Shown here piece by piece: positions 1-64,000 of a DNA stretch of 64,000 bases. The position numbers and the translations under genes were made by a program. How positions within the stretch are numbered: the first letter of the stretch is position 1; each line of letters begins with the position of its first letter. Source of the stretch: an uncultured Bacteroides sp. (GTDB lineage Bacteria; Bacteroidota; Bacteroidia; Bacteroidales; GCA-2748055); NCBI GenBank assembly GCA_964500835.1, contig CAZCQL010000004.1, forward strand, positions 10,590 through 74,589, in the 5' to 3' direction. The notes under the pieces were generated by a model, which ran no database searches, was not told the origin of the DNA, and saw only the letters and a program-made list of their open reading frames with translations.

Positions 1-102
1 CAGAATAATGGACTCAATAACGGGGGGGTGGTTACCTGGCTGCTTTACACAAGAAACCATCAAAAACAGGAGCAGAAAAGATATGGTTTGTATCCAATTC
101 AA
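1..102 (-). CDS. 5' part of a lipoprotein (TTG start, runs off the window edge); not in ORF track
   Basis: Minus-strand frame 102->1 reads (M)NWIQTISFLLLFLMVS-C-VKQPGNHPPVIESIIL with no stop: hydrophobic signal plus lipobox Cys. A TAnnTTTG box lies about 30 nt upstream. Confidence 0.6.
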   Translation of the reverse strand, partial: MNWIQTISFLLLFLMVSCVKQPGNHPPVIESIIL

Positions 103-133
103 GATTTGTGTCCAATTTTAAGATATCCTTCTA

Positions 134-141
134 CAAAGATA
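134..141 (-). promoter_or_regulatory. Bacteroidota sigma-70 -7 box (TATCTTTG) for the partial lipoprotein at 1-102
   Basis: Exact TAnnTTTG match on the minus strand, 31 nt upstream of the TTG at 102. Confidence 0.5.
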
Positions 142-211
142 ACTCTTACAGAGTATTATTGTTTATTTGCTCCTCAACCTTCGTATCCTGTTCCAATTGG
201 TAAATCTGCGC

Positions 212-506
212 AGAAATCCAGATAACTACCAGGTTGAACCAGTAAGTATCAATAAGCCAGTTGCCCAGTCTTTATGAAAGTCAGTTCCTGTAGCGTCATC
301 ACATCATCTTCGTTGATAAACTCTATCAAGCGTAGAAATACAATAAATTTCTCGCGTTGTAAAAGGCTTTTATTTATTTCACCGGCAATTCGCTTCAGCC
401 TATCCGAATCTGATAAAGTCTGACTTGAGGGTGAATCACCATCCTCAGACACATTCGCAATAATAGCAAAAAGCTGTAAAAGTGCATTTAAAACTGTCAC
501 CTTCAT
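212..506 (-). pseudogene. Collapsed remnant of an ABCG-like transporter paralogous to 2716-5796
   Basis: MKVTVLNALLQLFAI matches MNDSMLNSLMRLFAI, and LKRIAGEINKSLLQREKFIVFLRLIEF matches ILGICNQIVEELHIRHRFMIILSLIRF. A shifted frame at 271-218 reads RLGNWLIDTYWFNLVVIW, matching the C-terminal RIGNFYVSTVAFNLCAIW (9/18 identical). Confidence 0.75.
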
Positions 507-539
507 GAAGAAGGGTCAGCACTGCACACTGACTGAAAC

Positions 540-1373
540 CTATACAATATCTGCCCGCAGAGTTCCTATTTTTTCAGATATCTTTTCCAGTTGTTCCGCT
601 GTCAAGGCATCTCCCACAGACTCGTAGATATCCTGAAGATCAAATAATCCTTTGAATATAGCCGTAACGTTTTCAAGGTCCTTGACAGGTTCCATCAAAG
701 TAACTAGCTTGTCCAGTGAATTATTCTGATGGGCCAGTATTTTAAGAAATTCTGTATTGTCCCTCGACGTATTTGCAATATTGGTGGTGGTATAGATGCC
801 TTCGATCCAACTTCCGCACACAACCAGGCGAGCCAGGATATCCTGCTGATTCGTTACCAGATAGTTCCAGGTGTCATAAAAAGAGTCAGATACAATATTA
901 ATAACAGAATCCCGTTCATCCAGATTGCGCTCAATCCGATTGGCATAATTCACATTGAACGGCGTGGAGATCCCAAGCTCATCGATCAGGGCTTTGGTGG
1001 CCTCCAGATAGAGCATCGTCCAATGCTTCATCCCATGGGTACTTGCGTAACAAAGGTCTGTCCCAAAAACACCCAGGTTAAGAGCCAGATCACTTTGGGT
1101 AATGTAGTCCCCGGCTTTTCCGGGATCATTCGACAGGTTAAGAATATAGGGTGCACCGGCCTTGTAAACCAATTCAGTAATTTCAAAGGCAGTAGGTATT
1201 GGATATCCGGATAGTTCTTCAATAACTGTTTCTTTATCTTCAGTAACCACTAACGATGAAGCGTCTTCCACCTGATTTTTTTGAGCATTTTTGCATCCAG
1301 CAAGGGTGAATAGTATTACTGCTATAATTCCAAAGATGGGTAACAAGGAACGGATTGTTGTTGCCTTTTTCAT
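540..1373 (-). CDS. All-helical Bacteroidota lipoprotein of unknown function, paralog of 5857-6786
   Basis: Signal peptide with lipobox LAG-C. Shares NLG(V/I)(F/Y)xTDLxYA, YLExxxxLxxE(L/I)xI and Gx(W/F)xE motifs with 5857-6786. Confidence 0.85.
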   Translation of the reverse strand: MKKATTIRSLLPIFGIIAVILFTLAGCKNAQKNQVEDASSLVVTEDKETVIEELSGYPIPTAFEITELVYKAGAPYILNLSNDPGKAGDYITQSDLALNLGVFGTDLCYASTHGMKHWTMLYLEATKALIDELGISTPFNVNYANRIERNLDERDSVINIVSDSFYDTWNYLVTNQQDILARLVVCGSWIEGIYTTTNIANTSRDNTEFLKILAHQNNSLDKLVTLMEPVKDLENVTAIFKGLFDLQDIYESVGDALTAEQLEKISEKIGTLRADIV

Positions 1374-1540
1374 GATTTAGGTAATTATGTTTTTGATTTA
1401 TAGGTTACAATGGTCATGACAAGATATAAAAATCAAGATTGAATTAAAAATATAACACTAATAAGATGACTGTTGATATTATTCATTCTTTTTAACAGAA
1501 CATCTATCGATTGCAGCATGCGGGGCTTAGGATTTTCACT

Positions 1541-1548
1541 TATCTTTG
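1541..1548 (+). promoter_or_regulatory. Bacteroidota -7 box (TATCTTTG) for the response regulator/ABC operon
   Basis: Exact TAnnTTTG, 34 nt upstream of ATG 1583; supports 1583 over the 1511 TTG as start. Confidence 0.55.
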
Positions 1549-1582
1549 TAGAAGCTATTCAACCCTTTTAAAATTTAGACCT

Positions 1583-2695
1583 ATGGCCGTGGAAAAGCCT
1601 ACAGTTCTTTATGTGGATGATGTTCCCATGAACCTGAAATTGTTTGAAGCAACTTTCAGAAATGATTTTGATCTCATCCTTACCGAGTACCCAAAAGAGG
1701 TGCTTAATATCCTGGACGATAGGGATGTACAGGTGCTAATATCTGATCAACGCATGCCGGAAATGACTGGTATTGAGTTGCTTAGTACAGTCGCCCAGGA
1801 GTACCCTAATATCCGGAGGTTTCTGTTGACTGCCTTTACTGATGCCGAAACCGTAATCGAAGCAGTAAATAAGGGCCGCATTCATGGGTACATTAAGAAA
1901 CCCCTCAACGCCGATGAAATCAGGCAGTCAATACACAGCTCCCTCGAGGTTTATTATCTCAAAGAAAAGAACCAACAGATCCTTGAAGAGCTCGAGAATG
2001 TCAACAAGGAATTGCTAAACCTGGATGGCCTTAAATCTGAAATTATCAACTCCATCAGTAGTGAAATCAGTACCCCTCTTAACAGGATTATGGGGACACT
2101 TCATTTGCTTAAGTCCAAGATTGAAGGTGATGAACTCTCTGAGGTGGTCAACATCCTGGACCAATCGGTGTTTAAACTTGAGCAATTTTCGTTGATGGCT
2201 AAGCAGATCTCATTAATAAAATCTCCAGGGTTTAAACTCAAATTGAGCAATGTTTCCATAAAACAGGTGATTCAGTTTGCGTCTATCGAAACCTCCGAAG
2301 AGTTGAAAGAACAGGGAATCACGCTTAGAAAAGATCCGAAAGCCGCAGGCCATGAAATAGAGGGTGATTCTGCGTTGCTGGTGAGTTGCCTGGTGGGTCT
2401 GATCAGGTTCGCCAAGGAACATACGGAAAACAATGATGTGATCACAGTTGATTCCATCATGCAAGATGGAGTACTTGTCTGCCAGGTGGAAGATCGGGGG
2501 GCCAACTATTCCGAGTCTCAATTTGAAATCCTCTCCCACCATTTCTCTTCAGGTGAAAATTCTCTCAACCTGACTATGGGCATAGGATTGGCCGTTTCGC
2601 TGATGATTATGGAAGCACATAGGGGAAACCTTGTTTTTGAAAAAACCCCGGATAACACGGGTCGCATGAAAATGCTATTTCCAGCACCTGAGTGA
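1583..2695 (+). CDS. Hybrid receiver-HisKA-HATPase protein with degenerate kinase core
   Basis: Receiver: VLYVDD, ISDQRMPEMTG, LLTAF, YIKKP. H-box reads SSEISTPL (no His), N-box VGLIRFAKEH (no Asn), G1 EDRGAN, G2 MGIGLAV. Confidence 0.85.
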   Translation: MAVEKPTVLYVDDVPMNLKLFEATFRNDFDLILTEYPKEVLNILDDRDVQVLISDQRMPEMTGIELLSTVAQEYPNIRRFLLTAFTDAETVIEAVNKGRIHGYIKKPLNADEIRQSIHSSLEVYYLKEKNQQILEELENVNKELLNLDGLKSEIINSISSEISTPLNRIMGTLHLLKSKIEGDELSEVVNILDQSVFKLEQFSLMAKQISLIKSPGFKLKLSNVSIKQVIQFASIETSEELKEQGITLRKDPKAAGHEIEGDSALLVSCLVGLIRFAKEHTENNDVITVDSIMQDGVLVCQVEDRGANYSESQFEILSHHFSSGENSLNLTMGIGLAVSLMIMEAHRGNLVFEKTPDNTGRMKMLFPAPE

Positions 2696-2715
2696 TCAAG
2701 TTAAAATGACACTCC

Positions 2716-5700
2716 ATGAATGATTCCATGCTTAACTCCCTGATGCGCCTGTTTGCCATCCTGGTAAGCATTAACAGGGAGGCTGTGCATCTCTTTGCAC
2801 GAAATTTTGTTGAATCGTTCCTAATCCAGCAATTCAGTCAGAAAGTGGCTGACAAATACCTGCTAATTTTTGACGAATACTGCAAAGATCTGGAACAGTA
2901 CAAAAAGGGGCGAAAGGGGAAAAAAATATCTACCTGGTCGGTTAAAATCCTGGGGATCTGTAACCAGATTGTTGAAGAGCTTCACATCAGGCACCGGTTC
3001 ATGATCATTCTAAGTCTCATAAGGTTTTCCAGGTATTTCTCCGAAAAAGCAAATAACGCTGCTGAGTTTTCCAATACGATTGCAGATGCTGCAAAAACCG
3101 TCTCGGAGGGTTTGCTGATCGAAAACGAGGAATATGAAAACTGTGCTGCCTTTATTATTGACAAATTTTACAATGTTCCCTCTAAGGAAGGCCTGTTGAT
3201 TATCAACGATGATCGCAATTTTATTGAGGGCGGGATCAGGCATGTTCAGAAGGATAAACTATCCGGACAAATCTTTGTATTGAAGATAAAAAGGGCTGAC
3301 ATTTATCTGTTTCAGTATGTGGGGAAAGCCCAGCTCCATTGCAATGGCAAATATATATTCCCCAGGTATGTGTACTTTTTGCCCAGGGGTGGTTCAATTA
3401 CAGGAGAAGGGATATCACCACTCTATTATTCCGATATTGTATCTGGCTATATCACATATGCCCGGGGTCATTCGGTGGATTTTCTCGCCAGGGATATTGA
3501 ATTCCACTTTAGAAACTCTCAGAACGGAATCCAACAGTTTACCTTTCAGGGAAGATCAGGTCAAATGGTGGGAATCATCGGAGGCAGCGGTGCCGGTAAA
3601 TCCACTCTCCTGAAAGTATTAAATGGGACTCTTAAGCTTGACAAGGGTGATATCTACATTAACGGTCACCACCTGGTTGATGAAGCTGAAGAACTGGAAG
3701 GTATCATAGGTTACATTCCTCAGGATGACCTTCTAATGGAGGAGTTAACTGTGTATGAAAACCTCTATTTTAATGCAAAGTTATGCCTGAACGGGCATTC
3801 AGAGGTAGAAATCAATGAAGCGGTTAATGCAGTCCTTACCAACCTCGACCTCTATGAAGCCCGGAAACTGAAGGTGGGTACACCCTTACATAAATACATC
3901 AGCGGAGGCCAGAGAAAGCGTCTGAATATTGCCCTGGAGCTAATCAGAGAACCTAAAATTCTCTTCGTGGATGAACCCACTTCGGGCCTTTCATCCTCTG
4001 ACTCGGAGAATGTAGTTTCTTTATTAAAAGAACAAACCCTAAGTGGAAAACTTGTGCTGGCCAATATCCATCAGCCCTCTTCAAACCTTTTCAAACAGTT
4101 TGACCAGCTGTTAGTGCTGGACAGAGGGGGATACCCTGTCTATTCGGGCAACCCGATCGAGGGGATAACCTATTTTAAGAAATTGGCAGACCGGGTTGAT
4201 GCATCCGAGAGTGAATGTGTCACTTGCGGTCTAACGAACCCGGATGATATTCTGCAGGTAATAGAGGCCAGGGACGTAAACGAAGCAGGTGAATTTACCG
4301 CACACAGGCGAAATTCACCCGACATCTGGTACAAACATTACAAAGAAAAGATAGAAGCGGGGAAAGAGTTCAGATCAGTAAAAACATGGGTTCCCTACAA
4401 TAAGTATTTAATCCCGGGGGCACTCAAACAATATTTTATTTTTTTCAAGCGCAACCTTCTCTCAAAGCTGGCTGACCGTCAATTTATGTCAATTGCACTA
4501 TTTGTTTCACCCCTTTTGGCTTTAATACTCGGATTTTTTTCCAAATATGTTTCAGGAGATGATACGGATCCGCACAGGTACATTTTTAGCCAGAATGATA
4601 ACCTGCCTGCTTATTTATTTATGAGTGTGGTCGTAGCTCTCTTTCTGGGATTGATTGTAGCAGCGGAGGAAATAATAAAGGATCGAAAAATTCAAGAGAG
4701 GGAATCATTCTTAAACCTTAACAGGAGTGCTTATCTGTTGTCGAAAATCTCATTACTGTTTATCCTTTCTGCCTTACAAATGCTGCTGTTTGTGGTTATC
4801 GGGAATCTGATCATGGAAATCAGGGGCATGACATTTACCTCCTGGCTAATCCTGTTTTCCACAGCGTGTTTTGCTAACCTGCTTGGATTAAACATTTCAG
4901 ACGGCTTAAAATCAGTGGTCGCCATTTATGTAATTGTCCCTTTTTTATTGGTGCCCCAAATCCTCCTGGCAGGGGTCATTGTTAAATTCGATAAACTCTA
5001 CTACAAGTTTGCTGACTACCAGGTTGTTCCGGTATCAGGAGATATGATGGCCAGTCGCTGGGCCTATGAAGCTCTGACGGTCAATCAATTTATGAACAAC
5101 AAGTACCAGCGTGATCTTTTTGAAATGGAGATGCTCGAAAGTAATGTAACTTATGACATGCAATTTCTCGTTCCCGCCCTGATTCAGGAGATACAGGACG
5201 CAAAGGAAGGATTAGCCACTAATCCTGAGAATGGGAAATTGGGACCGCAGCTCAGGACCATTCGCAGTGGCTTCTCTACCATCTTCCTCACAAAACCATA
5301 TCCCGGACTGGACAACCTGATTCCTGAACAATTCTCAGCCCAGTCAGGGACTAAAGCCATACAGTGGCTTGAAAAATATAAGTCAGGCTTAACCTCCCAT
5401 AGGCGCAGATTGTCCGTGGCGCGGGATGCCCTGGTGGATTCGCTCCAAATCGTTGCCGGGGGAGCAGAGGAGTACCTGCAACTGAGGAGGAATTATTACA
5501 ATGACCAGGTGGCCGAGCTGGTATTGAATAGAGCCAGTTTACATAAAATTGTAAAAAAGGACGGCCTTCTGATGCGAAAATTGGAGCCCGTATATATGTA
5601 CCCCTCAAAAAATAATGGCCGGGCGCACTTTTACGCTTCCGTTAAACGGATAGGGAACTTTTACGTTTCAACTGTTGCCTTTAATTTGTGTGCAATTTGG

Positions 5701-5796
5701 GTGATGACCATAATCCTCTATTTTTTGCTGAGATATAGTGTATTGCAAAAAGCCACTGGATTTATCGGTGAATTAAGAAACAGGCGCTTCCGCTGA
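2716..5796 (+). CDS. ABCG/White-like ABC exporter: N-terminal helical (TerB-like) domain, NBD, ABC-2 type TMD with large extracytoplasmic loop
   Basis: Walker A GGSGAGKS, signature ISGGQRKR, Walker B ILFVDEPTSGL, H-loop NIHQP, NPDD linker motif, several C-terminal hydrophobic helices including SRWAYEAL. The TerB-like label is inferred from helical pattern only. Confidence 0.9.
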   Translation: MNDSMLNSLMRLFAILVSINREAVHLFARNFVESFLIQQFSQKVADKYLLIFDEYCKDLEQYKKGRKGKKISTWSVKILGICNQIVEELHIRHRFMIILSLIRFSRYFSEKANNAAEFSNTIADAAKTVSEGLLIENEEYENCAAFIIDKFYNVPSKEGLLIINDDRNFIEGGIRHVQKDKLSGQIFVLKIKRADIYLFQYVGKAQLHCNGKYIFPRYVYFLPRGGSITGEGISPLYYSDIVSGYITYARGHSVDFLARDIEFHFRNSQNGIQQFTFQGRSGQMVGIIGGSGAGKSTLLKVLNGTLKLDKGDIYINGHHLVDEAEELEGIIGYIPQDDLLMEELTVYENLYFNAKLCLNGHSEVEINEAVNAVLTNLDLYEARKLKVGTPLHKYISGGQRKRLNIALELIREPKILFVDEPTSGLSSSDSENVVSLLKEQTLSGKLVLANIHQPSSNLFKQFDQLLVLDRGGYPVYSGNPIEGITYFKKLADRVDASESECVTCGLTNPDDILQVIEARDVNEAGEFTAHRRNSPDIWYKHYKEKIEAGKEFRSVKTWVPYNKYLIPGALKQYFIFFKRNLLSKLADRQFMSIALFVSPLLALILGFFSKYVSGDDTDPHRYIFSQNDNLPAYLFMSVVVALFLGLIVAAEEIIKDRKIQERESFLNLNRSAYLLSKISLLFILSALQMLLFVVIGNLIMEIRGMTFTSWLILFSTACFANLLGLNISDGLKSVVAIYVIVPFLLVPQILLAGVIVKFDKLYYKFADYQVVPVSGDMMASRWAYEALTVNQFMNNKYQRDLFEMEMLESNVTYDMQFLVPALIQEIQDAKEGLATNPENGKLGPQLRTIRSGFSTIFLTKPYPGLDNLIPEQFSAQSGTKAIQWLEKYKSGLTSHRRRLSVARDALVDSLQIVAGGAEEYLQLRRNYYNDQVAELVLNRASLHKIVKKDGLLMRKLEPVYMYPSKNNGRAHFYASVKRIGNFYVSTVAFNLCAIWVMTIILYFLLRYSVLQKATGFIGELRNRRFR

Positions 5797-5856
5797 GGTA
5801 TTATTAATAATTTTGACTTAAATTGTAAAATGGATTCAATCATAAAAAACAATGCC

Positions 5857-6786
5857 ATGAGATTAATACAAGTTACACAACCGCTTAGTACACTGATGAT
5901 CATAGCTCTTTTCTGCTCCGGATGTCAGTCCGGAAACCGGGGAACACCCCCGATTATCGATGATGTAGACGCTGCTGATCCTTCCGCTGGGATTGAATCG
6001 TTCAGTCAGATTTACCATTTATATCCCTCTCCCGGGGAAATGCTCAGCATCATAGATATGGCTGAAATGGCTTACGACGGGAATCTATTGAATCCAGCTG
6101 GTGATGCTGATAGGTATCTGGAAACCAGGTCAAAGACGTACAATCTCGGAATATACATGACCGATCTGGCCTATGCTGCATTGTTCGGAAGGCATGAGGC
6201 TACGCTGAACTATCTTGAGGTTGTCAGAACCCTGTCCGAGGAGATTCGGATTGACAAAGCCGTGGACGATCAAATGATTGAGAAAGCGAAGAACAATGTG
6301 GAATACCTGGATTCTCTTTATAATATATCCAACGAAGCATTTATGAATATTCTATCCTTCTGTGAAAGAAATGAGCGCTCCAATACGGTAGTCATGCTCT
6401 CGGCAGGAGCTTTCACCGAAAGTCTGTTCCTCGCTGTGAATTTGATTGATAACTATGAGAAGGCCGATTACCTTTTACAACACCTTGCGGACCAAAAGTA
6501 TACCATTGATAACTTCATGGCCTTCGCAGCAAGTTTAAAATCAGATGACCCTAATGTAGCAGCCACCATGGATGATCTGAAGAAAATCCATGAAATCTAC
6601 AATAGGATCGATCCCGGCTCAGGGGCCGTTACCATCAAGAAAGAAAGCGAATCTGACGAGCAGAAAACAAAAAAACTTGTGATCGGAGGAGGCAGCAGTG
6701 AGAGCCAGCCCAGGCTGTCCAGGGAAGAATTTGAAATGCTGAAAGAGGCAGTGCTGGAATTAAGAACCAAAATCATAGCAGGCTAA
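5857..6786 (+). CDS. All-helical Bacteroidota lipoprotein of unknown function, paralog of 540-1373
   Basis: MRLIQ start (alternative ATG 5830), lipobox CSG-C, motif NLGIYMTDLAYA shared with 540-1373. Confidence 0.85.
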   Translation: MRLIQVTQPLSTLMIIALFCSGCQSGNRGTPPIIDDVDAADPSAGIESFSQIYHLYPSPGEMLSIIDMAEMAYDGNLLNPAGDADRYLETRSKTYNLGIYMTDLAYAALFGRHEATLNYLEVVRTLSEEIRIDKAVDDQMIEKAKNNVEYLDSLYNISNEAFMNILSFCERNERSNTVVMLSAGAFTESLFLAVNLIDNYEKADYLLQHLADQKYTIDNFMAFAASLKSDDPNVAATMDDLKKIHEIYNRIDPGSGAVTIKKESESDEQKTKKLVIGGGSSESQPRLSREEFEMLKEAVLELRTKIIAG

Positions 6787-6803
6787 CTCAAAAAATACAA
6801 ATT

Positions 6804-7289
6804 ATGAAACTGATCCATGGTATCCCGCTCCTGATTCTCCTGCTTCTCCTGCTTCCTGCTCCTATACATTCACAGAATTGTGTGGATTACCATATCGAAG
6901 GAGATTGCAGGTACGACCTCCAGAGAGGCTTTGAGCTCTATAGCCAATCCAAATCCGCAAGCATTAGTCCCCTCGATACAGTAGAGTTCGATGTGGTATT
7001 TTATGGCCAGAAAGACTACATACTCTCTTTCTGTACTCACCGGAAATTGTATCCTATCCATTTTGTGTTGATCGATCAGCAGACCAGCCAAGTGCTTTAT
7101 GACAATGAAGAAGACAAGTATCTCGAATCCCTGGGTCTGGGATTTGATGTTTCTAAACCACTCATTATTAAGGTTAATGTACTGGCCAGGGAATCATCAG
7201 AAAAGGAATTCAAAGAGAAGCTGGGATGCATTGGGTTCCTGATCCAGTATAAGAAATATCCTAATAAGAAAGTCCAGCTGCAAATGTAA
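6804..7289 (+). CDS. Small secreted beta-rich hypothetical protein
   Basis: Sec signal ending IHS-Q; mature part has 4 Cys (QNCVDYHIEGDC, SFCT, LGCIG); 17 bp downstream of the lipoprotein gene. Confidence 0.8.
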   Translation: MKLIHGIPLLILLLLLLPAPIHSQNCVDYHIEGDCRYDLQRGFELYSQSKSASISPLDTVEFDVVFYGQKDYILSFCTHRKLYPIHFVLIDQQTSQVLYDNEEDKYLESLGLGFDVSKPLIIKVNVLARESSEKEFKEKLGCIGFLIQYKKYPNKKVQLQM

Positions 7290-7381
7290 ATTACCTTCCT
7301 GGTACCCTTCTCCTTAATTGATACAGGTCTTTTGTTTTTGTAACAGTGAATTCCTACTTTTAGTCTCACTATATAGAAATA

Positions 7382-7858
7382 ATGAAAGCAATCTATTTTG
7401 TTCCGGTACTCACTCTGATCTCGGTAGTGAGCTGCCTAAATTTAGAGGAAGAACCGATTCTTCTGATCAATCCAACCACTGTCATTAGCGCTCATATAAA
7501 AAATGAACGGATCTTTGCGACAGCCCTTGTGACGGTAAATCCTCAGGTATTAACCGCTGGCAATATCCCAACTTTATTTGAATTTCTTGGCGAGCTGGCC
7601 ATTTACAATACAATCACAGGCAATATCATCGATGTCAATTCATTCACCGGGGGAGGATTATCACAGGTATATACGGTAACTGCAGATACAGCAACTCACG
7701 ACCGGTTTGTTGTCATAGCCTCAGGAACCATAAATGCGTATGCTGACATTGGTAATGATGCTGATCGATCGAATGATAAGCTGATTTCTTCCGGGGACTT
7801 TTATGAGGAAGCTCAATATTTTATAACTGATATCCTCCCCTCTTCCGATCCAATTTAA
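7382..7858 (+). CDS. Hypothetical lipoprotein
   Basis: Signal with lipobox VVS-C; 158 aa beta-rich ORF on the operon strand. Confidence 0.75.
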   Translation: MKAIYFVPVLTLISVVSCLNLEEEPILLINPTTVISAHIKNERIFATALVTVNPQVLTAGNIPTLFEFLGELAIYNTITGNIIDVNSFTGGGLSQVYTVTADTATHDRFVVIASGTINAYADIGNDADRSNDKLISSGDFYEEAQYFITDILPSSDPI

Positions 7859-8036
7859 CCACTTTTATGCTTTCATGCTTTTCTCCTGACTTTTTTTACT
7901 TTGATTGAATGATCCTTTTATTTGATCATTTTGTTAATTTTATGTGAATGTACTATTTGAACGGAAGGAATTTTTTAAAATTGGTACCTTTCAACTGTTC
8001 ATATCCTTGCTATATGGTATAAGACTGAAATTAAAT

Positions 8037-8972
8037 ATGCCGGTTCAAAAATGCATTAGATACATAGTTATTGGACTGTTGGGACTCCTTCTGAACAACA
8101 CGCTGAAAGCCCAGGTTGTCCCTTCAAAACCGTTGTCAATTCCGGTTTATCATCAGATGGTATTGAATCCTGCCTTTGTTGGAAGCAAAGATTTCACAAA
8201 CATCAGCATTACCTCCAAGATCCTCTCCACTCCAAATAACCAGATCATTAATCTGCACAAGCGGTTGGCAAGTCCGTCCGGGTTTTTTTCAAATATCGGG
8301 ATGGGGACCTATATCTTTCAGGAGCAACTGGATAGCAGTTGGAATGCAGGATTAGCCGTTGCAGGTTCTTACCATTTTGCACTTGATGAAGCAAGTATCC
8401 ACAATTTGGCAGTGGGTCTATCGCTTAAAGGCTTTCTAAATGTGCCTAAGACTTCAGTTGAGGCGCCTGGGGATACTTTGAGCAGCTCATTTAATCCCAA
8501 CTTGGATTTCGGTGTCTATTATTATGGTCCAACAGCTTTTGCGGGACTTTCAGTGACCTCCTTGCTTGGGACAAAACTTTCAAATGAAATAACCGTTAAC
8601 TCAGACGCTTATATTCCAAGGGAATATCATTTTCACGGTGGCTATAAGTTTCTGCTGAGCAAGAGCAATTCGATCGTGCTGGAACCTTCCCTGCTGATCT
8701 CTCTGAACGATTCCACACTTTCTGAGCCTCATAAACACATCGTACCCTATCTGAAAGTATACCTGCAGAATTTTTATGTCGGAACCTATGTGAAGTCCGT
8801 GGACATTTTTGCTCTGTTTTTTCAATACCAGTTCCCCCGGTTTTATACAGGAGTATTCCTTGAATTTCCCAGGGTTGGGTTTCTCAACAATGAAAATATC
8901 ATATTTGAACTTTCTCTGGGTTTGAACCTGGGCCAGGAAGGACAAAAATTTCTGCAATACAGGCACTGGTAA
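8037..8972 (+). CDS. T9SS PorP/SprF family outer-membrane beta-barrel protein
   Basis: Signal ending LKA-Q; YHQMVLNPAFVG, NLDFGVYYY, REYHFHGGYKF and FELSLGLNLG match the PorP/SprF pattern. Start 8037 preferred over GTG 7944. Confidence 0.8.
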   Translation: MPVQKCIRYIVIGLLGLLLNNTLKAQVVPSKPLSIPVYHQMVLNPAFVGSKDFTNISITSKILSTPNNQIINLHKRLASPSGFFSNIGMGTYIFQEQLDSSWNAGLAVAGSYHFALDEASIHNLAVGLSLKGFLNVPKTSVEAPGDTLSSSFNPNLDFGVYYYGPTAFAGLSVTSLLGTKLSNEITVNSDAYIPREYHFHGGYKFLLSKSNSIVLEPSLLISLNDSTLSEPHKHIVPYLKVYLQNFYVGTYVKSVDIFALFFQYQFPRFYTGVFLEFPRVGFLNNENIIFELSLGLNLGQEGQKFLQYRHW

Positions 8973-8984
8973 CAGGATGAAGGG

Positions 8985-10598
8985 ATGACCACAATAAGAA
9001 TACATAGAGGACTAATTTTATTCCTGTTCGTTGCAACCGGATTTCTTCAAATTAATCTGCATGCAGGCCTACCCACCATGAGGATTGAAGAGGATTCGAT
9101 CCGGGTCCGGGAATTATTGGTTAAGGATACACTTGGTCTGGAGATTGACGGGCCGACCAATGATGTGACCTTTTACATGAACGGCATGGTATTTCTATCC
9201 AACACGAAGTTCCATCAAAAAATGATTCCTGATCACATCACCTTCGGGGTTGTCAAAGCTTTCTTTGTTCCGCTCGAATACATCGCTCTCGAAAGCAGCA
9301 GGCCCCTTTTCGTGAATGACGATTTTCCTTACTCGCCTGCCGGTATGTCATTTACCAGGGACTACCGAAAGGTGTATTTCACTAAATCTGTCAACATTTC
9401 CGGCAGGCGCAGTGCCGAAAAGATCTTTGAGATGTCCATCGTGAATGGCGAAGGATCCACTCATAACCAGCTGTCATTCACGGGAGATCCTTCAAGGTAT
9501 TTGCACCCTGCCATATCAGTAGATGATTCTTACATGGTATTTTCTTCTGACCGCTCCCCTTCCAATGGTGGATTGGATCTGTTTATCTCAAGGAAAACAC
9601 CTTCCGGATGGTCAACACCCACAAACCTGGGAAGCAATATTAATACCACCGGAGATGAGTGGTACCCTTACCTGGACCATAAAAATAACCTCTTTTTCTC
9701 TTCAACCGGACATATGGGATTTGGTGGGAACGATATTTATGTTTGCTTCTTCAATGGATCTGGGTGGGGTGAGCCCCAGAACATGACAGACTATGTAAAT
9801 ACCATCGAAGATGACCTGGGTTTTTCTATTCACCCAAATAAGAAGACAGCCCTTTTTTCGAAGATGCTCAAATCAGAAGAAACCGGGGAGGTTCTTCAAT
9901 TGAGCTTGGATAATAAGGCACTTCTGCGATCCGGGATCGAAAATCCCCAGGACCAAGATATCTCCGGATTACTTCAGGATATGTTGACATCGGGGTATAC
10001 ATCGGGGGCGTTTGCGGCATCCACCGAAGTGCTTGAGCAGGTCGGATTTGATCTGAATGCCCTTCCCTTACTTACGGAAGATGAGGAATCGCAAAAGCTT
10101 GTTCCGGCACCCGAACCCGAACCCGAACCTGAAACAAAAATAGAAGCCGAACCCATTTTATTTGAGCCCGCTGTGCCCCCTGTGGTCCAGCAGCCGGTAC
10201 CTGAACCTGAACCTGAACCTGTGGCAGACGAGTCGGTGCCAGAGCCGGAGCCTGTCATTGAAGAAGCTGTCCCTGAACCTGTTGTAGTTGAACCAGAGCC
10301 AGAACCAGTGGAAGAACCAATTGAAGAACTGGATCCTAACCGGTTAGTTTTCAGAATACAGATCTTGTCCAGTTCCCGTGCAAACAGCAATCCGATTGTA
10401 ACTATTTCCGGCGCCAGGCATGAGACATTCGAATACTTTTACAAAGGGGCTTACAGGGTTACGGTCGGAGAATTTGAAACGGTTTCAGAGGCAAGCAAAT
10501 TCAGAACAAGTTGTAAAAATGCAGGCTATAGCCAGGCTTTTGTCGCTGCATTTCGCGGCAATGAAAGAGAAACAGACCCCTCTGTATTTAGAAAATAA
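8985..10598 (+). CDS. Periplasmic PD40 (TolB-like propeller) protein with Pro/Glu-rich linker and C-terminal SPOR domain
   Basis: PD40 repeats (HPAISVDDSYMVFSSDR, GGLDLFIS, TNLGSNINT, EWYPY, GFGGNDIY). SPOR-like FRIQIL...YRVTVGEF...GYSQAFVAAF. Confidence 0.8.
   Translation: MTTIRIHRGLILFLFVATGFLQINLHAGLPTMRIEEDSIRVRELLVKDTLGLEIDGPTNDVTFYMNGMVFLSNTKFHQKMIPDHITFGVVKAFFVPLEYIALESSRPLFVNDDFPYSPAGMSFTRDYRKVYFTKSVNISGRRSAEKIFEMSIVNGEGSTHNQLSFTGDPSRYLHPAISVDDSYMVFSSDRSPSNGGLDLFISRKTPSGWSTPTNLGSNINTTGDEWYPYLDHKNNLFFSSTGHMGFGGNDIYVCFFNGSGWGEPQNMTDYVNTIEDDLGFSIHPNKKTALFSKMLKSEETGEVLQLSLDNKALLRSGIENPQDQDISGLLQDMLTSGYTSGAFAASTEVLEQVGFDLNALPLLTEDEESQKLVPAPEPEPEPETKIEAEPILFEPAVPPVVQQPVPEPEPEPVADESVPEPEPVIEEAVPEPVVVEPEPEPVEEPIEELDPNRLVFRIQILSSSRANSNPIVTISGARHETFEYFYKGAYRVTVGEFETVSEASKFRTSCKNAGYSQAFVAAFRGNERETDPSVFRK
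10102..10338 (+). repeat. In-frame Pro/Glu/Val-rich low-complexity repeat (PEPEPEP blocks)
   Basis: Repeated GAACC(C/T/A) hexamers encoding PEPEPEPE, VPEPEPEP, PEPEPV, EPEPEPVEEP between the PD40 and SPOR domains. Confidence 0.85.
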
Positions 10599-10654
10599 GA
10601 GCATGAATCCCCTATCCATGACAAGTTGACCGCAATGAATTAAGGACGTAAACC

Positions 10655-11275
10655 ATGCTTACCGTTGTCCAGCATCCATTACTAAACCATAAACTTACCC
10701 TGATTCGAAAGAAGGAAACCGGGACAAAAGACTTTCGTGAAAACCTGGACGAAATTGCCGCACTGATGGCATATGAGATCACCCGTGATTTTCCAATCAG
10801 GGAGATTAAGATTGAAACCCCACTTGCACATTGTGCTGCCACCGAACTGGCCAAGGATATTATTCTGGTACCCGTATTAAGAGCCGGACTGGGTATGGTG
10901 GATGGCATCACCAACCTGATTCCAACCGCTAAAGTAGGCCACGTAGGCATGTATCGCGATCATACCACCCTTCAACCTCAGAATTACTATGCAAAATTTC
11001 CGGCAAACATTAAAGAGGGCATTGTACTGGTCCTTGATCCCATGCTGGCTACCGGGGGGAGTGCAAGTGCGGCCATTACCACCCTTAAGAATGAAGGTGC
11101 CAGACTCATCAAGCTGGTATGCATCGTTGGCGCGCCCGAGGGAGTCAACCGCATTGAAGAGGAGCATCCGGAAGTGGATATCTACCTCGCTTCTTTAGAT
11201 GACGGGCTCAATGAACTGGGGTATATCTTGCCCGGTCTGGGGGATGCTGGTGACCGCTTATTCGGCACCAAATAA
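10655..11275 (+). CDS. upp: Uracil phosphoribosyltransferase
   Basis: [22 protein letters not shown]-binding [27 protein letters not shown]. Confidence 0.97.
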
Positions 11276-11301
11276 TTGTCTTTCAGCTTTTTTAGTACTT
11301 G

Positions 11302-11319
11302 TGCTGTCAATTGACAGCA
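11302..11319. promoter_or_regulatory. Perfect 18-bp palindrome TGCTGTCAATTGACAGCA (terminator hairpin or operator)
   Basis: Read directly; flanking AGTACTT/AAGTGCT extend the pairing across a 2-nt bulge; 26 nt after the upp stop. Confidence 0.45.
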
Positions 11320-11471
11320 AGTGCTCTTTGGAACCGCCAGGAAGAGATCATTCCCATATTCCCATTCAACCCCTAATGTAGTGGCTGGGAAAATAATGGA
11401 GCGATAATCCAGGCCGATGACATTGGATTATAACCATTTTTATCATAATTTTACTCTAAACCTCCTGACAT

Positions 11472-12302
11472 ATGAGTAAAAGCCATAAGCAGAAAAAGCC
11501 AGACCATTCAAAGAAAGATTCGACCTCATCCCGTCTAAACAAGAAGTTATATTTTAAGGAACTGGAACGGCTTCAGCTGGAATTGGTGAAGCTGCATGAA
11601 TGGGTGAAATCAAAAGGATTGCGTTTGGTGGTCGTATTCGAGGGCCGCGATGCAGCAGGCAAAGGAGGAGTCATAAAACGCATCACCCAGCGACTTAATC
11701 CAAGAATCGCCAAGGTCGTTGCCCTGGGAGTTCCAACCGAACGTGAAAAAACACAATGGTATTTTCAACGGTATGTTTCTCACTTGCCGGCCGCGGGTGA
11801 AATAGTCCTGCTCGATCGCAGTTGGTATAACCGGGCAGGCGTAGAACATGTGATGGGTTTCTGTACAGAGGACGAATATTGGGACTTTTTACGATCATGC
11901 CCCAGGTTTGAAGAGATGCTAATCCAGTCGGGAATAATTCTTGTAAAGTATTGGTTTTCTGTGAGTGACGAAGAACAGGAGAACCGGTTCAGGGAGAGGA
12001 TTGAAGATCCCCTAAAACGATGGAAGTTCAGTCCGATGGACCTGGAGTCGAGAAGTCGCTGGATCGAATATAGCAAAGCAAAAGATGAAATGTTCGCATA
12101 CACTGATACAAAAATTTGTCCCTGGTATGTGGTCAATGCAGATGATAAACGCAGGGCAAGGCTCAACACCATTCACCACCTCCTGTCCATGATCCCTTAT
12201 AAAGAAATCAAACACAAAAAGATCAGTCTTCCAGCCACCAGTATGGAAGGTTATGTAAGGCCCCCTATTTCAGACCAAACCTTTGTTCCTGAAGTTTACT
12301 AA
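11472..12302 (+). CDS. ppk2: Polyphosphate kinase 2 (short, class I-like)
   Basis: Walker A FEGRDAAGKGG, WYFQRY, DRSWYNRAGVE, WKFSPMD. Confidence 0.95.
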   Translation: MSKSHKQKKPDHSKKDSTSSRLNKKLYFKELERLQLELVKLHEWVKSKGLRLVVVFEGRDAAGKGGVIKRITQRLNPRIAKVVALGVPTEREKTQWYFQRYVSHLPAAGEIVLLDRSWYNRAGVEHVMGFCTEDEYWDFLRSCPRFEEMLIQSGIILVKYWFSVSDEEQENRFRERIEDPLKRWKFSPMDLESRSRWIEYSKAKDEMFAYTDTKICPWYVVNADDKRRARLNTIHHLLSMIPYKEIKHKKISLPATSMEGYVRPPISDQTFVPEVY

Positions 12303-12405
12303 TGAATTTCATGCAATTCAGATAAGAAGATCTCCTTATTTAATAGCGAAGACATGAGTGAGAAACCTGCGGGTGAATGGAACAGCTCTGGAGGTTTGAT
12401 ACATG

Positions 12406-13956
12406 CTACATTTTCAGGAAAGGAATAGTCTGTCTTCTTGATCCATTGATGAGTCCCAGGAAATAGGTCCCTGGCTCAAGGTATGAAAGATCGAGGCTAA
12501 ACTGATGCAGCCCTGCATCAAATACTTTCCTTGTCGGAGTCCTCGTCTGATGTCCGCCGGAGGTAAAGAGCTGTAGAGTGCATTCGCCATCCGGAACCTC
12601 CATGGTAATCATTACCTGATCTTTAACCGGATTTGGATAAAGCTCAAATTTGCCACCCGACTCCGCATGTTCAAAAGTTGTATCCGGCTTTAAAATTGGA
12701 AGGGGTTCAAATTGATCAAAAAGGACCTGTTGCACAAGAATATCATCCGCTTCAAACCACTCATTAAAAATAGAGGCATAGACACTTCTGAAATCGAATT
12801 GCATGGGAAGGTTATCTGACTTTTCAACCTGATCGGGAATCACAGGATTTGACCCTAGAATGGTCGGATTGACCTTCGACCCAAAAAGAATTGCTGGCCA
12901 TGCAGTTCCATGATCGGTTCCAAGGCTGGCATTGGATTTGATCCTTCTTCCGAATTCAGAATAGACAAATCCCAGCACATCGTCTTCTATACCTAACAAC
13001 TTCAGATCATCCTGGAAAGCAAAAAGGGCATCCGAAAGTTTTGATAGCAAGGTACGGTGCCTGCCATTTTCAGGAACTCCATCTTCCGTTTGGTCGGCGT
13101 GTGTATCCCACCCGCCTAAATTCACCACATAGATTTGAGTATTAAGCCCACCGGCAATTAGCCTGGCAACAATCTTTAGCTGATCCGCCAGACTATTTCC
13201 GGATTCTGGATAGTGGGGCGAAAGATTTGTAGCCCTGGAAGATGCTTCACCAATCCCTTCCAAATAGATCTCAGTCCGTTTCATCACTCCGGCAATATAA
13301 TCCATCTCCTTCCCAAATGGTGAATCGGGATAAGAGCCAGGCTCCCCCGGTGATTGGTATACTGTATTTATATTCTTAATAACGGCACTGAGATTGCTCC
13401 CATAGCCCTGACATGTCTGTGAGGCAGAAGACCCAATCGTTAGAGCAACAGGATGTGGATAAGATTCATTTGGGTAACCCACCGGATAATCAGGATGTAG
13501 TTCATTGAGCATTCTGCCCATCCAGCCAGAGTGTAGTACTTCATCTGATGCCGAACCGCCTGTTATTATATCCCTGGCCCTGAAATGAGAAAGGTTGGGA
13601 TGTGGATAGCCCACATTTTGAATGACCAGGCATTTCTCATCGTCCGAAAGTGCTTTTATCTTGCCAAAATATGGATGAAGTCCTATGCTTTCCGCAAATT
13701 TAATAAGTTTGTTTTGTGGAATAATAATATTGGACCGGGCCTTCCGCAGATTTTCGTACTGATCCAGGGGCACAAAGGTGTTCAATCCATCATTGCCTCC
13801 ATTTAATTGTACCAGTACCAACTTTCTGTCGGGGCGAAAAGAGGTAAGGGACTCCAAAAAAAGATTTCTGGCAACTGCATACACAGGCTGCCCTTTTAAT
13901 ACCAATGGCAGTGCAGATAATGTGGACCCATATTTTAGAAAATCCCGTCTCTTCAT
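12406..13956 (-). CDS. DUF1501-family protein with Tat signal and T9SS type A C-terminal sorting domain
   Basis: MKRRDFLK twin-arginine motif; QLNGGNDGLNT, PNLSHFR, GGWDTH, SEFGRR, GTDHG; C-terminal FELYPNPVKD...PGTYFL...TIPFLKM. Confidence 0.9.
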   Translation of the reverse strand: MKRRDFLKYGSTLSALPLVLKGQPVYAVARNLFLESLTSFRPDRKLVLVQLNGGNDGLNTFVPLDQYENLRKARSNIIIPQNKLIKFAESIGLHPYFGKIKALSDDEKCLVIQNVGYPHPNLSHFRARDIITGGSASDEVLHSGWMGRMLNELHPDYPVGYPNESYPHPVALTIGSSASQTCQGYGSNLSAVIKNINTVYQSPGEPGSYPDSPFGKEMDYIAGVMKRTEIYLEGIGEASSRATNLSPHYPESGNSLADQLKIVARLIAGGLNTQIYVVNLGGWDTHADQTEDGVPENGRHRTLLSKLSDALFAFQDDLKLLGIEDDVLGFVYSEFGRRIKSNASLGTDHGTAWPAILFGSKVNPTILGSNPVIPDQVEKSDNLPMQFDFRSVYASIFNEWFEADDILVQQVLFDQFEPLPILKPDTTFEHAESGGKFELYPNPVKDQVMITMEVPDGECTLQLFTSGGHQTRTPTRKVFDAGLHQFSLDLSYLEPGTYFLGLINGSRRQTIPFLKM

Positions 13957-13966
13957 TCCACATTCG

Positions 13967-15529
13967 TTACATGAGATAATATTCAGGCAGGTGCAGAATG
14001 GCCTCTAGTAGAAGCCGTAAGGCATTTTCCACCGATTCTTTCAGGGTGGCATCCCCTGCATTGTTTTTATATTTGAACCATTCAACGGTCCACTCAAAAT
14101 CAGGCAATCCGGGTATCAGGACTTCTTTCAGCTCATTAAACTTCAAGTCAGAGACCGGGGCCGGTAGCAACAACTCACAGAATTCTGTGATTAACTGAAT
14201 TGGTTCCGAAGGATCGGAAGTCATTTCAGCAAGTGCAATCGCATCAATCTTAAGTTTTATCCCATTTTTCTTATAATTCCCATGAATTAATTTGGAAGCG
14301 AATTCGGCTTTCTGTGGCAATGTGGCCGAATTTATCCACAATTCATTGAAACCAGGCTCCATGTAATACGCAGGCCAGCCAGCCACATCGGGCGGATTTC
14401 CCAGGTCAAGTTCCTGATAGCTGGCAAGATTGTAAAATAAGTTCCAGAACTCATATTTTGTCTGAAGTTCATCTGGAATGGACACCTCAAGCCTCCTTAG
14501 CGATCCAAGGATAAACTCCAGCGGATTTTTAATATAACACCCTCTGAATCCGGTATCAAAAAAATGCTGACTGCTAAGTAAACTTTTTAAGACTGGCAGA
14601 ATCTCATACCCGTTATCGAAAAGAATGTCTGAAAGAGGTTCGATAATCTGATATTCTGCTTCCTCGTCAATCAGGTAGTAAACAAACCAGCGATAGAGGT
14701 CTCGAACAAGGGTTCTTGCAGTTTCTTTTTGATTAAATATCATTTGGATCAAAGCCTGGTATTCAGTATCGCCCTGATCTGCAATGACCTGGTTGCCATA
14801 ATATTCAGAGAAGATTTTTATTCCTTTGTCATGATGGGAAGCATTAAACCAGGGTGCCAGTGTATTGTTATTGACTTTCCACCCTGTAAGCACTCTGGCC
14901 GCCTCTTGTACATCCTGTTCTGTATAATAGGTATAATTCCCCTCCGCCATAAGTGGCCCCTTCCCGATGGTGAATAGTTCAAACAACTCCCTGGCGTAGT
15001 TTTCGTTTGGAGATGAAACCGTATTTTGAATCCCATCCAGGTATCGAAGCATCGCAGTATTTACGGTCATTTGAATAGCCAGGGTTTTAAAATTTCCCAG
15101 CGAATGCTCTCTGATTAACTGATTATAATCATACAGGTAGGCAGGGATATTAACCACGTTTAATTCTGTAACGAAGTGGTTATGCCAGAACAGCACCATC
15201 TTTTCCCTGAGTGTGGTTGATTGGTTTAGAATTACACCTGTCCACCAGGACCTGATGCTTTTTTTTCTAAGAAATCGAATGGATCCATCCAATGCGGAGT
15301 CGACCCAGGTGTCACCTATTGGTACATTAGGATCTGTTCCGAAGGCCTGCAAAGGTGGATCAGGAGGATCCTCCACCGTCAACAGTTCATTTATCGCCTC
15401 TGTGATTGTCAGGTTGGCAAAATGCAGGATTTCTTCTTTTCTTGGCCCCACGAGAACCCTGTTCAGAAGATGCGTGGATATCTCCTTTCCAAGGGGCAAA
15501 TCTGTCACAGGAGCCAGGGAGTAATTCAT
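13967..15529 (-). CDS. DUF1800-family protein
   Basis: LREKMVLFWHNHF, MLRYLDG, NENYARELFELFTIG, DVQEAARVLTGW, PPDVAGWP; 10 bp upstream of the DUF1501 gene. Confidence 0.9.
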   Translation of the reverse strand: MNYSLAPVTDLPLGKEISTHLLNRVLVGPRKEEILHFANLTITEAINELLTVEDPPDPPLQAFGTDPNVPIGDTWVDSALDGSIRFLRKKSIRSWWTGVILNQSTTLREKMVLFWHNHFVTELNVVNIPAYLYDYNQLIREHSLGNFKTLAIQMTVNTAMLRYLDGIQNTVSSPNENYARELFELFTIGKGPLMAEGNYTYYTEQDVQEAARVLTGWKVNNNTLAPWFNASHHDKGIKIFSEYYGNQVIADQGDTEYQALIQMIFNQKETARTLVRDLYRWFVYYLIDEEAEYQIIEPLSDILFDNGYEILPVLKSLLSSQHFFDTGFRGCYIKNPLEFILGSLRRLEVSIPDELQTKYEFWNLFYNLASYQELDLGNPPDVAGWPAYYMEPGFNELWINSATLPQKAEFASKLIHGNYKKNGIKLKIDAIALAEMTSDPSEPIQLITEFCELLLPAPVSDLKFNELKEVLIPGLPDFEWTVEWFKYKNNAGDATLKESVENALRLLLEAILHLPEYYLM

Positions 15530-15540
15530 AGCTACAGTGC

Positions 15541-17178
15541 CTACCAGGAAGACATCGGATCATCCACTTCGATGGATCCATCGTATTGAGCCGCATTGTA
15601 TCCGGCCCTGAAGCTAAAGCGAGTCATCTTTAGGAACTTATCATAGTCAATTAGTTTTTCCTCATCGCTAACCAGGTGGTAGTTGCGGTGAGTACCCGTT
15701 GAATAAAAAAGAAAAGGTATATCCTTCCTGGCAAAATTGATGTGATCACTCCGGAAAAAATACCGCTCAGGATGATTCACGTCATTGTAAGAATAGTTCG
15801 CATTGAGGCCCATTTCAGCCAGGGTCTGCTTACTGATATCCATTAAAATTTTACTCTGTAACCCTCCGATAACCTTCACCGTGTCGGCTCCCACTATGGT
15901 GAGGCCACGCCTGCTGCTTTCCTCATCTTCTTTTGATTTAGTTCGGCCTACCATATCGAGGTTGATTACTGCCGCAATTTTCTCAATGGGAACCAACGGA
16001 TGATCGGCAAAATATTTCGAGCCAAATAAACCTATCTCTTCTCCCGAAACCCACAGTATCCCGATGCTTCTCATCGGGTGCCTCTTTTCTTTTAGAAATG
16101 CTTCGGCGATTTCGATAAGTGCTACCGTACCTGAAGCATTGTCATCCGCCCCATTATATACACCCCCTTTGCCATCGGTTCCCACATGATCGAAATGTGC
16201 CAGATAAATGACAACTTCATCCTTCAAAACAGGATCACTCCCTTCAATCATACCAAATACATTGGACACATTCAAATCATTCACATTCACATGAAGCTCT
16301 ATTCTGATTCTTGTATCTGCTAAAAGAAAAGATTTGGGAGTTACTTTTTTATCAATTTCCATCTGAAGTTCTTCCAGCGACTTTCCAACACCTTCTAATA
16401 ATTGATCGGCTACCGTTCGGTGAATCATTACCATCTTTGGTTGTGTGTTATCCGAATAGCCTTCTCCTGCCACATTTTTCAGGCTTCTGGCTGTACCCAG
16501 GTAATCGGCAGCCCCGGGGAAAATATCCTCTATTGATTGTATACCGGATTTCGGATCATATACCAAAAGAACTGCTTTCGGGTGCTGCGAATAAATATAT
16601 TGCAACTTATACTGGTAATTCCGTCTTCCATTCCACTTGTCATTATCAAACTGAGTCTCAGTACCCTTTTCATTCATAGGTGCACGGTTCATAATCAGCA
16701 CCACCTTGCCTTCGATGTCCACATTGTAAAAATCATTGTACCCGTGCTCCTCATCATTGATCCCATATCCTGCGAAAACAACTTCTCCATCAATGAGAAT
16801 ATTTTCAGCACCGGAAGCCGGAAAAATAAAAAACGACCTGTTGTTCACCACAGGATCCTTGTCGCTGGTTAAAATGGTGATATGGCTGTTGGACCAGTCA
16901 TACGTTTTCTCCTGAATAATGTAGTGCTGAAAGAATCCATTTTCAGGATCAGCCGGTTTTAATCCTAGCTGTTCTGCCTGAACTGCCAGGTATCGTGCAG
17001 CTACGTTTAATCCGGGTTCACCTGTTTCCCTTCCTTCCAGTTCATCAGAAGCCAGGAAAAGCATGTGTGTTTTCAGATCGTGCGTGTTGATGGATTCGAT
17101 TCCTTTTTTTTGTGCATGAACAGGCTGCAGGAAAAGTGTACTAATAATAAGAGCAATTAACTGTGTGTGTATTTTCAT
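15541..17178 (-). CDS. M28 family metallopeptidase with PA domain, secreted
   Basis: Signal peptide; LASDELEGRETG, AHFDHVG, NGADDNASG, SGEEIGLFGS, NLDMVGR, RSDHINF, NYHLVSD. Confidence 0.92.
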   Translation of the reverse strand: MKIHTQLIALIISTLFLQPVHAQKKGIESINTHDLKTHMLFLASDELEGRETGEPGLNVAARYLAVQAEQLGLKPADPENGFFQHYIIQEKTYDWSNSHITILTSDKDPVVNNRSFFIFPASGAENILIDGEVVFAGYGINDEEHGYNDFYNVDIEGKVVLIMNRAPMNEKGTETQFDNDKWNGRRNYQYKLQYIYSQHPKAVLLVYDPKSGIQSIEDIFPGAADYLGTARSLKNVAGEGYSDNTQPKMVMIHRTVADQLLEGVGKSLEELQMEIDKKVTPKSFLLADTRIRIELHVNVNDLNVSNVFGMIEGSDPVLKDEVVIYLAHFDHVGTDGKGGVYNGADDNASGTVALIEIAEAFLKEKRHPMRSIGILWVSGEEIGLFGSKYFADHPLVPIEKIAAVINLDMVGRTKSKEDEESSRRGLTIVGADTVKVIGGLQSKILMDISKQTLAEMGLNANYSYNDVNHPERYFFRSDHINFARKDIPFLFYSTGTHRNYHLVSDEEKLIDYDKFLKMTRFSFRAGYNAAQYDGSIEVDDPMSSW

Positions 17179-17335
17179 AAGTACCCTGAATTAATAAGTA
17201 TGGCAAAAGGGGAGGTTCTAACAGCCTTATCCCGGGTTGAATATAACCATAAAAATCAAAATAAGATGAAAATCAGCCTTGTGGGTAACCTCTCATCCAA
17301 GGAGGGTAAGTAGTGTTTCGAATAAGTTTTTTAGC

Positions 17336-17343
17336 TATTTTTG
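17336..17343 (+). promoter_or_regulatory. -7 box (TATTTTTG) immediately before the pgi start
   Basis: Exact TAnnTTTG; ATG follows 4 nt later at 17348. Confidence 0.55.
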
Positions 17344-17347
17344 CGGC

Positions 17348-18691
17348 ATGAAAAATATCAGTCTGAACTTATCCAGGGTATTTGATTTCATCTCAGAGGA
17401 TGCAATTTCAGGACTCGGTGAAGAGATAAGAAGCGCACAGAAAATCCTCTATCAAGGGAATGGAGAAGGCAATAATTTTTTAGGCTGGCTCAATCTGCCA
17501 TCTGGAATAACTGACCTGCAACTCGCAGAAATAGAAGAGGCTGTGTCGGGGCTGAAAGAGAGCACGGATATATTGGTCGTGGTTGGAATTGGGGGGTCCT
17601 ACCTGGGCGCCCGGGCAGTGAACGATGCCTTATCAAACAACTTTGCTCACTTCGGCAAACAGCCGAATTCTCCTCACATGCTCTTTGCCGGACACCACAT
17701 CGGTGAGGACTACATGCATGAAATGTTGGCGTTGCTTGAGAACTATCGCTACTCCATGGTAGTAATTTCAAAATCCGGTACAACCACCGAACCCGCCCTT
17801 GCTTTTCGTATTCTAAAGAATCACTTAATTGGCAAGGTTGGGATAAAAGAGGCAAGAGAACGAATAATTGCCGTCACAGATTCAAGCAAGGGAGCTTTAA
17901 GACAACTTGCCGATGAAGAAGGCTACCGAAGTTTTGTGATCCCGGATGACGTGGGTGGAAGGTTTTCAGTTCTTACGCCTGTGGGATTGATTCCACTGGC
18001 CATCTGTGGTATTGACATCCGTCAACTGGTAGAGGGTGCCAGAGAAATGAGTAGTCGCTGCGATCCCAACTTGCCTATGGAAGACAATCCTGCAGCTTTG
18101 TATGCTGCCACACGCAATGCGTTATACAGATCGGGGAAGAAAATAGAAATTTTGGTGAATTACCATAACAAGCTTCATTTTGTTTCCGAGTGGTGGAAAC
18201 AACTCTTTGGAGAGAGCGAGGGGAAGAATGGAAAAGGGATTTATCCAGCTTCGGTTGATAATTCAACTGACCTTCATTCGATGGGACAATACATCCAGGA
18301 AGGGGAGCGAATCCTTTTCGAAACAGTTATCAGCATTGAGAAAACCGATCATCAAATGACAATCCCGCTCGATGCAACAAATCTTGACCAACTAAATTAT
18401 CTGGCAACTCAACGCATTGACCACGTAAATAAAATGGCTGAATTAGGTACCATTTTAGCACACGTGGACGGGGGGGTCCCAAACATAAGAATCTCCTTGC
18501 CGAGACTCAATGCCCACTTTTTGGGACAGCTTCTTTATTTCTTTGAGAATGCCTGTGGAATAAGCGGATATATGCTTGGCATTAATCCATTTAATCAACC
18601 AGGAGTTGAAGCATACAAAAAGAACATGTTCGCCCTTCTGGAGAAGCCAGGATTTGAATCAGAAACGGCAAGAATCAAAACAAGGATTTAG
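17348..18691 (+). CDS. pgi: Glucose-6-phosphate isomerase
   Basis: [48 protein letters not shown]. Confidence 0.96.
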
Positions 18692-18776
18692 ACAAAATAT
18701 TTCGCTCTAAGGTGCATCGAAGCTTCCCGCACCATGATCATCCAGTTAACCCGGAGCCTCTTTGTATCCGGATGTG

Positions 18777-18809
18777 AAAAAGGCAGGAGCCATACTCGAC
18801 TCCTGCCTT
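18777..18809 (-). terminator. Rho-independent terminator of the Hsp20 gene
   Basis: 10-bp stem AAGGCAGGAG/CTCCTGCCTT, 10-nt loop, followed by a T run on the minus strand; lies between convergent pgi and Hsp20 genes. Confidence 0.8.
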
Positions 18810-18867
18810 AAACCCAACTTTTCACAAATACTCTAACTTCCCACTCTTACTCTGTCACACGCACTCC

Positions 18868-19296
18868 CTAAGAAATTTCAATTTGCTTTGGAGCTTTTTC
18901 AACAACTTCTTCTTTCTTGGGAAGATGAATAGTCAGAATCCCTGCATCATGACTGGCTTTGATCTGATCTTCATCAATTGTCTCAGGCAGCTGAAAACTT
19001 CTCTTAAACGTGCTGTAATTGAATTCCTTGCGCGTGTAGTTTTGTTTTTTGTCATCTTTCTCTTCTTTCTTCTCAGAAGATATTGTAAGAACTTCATTCT
19101 CAAGGTCAATCTTAAAATTGTCCTTTGATAATCCAGGTACTGCGACCTCAATTCTGAACTCCTTTCCATCCTCAACCACATTGACAGCAGGGGTAGTCCC
19201 ACAGCGTGCATCTGAATTGAAATTATTGAATGAAGTGTCATTGAAAAAATCATCCCAGTAAGCGGGTACGTAACGTCTGTTTAATCTTGCTAACAT
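18868..19296 (-). CDS. Hsp20/alpha-crystallin small heat-shock protein
   Basis: PAVNVVE, IEVAVPGLSK, FKRSFQLPE, GILTIHLPK. Confidence 0.95.
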   Translation of the reverse strand: MLARLNRRYVPAYWDDFFNDTSFNNFNSDARCGTTPAVNVVEDGKEFRIEVAVPGLSKDNFKIDLENEVLTISSEKKEEKDDKKQNYTRKEFNYSTFKRSFQLPETIDEDQIKASHDAGILTIHLPKKEEVVEKAPKQIEIS

Positions 19297-19354
19297 TTTT
19301 TTATCCTCCTATAATTTAGTGTTTGTATTATTTTTTATTCGTTGATCATCCTAT

Positions 19355-19370
19355 TTCAAAGCATATGCCA
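19355..19370 (-). promoter_or_regulatory. Sigma-54-type -24/-12 promoter candidate for Hsp20
   Basis: TGGCATATGCTTTGAA versus consensus TGGCACGNNNNTTGCW: correct spacing, C to A at the -12 position; 58 nt upstream of the ATG. Confidence 0.5.
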
Positions 19371-19382
19371 GGGAGCATTAGC

Positions 19383-19427
19383 TGTCACTATGTCATACTT
19401 TGGGCATCGTAATATGACATAATGTCT
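19383..19427. promoter_or_regulatory. Cluster of TGTCA/TGACA half-sites with a 9-bp inverted repeat (candidate activator site)
   Basis: TATGTCATA (19389-19397) N15 TATGACATA (19413-19421), plus TGTCA at 19383 and TGTC at 19423. Confidence 0.45.
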
Positions 19428-19476
19428 TTGTTCAACCGAAAGGTGGCCGACAATAAGTGGAAACAGGATGTTATTT

Positions 19477-20697
19477 TTAATCCCGGGAGGTTCCTTCGCG
19501 AAGGTTTTCGATCTCTTTGAGCAATTTTTCTTCCCTGATTGCCGATTCATTTTGAGCAGTTTCAAGTTGCTCAAAAAGTTTCCTCGTCTGGAGGTTGGCC
19601 TTCACCTTGGCCAGGGTGGTTGCCAGCGCTACTGCCAGCTGACGGATAAATTCTCTCTGATGGGGTGGAATCTCTGTCAGAGAAGCCAATTCAATTACAC
19701 CCAACACATTGTTATCCAGCATAACCGGGGTGAGCAAAATGGAAGAAGGAGCATCTTCACCTAAACCCGATCTGATCTTAATATAATCGGAAGGAAGATC
19801 TGTGACGTAAATCACCTCCCTTTCGATGGCAGCTCTGCCTACAAGCCCTTCCCCAAAAATAAACGTCTGATGGTGATACTTTTCACGGTCGAAAGCATAA
19901 CTGCCAAACAATTCCAATCTTTTCACCTTATTCCCATCCAGATTTCCATCCTGCACCAGGGCCTGTTCCTGGTCATGTTCCTGCACCATGGCCTGTTCCT
20001 GGTCATGCTCCTGCTCCTGGTCATGCTCCTGCTTCTGGTCATGTTCCTGCTCCTGGTCATGTTCCTGGTCATGTTCCATGGTGATGAACAGTGCTCCCAC
20101 GTCCGCTTCTGTATATGCCACAAGCTCTTTCATTAATGTCTTTGAAAGGTCATACAGGTTGTCCTCAGCCTCCCTGAAAAGATTGCTGAACTTTGCCAAT
20201 CCCTGAGCCGACCATGTTCTGTTCTCCTCCTCTTGCCGTCTGGATTCTGAGTCTTTGAAGGAATCCATGAGGCTTCCTTTCAAAGAAAGGAGTGCTTCAC
20301 CCAGTTCATCCTTGCTACTGAGCTTTTCAAATTTGCCGGTAAAATCTCCTTTAGCCATGGATCGTGAAAAGGCAGCAATTCCCTGAAGATTTGAAACATG
20401 TTTTTCCAGATTCCGCTCCAGGTCGCCAATTTCATCGGCAGATCCGGAGGAGGTGAACTCTGGCATGTTCCCCCTGGTAAGCTTAACCACCAGGCTACTG
20501 ATCCTGTGAAGCGGCCTTTTCAACCAGAAAATATGTAGCGCACCAAATATAAGGCTGATTGCCAACCCCAAAGCCGATATCCATGTGATCAGGCTGTACT
20601 TCCCATCCACTTCGCTCAATAATATAAAGATGAACATTGTAGCAATAATCATGTATGGCAACATGATCTTAAAAGTGAAGGTAAACCTGAGCTTCAT
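19477..20697 (-). CDS. Membrane-anchored HAMP-coiled coil-GAF protein with tandem-repeat insertion and no output domain
   Basis: Two N-terminal TM segments, HAMP-like SADEIGDL and SKDELGEAL, QGLAKFS, GAF signature YAFDREK...FGEGLVGRAA...LGVIELAS. Confidence 0.85.
   Translation of the reverse strand: MKLRFTFTFKIMLPYMIIATMFIFILLSEVDGKYSLITWISALGLAISLIFGALHIFWLKRPLHRISSLVVKLTRGNMPEFTSSGSADEIGDLERNLEKHVSNLQGIAAFSRSMAKGDFTGKFEKLSSKDELGEALLSLKGSLMDSFKDSESRRQEEENRTWSAQGLAKFSNLFREAEDNLYDLSKTLMKELVAYTEADVGALFITMEHDQEHDQEQEHDQKQEHDQEQEHDQEQAMVQEHDQEQALVQDGNLDGNKVKRLELFGSYAFDREKYHHQTFIFGEGLVGRAAIEREVIYVTDLPSDYIKIRSGLGEDAPSSILLTPVMLDNNVLGVIELASLTEIPPHQREFIRQLAVALATTLAKVKANLQTRKLFEQLETAQNESAIREEKLLKEIENLREGTSRD
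19950..20080 (-). repeat. In-frame 12/18-bp tandem repeat encoding EHDQ(EQ) units
   Basis: Six CCTGGTCATG/TCTGGTCATG cores; translation MEHDQEHDQEQEHDQKQEHDQEQEHDQEQAMVQEHDQEQALVQD. Confidence 0.9.
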
Positions 20698-20729
20698 TGG
20701 AAAATAAATCTTATTAAAGATACAAAAGA

Positions 20730-21908
20730 TTATCTGGTGGCTTGCACGGCGTTTGCCACGCGTTCAATGCCTTCCTTTAACACAGATGAAGGTGTGGCAA
20801 TGTTTAACCGTTGATGATTTTCTCCTCCCGGCCCGAACATCGGTCCGTCATTTAATCCCAGTCCGGCCTGATGAATCATGAACTCCTTTAGTCCTTTTTC
20901 ATTCATTCCCAGGAACGATAAATCGAGCCAGGAAAGATAGGTGGCCTGCAATGGTGAAATAATAATTTCCGGGACCAAGTTATTCAGGCTCTCCTTCAGG
21001 AGAAGATAATTCTTCTCCAGATAACGAATTAACTGATCAAGCCACTCATCACCATGTGTATAAGCCGCCTCCATGGCGACCTGTCCAAAAAGACTTCCGC
21101 CGGCCACATGGACAACATCTAATATCCTTGCATACTTTTTAAATAAGTCTGGGTTTGGTATGATCACTGCCGAAGTATAAAGACCAGCCAGGTTAAATGT
21201 CTTACTTGGAGCCACAGTCGTAATGGTTAGATCTGCAATTTCCTTTCCAAGCGAAGCCAGGGGAATATGTCCGCTTCCAAATAGAATGAGATCAGAATGA
21301 ACTTCGTCGCTAATGACCAGGACCTTGTAACGTACACATAGTTCGGCCAGCCGTACTAGCTCCTCTCTGGTCCATACCCTGCCGACCGGATTGTGTGGAT
21401 GGCAAAAGAAAAACATCTTCACCCCTTTTTTAAACTGTTCTTCCAAATGATCGAAATCAATCCTGTACTGTCCATAGTCCTCTGCCAGCTGATTGTACAA
21501 CAGCTCCCTTTTATGGTTGGTCACCGAATAAAAGAATGGGAAATAGACAGGGGGCTGGACAACAATTTTATCGCCCGGCTTAGTGAGCCCCAGCACACAA
21601 AGGTTCAATGCCGGAACAATTCCCGGACTAAAATTAATCGTACTGGGCTCGATCTCCCATCCATTCCTTCGCAGAGTCCATGAAGCCAGGGCATTATAAT
21701 ACGTTTGCGGCCGGTAAGTGTATCCATATATGGGATGATTGAGTCGTTCAATGAGAGCCTCCCGGATAAAGTCAGCCACTTCAAAGTCCATATCTGCAAC
21801 CCACATAGGGAGCACCTTTTCACTTCCAAAATAGGAACCGCTCAGATCATATTTTACACTATCCGTGCCCTTCCTGTTTATTACCTTGTCAAAATCGTAG
21901 TGCATCAA
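20730..21908 (-). CDS. PatB/MalY family PLP-dependent C-S lyase (cystathionine beta-lyase-like)
   Basis: PMWVADMDF, CHPHNPVGRVW, ISDEVHSD, PLP lysine in APSKTFNLAG, YLSWLD, QRLNIAT. Confidence 0.92.
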   Translation of the reverse strand: MMHYDFDKVINRKGTDSVKYDLSGSYFGSEKVLPMWVADMDFEVADFIREALIERLNHPIYGYTYRPQTYYNALASWTLRRNGWEIEPSTINFSPGIVPALNLCVLGLTKPGDKIVVQPPVYFPFFYSVTNHKRELLYNQLAEDYGQYRIDFDHLEEQFKKGVKMFFFCHPHNPVGRVWTREELVRLAELCVRYKVLVISDEVHSDLILFGSGHIPLASLGKEIADLTITTVAPSKTFNLAGLYTSAVIIPNPDLFKKYARILDVVHVAGGSLFGQVAMEAAYTHGDEWLDQLIRYLEKNYLLLKESLNNLVPEIIISPLQATYLSWLDLSFLGMNEKGLKEFMIHQAGLGLNDGPMFGPGGENHQRLNIATPSSVLKEGIERVANAVQATR

Positions 21909-21916
21909 ATGTTGTT

Positions 21917-22393
21917 CTATCTTTTATAAAATGCTTCTTTTCCGGGAAAATGCATCTCCTTTTCTGCTTTTAATCTGGGAAGCACAAAATAATCCACAGA
22001 ACCGGAGGAACATTCCCTGCCCTCTCCATCCATTAACCTCACCTCAATTGTGGCAATGCTTCTTTGTTGCTGAACCAGTTTTGCTCTCAGTGAAATGGAT
22101 CCTTTTGATATTTTCACCGGTTTCCTAAATTTCGTTTTCATTTGATAGGTAACTCCTGCCGTATTTAACTTTATAAATACGACCCAGCTGGCAATCTCAT
22201 CCATCATGGTGGACTGGATCCCGCCATGCAATATATCATGGAATCCCTGATAATTCTTCCCCGGCATCCATGTGCTTACAATCTCATCCCCCTTCTCCTG
22301 GAATTCCATTCTCAATCCCAATGGATTCGTTGGGCTGCAACCAAAACAATTATATTCCTTGTAATCTGCATATGGATTTTCTAGCTTAATCAT
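21917..22393 (-). CDS. PaaI/hotdog-fold thioesterase
   Basis: CFGCSPTNPLGL, YQGFHDILHGG, MMDEIASW. ATG 22393 preferred because the TTG at 22417 lies inside the -7 box. Confidence 0.88.
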   Translation of the reverse strand: MIKLENPYADYKEYNCFGCSPTNPLGLRMEFQEKGDEIVSTWMPGKNYQGFHDILHGGIQSTMMDEIASWVVFIKLNTAGVTYQMKTKFRKPVKISKGSISLRAKLVQQQRSIATIEVRLMDGEGRECSSGSVDYFVLPRLKAEKEMHFPGKEAFYKR

Positions 22394-22414
22394 GTTGAAT
22401 TCGTTAATCGATTC

Positions 22415-22442
22415 CAAAAATACCTAAATCCTTTTAACTTTG
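22415..22442. promoter_or_regulatory. Back-to-back divergent -7 boxes for the thioesterase (minus) and rsmA (plus)
   Basis: TATTTTTG on minus at 22422-22415 and TAACTTTG on plus at 22435-22442, 12 bp apart. Confidence 0.55.
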
Positions 22443-22449
22443 GATACCC

Positions 22450-23238
22450 ATGGTACGCCCTAAAAAACATCTCGGACAGCATTTCTTAACCGACCAAGCC
22501 ATAGGGGAACGCATTGTAAATGCGCTGCCTGCCAATCCTGGTGCTACCGTCATCGAGATCGGACCCGGCACAGGTGTGTTGACTGGACGTCTGCTTGAAA
22601 AGGAGATCAATTTATTACCGGTGGAGATCGATCCCGAATCAGTACTTTATTTGAAAAAAAAATGGCCAATCCTTCAGGAGACCCTTATTGAAGCGGATTT
22701 CCTGAAACTTAACATAGATGCGTATACCAAAAGCAGCTTCCATGTGATCGGAAACTTTCCATATAATATTTCGAGCCAGATTTTTTTTCGTGTGTTGGAG
22801 TATCGACAGCGCGTTCCTTCGATAGTTTGTATGATCCAGAAAGAAGTGGCTGACCGGATTGCATCGTTTCCTGGCTCAAAAGAGTACGGCATATTGAGTG
22901 TATTCCTTCAAGCCTTTTATGATATCCAGAAGCTCTTTTCGGTGAAGCCAGGATCATTTTTCCCACCTCCAAAAGTAACCTCGGGGGTACTCCGGCTTAC
23001 GCGGAATTCAACCCAAAATCTTCCCTGTAATGAAGAACTCTTCTATCGGGTGGTTAAAACAGTTTTTAACCAACGTCGGAAAATGATCAGGAATTCGTTA
23101 AAATCTATTTTACTAAATTTAGATGGCAATTTTGAACTCCTTTCGAAACGGCCTGAACAACTCGGCGTTCCCGAGTTTATTAGATTGACATCCTGGGTAG
23201 AATCACATCTTACGGAAAACAGGCTAAGTAATTCCTAA
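22450..23238 (+). CDS. rsmA: 16S rRNA adenine dimethyltransferase
   Basis: KKHLGQHFL, IEIGPGTG, IGNFPYNISS, QKEVADR, FFPPPKV, FNQRRKMIRN. Confidence 0.97.
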   Translation: MVRPKKHLGQHFLTDQAIGERIVNALPANPGATVIEIGPGTGVLTGRLLEKEINLLPVEIDPESVLYLKKKWPILQETLIEADFLKLNIDAYTKSSFHVIGNFPYNISSQIFFRVLEYRQRVPSIVCMIQKEVADRIASFPGSKEYGILSVFLQAFYDIQKLFSVKPGSFFPPPKVTSGVLRLTRNSTQNLPCNEELFYRVVKTVFNQRRKMIRNSLKSILLNLDGNFELLSKRPEQLGVPEFIRLTSWVESHLTENRLSNS

Positions 23239-23249
23239 AATACAAGGCC

Positions 23250-24611
23250 ATGAATACTGAACTGACAAGAGAATATATTAGCGACCTGAGGTCCATTATT
23301 GACCTTAAGGATGACAAGGCAGCATTGGAAAAACTGGAAGCACTGCATCCGGCTGATATTGCTGAAATATATGAAGGCCTCAATATTGACGAAGCCACTT
23401 ACCTCTACCTTTTACTGGATCCTTCCAAAGCTTCGGATGTCCTGGTGGAACTGGAGGAGGATGACCGTGAAAAATTCCTTAAGGCCCTGCCCCCGGATGT
23501 GATTGCCAGTCAGTTTATCCACCACATGGACTCCGATGATGCTGCCGATATAATCGGAGATCTTTCCGAAGGGAAGAAGCAGGAAGTGCTCGGCCATATC
23601 GAAGATGTAGAACTAGCCGGGGATATCGTAGACCTGCTTGGTTATGATGAAGACACCGCTGGTGGCCTGATGGCCAAAGAAATGATCAGGGTCAATGAAA
23701 ACTGGGGAGTGGCCACCTGCATCAGGGAAATGAGAAAGCAGGCCAAGGACCTGGACGAAATTTATTATATATACGTGGTGAGCGATGAGAATGTACTCCT
23801 GGGTATCCTTTCCCTTAAAGTGCTGCTCCTGGCAAGCGCCTCTACCCAGATCAAGGATATTTTTGACTCCGGAGTACGATCGGTAAAAACCGCTACCCCT
23901 TCCGAAGAGGTGGCGCAGATTATGGGAAAATACGATCTGATCGTATTGCCTGTGACCGACTCCATAGGAAGATTGATGGGCCGGATTACTATTGATGACG
24001 TAGTGGACGTCATACGTGGTGAGGCAGAAAGGGACTATCAGTTAGCATCCGGTATTACCGCCGATGTGGAGACCACAGACTCTCCTGCCAGGCTTTCCAG
24101 GGCCAGACTACCATGGTTGATTATCGGCTTACTGGGCGGGGTGATTGTCGCAGCTGTCATTAGCCGTTTTGAAGGCCAGATTAAATTACATCCCGAAATG
24201 GCATTTTTCATCCCCCTGATTGCAGCTATGGCAGGAAATGTGGGAATTCAATCATCAGCTATAATCGTTCAGGGGATTGCCAGCAACAGCCTGGGACTTG
24301 AAAGTACGTTTCGAAAATTGATCAAAGAACTTCTTGTGGCCCTATTGAATGGCCTGATGCTATCCGGACTTCTGTTTCTCTATAATTTTTTCATAAGCAA
24401 AAATCTGGCCCTTACGTTCACAGTAAGCTTCTCTCTGTTCGTAGTAATTATTTTCGCTGCACTTTTTGGAACCCTTATCCCATTACTGCTGAACCGCTTG
24501 AAAGTTGATCCGGCTCTGGCGACCGGGCCTTTCATAACAACCATGAATGATATCATGGGATTGTTCATCTATTTTCTGATGGGCAGAATACTTTATGGCT
24601 TTTTCATTTAA
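23250..24611 (+). CDS. mgtE: Magnesium transporter MgtE
   Basis: LHPADIA, CBS pair (TAGGLM, GRITIDD), RLPWL, AMAGNVGIQSS, DPALATGPFITTMND. Confidence 0.95.
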   Translation: MNTELTREYISDLRSIIDLKDDKAALEKLEALHPADIAEIYEGLNIDEATYLYLLLDPSKASDVLVELEEDDREKFLKALPPDVIASQFIHHMDSDDAADIIGDLSEGKKQEVLGHIEDVELAGDIVDLLGYDEDTAGGLMAKEMIRVNENWGVATCIREMRKQAKDLDEIYYIYVVSDENVLLGILSLKVLLLASASTQIKDIFDSGVRSVKTATPSEEVAQIMGKYDLIVLPVTDSIGRLMGRITIDDVVDVIRGEAERDYQLASGITADVETTDSPARLSRARLPWLIIGLLGGVIVAAVISRFEGQIKLHPEMAFFIPLIAAMAGNVGIQSSAIIVQGIASNSLGLESTFRKLIKELLVALLNGLMLSGLLFLYNFFISKNLALTFTVSFSLFVVIIFAALFGTLIPLLLNRLKVDPALATGPFITTMNDIMGLFIYFLMGRILYGFFI

Positions 24612-24622
24612 AAGATTGAATA

Positions 24623-25879
24623 TTAGAATGTTGTGTTAATGGCTACCACCGGATCCATTCTGGCGCCCCGCCAAGCGGGAAATATACCACTGACAAGCCC
24701 GATAACGCTGGATATTCCAATCCCCAGAAGAATATTAGTAAGGGTTAGATAGACGGAGAAACTACCCGACAAACTTATTACAGTTGCCCCCACGAAAACG
24801 ATCAGCAAACCGATAATGCCACCTGCGATCGATAGCATGACCGATTCGAACAGAAACTGGAGAAGTATGAAGTACTTTTTGGCTCCGAGAGCTTTCTGAA
24901 TTCCAATAATGTGCGTGCGTTCTTTTACCGAGACAAACATGATGTTGGCAATTCCGAATCCTCCCACTATGATGGAAAAGATCCCAATAAAGAATCCAGC
25001 GATTTTCAGCACTGCAAAGAATTGGTCCAGCTGGTTATTAATGATGCTCGTCTGGTTGAGTGCGAAATTATTTTCATCAGCCGGTTTTAGCCTCCGGTAG
25101 GAACGGAGGATTTGCGTTACTTCATATGTAAGCTCTTGAACGTCTACGTTGTCCTTTGATTTTACCCATATCTGGGGACCGGACATCTCCCTGCGAATGT
25201 CAATAAATCCTTTGTAATAGTGGATGGGCAGAATGGCAACTTCGTCCAGGATAAATGCATCAAATGTTCCCTTGCCCTCCTTCTCGAGCACCCCAATTAC
25301 CATAACCTTTCTCCCGAGCATCTGGACAAACTTCCCCACAGGATTGGCACCCTGAAATAGATCTTTTGCTATCTTGCTTCCAAGAACCACTACATTTCTC
25401 CCGGCATTATTCTCCATAGGTGTGAAATATCTGCCCTTTTCAATTTCAAAGGATCGGATATCCTGAAAGCCATCAGAAACACCAAATAAAGTTGCTCCAT
25501 CCACATTATTATTCCCGTATTCAATCCTACGGCCCACTGCAGAAACGAAACAAACGTGCTCGGCTACACGGCTTTTCGATTTGATGAATTCAAATTCATC
25601 GTAGGTAGCCAGAGGCCTGTTCATGTATTTCCACCAGGCAAATTCCTCACCTTTTTCAGGAGCCCAGGGCCACTTTTCTACGTATATCACGTCGCTGCCC
25701 AGACTATTTAGACTCTCCCGAATATTTTTCTCCAGAGAATCAATTATTGTGAAAACCGCAATGATGGCGAAGATCCCGATGGTAATACCCAGCAACGACA
25801 ACATGGCTCTCAATCGGTTCATTGTAACAGCCTGAATGGCCATGATTAGACTCTCCCAAATTAATCGAATGATAACCAT
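24623..25879 (-). CDS. ABC transporter permease, MacB/FtsX family
   Basis: RAMLSLLGITIGI, periplasmic core GRYFT, GGFGIANIMFVSVKERT, IGIQKALGAK, FPAWRGARMDPV. ATG 25879 preferred. Confidence 0.9.
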   Translation of the reverse strand: MVIIRLIWESLIMAIQAVTMNRLRAMLSLLGITIGIFAIIAVFTIIDSLEKNIRESLNSLGSDVIYVEKWPWAPEKGEEFAWWKYMNRPLATYDEFEFIKSKSRVAEHVCFVSAVGRRIEYGNNNVDGATLFGVSDGFQDIRSFEIEKGRYFTPMENNAGRNVVVLGSKIAKDLFQGANPVGKFVQMLGRKVMVIGVLEKEGKGTFDAFILDEVAILPIHYYKGFIDIRREMSGPQIWVKSKDNVDVQELTYEVTQILRSYRRLKPADENNFALNQTSIINNQLDQFFAVLKIAGFFIGIFSIIVGGFGIANIMFVSVKERTHIIGIQKALGAKKYFILLQFLFESVMLSIAGGIIGLLIVFVGATVISLSGSFSVYLTLTNILLGIGISSVIGLVSGIFPAWRGARMDPVVAINTTF

Positions 25880-25973
25880 TAATAAAATGTTGTCTTTCCG
25901 TTTCGTTTTGTCAACGGAAACTGTTTCTTTTGCAAAGAAAGTTAAAATTACCAAGATATATCAAGAAATTCTA

Positions 25974-27497
25974 ATGGCTCCCAAGAAACAAATTTCCAGT
26001 GCTCTAGTGTCTGTTTACTCTAAAAACGGTCTGGACAAGATTGTAAGAAAACTTCATGAACTGGATATTTCAATCTATTCCACGGGAGGCACCCAGAAAT
26101 TTATAGATGATCTTGGGATTCCTGTTACAGCCGTGGAGGAGCTCACATCCTATCCTTCCATCCTCGGAGGAAGAGTGAAAACATTGCACCCAAAGGTCTT
26201 CGGAGGCATACTTGCACGCAGGGGATTGCGGGAGGACATGACTCAACTAACTGAATATCAGATACCCGAGATCGATCTGGTGATAGTTGACTTATACCCT
26301 TTTGAGGAGACTGTGAAATCCGGGGCTCCGGAAGATGAGATCATTGAAAAGATAGATATAGGAGGCATTTCACTGATACGTGCTGCAGCAAAAAATTATC
26401 GGGATGTACTTGTGGTAGCCAGCCGTGATCGATACGATTCGTTGTATTCCCTTCTTGAATCCGGAAAAGGCGAGACAAGCCTGGAGACCAGAAGGGAGTT
26501 TGCAGGTGATGCATTCAATATTTCATCTCATTATGATACTGAGATTTTTTCTTTTTTTGACGGAGAGAACAAGAGTGCTCTGAAAATTAGTAAAAAGCAG
26601 TCCAGAAAATTAAGGTATGGAGAGAATCCACACCAGGAAGGTCTCTATTATGGCGATCTCAATGAATTGTTTGAGCAAGTACACGGAAAAGAAATATCAT
26701 ACAATAACCTTCTGGATATTGATGCAGCAGTTGGACTGATGAATGAATTTGAAGAAACCACATTCGCTATCCTTAAACACAACAACGCATGTGGACTTGC
26801 TTCACGGAATCTTCTGGTGGATGCATGGAAAGCCGCCCTGGCAGGAGATCCCGTCTCTGCATTCGGGGGTGTATTAATCACCAACAGGACCATCGATGAG
26901 GAAACTGCCGGGGAGATGAACCGGATATTTTTTGAAGTTGTAATCGCACCCGGCTATTCAGAAGATGCCCTCAAGATTTTGAAACAGAAGAAAAACCGGA
27001 TAATTCTTATTCAGCGCGATAACAAAATGAGTAGGAAGATTATCCGAACAATCTTAAATGGTGTTATCTTGCAAGACCGTGACCGTTCAACCGAAACCGA
27101 ATCTGAAATGACTACTTCCACAATGACTGAAGCATCCCCTGAGGAACTGGCAGATCTGGTAGTTGCAAACATTATTGTAAAACATACCAAATCTAATGCC
27201 ATTGTCCTGGTCAAAGACAAACAACTGGTGGCTTCAGGTTTGGGACAAACCTCCCGTGTGGATGCATTGAACCAGAGTATTGAAAAAGCACTCCATTTCG
27301 GATTTGAGCTAAAGGGCGCTGTGATGGCTTCGGATGCATTTTTCCCATTCCCCGACTGTGTGGAAATAGCCGGGAAGGCTGGAATTACCGCAGTAGTTCA
27401 ACCTGGAGGTTCCATTCGGGACCAGGAATCCATCGATTATTGCAATGAACATCACATGTCCATGGTTTTTACAGGTATCAGGCATTTTAAACATTGA
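25974..27497 (+). CDS. purH: Bifunctional AICAR transformylase/IMP cyclohydrolase
   Basis: ALVSVYSK, STGGT, GGRVKTLHP, IDIGG, LRYGENPHQ, SYNNLLD, KHNNACG, ASDAFFPF, QPGGSIRD. Confidence 0.97.
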   Translation: MAPKKQISSALVSVYSKNGLDKIVRKLHELDISIYSTGGTQKFIDDLGIPVTAVEELTSYPSILGGRVKTLHPKVFGGILARRGLREDMTQLTEYQIPEIDLVIVDLYPFEETVKSGAPEDEIIEKIDIGGISLIRAAAKNYRDVLVVASRDRYDSLYSLLESGKGETSLETRREFAGDAFNISSHYDTEIFSFFDGENKSALKISKKQSRKLRYGENPHQEGLYYGDLNELFEQVHGKEISYNNLLDIDAAVGLMNEFEETTFAILKHNNACGLASRNLLVDAWKAALAGDPVSAFGGVLITNRTIDEETAGEMNRIFFEVVIAPGYSEDALKILKQKKNRIILIQRDNKMSRKIIRTILNGVILQDRDRSTETESEMTTSTMTEASPEELADLVVANIIVKHTKSNAIVLVKDKQLVASGLGQTSRVDALNQSIEKALHFGFELKGAVMASDAFFPFPDCVEIAGKAGITAVVQPGGSIRDQESIDYCNEHHMSMVFTGIRHFKH

Positions 27498-27517
27498 CAA
27501 TTTAATAAATAAAGAAA

Positions 27518-28537
27518 ATGGGATTCTTTTCATTCCAGCAGGAACTGGCCATTGACCTGGGAACTGCAAATACCATTATCATCCACAATGAAAAGGTCGT
27601 GGTCAATGAACCATCCATTGTAGCCATTGACCAGCATACAAGTAAACTTATCGCAATCGGTGAGAGGGCGAGGCAAATGCATGGCAAGACACACGATGAT
27701 ATCAAAACCATCAGGCCCATGCGAGACGGAGTCATAGCCGATTTTCAGGCTGCTGAATTGATGATCAGGGGAATGATTAAGATGATCAACACGAAACGCA
27801 GGCTATTTTCACCTTCGCTCAAAATGGTGGTTTGCATTCCATCGGGAAGTACAGAGGTTGAGCGCCGGGCAGTGAGGGATTCGTCCGAACATGCCGGAGG
27901 CAGGGATGTCTATATGATTTTTGAGCCAATGGCAGCGGCGATTGGTATCGGACTTGATGTGGAGGCACCGGAAGGGTGTATGGTGGTGGATATTGGCGGA
28001 GGGACTACCGAAATAGCCGTTATTGCATTGGGCGGAATTGTCTGCAATCAGTCGATTCGAGTGGCTGGAGACGGATTTACAAGCGATGTGCAGACCTATA
28101 TGAGACACCAGCATAACATAAAGATCGGTGAACGTACCGCGGAAGAGATAAAAATCCAGGTTGGATCGGCACTACCGGAATTGGATGAACCTCCCCAGGA
28201 TTTCTACGTGAGAGGACCAAACTTAATGACAGCTTTGCCCATTGAAATTCCCATCTCATACCAGGAGATAGGCCATTGCCTGGACAAATCCATTTCTAAA
28301 ATCGAAACAGCTATTTTATCAGTCCTGGAACAGACACCCCCGGAACTTTATGCAGATATTGTTACTAAAGGTATATACCTGGCAGGTGGCGGGGCACTCC
28401 TTCGTGGGCTTGACAGAAGGCTGGCCGAGAAGATTTCCATTCCCTTTCATGTAGCCGAAGATCCACTTCAGGCTGTAGCCCGCGGGACAGGCATTGCCCT
28501 TAGAAATGTGGACAAGTACCCGTTCCTAATGCGTTAG
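27518..28537 (+). CDS. mreB: Rod shape-determining actin-like protein MreB
   Basis: IDLGTANT, EPMAAAIG, VDIGGGTTE, AGGGALLRG. Confidence 0.97.
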   Translation: MGFFSFQQELAIDLGTANTIIIHNEKVVVNEPSIVAIDQHTSKLIAIGERARQMHGKTHDDIKTIRPMRDGVIADFQAAELMIRGMIKMINTKRRLFSPSLKMVVCIPSGSTEVERRAVRDSSEHAGGRDVYMIFEPMAAAIGIGLDVEAPEGCMVVDIGGGTTEIAVIALGGIVCNQSIRVAGDGFTSDVQTYMRHQHNIKIGERTAEEIKIQVGSALPELDEPPQDFYVRGPNLMTALPIEIPISYQEIGHCLDKSISKIETAILSVLEQTPPELYADIVTKGIYLAGGGALLRGLDRRLAEKISIPFHVAEDPLQAVARGTGIALRNVDKYPFLMR

Positions 28538-28558
28538 GTAATGGATTGCACATAGCTT

Positions 28559-29377
28559 ATGAGGACGCTGCTCAGGTTTATTCAGAAGTACTCCAACCTC
28601 TTGTTGTTTCTCGTCCTGGAAGCAATTGCAATAGCCTTTATGGTCGAGAGCAGCAGCTTCCAACGATCAAAGCTGGTGGGTGTCAATCGACAGGTTACCG
28701 GGTACATTTTCAGCAAAGTTGATGGCGCCAGGGAATATTTCTCACTAAAGGAAACCAATCAAAAACTAGCAGATGAAAACCTGAAGCTGAGGAACAGGTT
28801 AGACCAGGTCTCTCTCCTATTGGATAGTTCAATAATCATCGAAGAGACCAGGAATTCGTATCACTATTTTTATATTCCCTCCCGTATTATCCACAACAGT
28901 GTTTTTAAACAGTATAATTATATTACCCTGGATAAGGGAAAGAAACATGGGGTATTCAGGGACATGGGAGTTATCTCAGACCAGGGGCTGGTGGGTATTG
29001 TCCTTGAAAGTTCCAATAATTTTTCCACCGTTATTCCGGTTATCAACAGGGATTTCAGGCTAAGCGTAAAGATCAGTTCAAATGATTATGCCGGAATTCT
29101 TCAATGGGATGGATTGTCGCCACAGAAAGCCATGCTCACAGAAATCCCATTCCATGTGAACGTCCTTGAGGGGGATACCTTGCTTACAAGCGGATTCTCC
29201 TCCATTTTTCCGGAAGGGATCCTGGTGGGCGTGATTGAATCCTTTTCATTGGAAAAAGGCAACTTCTATGACATCACAGTAAAACTATCCACAGATTTCC
29301 AGAGCTTATTCCATGTAAATGTAATCCGGAATTACAGACAGGAAGAACAACTAAATCTCGAGGATCAGACAAGGTAA
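28559..29377 (+). CDS. mreC: Rod shape-determining protein MreC
   Basis: N-terminal TM plus coiled coil, ITLDKG, MGVISDQGLVG, TSGFSSIFPEG; follows mreB. Confidence 0.92.
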   Translation: MRTLLRFIQKYSNLLLFLVLEAIAIAFMVESSSFQRSKLVGVNRQVTGYIFSKVDGAREYFSLKETNQKLADENLKLRNRLDQVSLLLDSSIIIEETRNSYHYFYIPSRIIHNSVFKQYNYITLDKGKKHGVFRDMGVISDQGLVGIVLESSNNFSTVIPVINRDFRLSVKISSNDYAGILQWDGLSPQKAMLTEIPFHVNVLEGDTLLTSGFSSIFPEGILVGVIESFSLEKGNFYDITVKLSTDFQSLFHVNVIRNYRQEEQLNLEDQTR

Positions 29378-29880
29378 TGTATATTCTTGGTAGAAATATA
29401 ATCCGTCTCATCGCAGTAATCACCTTTCAGGTCCTGGTAATGGATCATGTGATGATTAACGGGTACATGGTGCCATACGTTTATATTCTGTTCATTCTTC
29501 TGATGCCCTTTGAGACTCCTCAGTGGGTACAATTACTTTCGGGATTTATCCTGGGACTGGGCATAGATCTTTTAGAAAACACTCCCGGATTACATACCGC
29601 GTCCACTGTGTTGATTGCATATGTAAGACCCTATCTTCTTAATTTGCTTGCACCACGCGATGGGTACGAATCAGATACCTTTCCACGGGTTCATTTCTAT
29701 GGACTCGTCTGGTTCTTAAAATATACCCTGATCATCGTGGTGATACACCACCTTGCACTCTTTTATCTTGAGATATTCCAGTTGAAAGATTTTTTAGGTA
29801 CCTTGCTTAGGGTGATCCTGAGTTCAATCCTATCCACCTCAACCATCTTGCTTAGCCAATACTTTGTATTCCGGAAATAG
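29377..29880 (+). CDS. mreD: Rod shape-determining protein MreD
   Basis: Hydrophobic 167 aa, GLGIDL, TPGLH; between mreC and mrdA. Confidence 0.88.
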   Translation: MYILGRNIIRLIAVITFQVLVMDHVMINGYMVPYVYILFILLMPFETPQWVQLLSGFILGLGIDLLENTPGLHTASTVLIAYVRPYLLNLLAPRDGYESDTFPRVHFYGLVWFLKYTLIIVVIHHLALFYLEIFQLKDFLGTLLRVILSSILSTSTILLSQYFVFRK

Positions 29881-31791
29881 ATGAACCAGTTTACTGATAG
29901 AAGGTATGTTTTTGCCATTGCAATCAGCCTGGTAGGCTTGATTTTCATTATTCGCTTATTTCAAATTCAGGTACTCGACAAGTCATATGAACAATATGCC
30001 TTAAGTAATGCGCAGAGTGTCAGGGTAATTTACCCGGCCCGGGGATTAATCTATGACCGCAATGGTGATATTATGGTGTACAACCAGGCTGCATACGATA
30101 TCATGGTTACTCCCCGGCTGCTTGAAAAATTTGATACTACCCAATTGAGCCAAATCCTTAAGATCAGTAGAGAAGGCGTAAATGAGCGTCTTCGATCGGC
30201 CCGGTCTTATTCTATGTGGGTCCCTTCGGTCTTCATGAAACAGGTCAACTATGAAAATGCAGCCCTGCTTCAGGAGAAAATGTATCAATATCCCGGCTTT
30301 TATGTGCAGACGCGTACACTGAGAAAATACACCAGACCAATTGCTTCTCATGCCCTGGGATACGTGGGAGAAGTTGATCAGCAAATCCTTGATAATGATC
30401 CCTATTATCAGCTAGGCGATTACATAGGTGTCTCAGGTGTAGAAAAAGCTTATGAAAAAGAGCTTCGGGGTCAAAAGGGGAAGAACGTATTTCTCAAGGA
30501 TGTACATAACCAGGCCGTTGAATCTTACCAGTCAGGAAGGTTGGATGTTTCAGTGGAAGTAGGGAGCGACCTGACTGTTACACTGGACGCCGAGCTCCAG
30601 GAATATGGTGAGAAGCTGATGTCACCCTATGTGGGAAGCATAGTGGCACTTGAGCCATCCACGGGGGAAGTCCTGGCTCTGGTAAGTGCCCCCAGTTATA
30701 CTCCCGATCTGCTGGTTGGCAGAAACCTGAACACGGAGTTTGGCAAACTGGCATCAGATACACTGAATCCATTGTTCAACCGGGCGCTCATGGCACAGTA
30801 CCCCCCTGGTTCAACCTTCAAGACCATCATGGCTTTAATAGGACTGCAGGAAAAGGTAATCTCAACGTCAACCGAGCACGATTGTTTTTACGGATTCTAT
30901 GTGGGAAATATCCATACTGCTTGTCACTTGCACGACACTCCATTGAATCTGATCGAGGCAATCCAGAACTCCTGCAACAGCTATTTTATAAATGTTTTAA
31001 AAAGCATCCTTACCGATGTGAAATTCAGTAGTACCGGCAGCGCCTATGAAAATTGGCGCAAACACCTTCTCTCCATGGGCCTAACCTCACCCCTGGGGAT
31101 TGAACTTACCAACGAGCTGGATGGCAATATCCCCGAATCAGGCTACTTTAACACTATTTATGGCGAAGGTCATTGGAATTATCTTACCATTCGGTCATTG
31201 GCCATAGGACAGGGTGAAATGCTGATCACACCCATTCAGATGGCCAACATGACTGCTTCCATTGCAAATCGCGGATACTTTATCACTCCCCATTTAGTGA
31301 AGGAGGTTGATGGGGGGAGTGTCCTTGATTCAATCTATTCTGAAAAGCACTATACTTCGATTGACTCGGCCAATTATGAACCAGTTGTAGAGGGGATGTA
31401 CCTGGTGGTCAACGGAGGAGCGGGTTCCACTGCGCGCAATGCCAAAATCCAGGACATTGCAGTTTGTGGGAAAACCGGAACTGCTGAAAATCCCCACGGC
31501 AATGACCATTCGATATTTATTGCCTTTGCCCCAAAGAATGATCCAAAGATTGCCATAGCTGTATACGTTGAAAATCAAGGATTTGGAACCACTTACGCAG
31601 CTCCGATTGCCAGTTTAATGATCGAAAAATTCCTTACACGAGAAGTCAAGAGGACATGGTATGAGAATTGGGTAATGCAACTTCTTCCACCCGTTGCACC
31701 CTCCAGGAAGGTTGACTCGACATCTACAGAACCACTGCCAACCGATACCATACCTGTAGTAATTTCTATGAATGATGGTACGCCGGAATAA
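29881..31791 (+). CDS. mrdA: Penicillin-binding protein 2
   Basis: PARGLIYDRNG, SxxK PGSTFK, SCN, KTG in CGKTGTAEN. Confidence 0.95.
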   Translation: MNQFTDRRYVFAIAISLVGLIFIIRLFQIQVLDKSYEQYALSNAQSVRVIYPARGLIYDRNGDIMVYNQAAYDIMVTPRLLEKFDTTQLSQILKISREGVNERLRSARSYSMWVPSVFMKQVNYENAALLQEKMYQYPGFYVQTRTLRKYTRPIASHALGYVGEVDQQILDNDPYYQLGDYIGVSGVEKAYEKELRGQKGKNVFLKDVHNQAVESYQSGRLDVSVEVGSDLTVTLDAELQEYGEKLMSPYVGSIVALEPSTGEVLALVSAPSYTPDLLVGRNLNTEFGKLASDTLNPLFNRALMAQYPPGSTFKTIMALIGLQEKVISTSTEHDCFYGFYVGNIHTACHLHDTPLNLIEAIQNSCNSYFINVLKSILTDVKFSSTGSAYENWRKHLLSMGLTSPLGIELTNELDGNIPESGYFNTIYGEGHWNYLTIRSLAIGQGEMLITPIQMANMTASIANRGYFITPHLVKEVDGGSVLDSIYSEKHYTSIDSANYEPVVEGMYLVVNGGAGSTARNAKIQDIAVCGKTGTAENPHGNDHSIFIAFAPKNDPKIAIAVYVENQGFGTTYAAPIASLMIEKFLTREVKRTWYENWVMQLLPPVAPSRKVDSTSTEPLPTDTIPVVISMNDGTPE

Positions 31792-33199
31792 TATATTTGC
31801 CAACCTCGATTGGATCTCCATTCTCCTGTGGATCGTTATGCTGGCATTTGGGTGGATGAATATCTATTCAGCCAACATTATGGAAGCCGATGCAGGCATA
31901 TTAGACCTTTCCCAGCGATTTGGGAAGCAACTTCTGTGGATGGGAGCATCTGTCCTGCTAGCCATTTTATTGCTTGTTCTGGACGCTAAGTTCTATATCT
32001 ATTTCGCATACTTTTTATATGCGCTGTTACTACTCGTTTTATTGGGAGTCCTGGTGTTCGGAAAAGAGATTAACGGTGCAAAAAGCTGGTTTGTTTTAGG
32101 AGGGTTCCAGCTTCAACCGGCAGAATTTGCCAAACCAGTTACCGCTCTAGCACTGGCAAATCTGCTCACTTCTCATAGCTATAACCTTAGGAAAATCTGG
32201 CACCTTCTTCAGGCAGGCGCTCTCATTATAGTGCCCCCCATGTTAATCCTCCTTCAGCCTGATCTCGGATCGGTGCTGGTGTATCTGGCTTTCATTTTGG
32301 TGCTGTTCAGAGAGGGATTTTCGTCCAATATCATGCTTATGCTTGCGGCACTCATTTTCCTGTTCTTTGCCACACTGATTATGGACAAATTACTTATCCT
32401 GGTTTTGCTTGTCCTCATGGGGATAGCTATTTACATGATCGTATCAAGATCATTTAAAAAGGGAGCTATAAGTGCTGCCTGGGCCTTAGGATTATTTGGA
32501 ATCCTTTATGGAATCAACCGTTTGCTAGATGTCGGTTTCTCCTTGTATTCACTTGGACTGGCCGCCCTTGTACCTGTCTCTATCGGATTTGCTGTTAAAA
32601 GATTCCGAACAAGAGAATACGGTCATGTGAAAATTTTAGCCGGCGTGATCATCTCCATTGCTTTTACAGTTTTGGTGGACTATACCATGCATAACATTCT
32701 TAAACCTCATCAACAGCACAGGATTTATGTCACGTTGGGAATGGAAGATGATCCACAGGGGGTTGGCTACAATGTGAACCAATCCAAAATAGCCATTGGC
32801 TCTGGTGGATTTAACGGAAAAGGGTACCTGAATGGTACACAGACCAAACTCCATTTTGTTCCGGAACAAAGTACCGATTTTATTTTCTGCACTGTTGGCG
32901 AAGAATGGGGTTTTCTGGGCACCACATTCGTGATTCTGCTATACATAGGTTTTCTTTTAAGAATGATCATCTTAGCGGAGAGGCAACGCTCCTCATTCAG
33001 TCGCATTTTTGGCTATGGATTTATCTCCATTTTTTTCTTCCACTTTCTTATCAATATAGGGATGACCATCGGTTTGCTGCCGGTTATTGGGATACCACTG
33101 CCCTTTTTTAGTTACGGAGGGTCATCTCTCTGGGCCTTTACCATGTTTCTTTTCATCTTCCTCAGGTTGGATGCCAGCCGTCTTGAACTGCTTCGCTAA
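31772..33199 (+). CDS. rodA: SEDS peptidoglycan polymerase RodA
   Basis: FQLQPAEFAK, LQPDLGS, GYNVNQSKIAIGSGG, PEQSTDFIF, GIPLPFFSYGGSS. Confidence 0.95.
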   Translation: MMVRRNNIFANLDWISILLWIVMLAFGWMNIYSANIMEADAGILDLSQRFGKQLLWMGASVLLAILLLVLDAKFYIYFAYFLYALLLLVLLGVLVFGKEINGAKSWFVLGGFQLQPAEFAKPVTALALANLLTSHSYNLRKIWHLLQAGALIIVPPMLILLQPDLGSVLVYLAFILVLFREGFSSNIMLMLAALIFLFFATLIMDKLLILVLLVLMGIAIYMIVSRSFKKGAISAAWALGLFGILYGINRLLDVGFSLYSLGLAALVPVSIGFAVKRFRTREYGHVKILAGVIISIAFTVLVDYTMHNILKPHQQHRIYVTLGMEDDPQGVGYNVNQSKIAIGSGGFNGKGYLNGTQTKLHFVPEQSTDFIFCTVGEEWGFLGTTFVILLYIGFLLRMIILAERQRSSFSRIFGYGFISIFFFHFLINIGMTIGLLPVIGIPLPFFSYGGSSLWAFTMFLFIFLRLDASRLELLR

Positions 33200-33249
33200 A
33201 ATTATAAATTCCGGTGCTGCTGGTAGTGGCGAATTTTGAAAGGTCATGC

Positions 33250-33867
33250 TTAACAATCAGGGTAACCGGTCCTCTGGGTAGGAATGACGATCTTATATTT
33301 CTCTTCTAAAAACTGAATGATTGATGGCAGGAATTCAAGGAAGTCAGTTTTTAAGAATTCGTATTGGTCGGTTAGCACTTCCACGGCATATTCCGCATGA
33401 TTTGGCAAAGAAGTATTCGCTGCCATTCGTTCAAGTACCAATTCAATGCCTTCCACTGACTGATAGGCCATCATCCAGTTATTTTCAAGAAAAGTCGGGA
33501 ACCACCTCTTTATTGCAGATGGCAGCACTTTATAATTCCGTTTCAAAAGGTCGTATGTTCTGCTCACAAATTCGTTAAGTGGGAGAGTGGAATAATTATC
33601 CCAAAGTGAAGCTAAAAAATGATCGTAAAAAATATCAATAATAATCCCCGCATATTTATGGTACCTCGATGCGATATGCTGTTTACTGCGCCGGGTAATG
33701 GCATGCATATCAGTAAATGTGTCGATATCCCTGTGAATTATGATCCCTTTTGTTACCTGATCGGGAAAGAGTAAATAATTTTTACCTTTTACATAGTCGC
33801 CCATAAAATTGCCGACAATGATTTGCTCATTGCATCCTGACAGGTATGTATGTGCTAAAAAATTCAC
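33250..33867 (-). CDS. acpH: ACP phosphodiesterase
   Basis: MNFLAH, GNFMGDYVKG, IHRDIDTFTD, DIFYDHFLA. Confidence 0.9.
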   Translation of the reverse strand: MNFLAHTYLSGCNEQIIVGNFMGDYVKGKNYLLFPDQVTKGIIIHRDIDTFTDMHAITRRSKQHIASRYHKYAGIIIDIFYDHFLASLWDNYSTLPLNEFVSRTYDLLKRNYKVLPSAIKRWFPTFLENNWMMAYQSVEGIELVLERMAANTSLPNHAEYAVEVLTDQYEFLKTDFLEFLPSIIQFLEEKYKIVIPTQRTGYPDC

Positions 33868-33931
33868 GTGGGAATGCTATTTATTTCGAATTTCGATAAA
33901 ATTATTCGAAAAATCTCATTTATTATAGCGT

Positions 33932-33945
33932 AATAGTTAACTATT
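33932..33945. promoter_or_regulatory. Perfect 14-bp palindrome AATAGTTAACTATT
   Basis: Read directly in the divergent acpH/cyclophilin-remnant intergenic region. Confidence 0.35.
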
Positions 33946-33995
33946 CTCAAGTAAATTCGGTACTTAGGGCCATGTACTCAGTTAAATGTTGAATC

Positions 33996-34403
33996 ATGCA
34001 AACTCCACAGACTCTCGTCCCGGCAAGCCGTAAGGATAATCAGCCCCACAACAACGTTCAAATAGAAGTGATCCAGGGGGGACTCTGCGACGATACCTTG
34101 ATAAATCTTTACCCCCCGATTGTTCATGAAACCACCCGGATGACAGGGATCAGGCATACAAATGGCGTTATCTCAATGGCCAGAAATGAGCCTGGCACTG
34201 CCTCCACCGAATTTTTCATATGCATTGGTGACCAGCCCTCATTGGATTATAAGGGGAACCGAAATCCGGATGGACAGGGCTTTGCCGCCTTTGGGAAGGT
34301 TACCAGTGGCATGGAGGTGGTCAGGGATATTCAGTCACATACCGATACAGCACAATACCTGCTAAAACCTGTCTTAATCCAAGAAATGAAAGTAATTCCC
34401 TAA
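33996..34403 (+). pseudogene. N-terminally truncated cyclophilin-type peptidyl-prolyl isomerase
   Basis: DNQP...IEVIQGG, SMARNEPGTASTEFFICIGDQPSLD, FAAFGKVTSGMEVV are present. The N-terminal strands and FxR catalytic motif are absent, and no homologous frame was found upstream. Confidence 0.7.
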
Positions 34404-34416
34404 ATACAGATCAGTT

Positions 34417-35238
34417 TTATTCACACACCCTATCCACCAGACCAAGAGCTTTTGAATCCCAACAATGCCAATCTGTGTCACCAAACTTAGCCAGATCCAT
34501 AACGCGCCCTTCAATGGTGGTGGTATTCCACTCGATTTGAGTTTCATTGGCTGCCAGGGAGATGGTATACGAAGCATCGTATATTTCCTGGGGCATATAT
34601 GCCAGCATGATGTAGCTTCCGGTCTCTTCCATTTCCTGTTCCACATAAGTATAGGTGAGGTCTGCTTCTTCCGTTTCAAAGTCCTTGTTCCACTCTGCTT
34701 CAAGCACTTTAACCGAACCTTCCTTAAAAAAATTCCACGTGGCATGGGTATGATCGTACCGGACTATTCCGTCGAACCATTTTATCCCCTGGTCAGGGGC
34801 TAGGGCAAGGCCGATTATCATCTTCATGGAGAATTCTTCGTTGCTGATCCTTGCACCGGTTAACGTTGCGGTATAATCCAGATTATTTAGCGGAAAATCA
34901 AATGCCCATTCCCAGGTATTGTCGCCAAGATATTCCGGAGCTTGCTGAAGTGCATAACCATAGGCCACAACTGGCACAGCCATGGTAATGGTCGTGGCAA
35001 CATTCCAAAAAACTACAGACAGGTAAGCGTGAAGAAAATTCTCACTGGATAATTCTGACGCTTTCTTACCAGCCGGTTGTTCATTGAAAGCTGAAAAATC
35101 CATCACCAGACTCTCCACCGGGGGAAGGTTCGGCCTGTTATCAACATTTTCTTTATCACACGAGGTGAATGAGAGGAGCATCGACAGGGCTAGGGAAATA
35201 GAAACTATTGACGTAGGATTCAGAAACTTTTTCATCAT
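34417..35238 (-). CDS. Hypothetical lipoprotein (beta-rich)
   Basis: Signal with lipobox FTS-C; Trp-rich alternating strands; C-terminal Cys pair. Confidence 0.8.
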   Translation of the reverse strand: MMKKFLNPTSIVSISLALSMLLSFTSCDKENVDNRPNLPPVESLVMDFSAFNEQPAGKKASELSSENFLHAYLSVVFWNVATTITMAVPVVAYGYALQQAPEYLGDNTWEWAFDFPLNNLDYTATLTGARISNEEFSMKMIIGLALAPDQGIKWFDGIVRYDHTHATWNFFKEGSVKVLEAEWNKDFETEEADLTYTYVEQEMEETGSYIMLAYMPQEIYDASYTISLAANETQIEWNTTTIEGRVMDLAKFGDTDWHCWDSKALGLVDRVCE

Positions 35239-35281
35239 TTGTTTGATTTTTAGATTATTATCGAGATAGTTATTCGTTTGA

Positions 35282-35310
35282 TAGACCGCAATTGTTGCAA
35301 AAAGGATGCA
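35282..35310 (-). promoter_or_regulatory. Possible ECF-sigma-type promoter for the 34417-35238 lipoprotein
   Basis: Minus strand TGCATCC-N16-GGTCTA loosely resembles ECF -35/-10 elements; pattern judged by eye. Confidence 0.25.
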
Positions 35311-35315
35311 TGAAC

Positions 35316-35984
35316 CTAGTTCCCCTGCACATGTTCTTCTGCAGGCACAACCTGGTATGATTTGTCTACGATAAGATCAGCCATAGGTTTCAGCGATACA
35401 ACCGAAAGGTGCTCTTTTTCCAGGATTCCTAAACGAAAGTCGCTCAGGGCTTCCTTCATTCGTATAATCTGGTTAATCTTGGTTTCATGGTAGGTCAGGT
35501 CGATAAATACCCGCAAATCAATGTCAGGCGCTTTTATAGCATAAAGTCCATCCACAATGAGAAGATCAATCTTACTGAAATCAGTAATCAGTTTATCAAC
35601 CTGTTCAGGAATGAGATCAATGCAAGGGATCATGCACTCCTGTTCTTCTCTGAAATCACGAATGGTTTTCTTGATTTTAATCCAGTCATATTCATCGTGC
35701 CCGATCTTATCGAAGCCCTTATTGCGACGCCATTCTTCCCTAAGAAGAGGTTGGATCTTATAATAATTATCTGTGTGGATCACTTTGGCCCTTACATGGT
35801 GCTCCTTAAAAATCTTCCCGAGGGAATGTGCGAGTTCAGATTTGCCGGAGCCAGATTCACCGGCTATGGCTACGATATATCGATAACGCTCCTCCTTTTT
35901 TTCGCGGTCTTCCACGATCCGTTCATAAATCACCTGAGCAGCATCCTTGTGCATATCATTGATCAGAAGCACGTCTCCTAACAT
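35316..35984 (-). CDS. Uridine kinase/PRK-like P-loop kinase
   Basis: Walker A AGESGSGKS, IHTDNYY, Walker B LIVDGLYA; 13 bp downstream of the betaPGM-GH65 gene. Confidence 0.8.
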   Translation of the reverse strand: MLGDVLLINDMHKDAAQVIYERIVEDREKKEERYRYIVAIAGESGSGKSELAHSLGKIFKEHHVRAKVIHTDNYYKIQPLLREEWRRNKGFDKIGHDEYDWIKIKKTIRDFREEQECMIPCIDLIPEQVDKLITDFSKIDLLIVDGLYAIKAPDIDLRVFIDLTYHETKINQIIRMKEALSDFRLGILEKEHLSVVSLKPMADLIVDKSYQVVPAEEHVQGN

Positions 35985-35997
35985 GGTATATGGATTT

Positions 35998-38900
35998 TTA
36001 ATTTAAGCTGATTGAAACAGGCTCATCCTGTGACAGTTCAATTTCTTTCCCGCAAAGATGTATTTTTATTTTTTCCTTTCCTTCATTTTTTCCTGAAATT
36101 TTAACCAGCTTTTTTGATACATGCACTTTGAATTTCGTTCCTCTGAAAGTGAATCTGAAATCCAAACCAGTCCATAGGGCTGGCAGGCAGGGATTGAGAA
36201 CAGGAATAGTTCCCTGCAGATTTAATCCGCCGAATCCGGAAATAACATCATAAACAGTTCCAGCCATAACGCCACAATGGACCCCTTCTCCAGTAGTACC
36301 GCCCTGAATATCAACCAGATCACTGCGCAACGCATCCAGATAAAGATCCCAACCTGTATCCTGCAGGTTCATTTGCCATGCCAGCTTAGCATGCACCAAT
36401 CGGCTTAGGGTCGACCCATGGGAGGTACGATTCAAATAGTAGTCGAAGTTTGATTTCACATAAGTTTCCGGAACGTGGTATCCCAATAATTCAATTAAAT
36501 GTGTGACCTCAGCACTTCCCAAATTATAAAAGCACATGAGAAAATCGGCCTGTTTGGCAAGTTTATAATCATCTGGTGATTTGCCCTCCGCTTTAAGGAT
36601 TCGATCCAGTCGATGGATATCATCATATTTATTTCGGTAATGATTCCAATCCAGTTCCTTAAGATCAAAATACCCCTTGAATTGCTCTACTATGCCTTCA
36701 TCCGAAATTATTAATGCAAGTCCAGTCATGATCTCCTTCCAGCGGGTGAGATCATCCTGAGTTATCCCAATTTTGTTTAGAACCCTCTCTTTTTGACCTG
36801 CATCCATATCACTCAGTATCCTGAAAGCCTTCTCCATCATCCAGCTTACCATGATGTTGCTATAGGCATTATCTGTAAGGCCGCCCTCTCCGGAACCCGG
36901 AATGGTCTCATGAAATTCATCAGGCCCCATAACCTTATCGATATGGTACCTTGAATCGCTTTCGTCATATGTGGATTTGCTGGCCCAGAACTTGCAAATG
37001 TCAAACAAAATCTCAGCACCGTATTTTTCCATGAAATCGAGGTCAGCAGTTGCATGATAATAATTCCAAACATTGTACGCAATGGCAAGCGAAATATGCC
37101 TTTGTAGGGAACTATAATCCTCCCCCCACTCGCCAGATAATGGGTTCAGATGAATTACCTGTGTCTCCTCCCGGCCGTCGCTCCCACTCTGCCATGGAAA
37201 CATAGCCCCTTCATAACCATACTCCAGTGCATAAGCCCTGGCAGCATCCAATCGCCTGTAGCGGTACATGAGTACTGATTTGACCACTTCAGGAAAATGG
37301 AGGTTATAGAAAGGAAGAATGAATAGTTCATCCCAGAATATATGTCCTCGATAAGCTTCGCCGTGCAGACCCCTGGGAGGAATTCCGGAATCAAGCCCGG
37401 CGTGGTGGGGTGAAGCGGCCACCATCATGTGGAACAGGTGCAATCTCAGCAATCTTTGTGCTTCCCGGTCACCTGAGACAGAAACGTCCATCTGATCCCA
37501 CAATTCTCTCCACCTCCCGGCTGACAATTGTGCCTCTTTTTCATAAGATGACATTTCTTCCAGGGTAGCTCTTGCCTCCTCTAGCGGATCCTCCACTCCA
37601 GGGTCCCTGGAGGTAAATATCGAAACCATTTTCTCAAGAATCACGGATTGTCCCTTTTTAGCATCCACCTCAAACTCCCGATCAATCCAGCCATTCCCGG
37701 AATTGCCTTTGGAACTGACCCCTTTTCCTCCATTTATAATTTTATTTTTGGCACAAACCGCAATCAGCACATTCGACTGAGTGGTTTCCACCACAAGCTC
37801 GATCCTGCCTGGCAGGGATTCTTCCGATACCGGTGATAACTGTTGTTGATTTAATGTGTTGTAGCGCTCCACACCGGCATTGCGATGGTCCCCTCTTAAC
37901 TCAGATTTAACTCCTATTCTCCCCGAATAATTTACAGGAGTTATCTTGTAACTCAGTCCCGCACGATGCGGATCTGCCATTCCTGCGAATCGCGACGATA
38001 CCACTCGTGTAATCCTGCCTTGCTCATCTTCAAGGAGCATCTCTCTTACCAGTTTGCCCGTTTTAAATTCCAACGAACGATGGATACTTTTTATACTAAA
38101 TGTGGATGTAGAATTAATCTCAAACCAGTATCCTCCATCGATTCGAAACGTGATAGGCAGCCAGTTTGTAACATTTACAAAATCCTCGTTTACAATATCC
38201 CTTTCCCCGATACTTGAGCTCAGGCGGTTAAACAGTCCCGATATATACGTGCCCGGATAGTTGATCTTATTGGCACGGCTTTCCTCCATGGCTCCCCGTG
38301 TCCCGAAATATCCGTTCCCCACTGCAAGAAGAGCCTCCCGGGACCGCTCCATCCCCTGTTCATAATCGTAAAAGTCCAGCTTCCATCCATCTTGTTCCAT
38401 TCCTGTTTCAAACCACCGATTGATTCCTTCCAAACCGATTTCTCGCAGATCTTCGACCACAATATCAGCTCCGCCAATCTGGAGCTCCATGGTATTCTCT
38501 TCCCGGGCCACCCCAAGCACGAATCCAAAGTTTCCTTTCCGTCCTGCCTGAACTCCTGAAACTGCATCCTCAACAACAACCGATCTGTGGTATTTTACAC
38601 CCAGGTTGTCACATGCTGTGGTAAATATATCCGGCTCGGGCTTTCCCTTCAATCCTATCTCTGCCGAGACAATGCCATCCACCCGTGTCTCAAAATAATG
38701 GAGCAAACCGGCTTTTTCAAGTACCGGTTTACAGTTTTTACTCGAGGAGGCCACCCCTATCCTAACTCCTGCCTCTTTCAGACCACGCAGCATTTCCACT
38801 GAGCTTTCATAAACCTCTACCCCCTCCATATCAAGCACTTCGTTGAACATTATATTTTTCTTGTTTCCTAATCCACATACTGTTTCCTGATCGGGAGCAT

Positions 38901-39162
38901 CAGATGGATCCCCAAATGGAATTTCAATACCACGGGACTCAAGAAATGATGCCACTCCTTTATACCTCGGTTTGCCATCCACATATGGAAGGTAATCTTC
39001 CTGATGAGTAAATTCTCTGAAAGCTTCCCCCAGCCTTTCTTCCCTGGCTTTCATGTAATCGTCAAACATTTTTTTCCACGCAGAAGCATGTACCAATGCT
39101 GTTTTGGTAATCACTCCATCCAGGTCAAAAATCACTGCGTCAAATTTGGGTTTAAATGCCAT
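35998..39162 (-). CDS. Beta-phosphoglucomutase (HAD) fused to GH65 glycoside phosphorylase
   Basis: HAD motifs FDLDGVIT, ASSS, KGKPEPDIF, VEDAVSG. GH65 motifs GNGYFGTRG, YRGHIFWDE, MFPWQSG, catalytic GPDEFHE, KQAD, HGSTLS. Confidence 0.93.
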   Translation of the reverse strand: MAFKPKFDAVIFDLDGVITKTALVHASAWKKMFDDYMKAREERLGEAFREFTHQEDYLPYVDGKPRYKGVASFLESRGIEIPFGDPSDAPDQETVCGLGNKKNIMFNEVLDMEGVEVYESSVEMLRGLKEAGVRIGVASSSKNCKPVLEKAGLLHYFETRVDGIVSAEIGLKGKPEPDIFTTACDNLGVKYHRSVVVEDAVSGVQAGRKGNFGFVLGVAREENTMELQIGGADIVVEDLREIGLEGINRWFETGMEQDGWKLDFYDYEQGMERSREALLAVGNGYFGTRGAMEESRANKINYPGTYISGLFNRLSSSIGERDIVNEDFVNVTNWLPITFRIDGGYWFEINSTSTFSIKSIHRSLEFKTGKLVREMLLEDEQGRITRVVSSRFAGMADPHRAGLSYKITPVNYSGRIGVKSELRGDHRNAGVERYNTLNQQQLSPVSEESLPGRIELVVETTQSNVLIAVCAKNKIINGGKGVSSKGNSGNGWIDREFEVDAKKGQSVILEKMVSIFTSRDPGVEDPLEEARATLEEMSSYEKEAQLSAGRWRELWDQMDVSVSGDREAQRLLRLHLFHMMVAASPHHAGLDSGIPPRGLHGEAYRGHIFWDELFILPFYNLHFPEVVKSVLMYRYRRLDAARAYALEYGYEGAMFPWQSGSDGREETQVIHLNPLSGEWGEDYSSLQRHISLAIAYNVWNYYHATADLDFMEKYGAEILFDICKFWASKSTYDESDSRYHIDKVMGPDEFHETIPGSGEGGLTDNAYSNIMVSWMMEKAFRILSDMDAGQKERVLNKIGITQDDLTRWKEIMTGLALIISDEGIVEQFKGYFDLKELDWNHYRNKYDDIHRLDRILKAEGKSPDDYKLAKQADFLMCFYNLGSAEVTHLIELLGYHVPETYVKSNFDYYLNRTSHGSTLSRLVHAKLAWQMNLQDTGWDLYLDALRSDLVDIQGGTTGEGVHCGVMAGTVYDVISGFGGLNLQGTIPVLNPCLPALWTGLDFRFTFRGTKFKVHVSKKLVKISGKNEGKEKIKIHLCGKEIELSQDEPVSISLN

Positions 39163-39251
39163 TTTGTTTATATTAAAAATTGGTAGTAGCCTATGAGGTT
39201 ACTAAATTTATAAAAGCGATTAAGCCCTCGAAGATAATAAATTGAGCATAC

Positions 39252-41474
39252 ATGAAACGTCTTATCCTGGCTTCAGATAAACTCCCGATAAATATTTCCT
39301 GGCAGGATAAGAATTACTCGATTCTTAAAACGGATGAACAGACCATTTCCGGACTACAGGACTTCTACGAGTTATTTCAACCAATATGGGTTGGACTCAC
39401 AGATTTCGAAAACCACGATTTCACTGCCAAAGAGATTAACATTCTGCAAAAAAAACTGGAAAATTTTAATTGCATTCCCATTTTTCCGAGATCACGGGAC
39501 CTGAATCTTTATCTCCACGGATTCTCAAGAAACACCATATGGCCACTGTTTCATTATTTTACAGAAAATGTGACTTACAGCGAGGTATCCTGGAAAGCCT
39601 ATGTGAAAATAAACAGGATGTATGCAGAGAAAATAATCCAGGTTATTGAAGCAGGTGACATTCTTTGGATACACGACTATCACCTCATGCTTCTTCCCCA
39701 GATGGTCAGACAGCAGAAACCCGGTATCACCATCGGGCTATTTATCCACGTGCCGTTTCCCTCGTTTGAGATTTTCAGGTTGTTGCCCTGGAGGCAAGAG
39801 ATTGTGGAGGGCATGCTGGGTGCTGATTTGATCGGTTTTCAGACTTATGATTATGTAAGGCACTTCATGAGTTCTGTACGGCGTCTGCTGGGAGTCGATT
39901 CCATTTTTAACAGAATCTCTATTGGTGAAAGAACACTCAAGGTTGATGTATTCCCCAAGGGCATTAACTACGACAGATTCAGAAACAAAGCCCTTTCAAT
40001 TCATAGTGATCAGCCGCGACATTCAATCATCCAGCAGGAAATGAAGCAGTTCAGAGAATCCGGACAGATTGAAAAGCTAATCATCTCTATCGATAAGCTG
40101 GACTATACCAAAGGAATACCACAAAGGTTAAGAGCATTCGAAAGGTTTTTACAAACCTACCCTGAGTACCAGGGCAGGGTCAGTCTCATTGTCCAGGCTA
40201 TTCCATCGGGGGAGACCAGTGAATCATTTTTCAATCTGAAAAGCAAGGTGGATGAATTGGTTGGCAGGCTCAATGGCAATTACGGGACACTCACCTGGAC
40301 CCCTGTCAGGTACCTGAACCAGACCTTTACCATGGACGAAAGAATTGATCTTTACTCGTTGTCAGACATTGCACTAATTCTTCCCATCAGAGATGGCATG
40401 AACCTGGTAGCCAAGGAATTTGTTGCCTCACGGCATGATGGTACCGGGGTATTAATTCTGAGTGAACTTGCAGGGGCCTCCAAAGAACTGCACGAGGCAC
40501 TTCTTGTCAATCCCAACGATCTTAATGCCATTTCAGAGGCCATTAAAGAGGCTATAGAAATGCCCGAACAGGAACAGGTAAGGAGGAACAAGGTGATGAT
40601 GCAGCGCCTTCAGCGGTTCACAGTAGCACGATGGGCCAATGAATTTATTAAGAGCCTGGAAGGAATTAAAGAAATACAGGAATTCACTCTTGCCAAGAAG
40701 GTTAACATCACGCGAATGCGGCAGATGGTGGCGGCATATCTTGGGAGCAAGCGCCGCATTTTTTTTCTTGATTATGACGGTACACTTGCCTGGTTTAAGA
40801 AAGATCCGGAAGATGCGAAACCGGACAAGCAGCTGTTCGGCATCCTCATGGAATTAACTTCCGACAAAAATAATACGGTAGTAATCATCAGTGGACGCGA
40901 CAAGGAAACCCTGGGCAGATGGTTTGATGATTCTTGTCAAATCCATTTCATCGCAGAACATGGAGTCTGGTTGCGTAAACCTGGAAAAGCATGGCACATG
41001 CTGGAACAGATCGATAATGAATGGAAAGAGTCGGTGCAGCCCTTGCTGGAGTACTATGTGGACCGGACACCCAAATCGTTTATCGAGCAGAAGAATTTCT
41101 CCCTGGTCTGGCATTACCGGAATTCCGATCCTGACCTTGGTATGCAGCGGGCCTGGGAATTAAAAGATGAATTACGGACCCTGACCTCCAACCTGAATCT
41201 GGAAATTATGGATGGGGACAAAGTATTGGAAATCAAGTTCGCCGGTATAAATAAGGGGCGGGCTGCACTCCAGAAGATGGGCCAAAAATCATATGATTTT
41301 ATCCTTGCTGTAGGAGATGACTGGACCGATGAATATACATTTGATGCCATGCCTGAGGAGGCTTATACCATCAAAGTTGGGACAAAGGCTACCAAAGCTT
41401 CATACTATATTGAGAGCGTCGAGTTGGTAAGGGAATTGTTGTGTCGATTCAGAAGAGAGAATTGTGATGGGTAA
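39252..41474 (+). CDS. GT20 trehalose-6-phosphate synthase-like domain fused to trehalose-6-phosphate phosphatase (TPS site degenerate)
   Basis: WIHDYHL, FIHVPFPS, DGMNLVAKE, LSELAGAS; TPP motifs FLDYDGTL, ISGR, AEHG, GDDWTDE. The usual SNRLP/GGL/DRLD/PSR motifs read SDKLP/EQT/DKLD/PSG. Confidence 0.92.
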   Translation: MKRLILASDKLPINISWQDKNYSILKTDEQTISGLQDFYELFQPIWVGLTDFENHDFTAKEINILQKKLENFNCIPIFPRSRDLNLYLHGFSRNTIWPLFHYFTENVTYSEVSWKAYVKINRMYAEKIIQVIEAGDILWIHDYHLMLLPQMVRQQKPGITIGLFIHVPFPSFEIFRLLPWRQEIVEGMLGADLIGFQTYDYVRHFMSSVRRLLGVDSIFNRISIGERTLKVDVFPKGINYDRFRNKALSIHSDQPRHSIIQQEMKQFRESGQIEKLIISIDKLDYTKGIPQRLRAFERFLQTYPEYQGRVSLIVQAIPSGETSESFFNLKSKVDELVGRLNGNYGTLTWTPVRYLNQTFTMDERIDLYSLSDIALILPIRDGMNLVAKEFVASRHDGTGVLILSELAGASKELHEALLVNPNDLNAISEAIKEAIEMPEQEQVRRNKVMMQRLQRFTVARWANEFIKSLEGIKEIQEFTLAKKVNITRMRQMVAAYLGSKRRIFFLDYDGTLAWFKKDPEDAKPDKQLFGILMELTSDKNNTVVIISGRDKETLGRWFDDSCQIHFIAEHGVWLRKPGKAWHMLEQIDNEWKESVQPLLEYYVDRTPKSFIEQKNFSLVWHYRNSDPDLGMQRAWELKDELRTLTSNLNLEIMDGDKVLEIKFAGINKGRAALQKMGQKSYDFILAVGDDWTDEYTFDAMPEEAYTIKVGTKATKASYYIESVELVRELLCRFRRENCDG

Positions 41475-42177
41475 AAATACCAAGATTCGTTGTTTTATGC
41501 ATGTGCCCTTTGAGGGTCCGGGAATTATTGCTGATTGGGCAAAAAGGAAAAACCATCCCATGGAGTATACCCGATTCTATGAGAGCGACCCCTTGCCCGA
41601 GATCTCGTCGGTCGATTTTCTGGTGATCATGGGCGGACCCATGAATGTGTTTGATTTCCATATTCATCCCTGGATGCAGGACGAGATCGACTGGGTAACC
41701 AATTACCTGAATGCCGGCAAGCCTGTTTTGGGAATATGCCTTGGTGCCCAGATACTTGCAACTGCTTTAGGGGAGGAAGTCTACCCGGGCTCCCAGAAGG
41801 AGATTGGCTGGCACAACCTGCAGTTTCTTCCCTCTTTGGGCGATTTCAGGCTCTGGAAAGATCTACCTTCTTCCCGAAAGGTATTTCACTGGCACGGAGA
41901 TACATTTCCCATACCGAATGGGGCCATTCGGATTGCCAGTTCACAGTCATTCCCTAATCAGGGGTTCATATACCAAAACAAAGTTCTGGCTCTCCAATTC
42001 CACCTGGAAGTCACTCCTGACTCGGTAAAGGGAATAGTGGAAAATAACAGGAATGAACTGGTTCCCGGTCCTTTTATTCAGTCCGAAGAGGGAATCCTGG
42101 GTGAGCTGAACATGTATAAAGAAAATCAGGATTTGATGATCCGGCTTCTTGATTATCTTTGGGGGTTTATTTCTTAA
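41464..42177 (+). CDS. Class I glutamine amidotransferase domain protein
   Basis: HVPFEGPG, MGGPM, nucleophile elbow GICLGAQ, WHGD, QFHLE; overlaps the TPS-TPP stop. Confidence 0.9.
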   Translation: MMGKNTKIRCFMHVPFEGPGIIADWAKRKNHPMEYTRFYESDPLPEISSVDFLVIMGGPMNVFDFHIHPWMQDEIDWVTNYLNAGKPVLGICLGAQILATALGEEVYPGSQKEIGWHNLQFLPSLGDFRLWKDLPSSRKVFHWHGDTFPIPNGAIRIASSQSFPNQGFIYQNKVLALQFHLEVTPDSVKGIVENNRNELVPGPFIQSEEGILGELNMYKENQDLMIRLLDYLWGFIS

Positions 42178-42202
42178 AACCGGCTGTAACCACTCTTCTC
42201 GT

Positions 42203-44371
42203 ATGAAACCAATACTGACGATTCTCCTGGTGTGTCTATTCGCAATATCCCAATCTCTTATGAGTCAGGCAATCCCAGTCAATAGAGGCTCTTTTAGCTT
42301 GCATGCCAAAAAAATAAACCAACACATGGAAATAGATGGACTCCTGGATGAACCAGTCTGGTCGGAGAGTGAAAGGACTTCGGCCTTTCACAGGATCCTC
42401 CCAATCGATACAGGGTATGCACAGGCTCAAACAGAGGTGATGATCGCATACGATGAAACGAACATCTACATGGGGATCATCTGTCACGATACCCTCCCTG
42501 GCAAAAGGCCTGCGGAATCCCTTCGGCGGGACTGGAGCTTTGGGAGAAACGACAACTTCTTTGCAGCCATTGATACGTACAATGACCAGACCAATGGGTT
42601 TGCATTCGGGATCTCGTCTGCTGGAGCACAATGGGATGGTATGCAGGCCAACGGCGGGTTTGTTGATAACAATTGGGACGGAAAATATTATTCTGCTGTC
42701 CAGAATTATCCCGATAAATGGGTAGCGGAATTCAGCATCCCCTTCCGAACAATCCGTTACAGGGAGGGCGATAGTGAATGGGGCATCAATTTCAGCCGTC
42801 TGGATCTGAAAGCCAATGAAAAATCGAGCTGGGCACCGGTACCCAGACAGTTCCAGTCTGCGAACCTGGCCTACACCGGCTCCCTTGTATGGGAAGAACC
42901 CCCTCCTCCTTCCGGGGTGCGTTTTTCGGTAATCCCCTATGCATCAGGAAAAGCGACCCATCAGAAAGAAGCGGCGGAAGATATTAAGCTGGGAGGCGGG
43001 GCAGGCCTCGATGCAAAAGTGATCCTCTCCACTTCCTTGAACCTGGATGTAACCATCAATCCCGACTACTCGCAGGTGGAGGTGGACAGACAACAGCTGA
43101 ACCTTGATCGGTTCGAGCTGTTCTTTCCTGAAAAGCGGAAGTTCTTTCTTGAAAACAGTGACCTGTTTGCCAATCTGGGAGCTGAAAACTTGCGCCCTTT
43201 TTTTTCCAGGCGGATAGGACTCAATAGTCCGGTACTTGCCGGAGCGAGGCTCAGCGGCAATGTAGGTGAAGATTGGCGGATAGGAATAATGAATATGCAA
43301 ACAGGAGTCAAGGAACAGAATTCTGCAGATAATTTTAGTGTGGCCGTGCTGCAGCGTAAGGTATTCAGTCGCTCCAACGTCGCTGTTTTTATGACAAATA
43401 AACAGGTGGTAACCGCCCCTGATGATACGGCCTATAATGCATATAGTTTTAACCGCGTAGCGGGGGCCGAGTTCAATTTTGCAAGCGCCGATAACAACTG
43501 GACCGGTAAAACCTTCTTTCACCAATCATTCACTCCCGGGCCTGAAGGCAATCGATTTTCAACAGCTGCCATGATCCACTATAATACTCAACAATTCTCG
43601 GCAGGCTGGAACCAGTCTTATGTGGGTGGCAACTACCTGGCCGAGATGGGATTTGTCAGGCGAAAAGGCTACCACCAGGCGACTCCGAATATCGGATACC
43701 AGTTCTATCCCATGTCCAAAAGCATCGCCAATCACGGTCCAGAGGTAACCGTGGATCTCTTCTTTGATCCGGATTTGTCAATGACCGATCGGGAAATTGA
43801 CCTGAGTTATTCTCTGACATGGATCGATAGAAGCAGAATCTCTGTTGAATTAGAGGAAGGCTATGTCAAGCTATTTGAGCCTTTCGATCCAACAAACACA
43901 GGTGGCGAGATGCTGCCTTCCGGTAGCGAATTCAACTGGACTGAGCTGGCACTGACCTACCAATCCAACCAGCGTCAACTCTTCACTTACCAATTGCAGG
44001 GGCGGTATGGTGGATTTTTCAATGGTACTCGGAAAAGCCTGAATAGTGAACTGAATTACCGTGTCCAGCCTTACGGAAGTCTTTCACTCATCACATCTTT
44101 CAACAGGATTGAGCTTCCGGATCCCTATACCAGCGCCGACTTAGTACTGATAGGACCCCGGCTGGATATTACCTTCACAGAGGCCCTCTTCTTTACCACC
44201 TTTATCCAATTCAACAACCAGGTCGATAACCTGAATATGAACATGCGGCTTCAATGGAGGTTCGCTCCTGTATCAGACCTTTTTATCGTCTATACGGAAA
44301 ATTCCTATCCAAAAGGACTTCTTACGAAAAACCGGGGGATTGTGCTAAAGCTCTCTTACTGGCTGAATTAA
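42203..44371 (+). CDS. CBM9-like domain plus DUF5916 outer-membrane barrel protein
   Basis: Signal peptide; IDGLLDEPVW, DTYNDQTN, AEFSIPFRTIRY, TINPDYSQVE, FFPEKRKFFLE, FFSRRIGL; C-terminal KLSYWLN. Confidence 0.85.
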   Translation: MKPILTILLVCLFAISQSLMSQAIPVNRGSFSLHAKKINQHMEIDGLLDEPVWSESERTSAFHRILPIDTGYAQAQTEVMIAYDETNIYMGIICHDTLPGKRPAESLRRDWSFGRNDNFFAAIDTYNDQTNGFAFGISSAGAQWDGMQANGGFVDNNWDGKYYSAVQNYPDKWVAEFSIPFRTIRYREGDSEWGINFSRLDLKANEKSSWAPVPRQFQSANLAYTGSLVWEEPPPPSGVRFSVIPYASGKATHQKEAAEDIKLGGGAGLDAKVILSTSLNLDVTINPDYSQVEVDRQQLNLDRFELFFPEKRKFFLENSDLFANLGAENLRPFFSRRIGLNSPVLAGARLSGNVGEDWRIGIMNMQTGVKEQNSADNFSVAVLQRKVFSRSNVAVFMTNKQVVTAPDDTAYNAYSFNRVAGAEFNFASADNNWTGKTFFHQSFTPGPEGNRFSTAAMIHYNTQQFSAGWNQSYVGGNYLAEMGFVRRKGYHQATPNIGYQFYPMSKSIANHGPEVTVDLFFDPDLSMTDREIDLSYSLTWIDRSRISVELEEGYVKLFEPFDPTNTGGEMLPSGSEFNWTELALTYQSNQRQLFTYQLQGRYGGFFNGTRKSLNSELNYRVQPYGSLSLITSFNRIELPDPYTSADLVLIGPRLDITFTEALFFTTFIQFNNQVDNLNMNMRLQWRFAPVSDLFIVYTENSYPKGLLTKNRGIVLKLSYWLN

Positions 44372-44409
44372 AATTTTCCCGGAATTAGAAACAGGAACGA
44401 AATACTTCA

Positions 44410-47400
44410 TCATTTCAAGAGTATTACTTTTTCCACATGGCTGCCAATTTTTATCAAGAGGAAATTTGAATTGTAGACAGAAAGATCAAGGATTGCTTTT
44501 CCAAATTCATTTAATACCGCTTTTCCTGCCAGCTGGCCATTAAGATTATATATTTCAATAAGTTGCTGTGGGTAATGTAAGCCTTCTATAGTTACTGTAC
44601 GTCTCGTTGGATTGGGAAATATTTTTAAGGCCACTTGAGCAGCAGCCGGGGGTACTGAAACAACATGCTCCAACGAATCAACCACCCAATTTTCAGGAAA
44701 ATGATTATCCAGACCGGGATCCATGAGTTGGAATACACCCAAATCAGAAAATCCTTCCATGGGCCACCTCCCGATATTTTCGTACTGCAGAAAATCAATG
44801 ACTATCCCATGGTTATCCTCTAACTGGATACCCTCTCCATTATTGGATAATTTACCACTCTCCCACTTTAAAACCTCATAGGGCTGACTCCGCCAACCTG
44901 GAAATGCCACATCATCGGTGAGATAAATGACTTCTTTGGGGTCTAATAGAGTTCCTTCCGGAAGTGTAACGGTGATGCCCTTCGTGATGGAAAAGTTCGA
45001 AAGATCGACTTGTAAGGAGGATGGATTATAGAGTGATAAAAATTCCGGGACATTCAGGTTGCCTGCGTTAATATAAAATTGATTAATCATCACTGCGGGC
45101 TCAATATCATCATGCAAAATCTGGGTCCCCATATCAACCGAAATACCATCGTGCAAGCCCGACAGGAGACCCGGGGATTCGGAATTTAACCTGAAGTCGA
45201 AAAAAGATGGCCGCTCAAAAAGTGGATTGCCAAACAAGTTGGATGACTGGCCTGGTACCAATGGGTTATCGGTGAGGCTAAAACTGATCTCCAACGAAGA
45301 GTACGGATCGACATACAATGGAGCATGTGATGTATTGGAAAGAATGCTGTTGGTAATCCGTACATTCCCCCCTGCAAAACCTAGGTTCTTTTCATAGCTG
45401 GCCACAGCGTCGACATTGTTATAAAAAATACACTGGTTAATAATCGTACGCCCTGAATCTTTAACTGCCACACCCGTATGACAATTAATAAATACACTGT
45501 TCTGAATAGAAGCGGATGATCGTTGTCCAATCGAGACACCTTTGTCGGTGATATTAAATACGAATATGCTGTCGATGGATATATTTGTGGAGTTCTCCCC
45601 GATATCAATGGCATCACTATTCACACCCAGAAAGTCCCGGATTTGACAGTTCCGGATAATGCCGTTTTCAATTTCATCATAATCGATCGCATCTGTATCG
45701 GGACGATCATTTCCAACAAAGCGGCAGTTTTTTATTATTGCGCTGCCATATTTCACGTTGATCAGGTCACCTGTCACCTCGGAATGAAGGTTACTGTTAG
45801 TAAGTGTTATTCCTGAATACCTGGCAGAAATCGGATTTCTACGCACATTCGTGAGAGTCAGGTTGTCAAGAACCAAATCTGCGTGAAATGCCGAAATGGC
45901 TGCAATGTCTATCACCGGATCCGGTCCAATGGAAGCATCTTCAATGGTCAGATAATTCAAGATGGATTCCCGGGGAGTATTTCTGAATGAAATAATGCCC
46001 CAACTGCCAGTTTCATAATCTGGATTTAGCCTGATGGTGATCCCATTGTCCCTGGTTCCCAGGGCATGCACAATTCCTCTAACTGATATAGAAGCACCAG
46101 TGGGCATCCAAATCTCAACTCCTGGCTCAATGGTCAATGTGGCATTTTCGTTGACTGTTACTTCCCCCCTGGCCAGGTATGGAGAGCAGGCAGCTGACAA
46201 GGTCAGATCCTCTGAGATAGTATCCGGAATGATGCAGTTACTGGTGGCTGTATAGAGGGCAGTTAAACTGATATCCTCCTCCAGAACGAGGGTGTAGAGC
46301 TTGGATTCCGACACGATTAGGTTGCTTGACTGATAGACTGACAATTCCAAATCGAAGCTTATATCGCTGCTGGTACTGTGATACTGGTGAACTTCAACGG
46401 CTAAAATATTCCCCCCCGCATGCATCAGGCTGCTATCCACCATGTATGAAATGTAGGTCGACTCCGCATTCCCGGACATTGCTTGTGTTGCTTCGGTGTG
46501 GTAATTTACATTGCCAGAGTTCATATTTGAGCGTGCAATTTCAACTCCATTGAGGTATACAATTGCTCCATCATCCTTCAGTAAGTTGATGGTAAATTGC
46601 CCTTTATGTTTTTCCTGCTCTGAAACAGTAAATTTCTTTCTGAAGTACGTGGTTATGTATTTATTCTGACTATCTGCTCCGAAACCCACAACGGTGCTCT
46701 CATCGCCGTCGCCATAACCCAATTGGGCATTCCCGGATTTCCATGAGACATCGGAGTATCCATCTCCGATCCAGCTGGTCCCTAAATCTGCTCCCGTATC
46801 CAGATATTTCCATACCGACCCTTTTGGAACGATGGTTTGTCTAACCGATTTTGCCCAGCCAAGAAATTCATACCCGGGTTTATTCTCGGCTAAGAGCTCC
46901 ACGGGCATATCTTTAAGGAAAGGGCCGCTGCAAAACGATCCTGGTACGATGAGTTGATCTATTTTCAGTGAGCCGGCATTCTCGGGAAATATGGCAAGTC
47001 TCAGGTTGGCGGAAGCACTATAGCCATGCGATTTCATATCGGCTAACAGCGCGTACGGCCTCTCCTTCACGAAGATTTTCAGTTTCTCAACTTCACTTTT
47101 CCAATAATCAACGGAAGGCATGGCATTGCCGTAAGCGGAGGTGGTTCCTTCCCATCTGCTTACATGCCGTGGTATTTCTGCTTCAATATCCTTCACGTGA
47201 CCCTTAATCAATTGCTTCATCCGTGTTGGATTAAAGCTGGTAAAGAGATGTCCGGCCAGCCTTCTGGCAAAATAGTCCTTATAAGATTGATTATCCAGAA
47301 GCTCCTTTAACAACAACTGTTGTTTTGAAATGTAAAAACTAATCAGATTGCTGGTCGGATTGAAATATCCCCGGTCGGTATCCAATAATACCCACTTCCA

Positions 47401-48921
47401 TTTACCCGACTTTTTTGGTTTCCATGCCATCACATTGTGATCAATAGATGTGTTCCCTACAGCCATTTCTGTGATCACATAATCGGTAAAATTTTTAATA
47501 TCCACGATTCTTGCCACCGAATCATAATTCGCTGTCAATGAGAGATCCTGACTGAGCAGCGAAAGAAGGTGGTTATATGCAACAAGGTCACCCGCTTCGG
47601 CGAAGTTTTCATTCTCCACTAAATCGAAACTCCCGGGTTCCATGTGGTAGCTTTTTTCAATGTAGTCATCATCCGCCTTCTCCCTTATATTGTGAATACC
47701 CATATATTCTCCATTGATATATACGACGGAGGGCCTGAAACCCAAAATATCAATATCCATATTTAATAAGGTCGCATGCTGTGAGAGCATATCTCTGAAA
47801 AGTGTATAACTCCAGTCACTTCCCGAGGCCCTAAGAGCAAAGGACTTATAACTGTTACGCGTGCGTTGATGAAGAACCGGATATGTCAGGTTGCCCGATC
47901 CGTATTGTTTCTTAAAATAGATTCCGAGCATTTTTTGAGGCAACTGCCATGAATGGAGACCATTAATCTTGGCTCCTGCCAGTTCGTTAAATGCAGCGCG
48001 ATCACTGCCATTGTTTTCAAAAAGTTCGATGTTTACCGGGATATCCCAACGCGGCTTGAAATCCTGGACATAAATTCCTGTTTGCGGGTCCCAGATATTT
48101 TCCGGAGCTGTGGCCAGGGATACCACCGGCAATTTTTCCTGAACAGAATTCTCATTAAGAAAGTATGATTGCGTGTATGTCGGACCAGGAATCAGACCGG
48201 CTTTAAAGATCCGCGACCGAACAATGGTTGTGGACTCGACGGGTATTGAAGACGAATAGATCCTTGAACGTAAATCGGGTTCTGATCCATCTGAAGTATA
48301 GCGAATTTCTCCGTCAAAATCGGTGTCCAGTTCCACAGAGAGTGGCGTGGAATAAAAACCACCCCTGACTGAAAAATTCGGTATGCTGCTGACAAACCCA
48401 TGGAATGGTTCAGTAGTATTTGAGGCATTGGGAGTCGACTGTGGAAAGAAACCCCATTCGCTGTTACCGTCGGAAATCCTTCCCAGCGAAACATCTGTTT
48501 TCTGTTTAGAAAAGGAAACGGAATCAATCAAAATAAGCTCAGGGGAAAAGAGCCCTATTTCTTCACCCAGAGACGATAATTTATAACCGGTATGCAAACC
48601 AACGTTTTTGCCGTCGGCCCAGATAAGCAAATAGCTGCCTGCAGCAATTGAAACATCAAAGGAAATTTGCCACTTATCAGGAACCTTGAAATTATCTGTG
48701 ATAAAATACCCGTTCAAGTTCAGGTCGACCGGTCCCCCATTATAAAGTTCAATCCAGTCGGCAAAATCAGTGTAATCAGGATCTTCAATCTGGGTTGAAT
48801 TGGAAGCTGCAAACTCGTTAATCACCAGTTGCCCCCGGGCAGCAAGTCCAGTTGTAAATAACTCGATAACCAGTGTCATCCGGAAACAGTATGTTGCCAA
48901 GTTTTTTTTCACATGAACCAT
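44410..48921 (-). CDS. T9SS-secreted CotH-family kinase with lamin-tail domains, Fn3-associated domain and beta-helix
   Basis: LTD (LVINEFAASN, DWIELYN; second VMINQF), PNFSVRGGFY...IRYTSDGSEP, CotH core (NGEYMGIHNIRE, WVLLDTD), parallel beta-helix (DAIDYD, DAIDIG, DKGVSIG), CTD KIFPNP...EKVILLK. Confidence 0.85.
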   Translation of the reverse strand: MVHVKKNLATYCFRMTLVIELFTTGLAARGQLVINEFAASNSTQIEDPDYTDFADWIELYNGGPVDLNLNGYFITDNFKVPDKWQISFDVSIAAGSYLLIWADGKNVGLHTGYKLSSLGEEIGLFSPELILIDSVSFSKQKTDVSLGRISDGNSEWGFFPQSTPNASNTTEPFHGFVSSIPNFSVRGGFYSTPLSVELDTDFDGEIRYTSDGSEPDLRSRIYSSSIPVESTTIVRSRIFKAGLIPGPTYTQSYFLNENSVQEKLPVVSLATAPENIWDPQTGIYVQDFKPRWDIPVNIELFENNGSDRAAFNELAGAKINGLHSWQLPQKMLGIYFKKQYGSGNLTYPVLHQRTRNSYKSFALRASGSDWSYTLFRDMLSQHATLLNMDIDILGFRPSVVYINGEYMGIHNIREKADDDYIEKSYHMEPGSFDLVENENFAEAGDLVAYNHLLSLLSQDLSLTANYDSVARIVDIKNFTDYVITEMAVGNTSIDHNVMAWKPKKSGKWKWVLLDTDRGYFNPTSNLISFYISKQQLLLKELLDNQSYKDYFARRLAGHLFTSFNPTRMKQLIKGHVKDIEAEIPRHVSRWEGTTSAYGNAMPSVDYWKSEVEKLKIFVKERPYALLADMKSHGYSASANLRLAIFPENAGSLKIDQLIVPGSFCSGPFLKDMPVELLAENKPGYEFLGWAKSVRQTIVPKGSVWKYLDTGADLGTSWIGDGYSDVSWKSGNAQLGYGDGDESTVVGFGADSQNKYITTYFRKKFTVSEQEKHKGQFTINLLKDDGAIVYLNGVEIARSNMNSGNVNYHTEATQAMSGNAESTYISYMVDSSLMHAGGNILAVEVHQYHSTSSDISFDLELSVYQSSNLIVSESKLYTLVLEEDISLTALYTATSNCIIPDTISEDLTLSAACSPYLARGEVTVNENATLTIEPGVEIWMPTGASISVRGIVHALGTRDNGITIRLNPDYETGSWGIISFRNTPRESILNYLTIEDASIGPDPVIDIAAISAFHADLVLDNLTLTNVRRNPISARYSGITLTNSNLHSEVTGDLINVKYGSAIIKNCRFVGNDRPDTDAIDYDEIENGIIRNCQIRDFLGVNSDAIDIGENSTNISIDSIFVFNITDKGVSIGQRSSASIQNSVFINCHTGVAVKDSGRTIINQCIFYNNVDAVASYEKNLGFAGGNVRITNSILSNTSHAPLYVDPYSSLEISFSLTDNPLVPGQSSNLFGNPLFERPSFFDFRLNSESPGLLSGLHDGISVDMGTQILHDDIEPAVMINQFYINAGNLNVPEFLSLYNPSSLQVDLSNFSITKGITVTLPEGTLLDPKEVIYLTDDVAFPGWRSQPYEVLKWESGKLSNNGEGIQLEDNHGIVIDFLQYENIGRWPMEGFSDLGVFQLMDPGLDNHFPENWVVDSLEHVVSVPPAAAQVALKIFPNPTRRTVTIEGLHYPQQLIEIYNLNGQLAGKAVLNEFGKAILDLSVYNSNFLLIKIGSHVEKVILLK

Positions 48922-49033
48922 AGTATCGTACGCTTCTTATTGTTCCTTAATTCGATTGTCCATTCAGATAAACTGATGGTTGCAGGGGAGATATGGAAAA
49001 GAGTTCAAAGATATGTTCTTTTTCAGAAATTTT

Positions 49034-49041
49034 TAGCTTTG
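49034..49041 (+). promoter_or_regulatory. -7 box (TAGCTTTG) immediately before the methyltransferase start
   Basis: Exact TAnnTTTG; ATG follows 4 nt later at 49046. Confidence 0.55.
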
Positions 49042-49045
49042 TTAC

Positions 49046-49786
49046 ATGATCAATGAAATAGCCGAACCCAGGGAAATAAAACCCATCACCATGCCTGGAG
49101 TTCATAGCCGGGTCTACAGCTATCTTAAAAGACATATTAGTCCAAAGAAACACAAGAAGGTTCTGGATATTGGGGCTGGTCACGGAGCTATGTCAAAGAG
49201 ACTGTATGAAGAAGGCTTCAGTGTTTCTGCCTGTGATTACGATCCTAAGAACTTCTATCTCGAGAACGTAGAATGCAAGTGGGCTGATATTACCAATAAG
49301 CTTCCGTACGAAGATAATAGTTTCCATGTAGTTTTGCTGGTTGAAGTGATGGAGCACATACACGATCATCTCACCCTGTTCCAGGAATGTTTCAGGGTAT
49401 TGAAGAAAGATGGCATTGTGTTTTTTTCAACCCCAAATATCCTCTCATTAAAATCCCGGATCCGCTTTTTGTTCACCGGATTCTTTTATGCATTTTATCC
49501 ACTGGATCAAAACAGAAATGACGGGAGACAACACGTCTCCTCTTTAACGGTTGAACAGTATTCCCATTTATCCAGGATCTCTGGATTCCGAAATATCGAG
49601 GTTACGATTGATAAAAAACAAAAGTCCTCGTTATGGTGGTCCGGATTAGTTCCGTTTATCTGGGCATGGTGCCACATAAAAGGAATCCCTTACAGACTCC
49701 ATAATAAAAACGAGTTCCTCATGGGACGGCTGTTGTTCTTTAAATTGGACAAGCAGGATGATGAAATGTTGGCGGATGAGATTTAG
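49046..49786 (+). CDS. Class I SAM-dependent methyltransferase
   Basis: VLDIGAGHG, LPYEDNSFHVV, EVMEHI, FFSTPN. Confidence 0.9.
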   Translation: MINEIAEPREIKPITMPGVHSRVYSYLKRHISPKKHKKVLDIGAGHGAMSKRLYEEGFSVSACDYDPKNFYLENVECKWADITNKLPYEDNSFHVVLLVEVMEHIHDHLTLFQECFRVLKKDGIVFFSTPNILSLKSRIRFLFTGFFYAFYPLDQNRNDGRQHVSSLTVEQYSHLSRISGFRNIEVTIDKKQKSSLWWSGLVPFIWAWCHIKGIPYRLHNKNEFLMGRLLFFKLDKQDDEMLADEI

Positions 49787-50498
49787 CCGGGGCATACTGT
49801 TTTTATTACTTCTGCCTATGGGTGCCAGTGTGTTTTCCCAGGTACAGGACAGCCTGCGTACAAAATTATTAATTCACCGCAGTATTTTGCCCATCGGTTT
49901 CATTGGTGCCGGGATAATTGCAAACCATGGTCAGTTTGAACAAAACCTCGCAGCGGATTTAAGAAATAAAGTGGGCCACGATTTCAACTTGCGTATCGAT
50001 GATTATTTGCAGTATGCACCAGTTGTGGAATTATATATGGCAGATATTTTAGGAGTCAAAAGCAGGCATCATTGGTTTGATCAGACAAAATATTTGCTCA
50101 TCTCAAATCTTCTTTCGTCGAGTATTACACACGGATTAAAGCGATTAACGGTAAAAAGCCGCCCCAATGGATCTCCCTATTCATTTCCATCCGGGCATAC
50201 GACTTTTGCATTTACCAATGCTGCTGTTCTGTGTAATGAATTTTATCAAACTTCGCCCGTTTTGGCGTACAGTGGCTTTGCGTTTGCGGCAGCAACAGGG
50301 ACATTCAGGATGCTAAACAATAAACACTGGATTTCAGATGTGCTTGCAGGTGCCGGAATTGGAATACTCGTTACAGAATTAATCTATTATTTTGAGCCCT
50401 TTAAAGCGTTTAATCCCTTTAAAAAATCAAAGACAGTTTCCTTTATTCCGAAGTTTTCAGACCACGATTATGGCTTCTATTTTTCATACAAACTTTGA
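49776..50498 (+). CDS. PAP2 family phosphatase
   Basis: KSRP, SFPSGHT, RMLNNKHWISDVLAGAGIG; overlaps the methyltransferase stop. Confidence 0.88.
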   Translation: MRFSRGILFLLLLPMGASVFSQVQDSLRTKLLIHRSILPIGFIGAGIIANHGQFEQNLAADLRNKVGHDFNLRIDDYLQYAPVVELYMADILGVKSRHHWFDQTKYLLISNLLSSSITHGLKRLTVKSRPNGSPYSFPSGHTTFAFTNAAVLCNEFYQTSPVLAYSGFAFAAATGTFRMLNNKHWISDVLAGAGIGILVTELIYYFEPFKAFNPFKKSKTVSFIPKFSDHDYGFYFSYKL

Positions 50499-50518
50499 GA
50501 TTTCCGGATGGATGGATC

Positions 50519-50780
50519 CGCAAACCACATCACGCGGGCTCCGAAAGCATCATGGACATAGGAAGCCATAACAAATGCCACAGCCATGGAAATCAGTACA
50601 TCATTCTCACTTCAAATGTGCTTGTATTAGCTGCATTTAGAGACCGGGAAAATTGTGTCCATCCCCACCAGATAAGCAAAAAAACAAGTGTGGCCTGGAG
50701 TATATGGATTTCATCCAGGTTGTGTGCAGAAAAAGCTCAACAAAGTCAGCCCCCTGATCCCCGGGCGAAACTATTTTTTT
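50519..50780 (-). pseudogene. ltrA: Frameshifted, truncated low-temperature requirement protein A (LtrA) remnant
   Basis: Three minus-strand frames read KKIVSPGDQGADFVELF / LVFLLIWWGWTQFSRSLNAANT / ISMAVAFVMASYVHDAFGARVMWFA, in the order expected for the LtrA N-terminal third; no start codon. Confidence 0.65.
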
Positions 50781-52342
50781 GACCTGATAAATAAGAATGC
50801 CATGAGTCCTCCCAAAAAGGTTAATAGTGAAGCGATATAGACGACTTTATTGAAGGCAACAATAAATGATTCATTCAGATGCATCTGTACAATCGCCCTG
50901 GTTTCCCCGGGAAGTTTCTCTGGCACCTGCGCTGCGGTGAAATTTGTCGATTCTATCATAATTTCACTTTTCATTTCATTTGATATGTCCATAGAAGATA
51001 TTTCCTTCTCCAGCGTTCTATTGAAGGAGAACAAAACTAAAGCTCCCATTAGCGCAACGGCAAGCACCCCGGCCGCTCTGGCCACCGTGTTGTTGATGCC
51101 TGATGCAATACCCGCATTGTCATCGGAAACGGCACCCATTACCGCAGTAGTAAGAGGCGCAACTGTAATTCCCATACCAATTCCAATGAGCAAAAAAGAA
51201 AGAAAGAATGTATTCCAATAATCCTGAGGTCCGGAGGTAATTCCGTAAGTAGAGAAAATGAAAAAACCGGCACTCGTAATTAAAGGCCCAATCATAAGCG
51301 GAATCCGTACTCCTCTCCGATCAACAATTTTTCCGATAATGGATGATATACCAGCTATACATATAATTATGGGGAGCATAGCCAGCCCTGCATTTAGTTC
51401 ACTATAACCCTGTATCTGAATTAGGTTGAGAGGCAGAAAAAACATTGCACCGCCAAGAGCTGCATACACAAATAGCGTCAGAAGATTACCACCACTGAAA
51501 GTGGAAGACTTAAATAATCTTAATGGCATCATCGGATGTGTTGAATTATTTTGTGAAATAATAAAAGCAATTATCGCAATTCCACCGACAAGTAAAGAAG
51601 ACATGATTTTAAGATTCCCAAAACCGTTTTTGGGGGACTCGATAAATCCGAATGTAATTCCGGCTAGTCCAAGGGTCACCAGTAGCGCACCTGTCAAATC
51701 CAATTTTTCAGCATTGGGATTTTGTGATTCAGGAACTTGGGTGATCATTGTGACGAATACAAAAACGGATAACGGGACATTGATGAAGAAAATAACTCTC
51801 CAAAGCCCTAAACCGGCTAACCATCCTCCTAATATTGGTCCGAAGATAGCAGTTAATGCACTAAAGGCGGACCATAAACCAATCGCTTTCCCACGGCTTT
51901 CAATCCCAAATTGCGAACTTAGTATTGATAGGCTGCCCGGAGTTAGCAACGCTCCGCCTATTCCTTGAAAGGCCCTCGCAATTATTAATTGCAGTGGGGT
52001 CCGGGAAACTCCACAAACCAAGGAAGACATTGAAAATAATCCCAAGCCGATTAAGAATATTTTATTTCTGCCATACAGATCACCGAGAGACCCTCCAACC
52101 AACAGGAGGGCTGATAAAAAGAGTGCGTACCCGTTGATCACCCAGAGCAATTGTGTGCCAGTTATTCCTAAGTCTTCTTGCAGGGTGGGTAGTGCTACAT
52201 TTAATGCGGTGCTATCGATAAATACCATACTGGATGCCAGGATCGTAGCGAGAAGCGTCCATTTTTGTGTAGCTGTATAACCTGAATTTACAGAACTCAA
52301 TGATCGATGTAGTTTATACTGATTAAGAAACTTAATCTTCAA
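50771..52342 (-). CDS. MFS transporter, DHA2 (EmrB/QacA) family
   Basis: About 14 hydrophobic segments; motif A GSLGDLYGRNK, RAFQGIGGA, GPILGGWL, WRVIFFINVP. Exact start uncertain. Confidence 0.9.
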   Translation of the reverse strand: MKIKFLNQYKLHRSLSSVNSGYTATQKWTLLATILASSMVFIDSTALNVALPTLQEDLGITGTQLLWVINGYALFLSALLLVGGSLGDLYGRNKIFLIGLGLFSMSSLVCGVSRTPLQLIIARAFQGIGGALLTPGSLSILSSQFGIESRGKAIGLWSAFSALTAIFGPILGGWLAGLGLWRVIFFINVPLSVFVFVTMITQVPESQNPNAEKLDLTGALLVTLGLAGITFGFIESPKNGFGNLKIMSSLLVGGIAIIAFIISQNNSTHPMMPLRLFKSSTFSGGNLLTLFVYAALGGAMFFLPLNLIQIQGYSELNAGLAMLPIIICIAGISSIIGKIVDRRGVRIPLMIGPLITSAGFFIFSTYGITSGPQDYWNTFFLSFLLIGIGMGITVAPLTTAVMGAVSDDNAGIASGINNTVARAAGVLAVALMGALVLFSFNRTLEKEISSMDISNEMKSEIMIESTNFTAAQVPEKLPGETRAIVQMHLNESFIVAFNKVVYIASLLTFLGGLMAFLFIRSKK

Positions 52343-52452
52343 ACAACGATTTGATCATTTTGTGCGAACAGTGGAGTCTTCTCCATTAAGAATGAAAAGC
52401 GAGAGCGATGGTTGGTCCGACCCAAAATCTTCCTTTTGGAATAGCAACCACA

Positions 52453-53316
52453 TTAGTTTCTCCTTTCCAGAAAAATAGCAATCCTACTATAAAGGGAGGC
52501 CATTTCTTCTGGGGGGTTGTTTCCTGGCAAGCCTGACAAATCGATTAAATAAGAGTGGAACAACGATTGGTTGATGTGACGTTCCATTGATTCTCCTTCA
52601 AATGTATCCCCTTCATTTGAAAAATCAGCCTCTGAAATTTCTGAAGTGACTAATTTATAGGCTGTTGTAAAATATTCAAGTGCCTTGGAATCGTTTCCCT
52701 TTTTCCAGAAAATATATCCTGACAGAAAATTTGAAATATCATTCTCAGGGTCGGTTCCCAAGACAGTGGAGAAATATTCCATCGATTGAGTCACATTTCC
52801 CTGGTATAGTGAAATTTGACCTAAATGAATGAGGGGTTGAATAAAATCCGGGTTTATTGCTAAAGCCTTTTTTAACTCTGATACGGCTTTCCCCAGGTCG
52901 AATAGTTCGTTGGAAGCAGGCTGCATATAAAGATAACCCAATTGGTAATGGGCTCTTGCACTGTGATTGTTTAGCCTTACTAAATGTAACCAGGTGGCTT
53001 CGGCTTCCTGACGATTCCCCGATTCAAGAAACATATTCCCAAGATAGTAAAGAGCATCTTCATGCTCCGGGTTTATTCCTAAAGCCTCTTCGTATCTTTC
53101 AATAGCTTTACTCCATTCGCTGTTAATTCGAAAAGCAGTTGCTTCCCGGTACAGAGACCAAAATTCTTTATTATGTACAAGCTGCGGGTTTTCGATAGAA
53201 TTGTCTGATGGCCGGCTATTTCCCTTATCCCTATTTTTAACAATCGTGACTATAATAAATGCCGATATCAGGGCCGCAATGAGAATGAGCCAAGTCTTAT
53301 TGATCATGCGCGTCAA
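52453..53316 (-). CDS. Membrane-anchored tetratricopeptide-repeat protein
   Basis: N-terminal hydrophobic anchor; TPR pattern YEEALGINPEHEDALYYLG, AHYQLG, ALAINPD, VLGTDPEN; start overlaps the CRTAC1 stop. Confidence 0.85.
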   Translation of the reverse strand: MTRMINKTWLILIAALISAFIIVTIVKNRDKGNSRPSDNSIENPQLVHNKEFWSLYREATAFRINSEWSKAIERYEEALGINPEHEDALYYLGNMFLESGNRQEAEATWLHLVRLNNHSARAHYQLGYLYMQPASNELFDLGKAVSELKKALAINPDFIQPLIHLGQISLYQGNVTQSMEYFSTVLGTDPENDISNFLSGYIFWKKGNDSKALEYFTTAYKLVTSEISEADFSNEGDTFEGESMERHINQSLFHSYLIDLSGLPGNNPPEEMASLYSRIAIFLERRN

Positions 53317-55126
53317 TCTTATAATTACCTCTTCCTTCAGTGATTTCCAACGTCTGGTTTATCATCGGATCGTACAGTGATTGTGTATAGCCGGAAGGCC
53401 AGATAATCTCCAAACTATCAATCCTCCGGTCACTGCCAAGTCCAAAATGTTGCGTCAAACTGTTTTGAGATAAATATGAGCCCTGTGAACCGACTTCAGC
53501 AACCTGGATTCCAGATGCTGAGAATACCCTGATTCTTGCACCAAACGCATCAGCATTACTTTTCTCCCCTTTGAGTTTTGCCTGAAACCACGAGCCAGAG
53601 TTTCCGCCAGAATTATTCAGCAATTTGCCGGGACCCCCGTTGTTTGCTACATAAATGTCCAGGTCTCCATCTTTGTCATAATCTGCAATTGCAGCTCCGC
53701 GTCCAACATATTCCTGATCAAAATATTCTCCGCTGACAGATGAAACATCAAAGAAACCCTCTTTTTTTCCCTTATTCCAAAATAATTTATCCGCCATCGG
53801 GATCAGTAATTCGGGGTTCTCGCGCTGCTGAAAGGTGCTTCCATTAGCGACAAAAAGATCAAGTAACCCATCGTTATTGTAGTCAAAGAAAGCTGTTCCA
53901 AACCCAATAAATTCAAGAGCTATCTGTCCAAGTCCATAACGATCCGCTTCATCCATAAACCTGACCTGGCCAGGACCGGATATGTGTAATGCGCGGCTTT
54001 GAACCAATAGATTGCTGTAGAGTGCATTTTCCTGTGCAATCCAATGGGTGATAAACATATCCATATCTGTATCACGGTCCCAGTCACCCACCGCTATTCC
54101 CATCGCACCACGGTAATCGGCAACGAATGAGGAATGGCTTATTTCTTCGAATGTCCCGTTTCCCAAATTCCTGTAGAGTACATTGTCAGAAACGTCGTTG
54201 GCCACATAAAGGTCCGGCCAGCCGTCTTCATCAAAATCACACCAGACGGCCTCCAGACTCCGGCCCTCTTTATTCTGAACCCCTGCTTTTTCAGCTACTT
54301 CCGAAAAGGTGCCATTTCCTTTGTTTACGAATAACAGGTTATTCGCCGGAGAGAATGAGGATGGATTGATACTCGAGGGAACTTCAACATTAAATTGCAT
54401 GCTTACATTTTCGGATTCCTGAGGTGTAAACTCCACATAACCACAAATATACAGATCAATAAAACCATCCTTGTTAAAATCTCCCCAGGACGCCCCGGCC
54501 CAGTAACCTTCCTCCGAACCAATGTTGCTTAGAGTACTGATATTGGTGAATTTTCCGTTCTGGTCATTGCGGTATAAGGTGTTCCGGCCATAGGAAGTCA
54601 CCACAAGGTCTATCCATCCATCATTGTTGAAATCTCCCCATGCCGCTGCATTCCCCCAGTTTGAAAGGCCAGTTTGTGAATTATCTGTCACATCGGTAAA
54701 AGTTCCATCGCCATTGTTGCGAAACAGCGCTGATCTTGAGGATGAGTCAGAGTGCCGATCCGGATCATTTTGAACCGGACCGTTGAAGTTAACCACGTAC
54801 AGATCCGGCCAGCCGTCATTGTTGAAGTCACCCCAGGCAGCTCCCGAGCCCATATCTTCTGGTAACTGGGTTGTTCTTGTGCTGTTAAAATGAAGAAAGT
54901 CTATCCCTGCTTCGCTGGACAGATCTGTAAAAGTTACTTTCGGATAGTCTGCAGGCAAACCTCTCTCAAGGTCTGAAGTGAGGCCGGCAATATTCTCCCC
55001 CGGGATATATTCCTCGTGCTTGTTGGAAGTAATCCAGAAAACACTGATTAATGCAAATACAAATGCTCCGCCAAAGAGGGCGGTATGAATGAGTCGTCTT
55101 TGTCTTTTTGTCCGTTTTTTCTTCAT
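53297..55126 (-). CDS. CRTAC1-family protein (FG-GAP/VCBS repeats plus ASPIC/UnbV domain), N-terminally anchored
   Basis: Repeats WGDFNNDGWPDLY, GDFNNDGWIDL, GDFNKDGFIDL, DFDEDGWPDL, DYDKDGDLDI; C-terminal SNADAFGARI...SYLSQN...HFGLG...WPSG. Confidence 0.92.
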   Translation of the reverse strand: MKKKRTKRQRRLIHTALFGGAFVFALISVFWITSNKHEEYIPGENIAGLTSDLERGLPADYPKVTFTDLSSEAGIDFLHFNSTRTTQLPEDMGSGAAWGDFNNDGWPDLYVVNFNGPVQNDPDRHSDSSSRSALFRNNGDGTFTDVTDNSQTGLSNWGNAAAWGDFNNDGWIDLVVTSYGRNTLYRNDQNGKFTNISTLSNIGSEEGYWAGASWGDFNKDGFIDLYICGYVEFTPQESENVSMQFNVEVPSSINPSSFSPANNLLFVNKGNGTFSEVAEKAGVQNKEGRSLEAVWCDFDEDGWPDLYVANDVSDNVLYRNLGNGTFEEISHSSFVADYRGAMGIAVGDWDRDTDMDMFITHWIAQENALYSNLLVQSRALHISGPGQVRFMDEADRYGLGQIALEFIGFGTAFFDYNNDGLLDLFVANGSTFQQRENPELLIPMADKLFWNKGKKEGFFDVSSVSGEYFDQEYVGRGAAIADYDKDGDLDIYVANNGGPGKLLNNSGGNSGSWFQAKLKGEKSNADAFGARIRVFSASGIQVAEVGSQGSYLSQNSLTQHFGLGSDRRIDSLEIIWPSGYTQSLYDPMINQTLEITEGRGNYKIDAHDQ

Positions 55127-55203
55127 ATTTCTGTCCAGGTGATAAAGCAGGATCTGTAGTTGAGTCCTTCTTGGTCACAAAATTAAACTTTTGAATAGAG
55201 ATC

Positions 55204-57285
55204 TTATTTTGAGACAACCTCAATCATTCTGGAATCTTCTGACAGCACAGTTATTGGAGCAGTTATTCCGGCATCTTCTCCAAACAGATAATTTAGCAGG
55301 TACTGATCGAATTTCCTGTACAATAGGCGGGCACTTACATTTAGGCGTGTGGCCTGGTCTCCGGAATCGATTATGTTAATCTCTGTACTGTAATCTTCGG
55401 GTGAGGGCATTTCAGCCAGGGTTCGAATAGATGCAGGACAGGCAAAATTAAATTCGGCTTTATCTGAAAAGCCAGGGAACATGGATCTGCGAAACCTGAC
55501 ACCCACCATTTCCCATAAATTATGTTTGTCAATCAAGTTACCATATTGATCCACTGGCTCCACCTTGAATATAAAAGAACCGGGTTGGATAAAATTTCTG
55601 TCATCAACATGCCCTGACGAGAATATGACTTGGTTGCTGGGGTCTTTAACTGTCAGTTCAACCCATGCCTGAATGATGTCCAGCGGCCCCGTTGGAAAAT
55701 CATGCCCGACTTTGTTATTGGTGATAATAGTCTGGATCTTTATTTCTTCCCCCGTACCAATACTGTCCGGTACGATCAGCTCAATAGGTACGGCCGGGCC
55801 TGCTTGCCATTTGTCTTCAATTTCCGGTATATCGATTTTCCCCTTGAGCCATTTTTCGGTGAGGTCCACGTGTTCTTGAGCTCCCGGGAGATCCATGGCC
55901 AATGGCATAAACTGGTTGGCTCCCAGAAATCTGTGGCTTCGGTGTTTCCCGTCATCCGGAGTTCTGTTATAGTCAAGATCGTCCCCTCTGGCAGGTTCAT
56001 CGGATGCTACTAATGGCATATGGCATTCACGGCATTCAATCGTAGTCGATGGATCTCCGGGGTGGTTCCACCGGCTGTTCTTCCAGTTGTCATATTGATT
56101 TTGCAATTGTACCCATCCAACATTATTTACTTCTTCATCGATAAATTGCTTGTGACAGGCAGCGCAAAATTCAGGGCTCTTAAACAACTTGTGCTGGAAT
56201 GTTGAGATGTGATAATCCGGATAAGACCGGATCAGAAAGTCGCTGATAAATTTGGCTGTTTTTCCTTCATTTAACTCATAGATGTACCTGTTTGGCTGTT
56301 CAATAACGTAATTGGCATTCCCTTTTATATCTGTTTTTTTTATGGAATGACAAGCAATACAAGATATTCCTTCCTGATAACCCATCAGGTTGGATAAGTT
56401 TTCAACTCCAATGTTTTTTGTTCCTGAAAACAATGAAATAGGATCATGGCATCCTCCGCAGTACCTGGTGGAAACTGGTCCGTTCTGTTCAGCCATCACA
56501 CTCTGAATAACCTGGAATCCTACATCCATGGAGGAATATCTGTGCGCGCTTGCCTTCCATTCTTTCAGTATTTCTTCGTGGCAGCCTATCGTACCACAAC
56601 TTTCAGATTCTCCGAGGGCACGAGCTTCTAAAGCACCACCCGTGCTGGTTGTAGCAAGACTGGGAGCAAAGGGCCGGTCTTCACCATATAAGTAGCTATA
56701 GTCTTCTGGAAAATCGTTGATAAGATCAGGTTCCTCGTACGCATAGATCCAGATAGCAATCACTGCAAAAGGGAGAATACCAATTCCCAGGGCTCCCTTC
56801 ATATAATAGGAAATGGATTTACGGATGATCTTCTTTGAAACAGCATGATTTGCTTTGAAGTTCCGCAGAATTATCAGGATAATATGAGGGACAATGAACG
56901 CGATCATCGCAAAAGTACTGACAGTATGGACTTTATCCCATAAACGATTTATTCTGATGCCGAACAGAGATTGATAGGTTAGTACAGTTCCTGTGACTAA
57001 AAGAATGATGAGACACATCATCAGAATATACCCGGTAAGCTTAAAATGGCTCATGGGCATGGACTGATATATTATCCAGTGCCTGATTAAATACCAGAAG
57101 AACGGGATTACAAAAACAAGCCCCATGATGGTATGGAGCAGTACATTGATCTGATTGGTAGGGCTGAAGGGCAACATGTAGATCATCAGCCCAGAAAGAG
57201 TTTCGAAGAGCATCAATCCTGACACAAACTGCAGCAGCGCATGCCTCCACTCTTTTTCCCGGTAATTGATGTCTCTTTTATTCAT
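55204..57285 (-). CDS. Polytopic membrane protein: cytochrome b-like N-terminal helices fused to a multiheme cytochrome c (c554-like) domain
   Basis: Five N-terminal TM segments with H51, H69, H120, H134; heme motifs CGTIGCH (CX4CH), CGGCH, CIACH, CAACH, CRECH; C-terminal HRFLGAN and NNKVGHDFPTG. Confidence 0.85.
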   Translation of the reverse strand: MNKRDINYREKEWRHALLQFVSGLMLFETLSGLMIYMLPFSPTNQINVLLHTIMGLVFVIPFFWYLIRHWIIYQSMPMSHFKLTGYILMMCLIILLVTGTVLTYQSLFGIRINRLWDKVHTVSTFAMIAFIVPHIILIILRNFKANHAVSKKIIRKSISYYMKGALGIGILPFAVIAIWIYAYEEPDLINDFPEDYSYLYGEDRPFAPSLATTSTGGALEARALGESESCGTIGCHEEILKEWKASAHRYSSMDVGFQVIQSVMAEQNGPVSTRYCGGCHDPISLFSGTKNIGVENLSNLMGYQEGISCIACHSIKKTDIKGNANYVIEQPNRYIYELNEGKTAKFISDFLIRSYPDYHISTFQHKLFKSPEFCAACHKQFIDEEVNNVGWVQLQNQYDNWKNSRWNHPGDPSTTIECRECHMPLVASDEPARGDDLDYNRTPDDGKHRSHRFLGANQFMPLAMDLPGAQEHVDLTEKWLKGKIDIPEIEDKWQAGPAVPIELIVPDSIGTGEEIKIQTIITNNKVGHDFPTGPLDIIQAWVELTVKDPSNQVIFSSGHVDDRNFIQPGSFIFKVEPVDQYGNLIDKHNLWEMVGVRFRRSMFPGFSDKAEFNFACPASIRTLAEMPSPEDYSTEINIIDSGDQATRLNVSARLLYRKFDQYLLNYLFGEDAGITAPITVLSEDSRMIEVVSK

Positions 57286-57476
57286 TTTTCAATAATGGAT
57301 TTAACAACAGGTTTTCGCAATACGAATGCGTCTCCAATAGCATCCAAATATATCAATTTATAAAATGGCCATCCTATGATTCAAGTATTTTTATTTGGAT
57401 CGGGTCAGTTTGAAAGACGACGAATTAGGATTGTGTTGGCATAAGAATGCTATCACTAAATATGAGCATGAGAAAA

Positions 57477-60400
57477 TTAAAGGTTTGAAATATGGGATTT
57501 TCTAAGATTCACTACACGGTACAGTCCCGGAATCACCAATAACGAGAGAAACATAGATATGCTCATGCCACCAATCATCGATATGGCTAATGGTTGAAGC
57601 ATTTCAGAACCTTCACCCATTGACAGGGCCAGTGGTAAAAATCCAAATATTGTGGCGAGCGTAGTCATCAGAATCGGGCGAAAGCGAACTTTACCGGCCA
57701 TCATCAGTGCTGTTGAAATATCACTTGTTTTTTCCTCCAGGTATTTTTCTGCATAATCAATCAGTAAGATGCCATTATTGACCACCACCCCTACAATCAT
57801 GATCATGCCCATAAATGCAGAGATATCCATCGGGATTTTCACTATCCAAAGCATCAGGAAGACTCCACTGACCGATAGAATGGTTCCCAGCAGGATAACT
57901 CCTGCCGTTCGGAAGGAACGAAATTCAAAGAGCAAAATGGAGAAAACCAACAGGATGCCAAAACTGAGAATAAGCATCAGTTCTGAAAAGGCTTTCTGCT
58001 GACTTTTATATTGCCCTCCCAGGCTGACTGTAACCCCCGGAGGCAGGTGAATCCGCTCCAACATCACTTTTATATCTGATGAGATACTGCCCAGGTCGCG
58101 GTCAGATATTTGTGCTTTCACATTGATTACCTGGCTTAGATTTTCGTGTTCAATGTCTGTCTTTCCGGGAATCTTTTCAATGGAAGCCAATTCGTCCAGG
58201 AAGAATACCCGATTCAGGGAGGCAAGGTAAATTGGCATCTTTCCTATTTTTTCGGCATGGTCAAAGTCAGGTTTGGGATAGCGTACTCGTACCGGTATCA
58301 TTTTCAGGCCTTGCATCATTTGTGTGGACTCATCACCCCAAAGGGCCATACGAACAGCATCACTCACATCCCTGATGGATAATCCATACCGGGTGGACGC
58401 TTCCTCCTTCACACGAATGGTGAGCTCTGGTTCACCTTTGCTGAATCCCTTGTACACATCCACGGCTCCATTAATTCGCTCCAACGAATCGGCAATTTGA
58501 CTCGCTGTTTGCTGGATGAGTTCCAGGTTTTTTCCAAATACCTTGATAATCAGAGGAGCGATTTCTCCACTCAAATCATTCAGACGATCGGGCAATACCT
58601 GGAACAACTCCGGTTCCAGGAGAGGTTCATGACTCTCGTCAAAAGCCCTGATCTCATCCATGATTTCGAAGGAGGACCGCTTATGTCCTTTTCTTAAACT
58701 GATTACAAAATCCCCGTCATTGGCATGGGTTCGCGGATGGGCAAGGCTCCTGCCCGTTCGTAACGAGTAACCTTCTACTTCAGGGATAGTCATAATATAG
58801 GTTGCTATACTGCGTAACATGCTTCGGGTTCCTTCAATAGAGCTTCCGGGAGGTGCTATATAGTCATGTACAATAGTCCCTTCATCCCATTCGGGTAGGA
58901 AACCACTGGGAATCCTCAGGAATGAATAGGCAGCCACACCTCCGCAAAGAATTATAATCAGGAAAATAATAAAGGGAGTATGCAACAACCGTTTCAGCAT
59001 TCTTTGCTGCACGTTTACCACTCTGGGAACTACTTTTCCCGGCTTTTTCTTTTTGGTTGAGATAAATACAACAGCCAGGGCGGGCGTGAGAAAGACTGCC
59101 AGGATCATTGAAACCACCACAGCAATGGCAAGAGTAGAAGCCAGGGCACGGAAAAAGATACCCGGAACACCCGTCAGAAATACCAGGGGAACAAACACAA
59201 CCAACGTGGTTAGGGTGGCTCCTAACAAAGGAGGAATGATCTCGCCACTGGCTTTTACTACAGCCTCTTTTTTCGGATATCCCTCCTCAAGATACCGCTC
59301 AATATTCTCTACCACGACGATGGCATTGTCCACCAGGATACCAATGGCTGCGGCAAGCCCTCCCAAACTCATCAGGTTCAGATTCATGCCAGCCAGCTTG
59401 ATAAATATAAAGGTGATTAAAAGGGCCACTGGGATGATAACGATCGTCACCAGGGTGATTCGCAATCTTCTTAAAAACAGGAGGAGGATCAAAAAAGTGA
59501 GAAACGCTCCCATGAAAATGGCATCACGCACGCTCTTTATAGCACTTTTAATAAAGTCGGTCATGTCGTACCATTTTGTCAGCTCGATATCCTGTGAGAT
59601 TACACCAGTAAGCTCATCCAGGCGCTGATCCACCTCCTCCATAATAGAAACGGCATTGGTGCCCGGCTGTTTGATAACTGTAATCAGAACCGCCGGTTTT
59701 AAGTTGCTTTCACAGGCAATAAAAGTCTCCTTTACGGCAGGTTCAACTTCAGCAATTTCGGAAAGATAAACAGGCGTTTCCCCCTTCCGGGAAATGATGG
59801 TCTCTCTAATATCATCAATATCAAGAAACCGGTTGTCGGCAATATTCAGGTACAGTTTATTGGCTTCATTTAAACGGCCGACATATTGCAGGTTATTCGC
59901 ATTTTTTAAAGCCTCTTCAATCTTTCTATAATCAAGTTGTAAGGAAGCCAGTTTTTGAGGATCAAGGTTTACCCAGTATTCCCTCTGGTGTCCGCCCATT
60001 ACCTCGATATTGAATACCCCCGGAATACTGGCCAGTTGCGGACGTATGGTAAAGATGGCCACATCCCTTAATTCCAGCAGATCAAGTTTTTCTGAAGTCA
60101 GTGCATACCCTGCTACAGGATAGGTACTGGTAGTAAAACGCCTGACTTCGATTATTACTCCCGGAGGTAATTCGCTCTGTATGCCACTTACCTGAGCCTG
60201 AACCAGTTGATAAGCCCTGAACATATCCTGTCCCCACTGAAAATCAATATTAATCTCGGCCGATCCGCGACTGATACTGGTCCGCACCGTCCGTACACCT
60301 TCGACCATCATGGCCGCCTCTTCGATGGGTTTTGCCACCTCCATCTCCATCTCTGTGATGGGAGCCAGTCCATAATCAACCAGCACGGCAATGCGCGGGA

Positions 60401-60527
60401 AAGTGGCATCCGGAAACACCCCCTGGGGAATATGATATATCAGATAACCGCCAATCAGCGACAGCAACAAGGCCATAAAGATCATGGCTCTATTATTCTC
60501 AACAGCAAATTGAGACAGTTTTTTCAT
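57477..60527 (-). CDS. RND efflux permease (CusA/CzcA-like AcrB family)
   Basis: 1016 aa, 12-TM pattern, NLMSLGGL, GILVDNAIVVVEN, GVVVNNGILL, RFRPILMTT, PLAISMIGG. Confidence 0.93.
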   Translation of the reverse strand: MKKLSQFAVENNRAMIFMALLLSLIGGYLIYHIPQGVFPDATFPRIAVLVDYGLAPITEMEMEVAKPIEEAAMMVEGVRTVRTSISRGSAEINIDFQWGQDMFRAYQLVQAQVSGIQSELPPGVIIEVRRFTTSTYPVAGYALTSEKLDLLELRDVAIFTIRPQLASIPGVFNIEVMGGHQREYWVNLDPQKLASLQLDYRKIEEALKNANNLQYVGRLNEANKLYLNIADNRFLDIDDIRETIISRKGETPVYLSEIAEVEPAVKETFIACESNLKPAVLITVIKQPGTNAVSIMEEVDQRLDELTGVISQDIELTKWYDMTDFIKSAIKSVRDAIFMGAFLTFLILLLFLRRLRITLVTIVIIPVALLITFIFIKLAGMNLNLMSLGGLAAAIGILVDNAIVVVENIERYLEEGYPKKEAVVKASGEIIPPLLGATLTTLVVFVPLVFLTGVPGIFFRALASTLAIAVVVSMILAVFLTPALAVVFISTKKKKPGKVVPRVVNVQQRMLKRLLHTPFIIFLIIILCGGVAAYSFLRIPSGFLPEWDEGTIVHDYIAPPGSSIEGTRSMLRSIATYIMTIPEVEGYSLRTGRSLAHPRTHANDGDFVISLRKGHKRSSFEIMDEIRAFDESHEPLLEPELFQVLPDRLNDLSGEIAPLIIKVFGKNLELIQQTASQIADSLERINGAVDVYKGFSKGEPELTIRVKEEASTRYGLSIRDVSDAVRMALWGDESTQMMQGLKMIPVRVRYPKPDFDHAEKIGKMPIYLASLNRVFFLDELASIEKIPGKTDIEHENLSQVINVKAQISDRDLGSISSDIKVMLERIHLPPGVTVSLGGQYKSQQKAFSELMLILSFGILLVFSILLFEFRSFRTAGVILLGTILSVSGVFLMLWIVKIPMDISAFMGMIMIVGVVVNNGILLIDYAEKYLEEKTSDISTALMMAGKVRFRPILMTTLATIFGFLPLALSMGEGSEMLQPLAISMIGGMSISMFLSLLVIPGLYRVVNLRKSHISNL

Positions 60528-61447
60528 TGAACTTGAACCTTCATTCCGTCGGTGAGTGAATATGCCTTCCTGTTGGCTATAATGTCTCCTTCTTCCAATC
60601 CCCGGATCACTTCCACAATATCGTCGTGCTTAATTCCAATCTCAACCTTTCTTTTTTCAACCTGCTGATCTTTTACAACAAATACGCTGTATATCCCTTC
60701 CTCCTCCAGCAGTGCCGGCCTTGAAATGACCAGAGCTCCCGCATGGACTTTATTCGGAAATACCAGGCTCACCATCATGCCCGGTCTGTACACTTCCCGG
60801 GGATTATCCAGCGTCATACGAATCTGGATAGTCTGCTTTTGAGCATCCACTCTGCCATCAAAAGCGCTTATGGATAAAAGCAGGGGCCTTTGCGGATAAT
60901 CAATGAAAGTAACCCTCAGTTTGTTTAAGCGTTTTACCTGTGTCAGGTATACCAAGGGGAGATCACCATAGATGTCGAGTCTGCCCAGATCGGCAATATG
61001 AACAATTGATTCCCCTCTCTGCAACACATCACCATTGTGTTGCATAACTTCCAGTACTTTCCCGCTAAGAGGGCTCAACAAAGGGATCTCCCTAATTTCA
61101 CTGGCCATGATTTGTTGTTGCTTTTCATTCATCCCGGTAATGGCCTGGTTCAAAGCTTCACGCATTGGTGGAACAATGATCCCTATTTCCTGACCCTTAC
61201 TCACCTCGTCACCCTGCAAAAGGGAAAAATTTGTCAGGCGACCATCGAACTGTGATGCCAAAAATGCTTCCTGTCTCAATTTCACCTTGCCAAATATCTG
61301 AATGCTGTCAGTCAGATCCATCCGGGAAACTTTTTCAACCTGGATACTGAGAGGAGGAAGCTCTTTCCGGATGGCTGTTTCAGGTGAATTGCAACCAACC
61401 GTAACGATGGTTATCAGGACATAAGAGTAATATTGCGAATGTATCAC
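60524..61447 (-). CDS. RND periplasmic adaptor (membrane fusion protein)
   Basis: GTG start, lipobox-like TVG-C, LASQFDG, LLSPLSG, RPGM, VEIG...GLEEGD; overlaps the RND start. Confidence 0.88.
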   Translation of the reverse strand: MIHSQYYSYVLITIVTVGCNSPETAIRKELPPLSIQVEKVSRMDLTDSIQIFGKVKLRQEAFLASQFDGRLTNFSLLQGDEVSKGQEIGIIVPPMREALNQAITGMNEKQQQIMASEIREIPLLSPLSGKVLEVMQHNGDVLQRGESIVHIADLGRLDIYGDLPLVYLTQVKRLNKLRVTFIDYPQRPLLLSISAFDGRVDAQKQTIQIRMTLDNPREVYRPGMMVSLVFPNKVHAGALVISRPALLEEEGIYSVFVVKDQQVEKRKVEIGIKHDDIVEVIRGLEEGDIIANRKAYSLTDGMKVQVQ

Positions 61448-61488
61448 AAGAATATATTTTTATTAAATTATTGACCTTGGGAAACTTA

Positions 61489-61525
61489 CCATGACAATAT
61501 TATCATGGAAATTTCATATATGAAA
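61489..61525. promoter_or_regulatory. Two adjacent palindromes in the TolC-MFP gap
   Basis: CCATGAcAATATTaTCATGG (61489-61508, one mismatch) and TTTCATATATGAAA (61512-61525, perfect). Confidence 0.4.
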
Positions 61526-61528
61526 AAT

Positions 61529-62803
61529 TCATTTCCCACTCTTGTAATCTCCCATGGCAACAATCTGATCAACCTGATTGGAAGAGATATAAAATTCTAT
61601 AAGACTCATGGTATATTCCAGCCTTGTCTCCTCGATAGCCAGTTCCGTATTGGTCAGAACCTGCTGTGAGGAAAGGAAATCAAGATTTGAAGCTATCCCT
61701 GCTTCATAATTCACCTCTGCAAAATCGACCGTGCGGGCAGATATGTGTAGCCGTTTATCCTGCAACTCCATCAACCGTTTGAGGTTGACCAGCTTTTCAT
61801 GGACTTTTACCAGGTGGATCATCATCTCCCGCTCTGCATCACTCCTTAGTGCGTCCAATGATTGCACCATGGCCTTGGATCCCTGCTTCTGATAATCAAT
61901 GGAATTGCCAAAATAGATTGGAATAATAACGGCCGCATTGATCTGCATATAATTACCATCACCGGTAGGGTCACCATCCCCCACATAACCACTGCCAAGA
62001 CTAATATGCGGTATCTGCCGGGCAGAAATTTCATCGGTTCTGAGTTGCTGGGCAGCTAGCCTTGAATCAAACGCAGTCAGTATGGGATTTTGCGACAGGT
62101 CCAGAATTGAGAGCTGGGGTACCGGTTTGATTGCGACAGAAACCAAATCTACCGGAGCAAGGTGCAGGCTATCGGCATTTTCCCAACCCATTAAACGTAC
62201 CAATTCAATTTTCAAATTATCTCTTATAATGGCCAATCGGGCGGTATCTTCCTGCAATTTTAAAATCTTCGATTCCGTCTGTAAAAGATCCATTTGTGAT
62301 TTGAGGCCCGCTTCCCACATGCCCCGGGATATCTGGGCGTGGTGCTTCAGGAATGTGACCCTTACCCCCAGGATTTCCATTTGTTTCCTGACCTGCAGGA
62401 TGCTCATGTACAGGGAAGTTGAACGACCTATTACGTCCAAGTGGTGTTGCTCCTTTTCCAATCGCCGTGTTTCAATATCTTGTTGGGATGATTGACCTGT
62501 TTTTTTGATCAGGTCACCCAGTGACCAATCTGCATGGACCGATGCCCACAACTGATTAAAATAATAAGGTCTTAAGAACCTGTGATCGGTGGCAAGTTCC
62601 CCACTGATACGGGGAATCGATCGAGATTCAGCGATCGATGCAGTATTCTCGGCTACAGCTATTTCATTATCGTCCGACAGCAGACGAAAGCTGTGCTGTT
62701 CCGAACGGCGAATACACTCCTCAAGGGTAAGCAAAGTAGGTAGCTGAGCAAGAAGCATACTATTCCAGCATCCAATGAACAGTAAAATAAGCATCCTCCG
62801 CAT
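61529..62803 (-). CDS. TolC-family outer-membrane efflux protein
   Basis: Signal ending LLA-Q; LTLEECI, helical repeats, YEAGIASNLDFL; first gene of TolC-MFP-RND. Confidence 0.88.
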   Translation of the reverse strand: MRRMLILLFIGCWNSMLLAQLPTLLTLEECIRRSEQHSFRLLSDDNEIAVAENTASIAESRSIPRISGELATDHRFLRPYYFNQLWASVHADWSLGDLIKKTGQSSQQDIETRRLEKEQHHLDVIGRSTSLYMSILQVRKQMEILGVRVTFLKHHAQISRGMWEAGLKSQMDLLQTESKILKLQEDTARLAIIRDNLKIELVRLMGWENADSLHLAPVDLVSVAIKPVPQLSILDLSQNPILTAFDSRLAAQQLRTDEISARQIPHISLGSGYVGDGDPTGDGNYMQINAAVIIPIYFGNSIDYQKQGSKAMVQSLDALRSDAEREMMIHLVKVHEKLVNLKRLMELQDKRLHISARTVDFAEVNYEAGIASNLDFLSSQQVLTNTELAIEETRLEYTMSLIEFYISSNQVDQIVAMGDYKSGK

Positions 62804-62856
62804 TGCGTAACCATAATTTTCCCTAAACTTACGTAAAATCATCTGATTCTAATCCT

Positions 62857-63588
62857 ATGAAAACAGCTCTGAAAGCTCTGACACCTGTACTGGCGATTGT
62901 TTTAATGACCGTTGCCTGTTGCAATTCCAACTCAAAACCTCCCCTGGCCGGGGAACAGGAGACCACTCCCCAAACAGAAGTGAATAAACCCGTAAAAAAG
63001 GCCCCGACTCCCAGATTTGATTTTGAAAATTATGTTTCCGGGCAACTCCCCGAAGGCTGGTCACAGTATTATTCCGGTCCCGGTGGCACCAACTGGAAAG
63101 TGGTGGATGAGAATGGCAACAAAGTACTGGCTCAACTCTATTCCGACAATCCAAACGGGCATTTTAATATCATCGTAAATGACGTCTTGACTTTGAAGAA
63201 TATGACCCTTTCGGTCAGGCTCAAAGGAGTCAATGGCAGCCTTGACCAGGGTGGCGGATTTATCTGGAGGTTTACCGATAAAGAGAACTACTATGTGGTC
63301 CGGTCGAACCCGTTGGAAGACAACGTGGTATTGTATAAGGTTGAGAATGGAAAACGGACCGATCTTCCGTTAATCGACAAGGGCAGAACTTACGGAGTGG
63401 ATGTACCATCCCTGGGAGACTCGTGGCACACCATGAAATTGAACGTAAAAGGGGATCTGTTTACCGTATATCTTGATGAAGGGGAGCTTTTCAGGGTGCA
63501 GGACACCACTTTCCCCGACGCCGGACAAATCGGACTCTGGACAAAGGCAGATGCCGTAACTTACTTTGATGAGTATGTGATTGAATAA
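62857..63588 (+). CDS. Lipoprotein with DUF1080/concanavalin-like beta-sandwich domain
   Basis: Lipobox VAC-C; GGGFIWRF, NYYVVR, WHTMKL, AGQIGLWTK, TYFD. Confidence 0.8.
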   Translation: MKTALKALTPVLAIVLMTVACCNSNSKPPLAGEQETTPQTEVNKPVKKAPTPRFDFENYVSGQLPEGWSQYYSGPGGTNWKVVDENGNKVLAQLYSDNPNGHFNIIVNDVLTLKNMTLSVRLKGVNGSLDQGGGFIWRFTDKENYYVVRSNPLEDNVVLYKVENGKRTDLPLIDKGRTYGVDVPSLGDSWHTMKLNVKGDLFTVYLDEGELFRVQDTTFPDAGQIGLWTKADAVTYFDEYVIE

Positions 63589-63598
63589 AAAAACATCG

Positions 63599-63880
63599 GC
63601 CACGCTGTGTATCAAAATGCGGTGGCCACGTGAGCACAATGCTCTGAATAAATTCATCCGGTTCGAAGGAAATTAATCCAGCGGTCCCAGCATTTGAAAA
63701 ACGTTCAAGGCTGTTAACCATTTCCTGAACAGATACCGTGAGCCCGGGTAGATTGATCACCCTGTCATCCCCCAGCTTTTCCTCCTCAAGCATTTCAGCA
63801 TGGATGAAGTTTTGAATAACACATGCAGGGGACTGAATCCAAATTTCAGTCTCTGGAGGAACGGAACAGATAGGGATTTC
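63599..63880 (-). pseudogene. denD: Internal fragment of a D-erythronate dehydrogenase-like NAD-dependent epimerase/dehydratase
   Basis: ICSVPPETEIW..SP..VIQNFIHA, INLPGLTVSVQEMV, EPDEFIQSIVLTWPPHFDT resemble the DenD C-terminal region; Rossmann N-terminus and last helix absent. Confidence 0.6.
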
Positions 63881-63915
63881 CATCTGCGGGCCCCTCCAGA
63901 CTAAGCTCGTAAACA

Positions 63916-63999
63916 TTACACTGAAATATCTTCCAGTTCCTGTCCCTTTTTTACCCATTCTCTGATTCCGCCGGGATAGCGGAACACATTTATATATCC
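63916..63999 (-). CDS. 3' end of a rhodanese-like domain protein (partial); not in ORF track
   Basis: Frame 63999->63916 reads GYINVFRYPGGIREWVKKGQELEDISV*, matching the rhodanese GYxNVxxYxGGxxEW C-terminal motif. Confidence 0.7.
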   Translation of the reverse strand, partial: GYINVFRYPGGIREWVKKGQELEDISV

Positions 64000-64000
64000 C

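Follow-up and report, generated by a model that had tools for sequence, protein, structure and literature searches.

A cluster of four genes in a microbial-mat metagenome appears to encode an unusual way of handling trehalose. Within the window (the whole 64,000-nucleotide stretch of DNA analysed here, from an uncultured Bacteroides sp. of the order Bacteroidales), positions 35316-42177 hold two divergent arms, one with the genes for a betaPGM-GH65 fusion and, behind it, a P-loop kinase, the other with those for a GT20(TPS)-TPP fusion and then a class-I GATase. On sequence evidence we read this cluster, with a probability of about 55%, as a module for making and mobilising trehalose that is built around a reversible betaPGM-trehalose-6-phosphate (T6P) phosphorylase fusion, in which the GT20 domain would not be the synthase and the kinase would serve mobilisation. 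In synthesis, the betaPGM domain would convert glucose 6-phosphate (G6P) to beta-G1P, the GH65 domain would join beta-G1P to a second G6P to give T6P and Pi, and the TPP domain of the divergently encoded GT20-TPP protein would hydrolyse T6P to trehalose, pulling the two reversible steps forward; NDP-glucose would not be needed. In mobilisation, the co-transcribed kinase would phosphorylate trehalose to T6P, which the same fusion would turn into two G6P. The domain identities, the intact and lost residues and the synteny patterns behind this reading are established from sequence and comparison with other genomes. A nucleotide-sugar-independent route from G6P through T6P to trehalose had been proposed in the first-pass annotation; it has gained from a GH65 module of the T6P phosphorylase (T6PP) type, from the decay of the TPS domain and from synthase-less operons in other phyla, although its core is probably reversible and its physiological direction is one that we infer. 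As the DNA stems from a microbial mat, osmolyte synthesis is a plausible role.

Layout of the cluster and the betaPGM-GH65 fusion

The open reading frames and both arms lie exactly where the first-pass annotation had placed them, and its domain labels agree with the Pfam and NCBIfam assignments (Table 1). Both promoters are presumably held in the intergenic region, where a sigma-70 consensus scan of 39163-39251 gave no match, a consensus that says little for Bacteroidota. The GATase gene begins within the end of the TPS-TPP gene, an overlap of 11 nt. The GATase-like protein (75 bits against PF00117; 180 against NF005458, below the cut-off of 250) contains GICLGAQ and QFHLE, and its conservation 3' of TPS-TPP is confined to the close clade of the window (L001, L002, L004, L062, L067, L071, L075, L082 and L084-L086). 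The DUF5916/CBM9-like protein (109.7 bits against PF19313, 24.2 bits against PF06452) likewise recurs downstream across the close clade and has no evident link to the pathway.

Table 1. Genes, domains and intergenic region of the cluster, in positions of the window.
Feature	Position	Strand	Length or matches
P-loop kinase	35316-35984	-	222 aa
HAD/betaPGM-GH65 fusion	35998-39162	-	1054 aa
GH65 module of fusion (residues ~260-1054)	35998..38385	-	PF03636, PF03632, PF03633 matches
betaPGM (HAD-IA) module of fusion (residues 1-~250)	38413..39162	-	TIGR02009
Divergent intergenic region, AT-rich	39163-39251	.	89 bp; sequence inspection
GT20-TPP fusion	39252-41474	+	740 aa
GT20 (TPS-like) domain	39252..40661	+	PF00982
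TPP (HAD-IIB) domain	40749..41474	+	PF02358, TIGR00685
Class-I GATase-like protein	41464-42177	+	237 aa; PF00117
DUF5916 / CBM9-like protein	42149..44371	+	740 aa; PF19313, PF06452

The betaPGM module scores 159 against the beta-PGM subfamily model TIGR02009 (cut-off 153.35), 110 against the equivalog TIGR01990 (below its cut-off of 189) and 204 bits against the beta-PGM structure PDB 8h5s. Among 83 fusion homologues its residues D13, D15, G63, R66, S139, K174, E198 and D199 are invariant, except that D13 is a gap in two, and the module is predicted to interconvert G6P and beta-G1P. The best PDB match of the GH65 module is a T6PP, 9lb6 (546 bits, E 1.4e-162), against 348 bits for kojibiose phosphorylase in the same comparison. 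The catalytic acid E749 (in PDEF), the phosphate-site residues R597, Y604, S917, T918 and H962, the -1 subsite residues W610, D611, K870 and Q871, and the specificity positions D327/Q658/G660/Q668/D682/E859 are all present, and across the 83 homologues they are invariant or nearly so. Read together, the specificity positions spell DQGQDE, the T6P-phosphorylase specificity motif of De Beul 2021 (PMC8537180), and this motif is found in enzymes of Lactococcus, Kuenenia and Caldithrix whose characterisation showed them to be T6P phosphorylases (PMC11442529, PMC8537180). The module is thus a predicted trehalose-6-phosphate phosphorylase (T6P + Pi <-> beta-G1P + G6P). A GH65 acting only on maltose or kojibiose, which the first-pass annotation had named as fatal to its route, is ruled out in silico by the motif and by 9lb6 as closest relative. 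For the overall reaction 2 G6P <-> T6P + Pi, the equilibrium constant is estimated to be near 1. The direction of synthesis would be favoured, because trehalose phosphorolysis is thermodynamically unfavourable (PMC11442529).

The kinase and the gene neighbourhoods of the fusion

The kinase is the tightest-linked partner of the fusion, which it follows in the same orientation in 47 of 49 loci, including a Lokiarchaeon, yet the pathway first sketched for the cluster had left it unexplained. It scores 42.8 bits against PF00485, shows GESGSGKS as its Walker A motif together with an HTDNYY motif that resembles the DSFY catalytic-Asp motif of UCK; the best folds for its AF2 model (pLDDT 95.4) are PanK, UCK2, the FrcK-like 3c8u and 1rz3, with TM about 0.6 and 15-20% identity. 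A true uridine kinase is ruled out by a score of 50.8 against NCBIfam udk, whose cut-off is 220. The protein shares the P-loop fold, Walker A and DxxY-type catalytic Asp motif of the UCK/PanK/PRK superfamily but departs from its known members in that low identity, in the udk score and in having only disaccharide enzymes as genomic and fusion partners; it belongs to a branch of the PRK/uridine-kinase/PanK superfamily that is still uncharacterised. Members of the kinase family are found fused to GT20-TPP, to TreC-like GH13, to GT4 and to a GH100-like domain. In the kinase-GT20-TPP triple fusions the TPS and TPP sites are both dead, and the general-acid Asp of TPP is replaced (DYNGT), so that a futile cycle would be prevented. 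The protein is most likely a trehalose 6-kinase, a candidate for re-phosphorylating trehalose for mobilisation, with a hexokinase as the alternative. As a counterpoint, a trehalose kinase co-expressed with TPP would waste ATP unless regulated.

The window's arrangement is not due to chance: 10 of 80 GTDB species-level loci have it, and so do 23 of 80 metagenome contigs. In most other genomes the fusion and kinase lie as a pair behind a TreS-like GH13, often with SusC/SusD, the commonest context comprising TreS-like GH13, SusC/SusD and an MFS transporter. These contexts look catabolic, which argues for a core that is probably reversible, not purely anabolic. Independent operons of betaPGM, TPP and T6PP-type GH65, with neither TPS nor kinase, occur in a Planctomycetales MAG (Planctomycetota) and in Omnitrophota. 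The TreS-like GH13 loci thus have the kinase and no TPP, the Omnitrophota operons TPP and no kinase, and the window's clade both, a distribution that fits opposite actions of the two on trehalose and T6P.

It is also conceivable, though rather unlikely, that synthesis is TPS-independent and that the kinase is a glucokinase or hexokinase feeding it with G6P (glucose -> G6P -> T6P -> trehalose). All enzymes for turning glucose into trehalose would then sit in one cluster, and the kinase fold is as close to 3c8u, a 'fructose transport system kinase', as to UCK or PanK; a hexose kinase would make sense in the more distant relatives fused to sucrose-phosphate-synthase-like GT4 and to GH100-like domains, and the TreC fusion is also compatible with phosphorylation of released glucose. 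A glucokinase would, however, leave the TreS-fusion-kinase loci without a link from trehalose to a T6P-specific phosphorylase, and the anabolic Omnitrophota operons do without a kinase altogether. Dead TPS and TPP sites in the triple fusions would likewise be pointless for a glucokinase feeding synthesis and sensible for a trehalose kinase.

Residue losses in the GT20 domain

The TPP domain (180.9 bits against PF02358; 141 against TIGR00685, above the cut-off of 68) has its LDYDGTL, IISGR, LEIK and GDDWTDE motifs intact, and all three scored motifs (DYDGT, SGR and GDD.TDE) are found in 82 of 85 TPS-TPP relatives; the domain is predicted to convert T6P to trehalose and Pi. With TPP motifs I-IV, the betaPGM catalytic residues and the GH65 acid and phosphate site all in place, the intact HAD, GH65 and TPP motifs of the first-pass annotation are borne out. 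The GT20 domain gives 484 bits against PF00982 and scores 914.9 bits against the bifunctional OtsA/OtsB equivalog NF011071 (cut-off 634), so that it would be annotated automatically as active. In OtsA, G6P is bound by Arg9, Trp40, Tyr76, Trp85 and Arg300 (PMC1769515), and the UDP-glucose-binding residues include Gly22 and Arg262 (PMC1769515, PMC6879718). No active TPS lacks such substrate-binding residues, and inactive paralogues have lost them (PMC1769515, PMC6879718); for Gly22, conservation among functional OtsAs is reported to be absolute (PMC6879718). In the window, four of the five G6P-binding residues are replaced (R9K, W41L, published as Trp40, Y76L and R300G), as are two of six that bind UDP-glucose (G22Q and R262K): the five acceptor positions read K, L, L, W, G and the two donor positions Q, K. 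The domain keeps W85, D130, H154, K267, D361 and E369. The degenerate TPS first reported is thereby confirmed, with the nuance of the high OtsA/OtsB score, and a fully active synthase, which would have told against the route, is not what these missing residues suggest. Because G6P-binding residues and part of the donor-phosphate contacts are lost, the domain is probably no longer a G6P-dependent T6P synthase and is probably retained as a scaffold, a sensor or ligand-binding domain or an altered enzyme; with D130, H154, K267, D361 and E369 kept and 65% conservation in the clade, it may still catalyse something.

All 12 GT20 residues (RGWYWDHRKRDE) are carried by 54 of the 85 TPS-TPP relatives, here called canonical, with 100% conservation of each of R9, G22, W41, Y76 and R300; residues are lost in the remaining (about) 31. 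Every one of the 25 TPS-TPPs that visibly adjoin the fusion falls among these degenerate 31, and among the 54 canonical proteins, 50 lack a fusion within at least 1 kb of flank, the other four having too little upstream sequence for linkage to be judged. The idea at the centre of the first-pass annotation, that betaPGM-GH65 may replace the synthase step, fared well in all in silico tests that were run. The fusion-adjoining proteins all form one clade, so that their association with residue loss goes back to one linkage event and several later losses, not to many independent origins, and different sublineages of degenerate proteins lost different residues. In the linked clade the R9 position varies among K, L, I, Q and T, so that nothing replaces R9, and some members have R262P or R262W; the window's close clade, by contrast, consistently has G300, L41 and K262. 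Pairwise identity in the linked clade is 65% for the TPS domain vs 79% for TPP, compared with 56% and 53% among canonical relatives (ratios of 0.83 and 1.07), and the TPS domain is, by this measure, relatively relaxed in the linked clade. Two further loci, L105 and L107, have lost the GH65 barrel by deletion although their TPS is also partly degenerate, which our model leaves unexplained.

If the GT20-TPP protein still worked, with G6P bound by other residues, and the fusion and kinase only degraded trehalose through T6P to two G6P, the two operons would adjoin merely since both handle trehalose. The equivalog score, the conserved GT20 domain with its five retained donor-side residues, the usual TreS/SusCD contexts of the fusion and kinase and the generally catabolic role of GH65 phosphorylases in vivo (PMC11442529) are all in keeping with such a division. 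We consider it unlikely, since the residues concerned are invariant in the canonical relatives and reported as kept in all active TPSs (PMC1769515), Gly22 absolutely so (PMC6879718), the R9 and R262 positions drift within the clade, and the synthase-less operons show that TPP can pair with T6PP alone. A neofunctionalised GT20, whose altered pocket would use another acceptor or one without phosphate so that the product is not, or not only, trehalose, is very improbable. In its favour, the conserved G300, L41 and K262 suggest a stable new state instead of random decay, GT20 includes enzymes with other acceptors, the GGPS score is 340 bits (below its cut-off) and the pseudo-glycosyltransferase VldE is among the PDB matches, but the fused TPP keeps all four T6P-phosphatase motifs beside a T6P-type phosphorylase, TPP would receive no substrate from a GT20 domain that worked on a neutral acceptor, and intermediate clade members lose different residues, more like relaxation than redesign.

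Comparison with known trehalose systems

The two chemistries of the fusion are those of Lactococcus lactis TrePP (GH65, EC 2.4.1.216) and PgmB, and TrePP has the specificity motif and phosphate site of the window's GH65, with 9lb6 as best structural relative. Unlike in Lactococcus, the window's enzymes are fused in one protein, a PTS cannot be the source of T6P and the partnering enzyme is a soluble P-loop kinase; the Lactococcus pathway is purely catabolic, whereas the pairing of the window's module with a TPP domain implies flux towards trehalose. Bifunctional OtsA/OtsB proteins share the GT20 and HAD-IIB TPP architecture, the intact TPP motifs and the family score, but the window's protein lacks the acceptor residues R9, W41, R300 and Y76 and has lost or changed the donor-phosphate contacts G22 and R262, all kept by the 54 canonical OtsA/OtsB-type relatives, none of which is visibly beside a fusion. 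OtsB1 of Mycobacterium tuberculosis (Rv2006, 1327 aa) combines HAD, GH65 and TPP-like modules, the same three activities that cluster in the window and in Omnitrophota. The protein lacks TPP activity, a mutant shows no phenotype and no function has been assigned to it (PMC11046441). Yeast Tps2, Tps3 and Tsl1 and plant class II TPS likewise keep a GT20 beside a TPP-type domain after substrate-binding losses (PMC1769515); these are subunits of eukaryotic complexes that work beside an active Tps1, whereas in the window a phosphorylase, instead of another GT20, is proposed to supply T6P.

Cascades of maltose phosphorylase and T6PP, with or without betaPGM, make T6P in vitro, as 'new-to-nature' routes in which T6PP runs synthetically and betaPGM makes G6P or beta-G1P in situ (PMC11442529, PMC13121652); unlike the window, they are engineered and start from maltose. 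No description of the present route was found in the literature searched. If our reading is true, the cluster points to a natural trehalose route not yet described, and the window suggests that nature already runs T6PP synthetically from G6P, pulled by TPP.

The divergent locus and its setting

The first-pass annotation had described two divergent arms at this locus, and that anatomy is correct: four ORFs occupy 35316-42177, and their Pfam and NCBIfam domains agree with it. One arm carries a betaPGM-GH65 protein (hereafter the fusion) and a small P-loop protein (the kinase), and the other carries a protein joining a trehalose-6-phosphate (T6P) synthase domain of family GT20 (TPS) to a T6P phosphatase (TPP), together with a GATase. 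The cluster is flanked on one side by housekeeping genes (PBP2, RodA, AcpH and cyclophilin) and on the other by a DUF5916/CBM9 protein and a CotH/T9SS-tail protein, whose T9SS sorting domain confirms that the host is a member of the Bacteroidota with type IX secretion. Only the window's close clade keeps the GATase and DUF5916/CBM9 genes 3' of TPS-TPP, and four related loci have the 273-aa ORF, 61-71% identical, in the vicinity of the cluster at varying distances. The nearest relatives of the locus belong to uncultured Bacteroidales/Bacteroidia MAGs, and the window's DNA was found in a 2011 microbial-mat metagenome run, the sole run with the sequence and one of DNA, not RNA. Neither TreS nor SusC/SusD was found in the window. 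A scan for sigma-70 promoters and terminators, which is uninformative for Bacteroidota, returned nothing above shuffled expectation and nothing at all in the divergent gap.

Coordinates of the locus, its neighbors and selected related loci (window positions unless a fetched locus, L-number, is named)
Feature	Position	Strand	Basis or remark
273-aa ORF	34417-35238	-	no Pfam/NCBIfam match; 3' of kinase
222-aa PRK/uridine-kinase family protein (kinase)	35316-35984	-	Pfam, NCBIfam; 13 nt 3' of fusion
1054-aa HAD/betaPGM + GH65 N-terminal, catalytic and C-terminal domains (fusion)	35998-39162	-	Pfam, NCBIfam
AT-rich divergent gap, 89 bp	39163-39251		sequence inspected
740-aa GT20 + Trehalose_PPase	39252-41474	+	Pfam, NCBIfam
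237-aa class-I GATase	41464-42177	+	Pfam, NCBIfam; start overlaps GT20-TPP stop
DUF5916/CBM9 protein	42149-44371	+	overlaps GATase gene
1503-aa protein with lamin-tail, CotH-kinase, chitobiase-C-like and T9SS C-terminal sorting domains	44410-48921	-	
Fusion locus, Asgard archaeon	L066:8001-11817		
Fusion, 807 aa	L105:4354-6777	-	
Fusion, HAD part	L107:3760-4494		
PG_binding_1 protein	L079:7302-7850		
PG_binding_1 protein	L162:3776-4324		
PG_binding_1 protein	L163:4448-4993		
PG_binding_1 protein	L165:3676-4236		

Modules of the fusion protein

The betaPGM module scores 159 against the subfamily model TIGR02009, above its cut-off of 153.35, and 110.3 against the equivalog TIGR01990, below its cut-off of 189.4 and matched as two stretches; against the PDB beta-PGM 8h5s it reaches 204 bits. 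Residues D13, D15, G63, R66, S139, K174, E198 and D199 are invariant in 83 homologues, save for a gap at D13 in two. Their counterparts in L. lactis beta-PGM we take to be D8, D10, G46, R49, S114, K145, E169 and D170, which make up the DxD nucleophile/acid pair, the cap Gly/Arg, the Ser, the Lys and the Glu-Asp Mg2+ site.

The GH65 module is recognized by PF03636 (199.8 bits), PF03632 (404.4 bits) and PF03633 (43.2 bits), and its residues were mapped through an alignment with 3wiq onto the CsKP numbering of a GH65 review (PMC11442529). A GH65 phosphorylase combines a catalytic acid with a phosphate site of K/R330, Y337, S631-S/T632 and H675 in that numbering, which takes the place of the catalytic base of a hydrolase (PMC11442529). 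The fusion keeps the acid (E749 in GPDEF, equivalent to CsKP E483), a complete phosphate site of the phosphorylase type (R597, Y604, S917, T918, H962) and the -1 subsite (W610, D611, K870, Q871). E749 and the phosphate-site residues are invariant in 82 of 83 homologues except at position 918, where 77 have T and 5 have S. The near-invariance of catalytic residues across the 83 homologues bears out the intact HAD and GH65 motifs first noted from the sequence.

Specificity within GH65 is predicted by six correlated positions, 64/392/394/402/416/585 (De Beul et al., PMC8537180), which read DQGQDE in T6P phosphorylase (T6PP; subgroup 22, EC 2.4.1.216), TRIGPP in trehalose phosphorylase and EEAPWS in kojibiose phosphorylase (PMC8537180). 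The fusion reads DQGQDE (D327, Q658, G660, Q668, D682, E859), with D322 as an alternative to D327 where the loop alignment is ambiguous, and these six positions, like every catalytic residue, vary little or not at all across 83 aligned fusion proteins. The best PDB match of the module is 9lb6 (546 bits, E 1.4e-162, residues 260-1021), deposited under the title "trehalose-6-phosphate hydrolase" and most likely the structure that Feng et al. 2025 determined for T6P phosphorylase, cited in PMC13121652; kojibiose phosphorylase 3wiq (348 bits), glucosylglycerol phosphorylase (261) and maltose phosphorylase (186) rank below it. On motif and PDB ranking, a maltose, kojibiose or trehalose phosphorylase was rejected; as far as sequence can, this rules out the maltose- or kojibiose-only activity that the first-pass annotation had named as incompatible with its proposal. 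The fusion is accordingly predicted, from its residues, to catalyze 2 G6P <-> beta-G1P + G6P <-> T6P + Pi.

Decay of the synthase domain and operons that lack it

The GT20 domain is readily recognized (PF00982, 484 bits), and the GT20-TPP protein as a whole scores 914.9 against the bifunctional OtsA/OtsB model NF011071 (cut-off 634), from which it was first suspected that the TPS was not degenerate. A residue-level comparison with E. coli OtsA, made by published residue lists, overturned that suspicion and upheld the earlier impression of degeneracy. OtsA binds G6P through Arg9, Trp40, Tyr76, Trp85 and Arg300 and UDP-glucose through Gly22, Asp130, His154, Arg262, Asp361 and Glu369, residues kept in every active TPS and missing in non-complementing yeast and plant paralogues (PMC1769515). 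The mycobacterial OtsA equivalents include Arg18, Tyr90 and Arg324, and Gly39, the equivalent of Gly22, is "absolutely conserved" in functional OtsAs (PMC6879718). The window's domain carries R9K, G22Q (its GG motif reads QT), W41L (published as Trp40), Y76L, R300G and R262K, and it keeps W85, D130, H154, K267, D361 and E369. The G6P-binding set is thereby reduced to Trp85 alone of five, all five being kept in 54 canonical relatives. The TPP domain (PF02358, 180.9; TIGR00685, 141.3 with a cut-off of 68) presents all four HAD motifs (LDYDGTL, IISGR, LEIK and GDDWTDE), in agreement with the initial observation that they are intact.

To place this decay in context, the fusion served as query to fetch 80 genome loci and TPS-TPP to fetch 80 metagenome loci, and residue states were scored in the 85 TPS-TPP relatives with a readable N-terminus. 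Canonical proteins carrying all 12 residues (RGWYWDHRKRDE) number 54. For 50 of these the upstream flank extends 1 kb or more and shows no fusion; the other four (L106, L114, L134 and L141) have upstream sequence too short to tell. The remaining 31 have lost residues; 25 of them visibly adjoin a fusion, and six lie on contigs too short to show the neighbor. Every TPS-TPP seen adjoining a fusion is therefore degenerate (25/25), a correlation with a single phylogenetic origin: since the linked proteins form one clade, linkage was one event and the later losses were multiple. Relatives at least 50% identical to the window's protein adjoin a fusion, with the kinase beyond, wherever the contig reaches. 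Decay is graded and lineage-specific: R9, G22 and R/K300 are still present in the most distant linked members (L063, L060 and L098), others differ in the subset lost, and some show R262P or R262W and one D130N. The R9 position in the window's close clade is K, L, I, Q or T, and this variability means that no substitute contact is maintained. Mean pairwise identity among canonical proteins is 56.5% in the TPS half vs 52.7% in the TPP half, and in the linked clade it is the TPP half that is the more conserved (65.4% vs 78.7%). Our reading of these alignments is that, after linkage to the fusion, selection relaxed on G6P/NDP-glucose chemistry and remained strict on T6P dephosphorylation. In two metagenome loci, L105 and L107, most of the (alpha/alpha)6 catalytic barrel of the fusion is deleted or scrambled, HAD and GH65 N-terminal domains being intact; the kinase and a partly degenerate TPS-TPP still adjoin this damaged fusion, a pattern that our model leaves unexplained.

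The principal rival is that GT20 is still a working synthase and the fusion purely catabolic. In its favor, the in vivo function of GH65 enzymes is typically a degradative one (PMC11442529); set against the loss of four of five G6P contacts in the window, we regard it as unlikely. A neofunctionalized GT20, a domain that has turned to other chemistry, is highly improbable. The domain is still 65% conserved and its sugar-side residues are kept; GT20 probably still serves in binding, scaffolding or regulation. In this it resembles known pseudo-TPS domains, those of yeast Tps2/Tps3/Tsl1 and plant class II TPS (PMC1769515), and it is joined to an ordinary TPP.

Operons without any synthase bear on the proposed route independently. 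A Planctomycetales MAG (L079) encodes three consecutive genes for betaPGM (255 aa), TPP (298 aa) and GH65 (831 aa), in which the TPP motifs are intact and the GH65 reads DQAQDE with a full phosphate site; GT20 and kinase are absent near these genes. Relatives of this GH65 are common in Omnitrophota, where L162 (24 contigs with the same neighbors) and L165 again show the HAD - Trehalose_PPase - GH65 operon; other loci contain just HAD-GH65 or a solitary GH65. A catabolic T6P pathway would have no use for a TPP, and the repeated occurrence of this phosphatase in one operon with betaPGM and a T6PP-type GH65 is as expected of a G6P -> T6P -> trehalose route. A protein of ~182 aa with two PG_binding_1 domains always lies directly 5' of the Omnitrophota/Planctomycetota HAD(-TPP)-GH65 operon, and Na+/H+ exchanger genes occur near the operon in two of the four loci tabulated.

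The kinase and a proposed trehalose store

The most faithful partner of the fusion is the kinase, a gene that the first-pass annotation had left unexplained: of the 49 loci whose flank is long enough, 47 have it 3' of the fusion on the same strand, and in 37 of these it comes within 400 nt. In Candidatus Harpocratesius repetitus, an Asgard Lokiarchaeon (4.36 Mb contig), a fusion of 45% identity is followed directly by a kinase of 44% identity, which suggests that the two genes have passed as a module between Bacteroidota and Asgard archaea. The protein was judged not to be a bona fide uridine kinase, as it scores 50.8 against TIGR00235 (udk; cut-off 220.3) and 50.4 against NF004018 (cut-off 180), and the database name "uridine kinase" is therefore unsupported. 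A profile of 18 members found only weak PDB matches (1rz3, 3e-9; UCK2, 7e-9). An AF2 model from 83 diverse representatives reached pLDDT 95.4 (one from 15 near-identical sequences, at 48.9, was unusable), and its fold matches PanK, UCK2, the FrcK-like 3c8u, 1rz3 and PRK at TM ~0.6 and 15-20% identity. The predicted structure thus places the protein in the PanK/UCK/PRK superfamily, the fold search giving no substrate.

The evidence for a trehalose 6-kinase comes from context. A TreS-like GH13 (TIGR02456, 477 bits; PDB TreS 5x7u, 412 bits) stands on the upstream side of the fusion in 42 of 80 genome loci, mostly directly 5' and on the same strand, and SusC/SusD and an MFS sugar transporter are often near. 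The TreS and TPS-TPP contexts never coincide: in TreS loci the kinase occurs without TPP, in the Omnitrophota operons TPP occurs without the kinase, and the window's clade has both. This distribution is most simply explained if kinase and TPP work against each other, one turning trehalose into T6P and the other T6P into trehalose. A full-library search returned 716 representative clusters and also fusions of the kinase with other domains. Four of these are ~945-aa kinase-GT20-TPP triple fusions (P0367, P0373, P0374 and P0375) in which the TPS site is degenerate and the TPP site dead (DYNGT for DYDGT, IISN/IISD for ISGR, GDDWSNE/GDDWTNE). A dead phosphatase is expected if the attached kinase makes T6P, and these proteins look like a pseudo-enzyme scaffold on an apparently intact kinase. 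P0506 (762 aa) joins the kinase to a TreC-like GH13 (NF008183, alpha,alpha-phosphotrehalase subfamily, 589.6 vs a cut-off of 535), and the more distant P0467 (638 aa) and P0482 (621 aa) have a sucrose-phosphate-synthase-like GT4 and a GH100-like domain fused to it. From these partners the family seems dedicated to non-reducing disaccharide metabolism. In P0486 (536 aa), Hint/Intein_splicing matches lie between the kinase halves, apparently marking an intein that carries a LAGLIDADG homing-endonuclease domain.

The chances that the kinase is a trehalose 6-kinase are, in our estimation, close to even. A hexokinase is distinctly less likely; the fusion partners leave room for that role, and it would be compatible with synthesis of trehalose by the fusion and TPP. 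That the kinase makes beta-glucose-1,6-bisphosphate to prime betaPGM has no specific support. A literature search found no characterized "trehalose kinase"; in PMC4336185 the term is a loose one, with no enzyme described.

We propose that the cluster is a trehalose make-and-mobilize unit around a reversible betaPGM-T6PP core. The GT20-TPP operon (crippled GT20, TPP and GATase) would drive G6P -> T6P -> trehalose, and the fusion and kinase operon alone would return trehalose to G6P at a cost of one ATP. The kinase reaction, trehalose + ATP -> T6P, would join TreS-made or stored trehalose to a T6P-specific phosphorylase. Divergent promoters would allow separate control of the two operons, which would be needed because kinase and TPP otherwise form a futile cycle. 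The T6PP equilibrium constant is ~0.03 towards phosphorolysis and that of betaPGM ~28 towards G6P; on these constants the joint K of the two steps is near 1, and an irreversible TPP would therefore pull them. Trehalose phosphorolysis is unfavorable and synthesis hence favored (PMC11442529), and in-vitro cascades of T6PP and betaPGM produce T6P (PMC11442529, PMC13121652). On sequence, synteny and predicted structure, we put the probability of the synthesis half of this model, G6P -> T6P -> trehalose by the fusion and TPP, at about 0.55. The larger proposal is more doubtful: that a further trehalose route (betaPGM, T6P phosphorylase and TPP, from G6P alone and without nucleotide sugar) displaced the GT20 synthase, now a pseudo-enzyme, in this Bacteroidales lineage and is coupled to the first dedicated ATP-dependent trehalose 6-kinase as a reversible store that TPP would charge and the kinase discharge via the same fusion enzyme.

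Textbooks and reviews list five trehalose routes (OtsAB, TreYZ, TreS, TreP and TreT), and T6P phosphorylase is usually regarded as a catabolic enzyme. Each enzyme family in the cluster is already known, and the chemistry of the fusion is identical to that of the catabolic Lactococcus pair TrePP/PgmB. What appears to be new is the fusion of betaPGM to T6PP, its predicted service with TPP as a T6P source instead of a synthase, and the dedicated P-loop kinase. Our literature search found no description of a natural betaPGM/T6PP/TPP route. M. tuberculosis OtsB1 we take to combine the same three module types (HAD, GH65 and TPP) as the cluster. This 1327-aa protein has no known function (PMC11046441). 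Two standalone T6PP-like GH65 records (P0289 and P0308) are named "Not trehalose-6-phosphate phosphatase", apparently a curator's tag for OtsB1-like proteins, which suggests that annotators met the OtsB1 puzzle earlier.

If the model is true, the labels "bifunctional TPS/TPP" for a crippled synthase and "uridine kinase" for the kinase are errors of automatic annotation, and a new kinase specificity would be there to be discovered. OtsB1 would gain a concrete, testable hypothesis and be the obvious test case. With the betaPGM-T6PP fusions, ready-made catalysts would be at hand for making T6P and trehalose without cofactors. T6PP-based T6P synthesis was recently termed "new-to-nature" (PMC13121652); bacteria would already be making trehalose from G6P with no UDP- or ADP-glucose, saving the cost of nucleotide-sugar activation.
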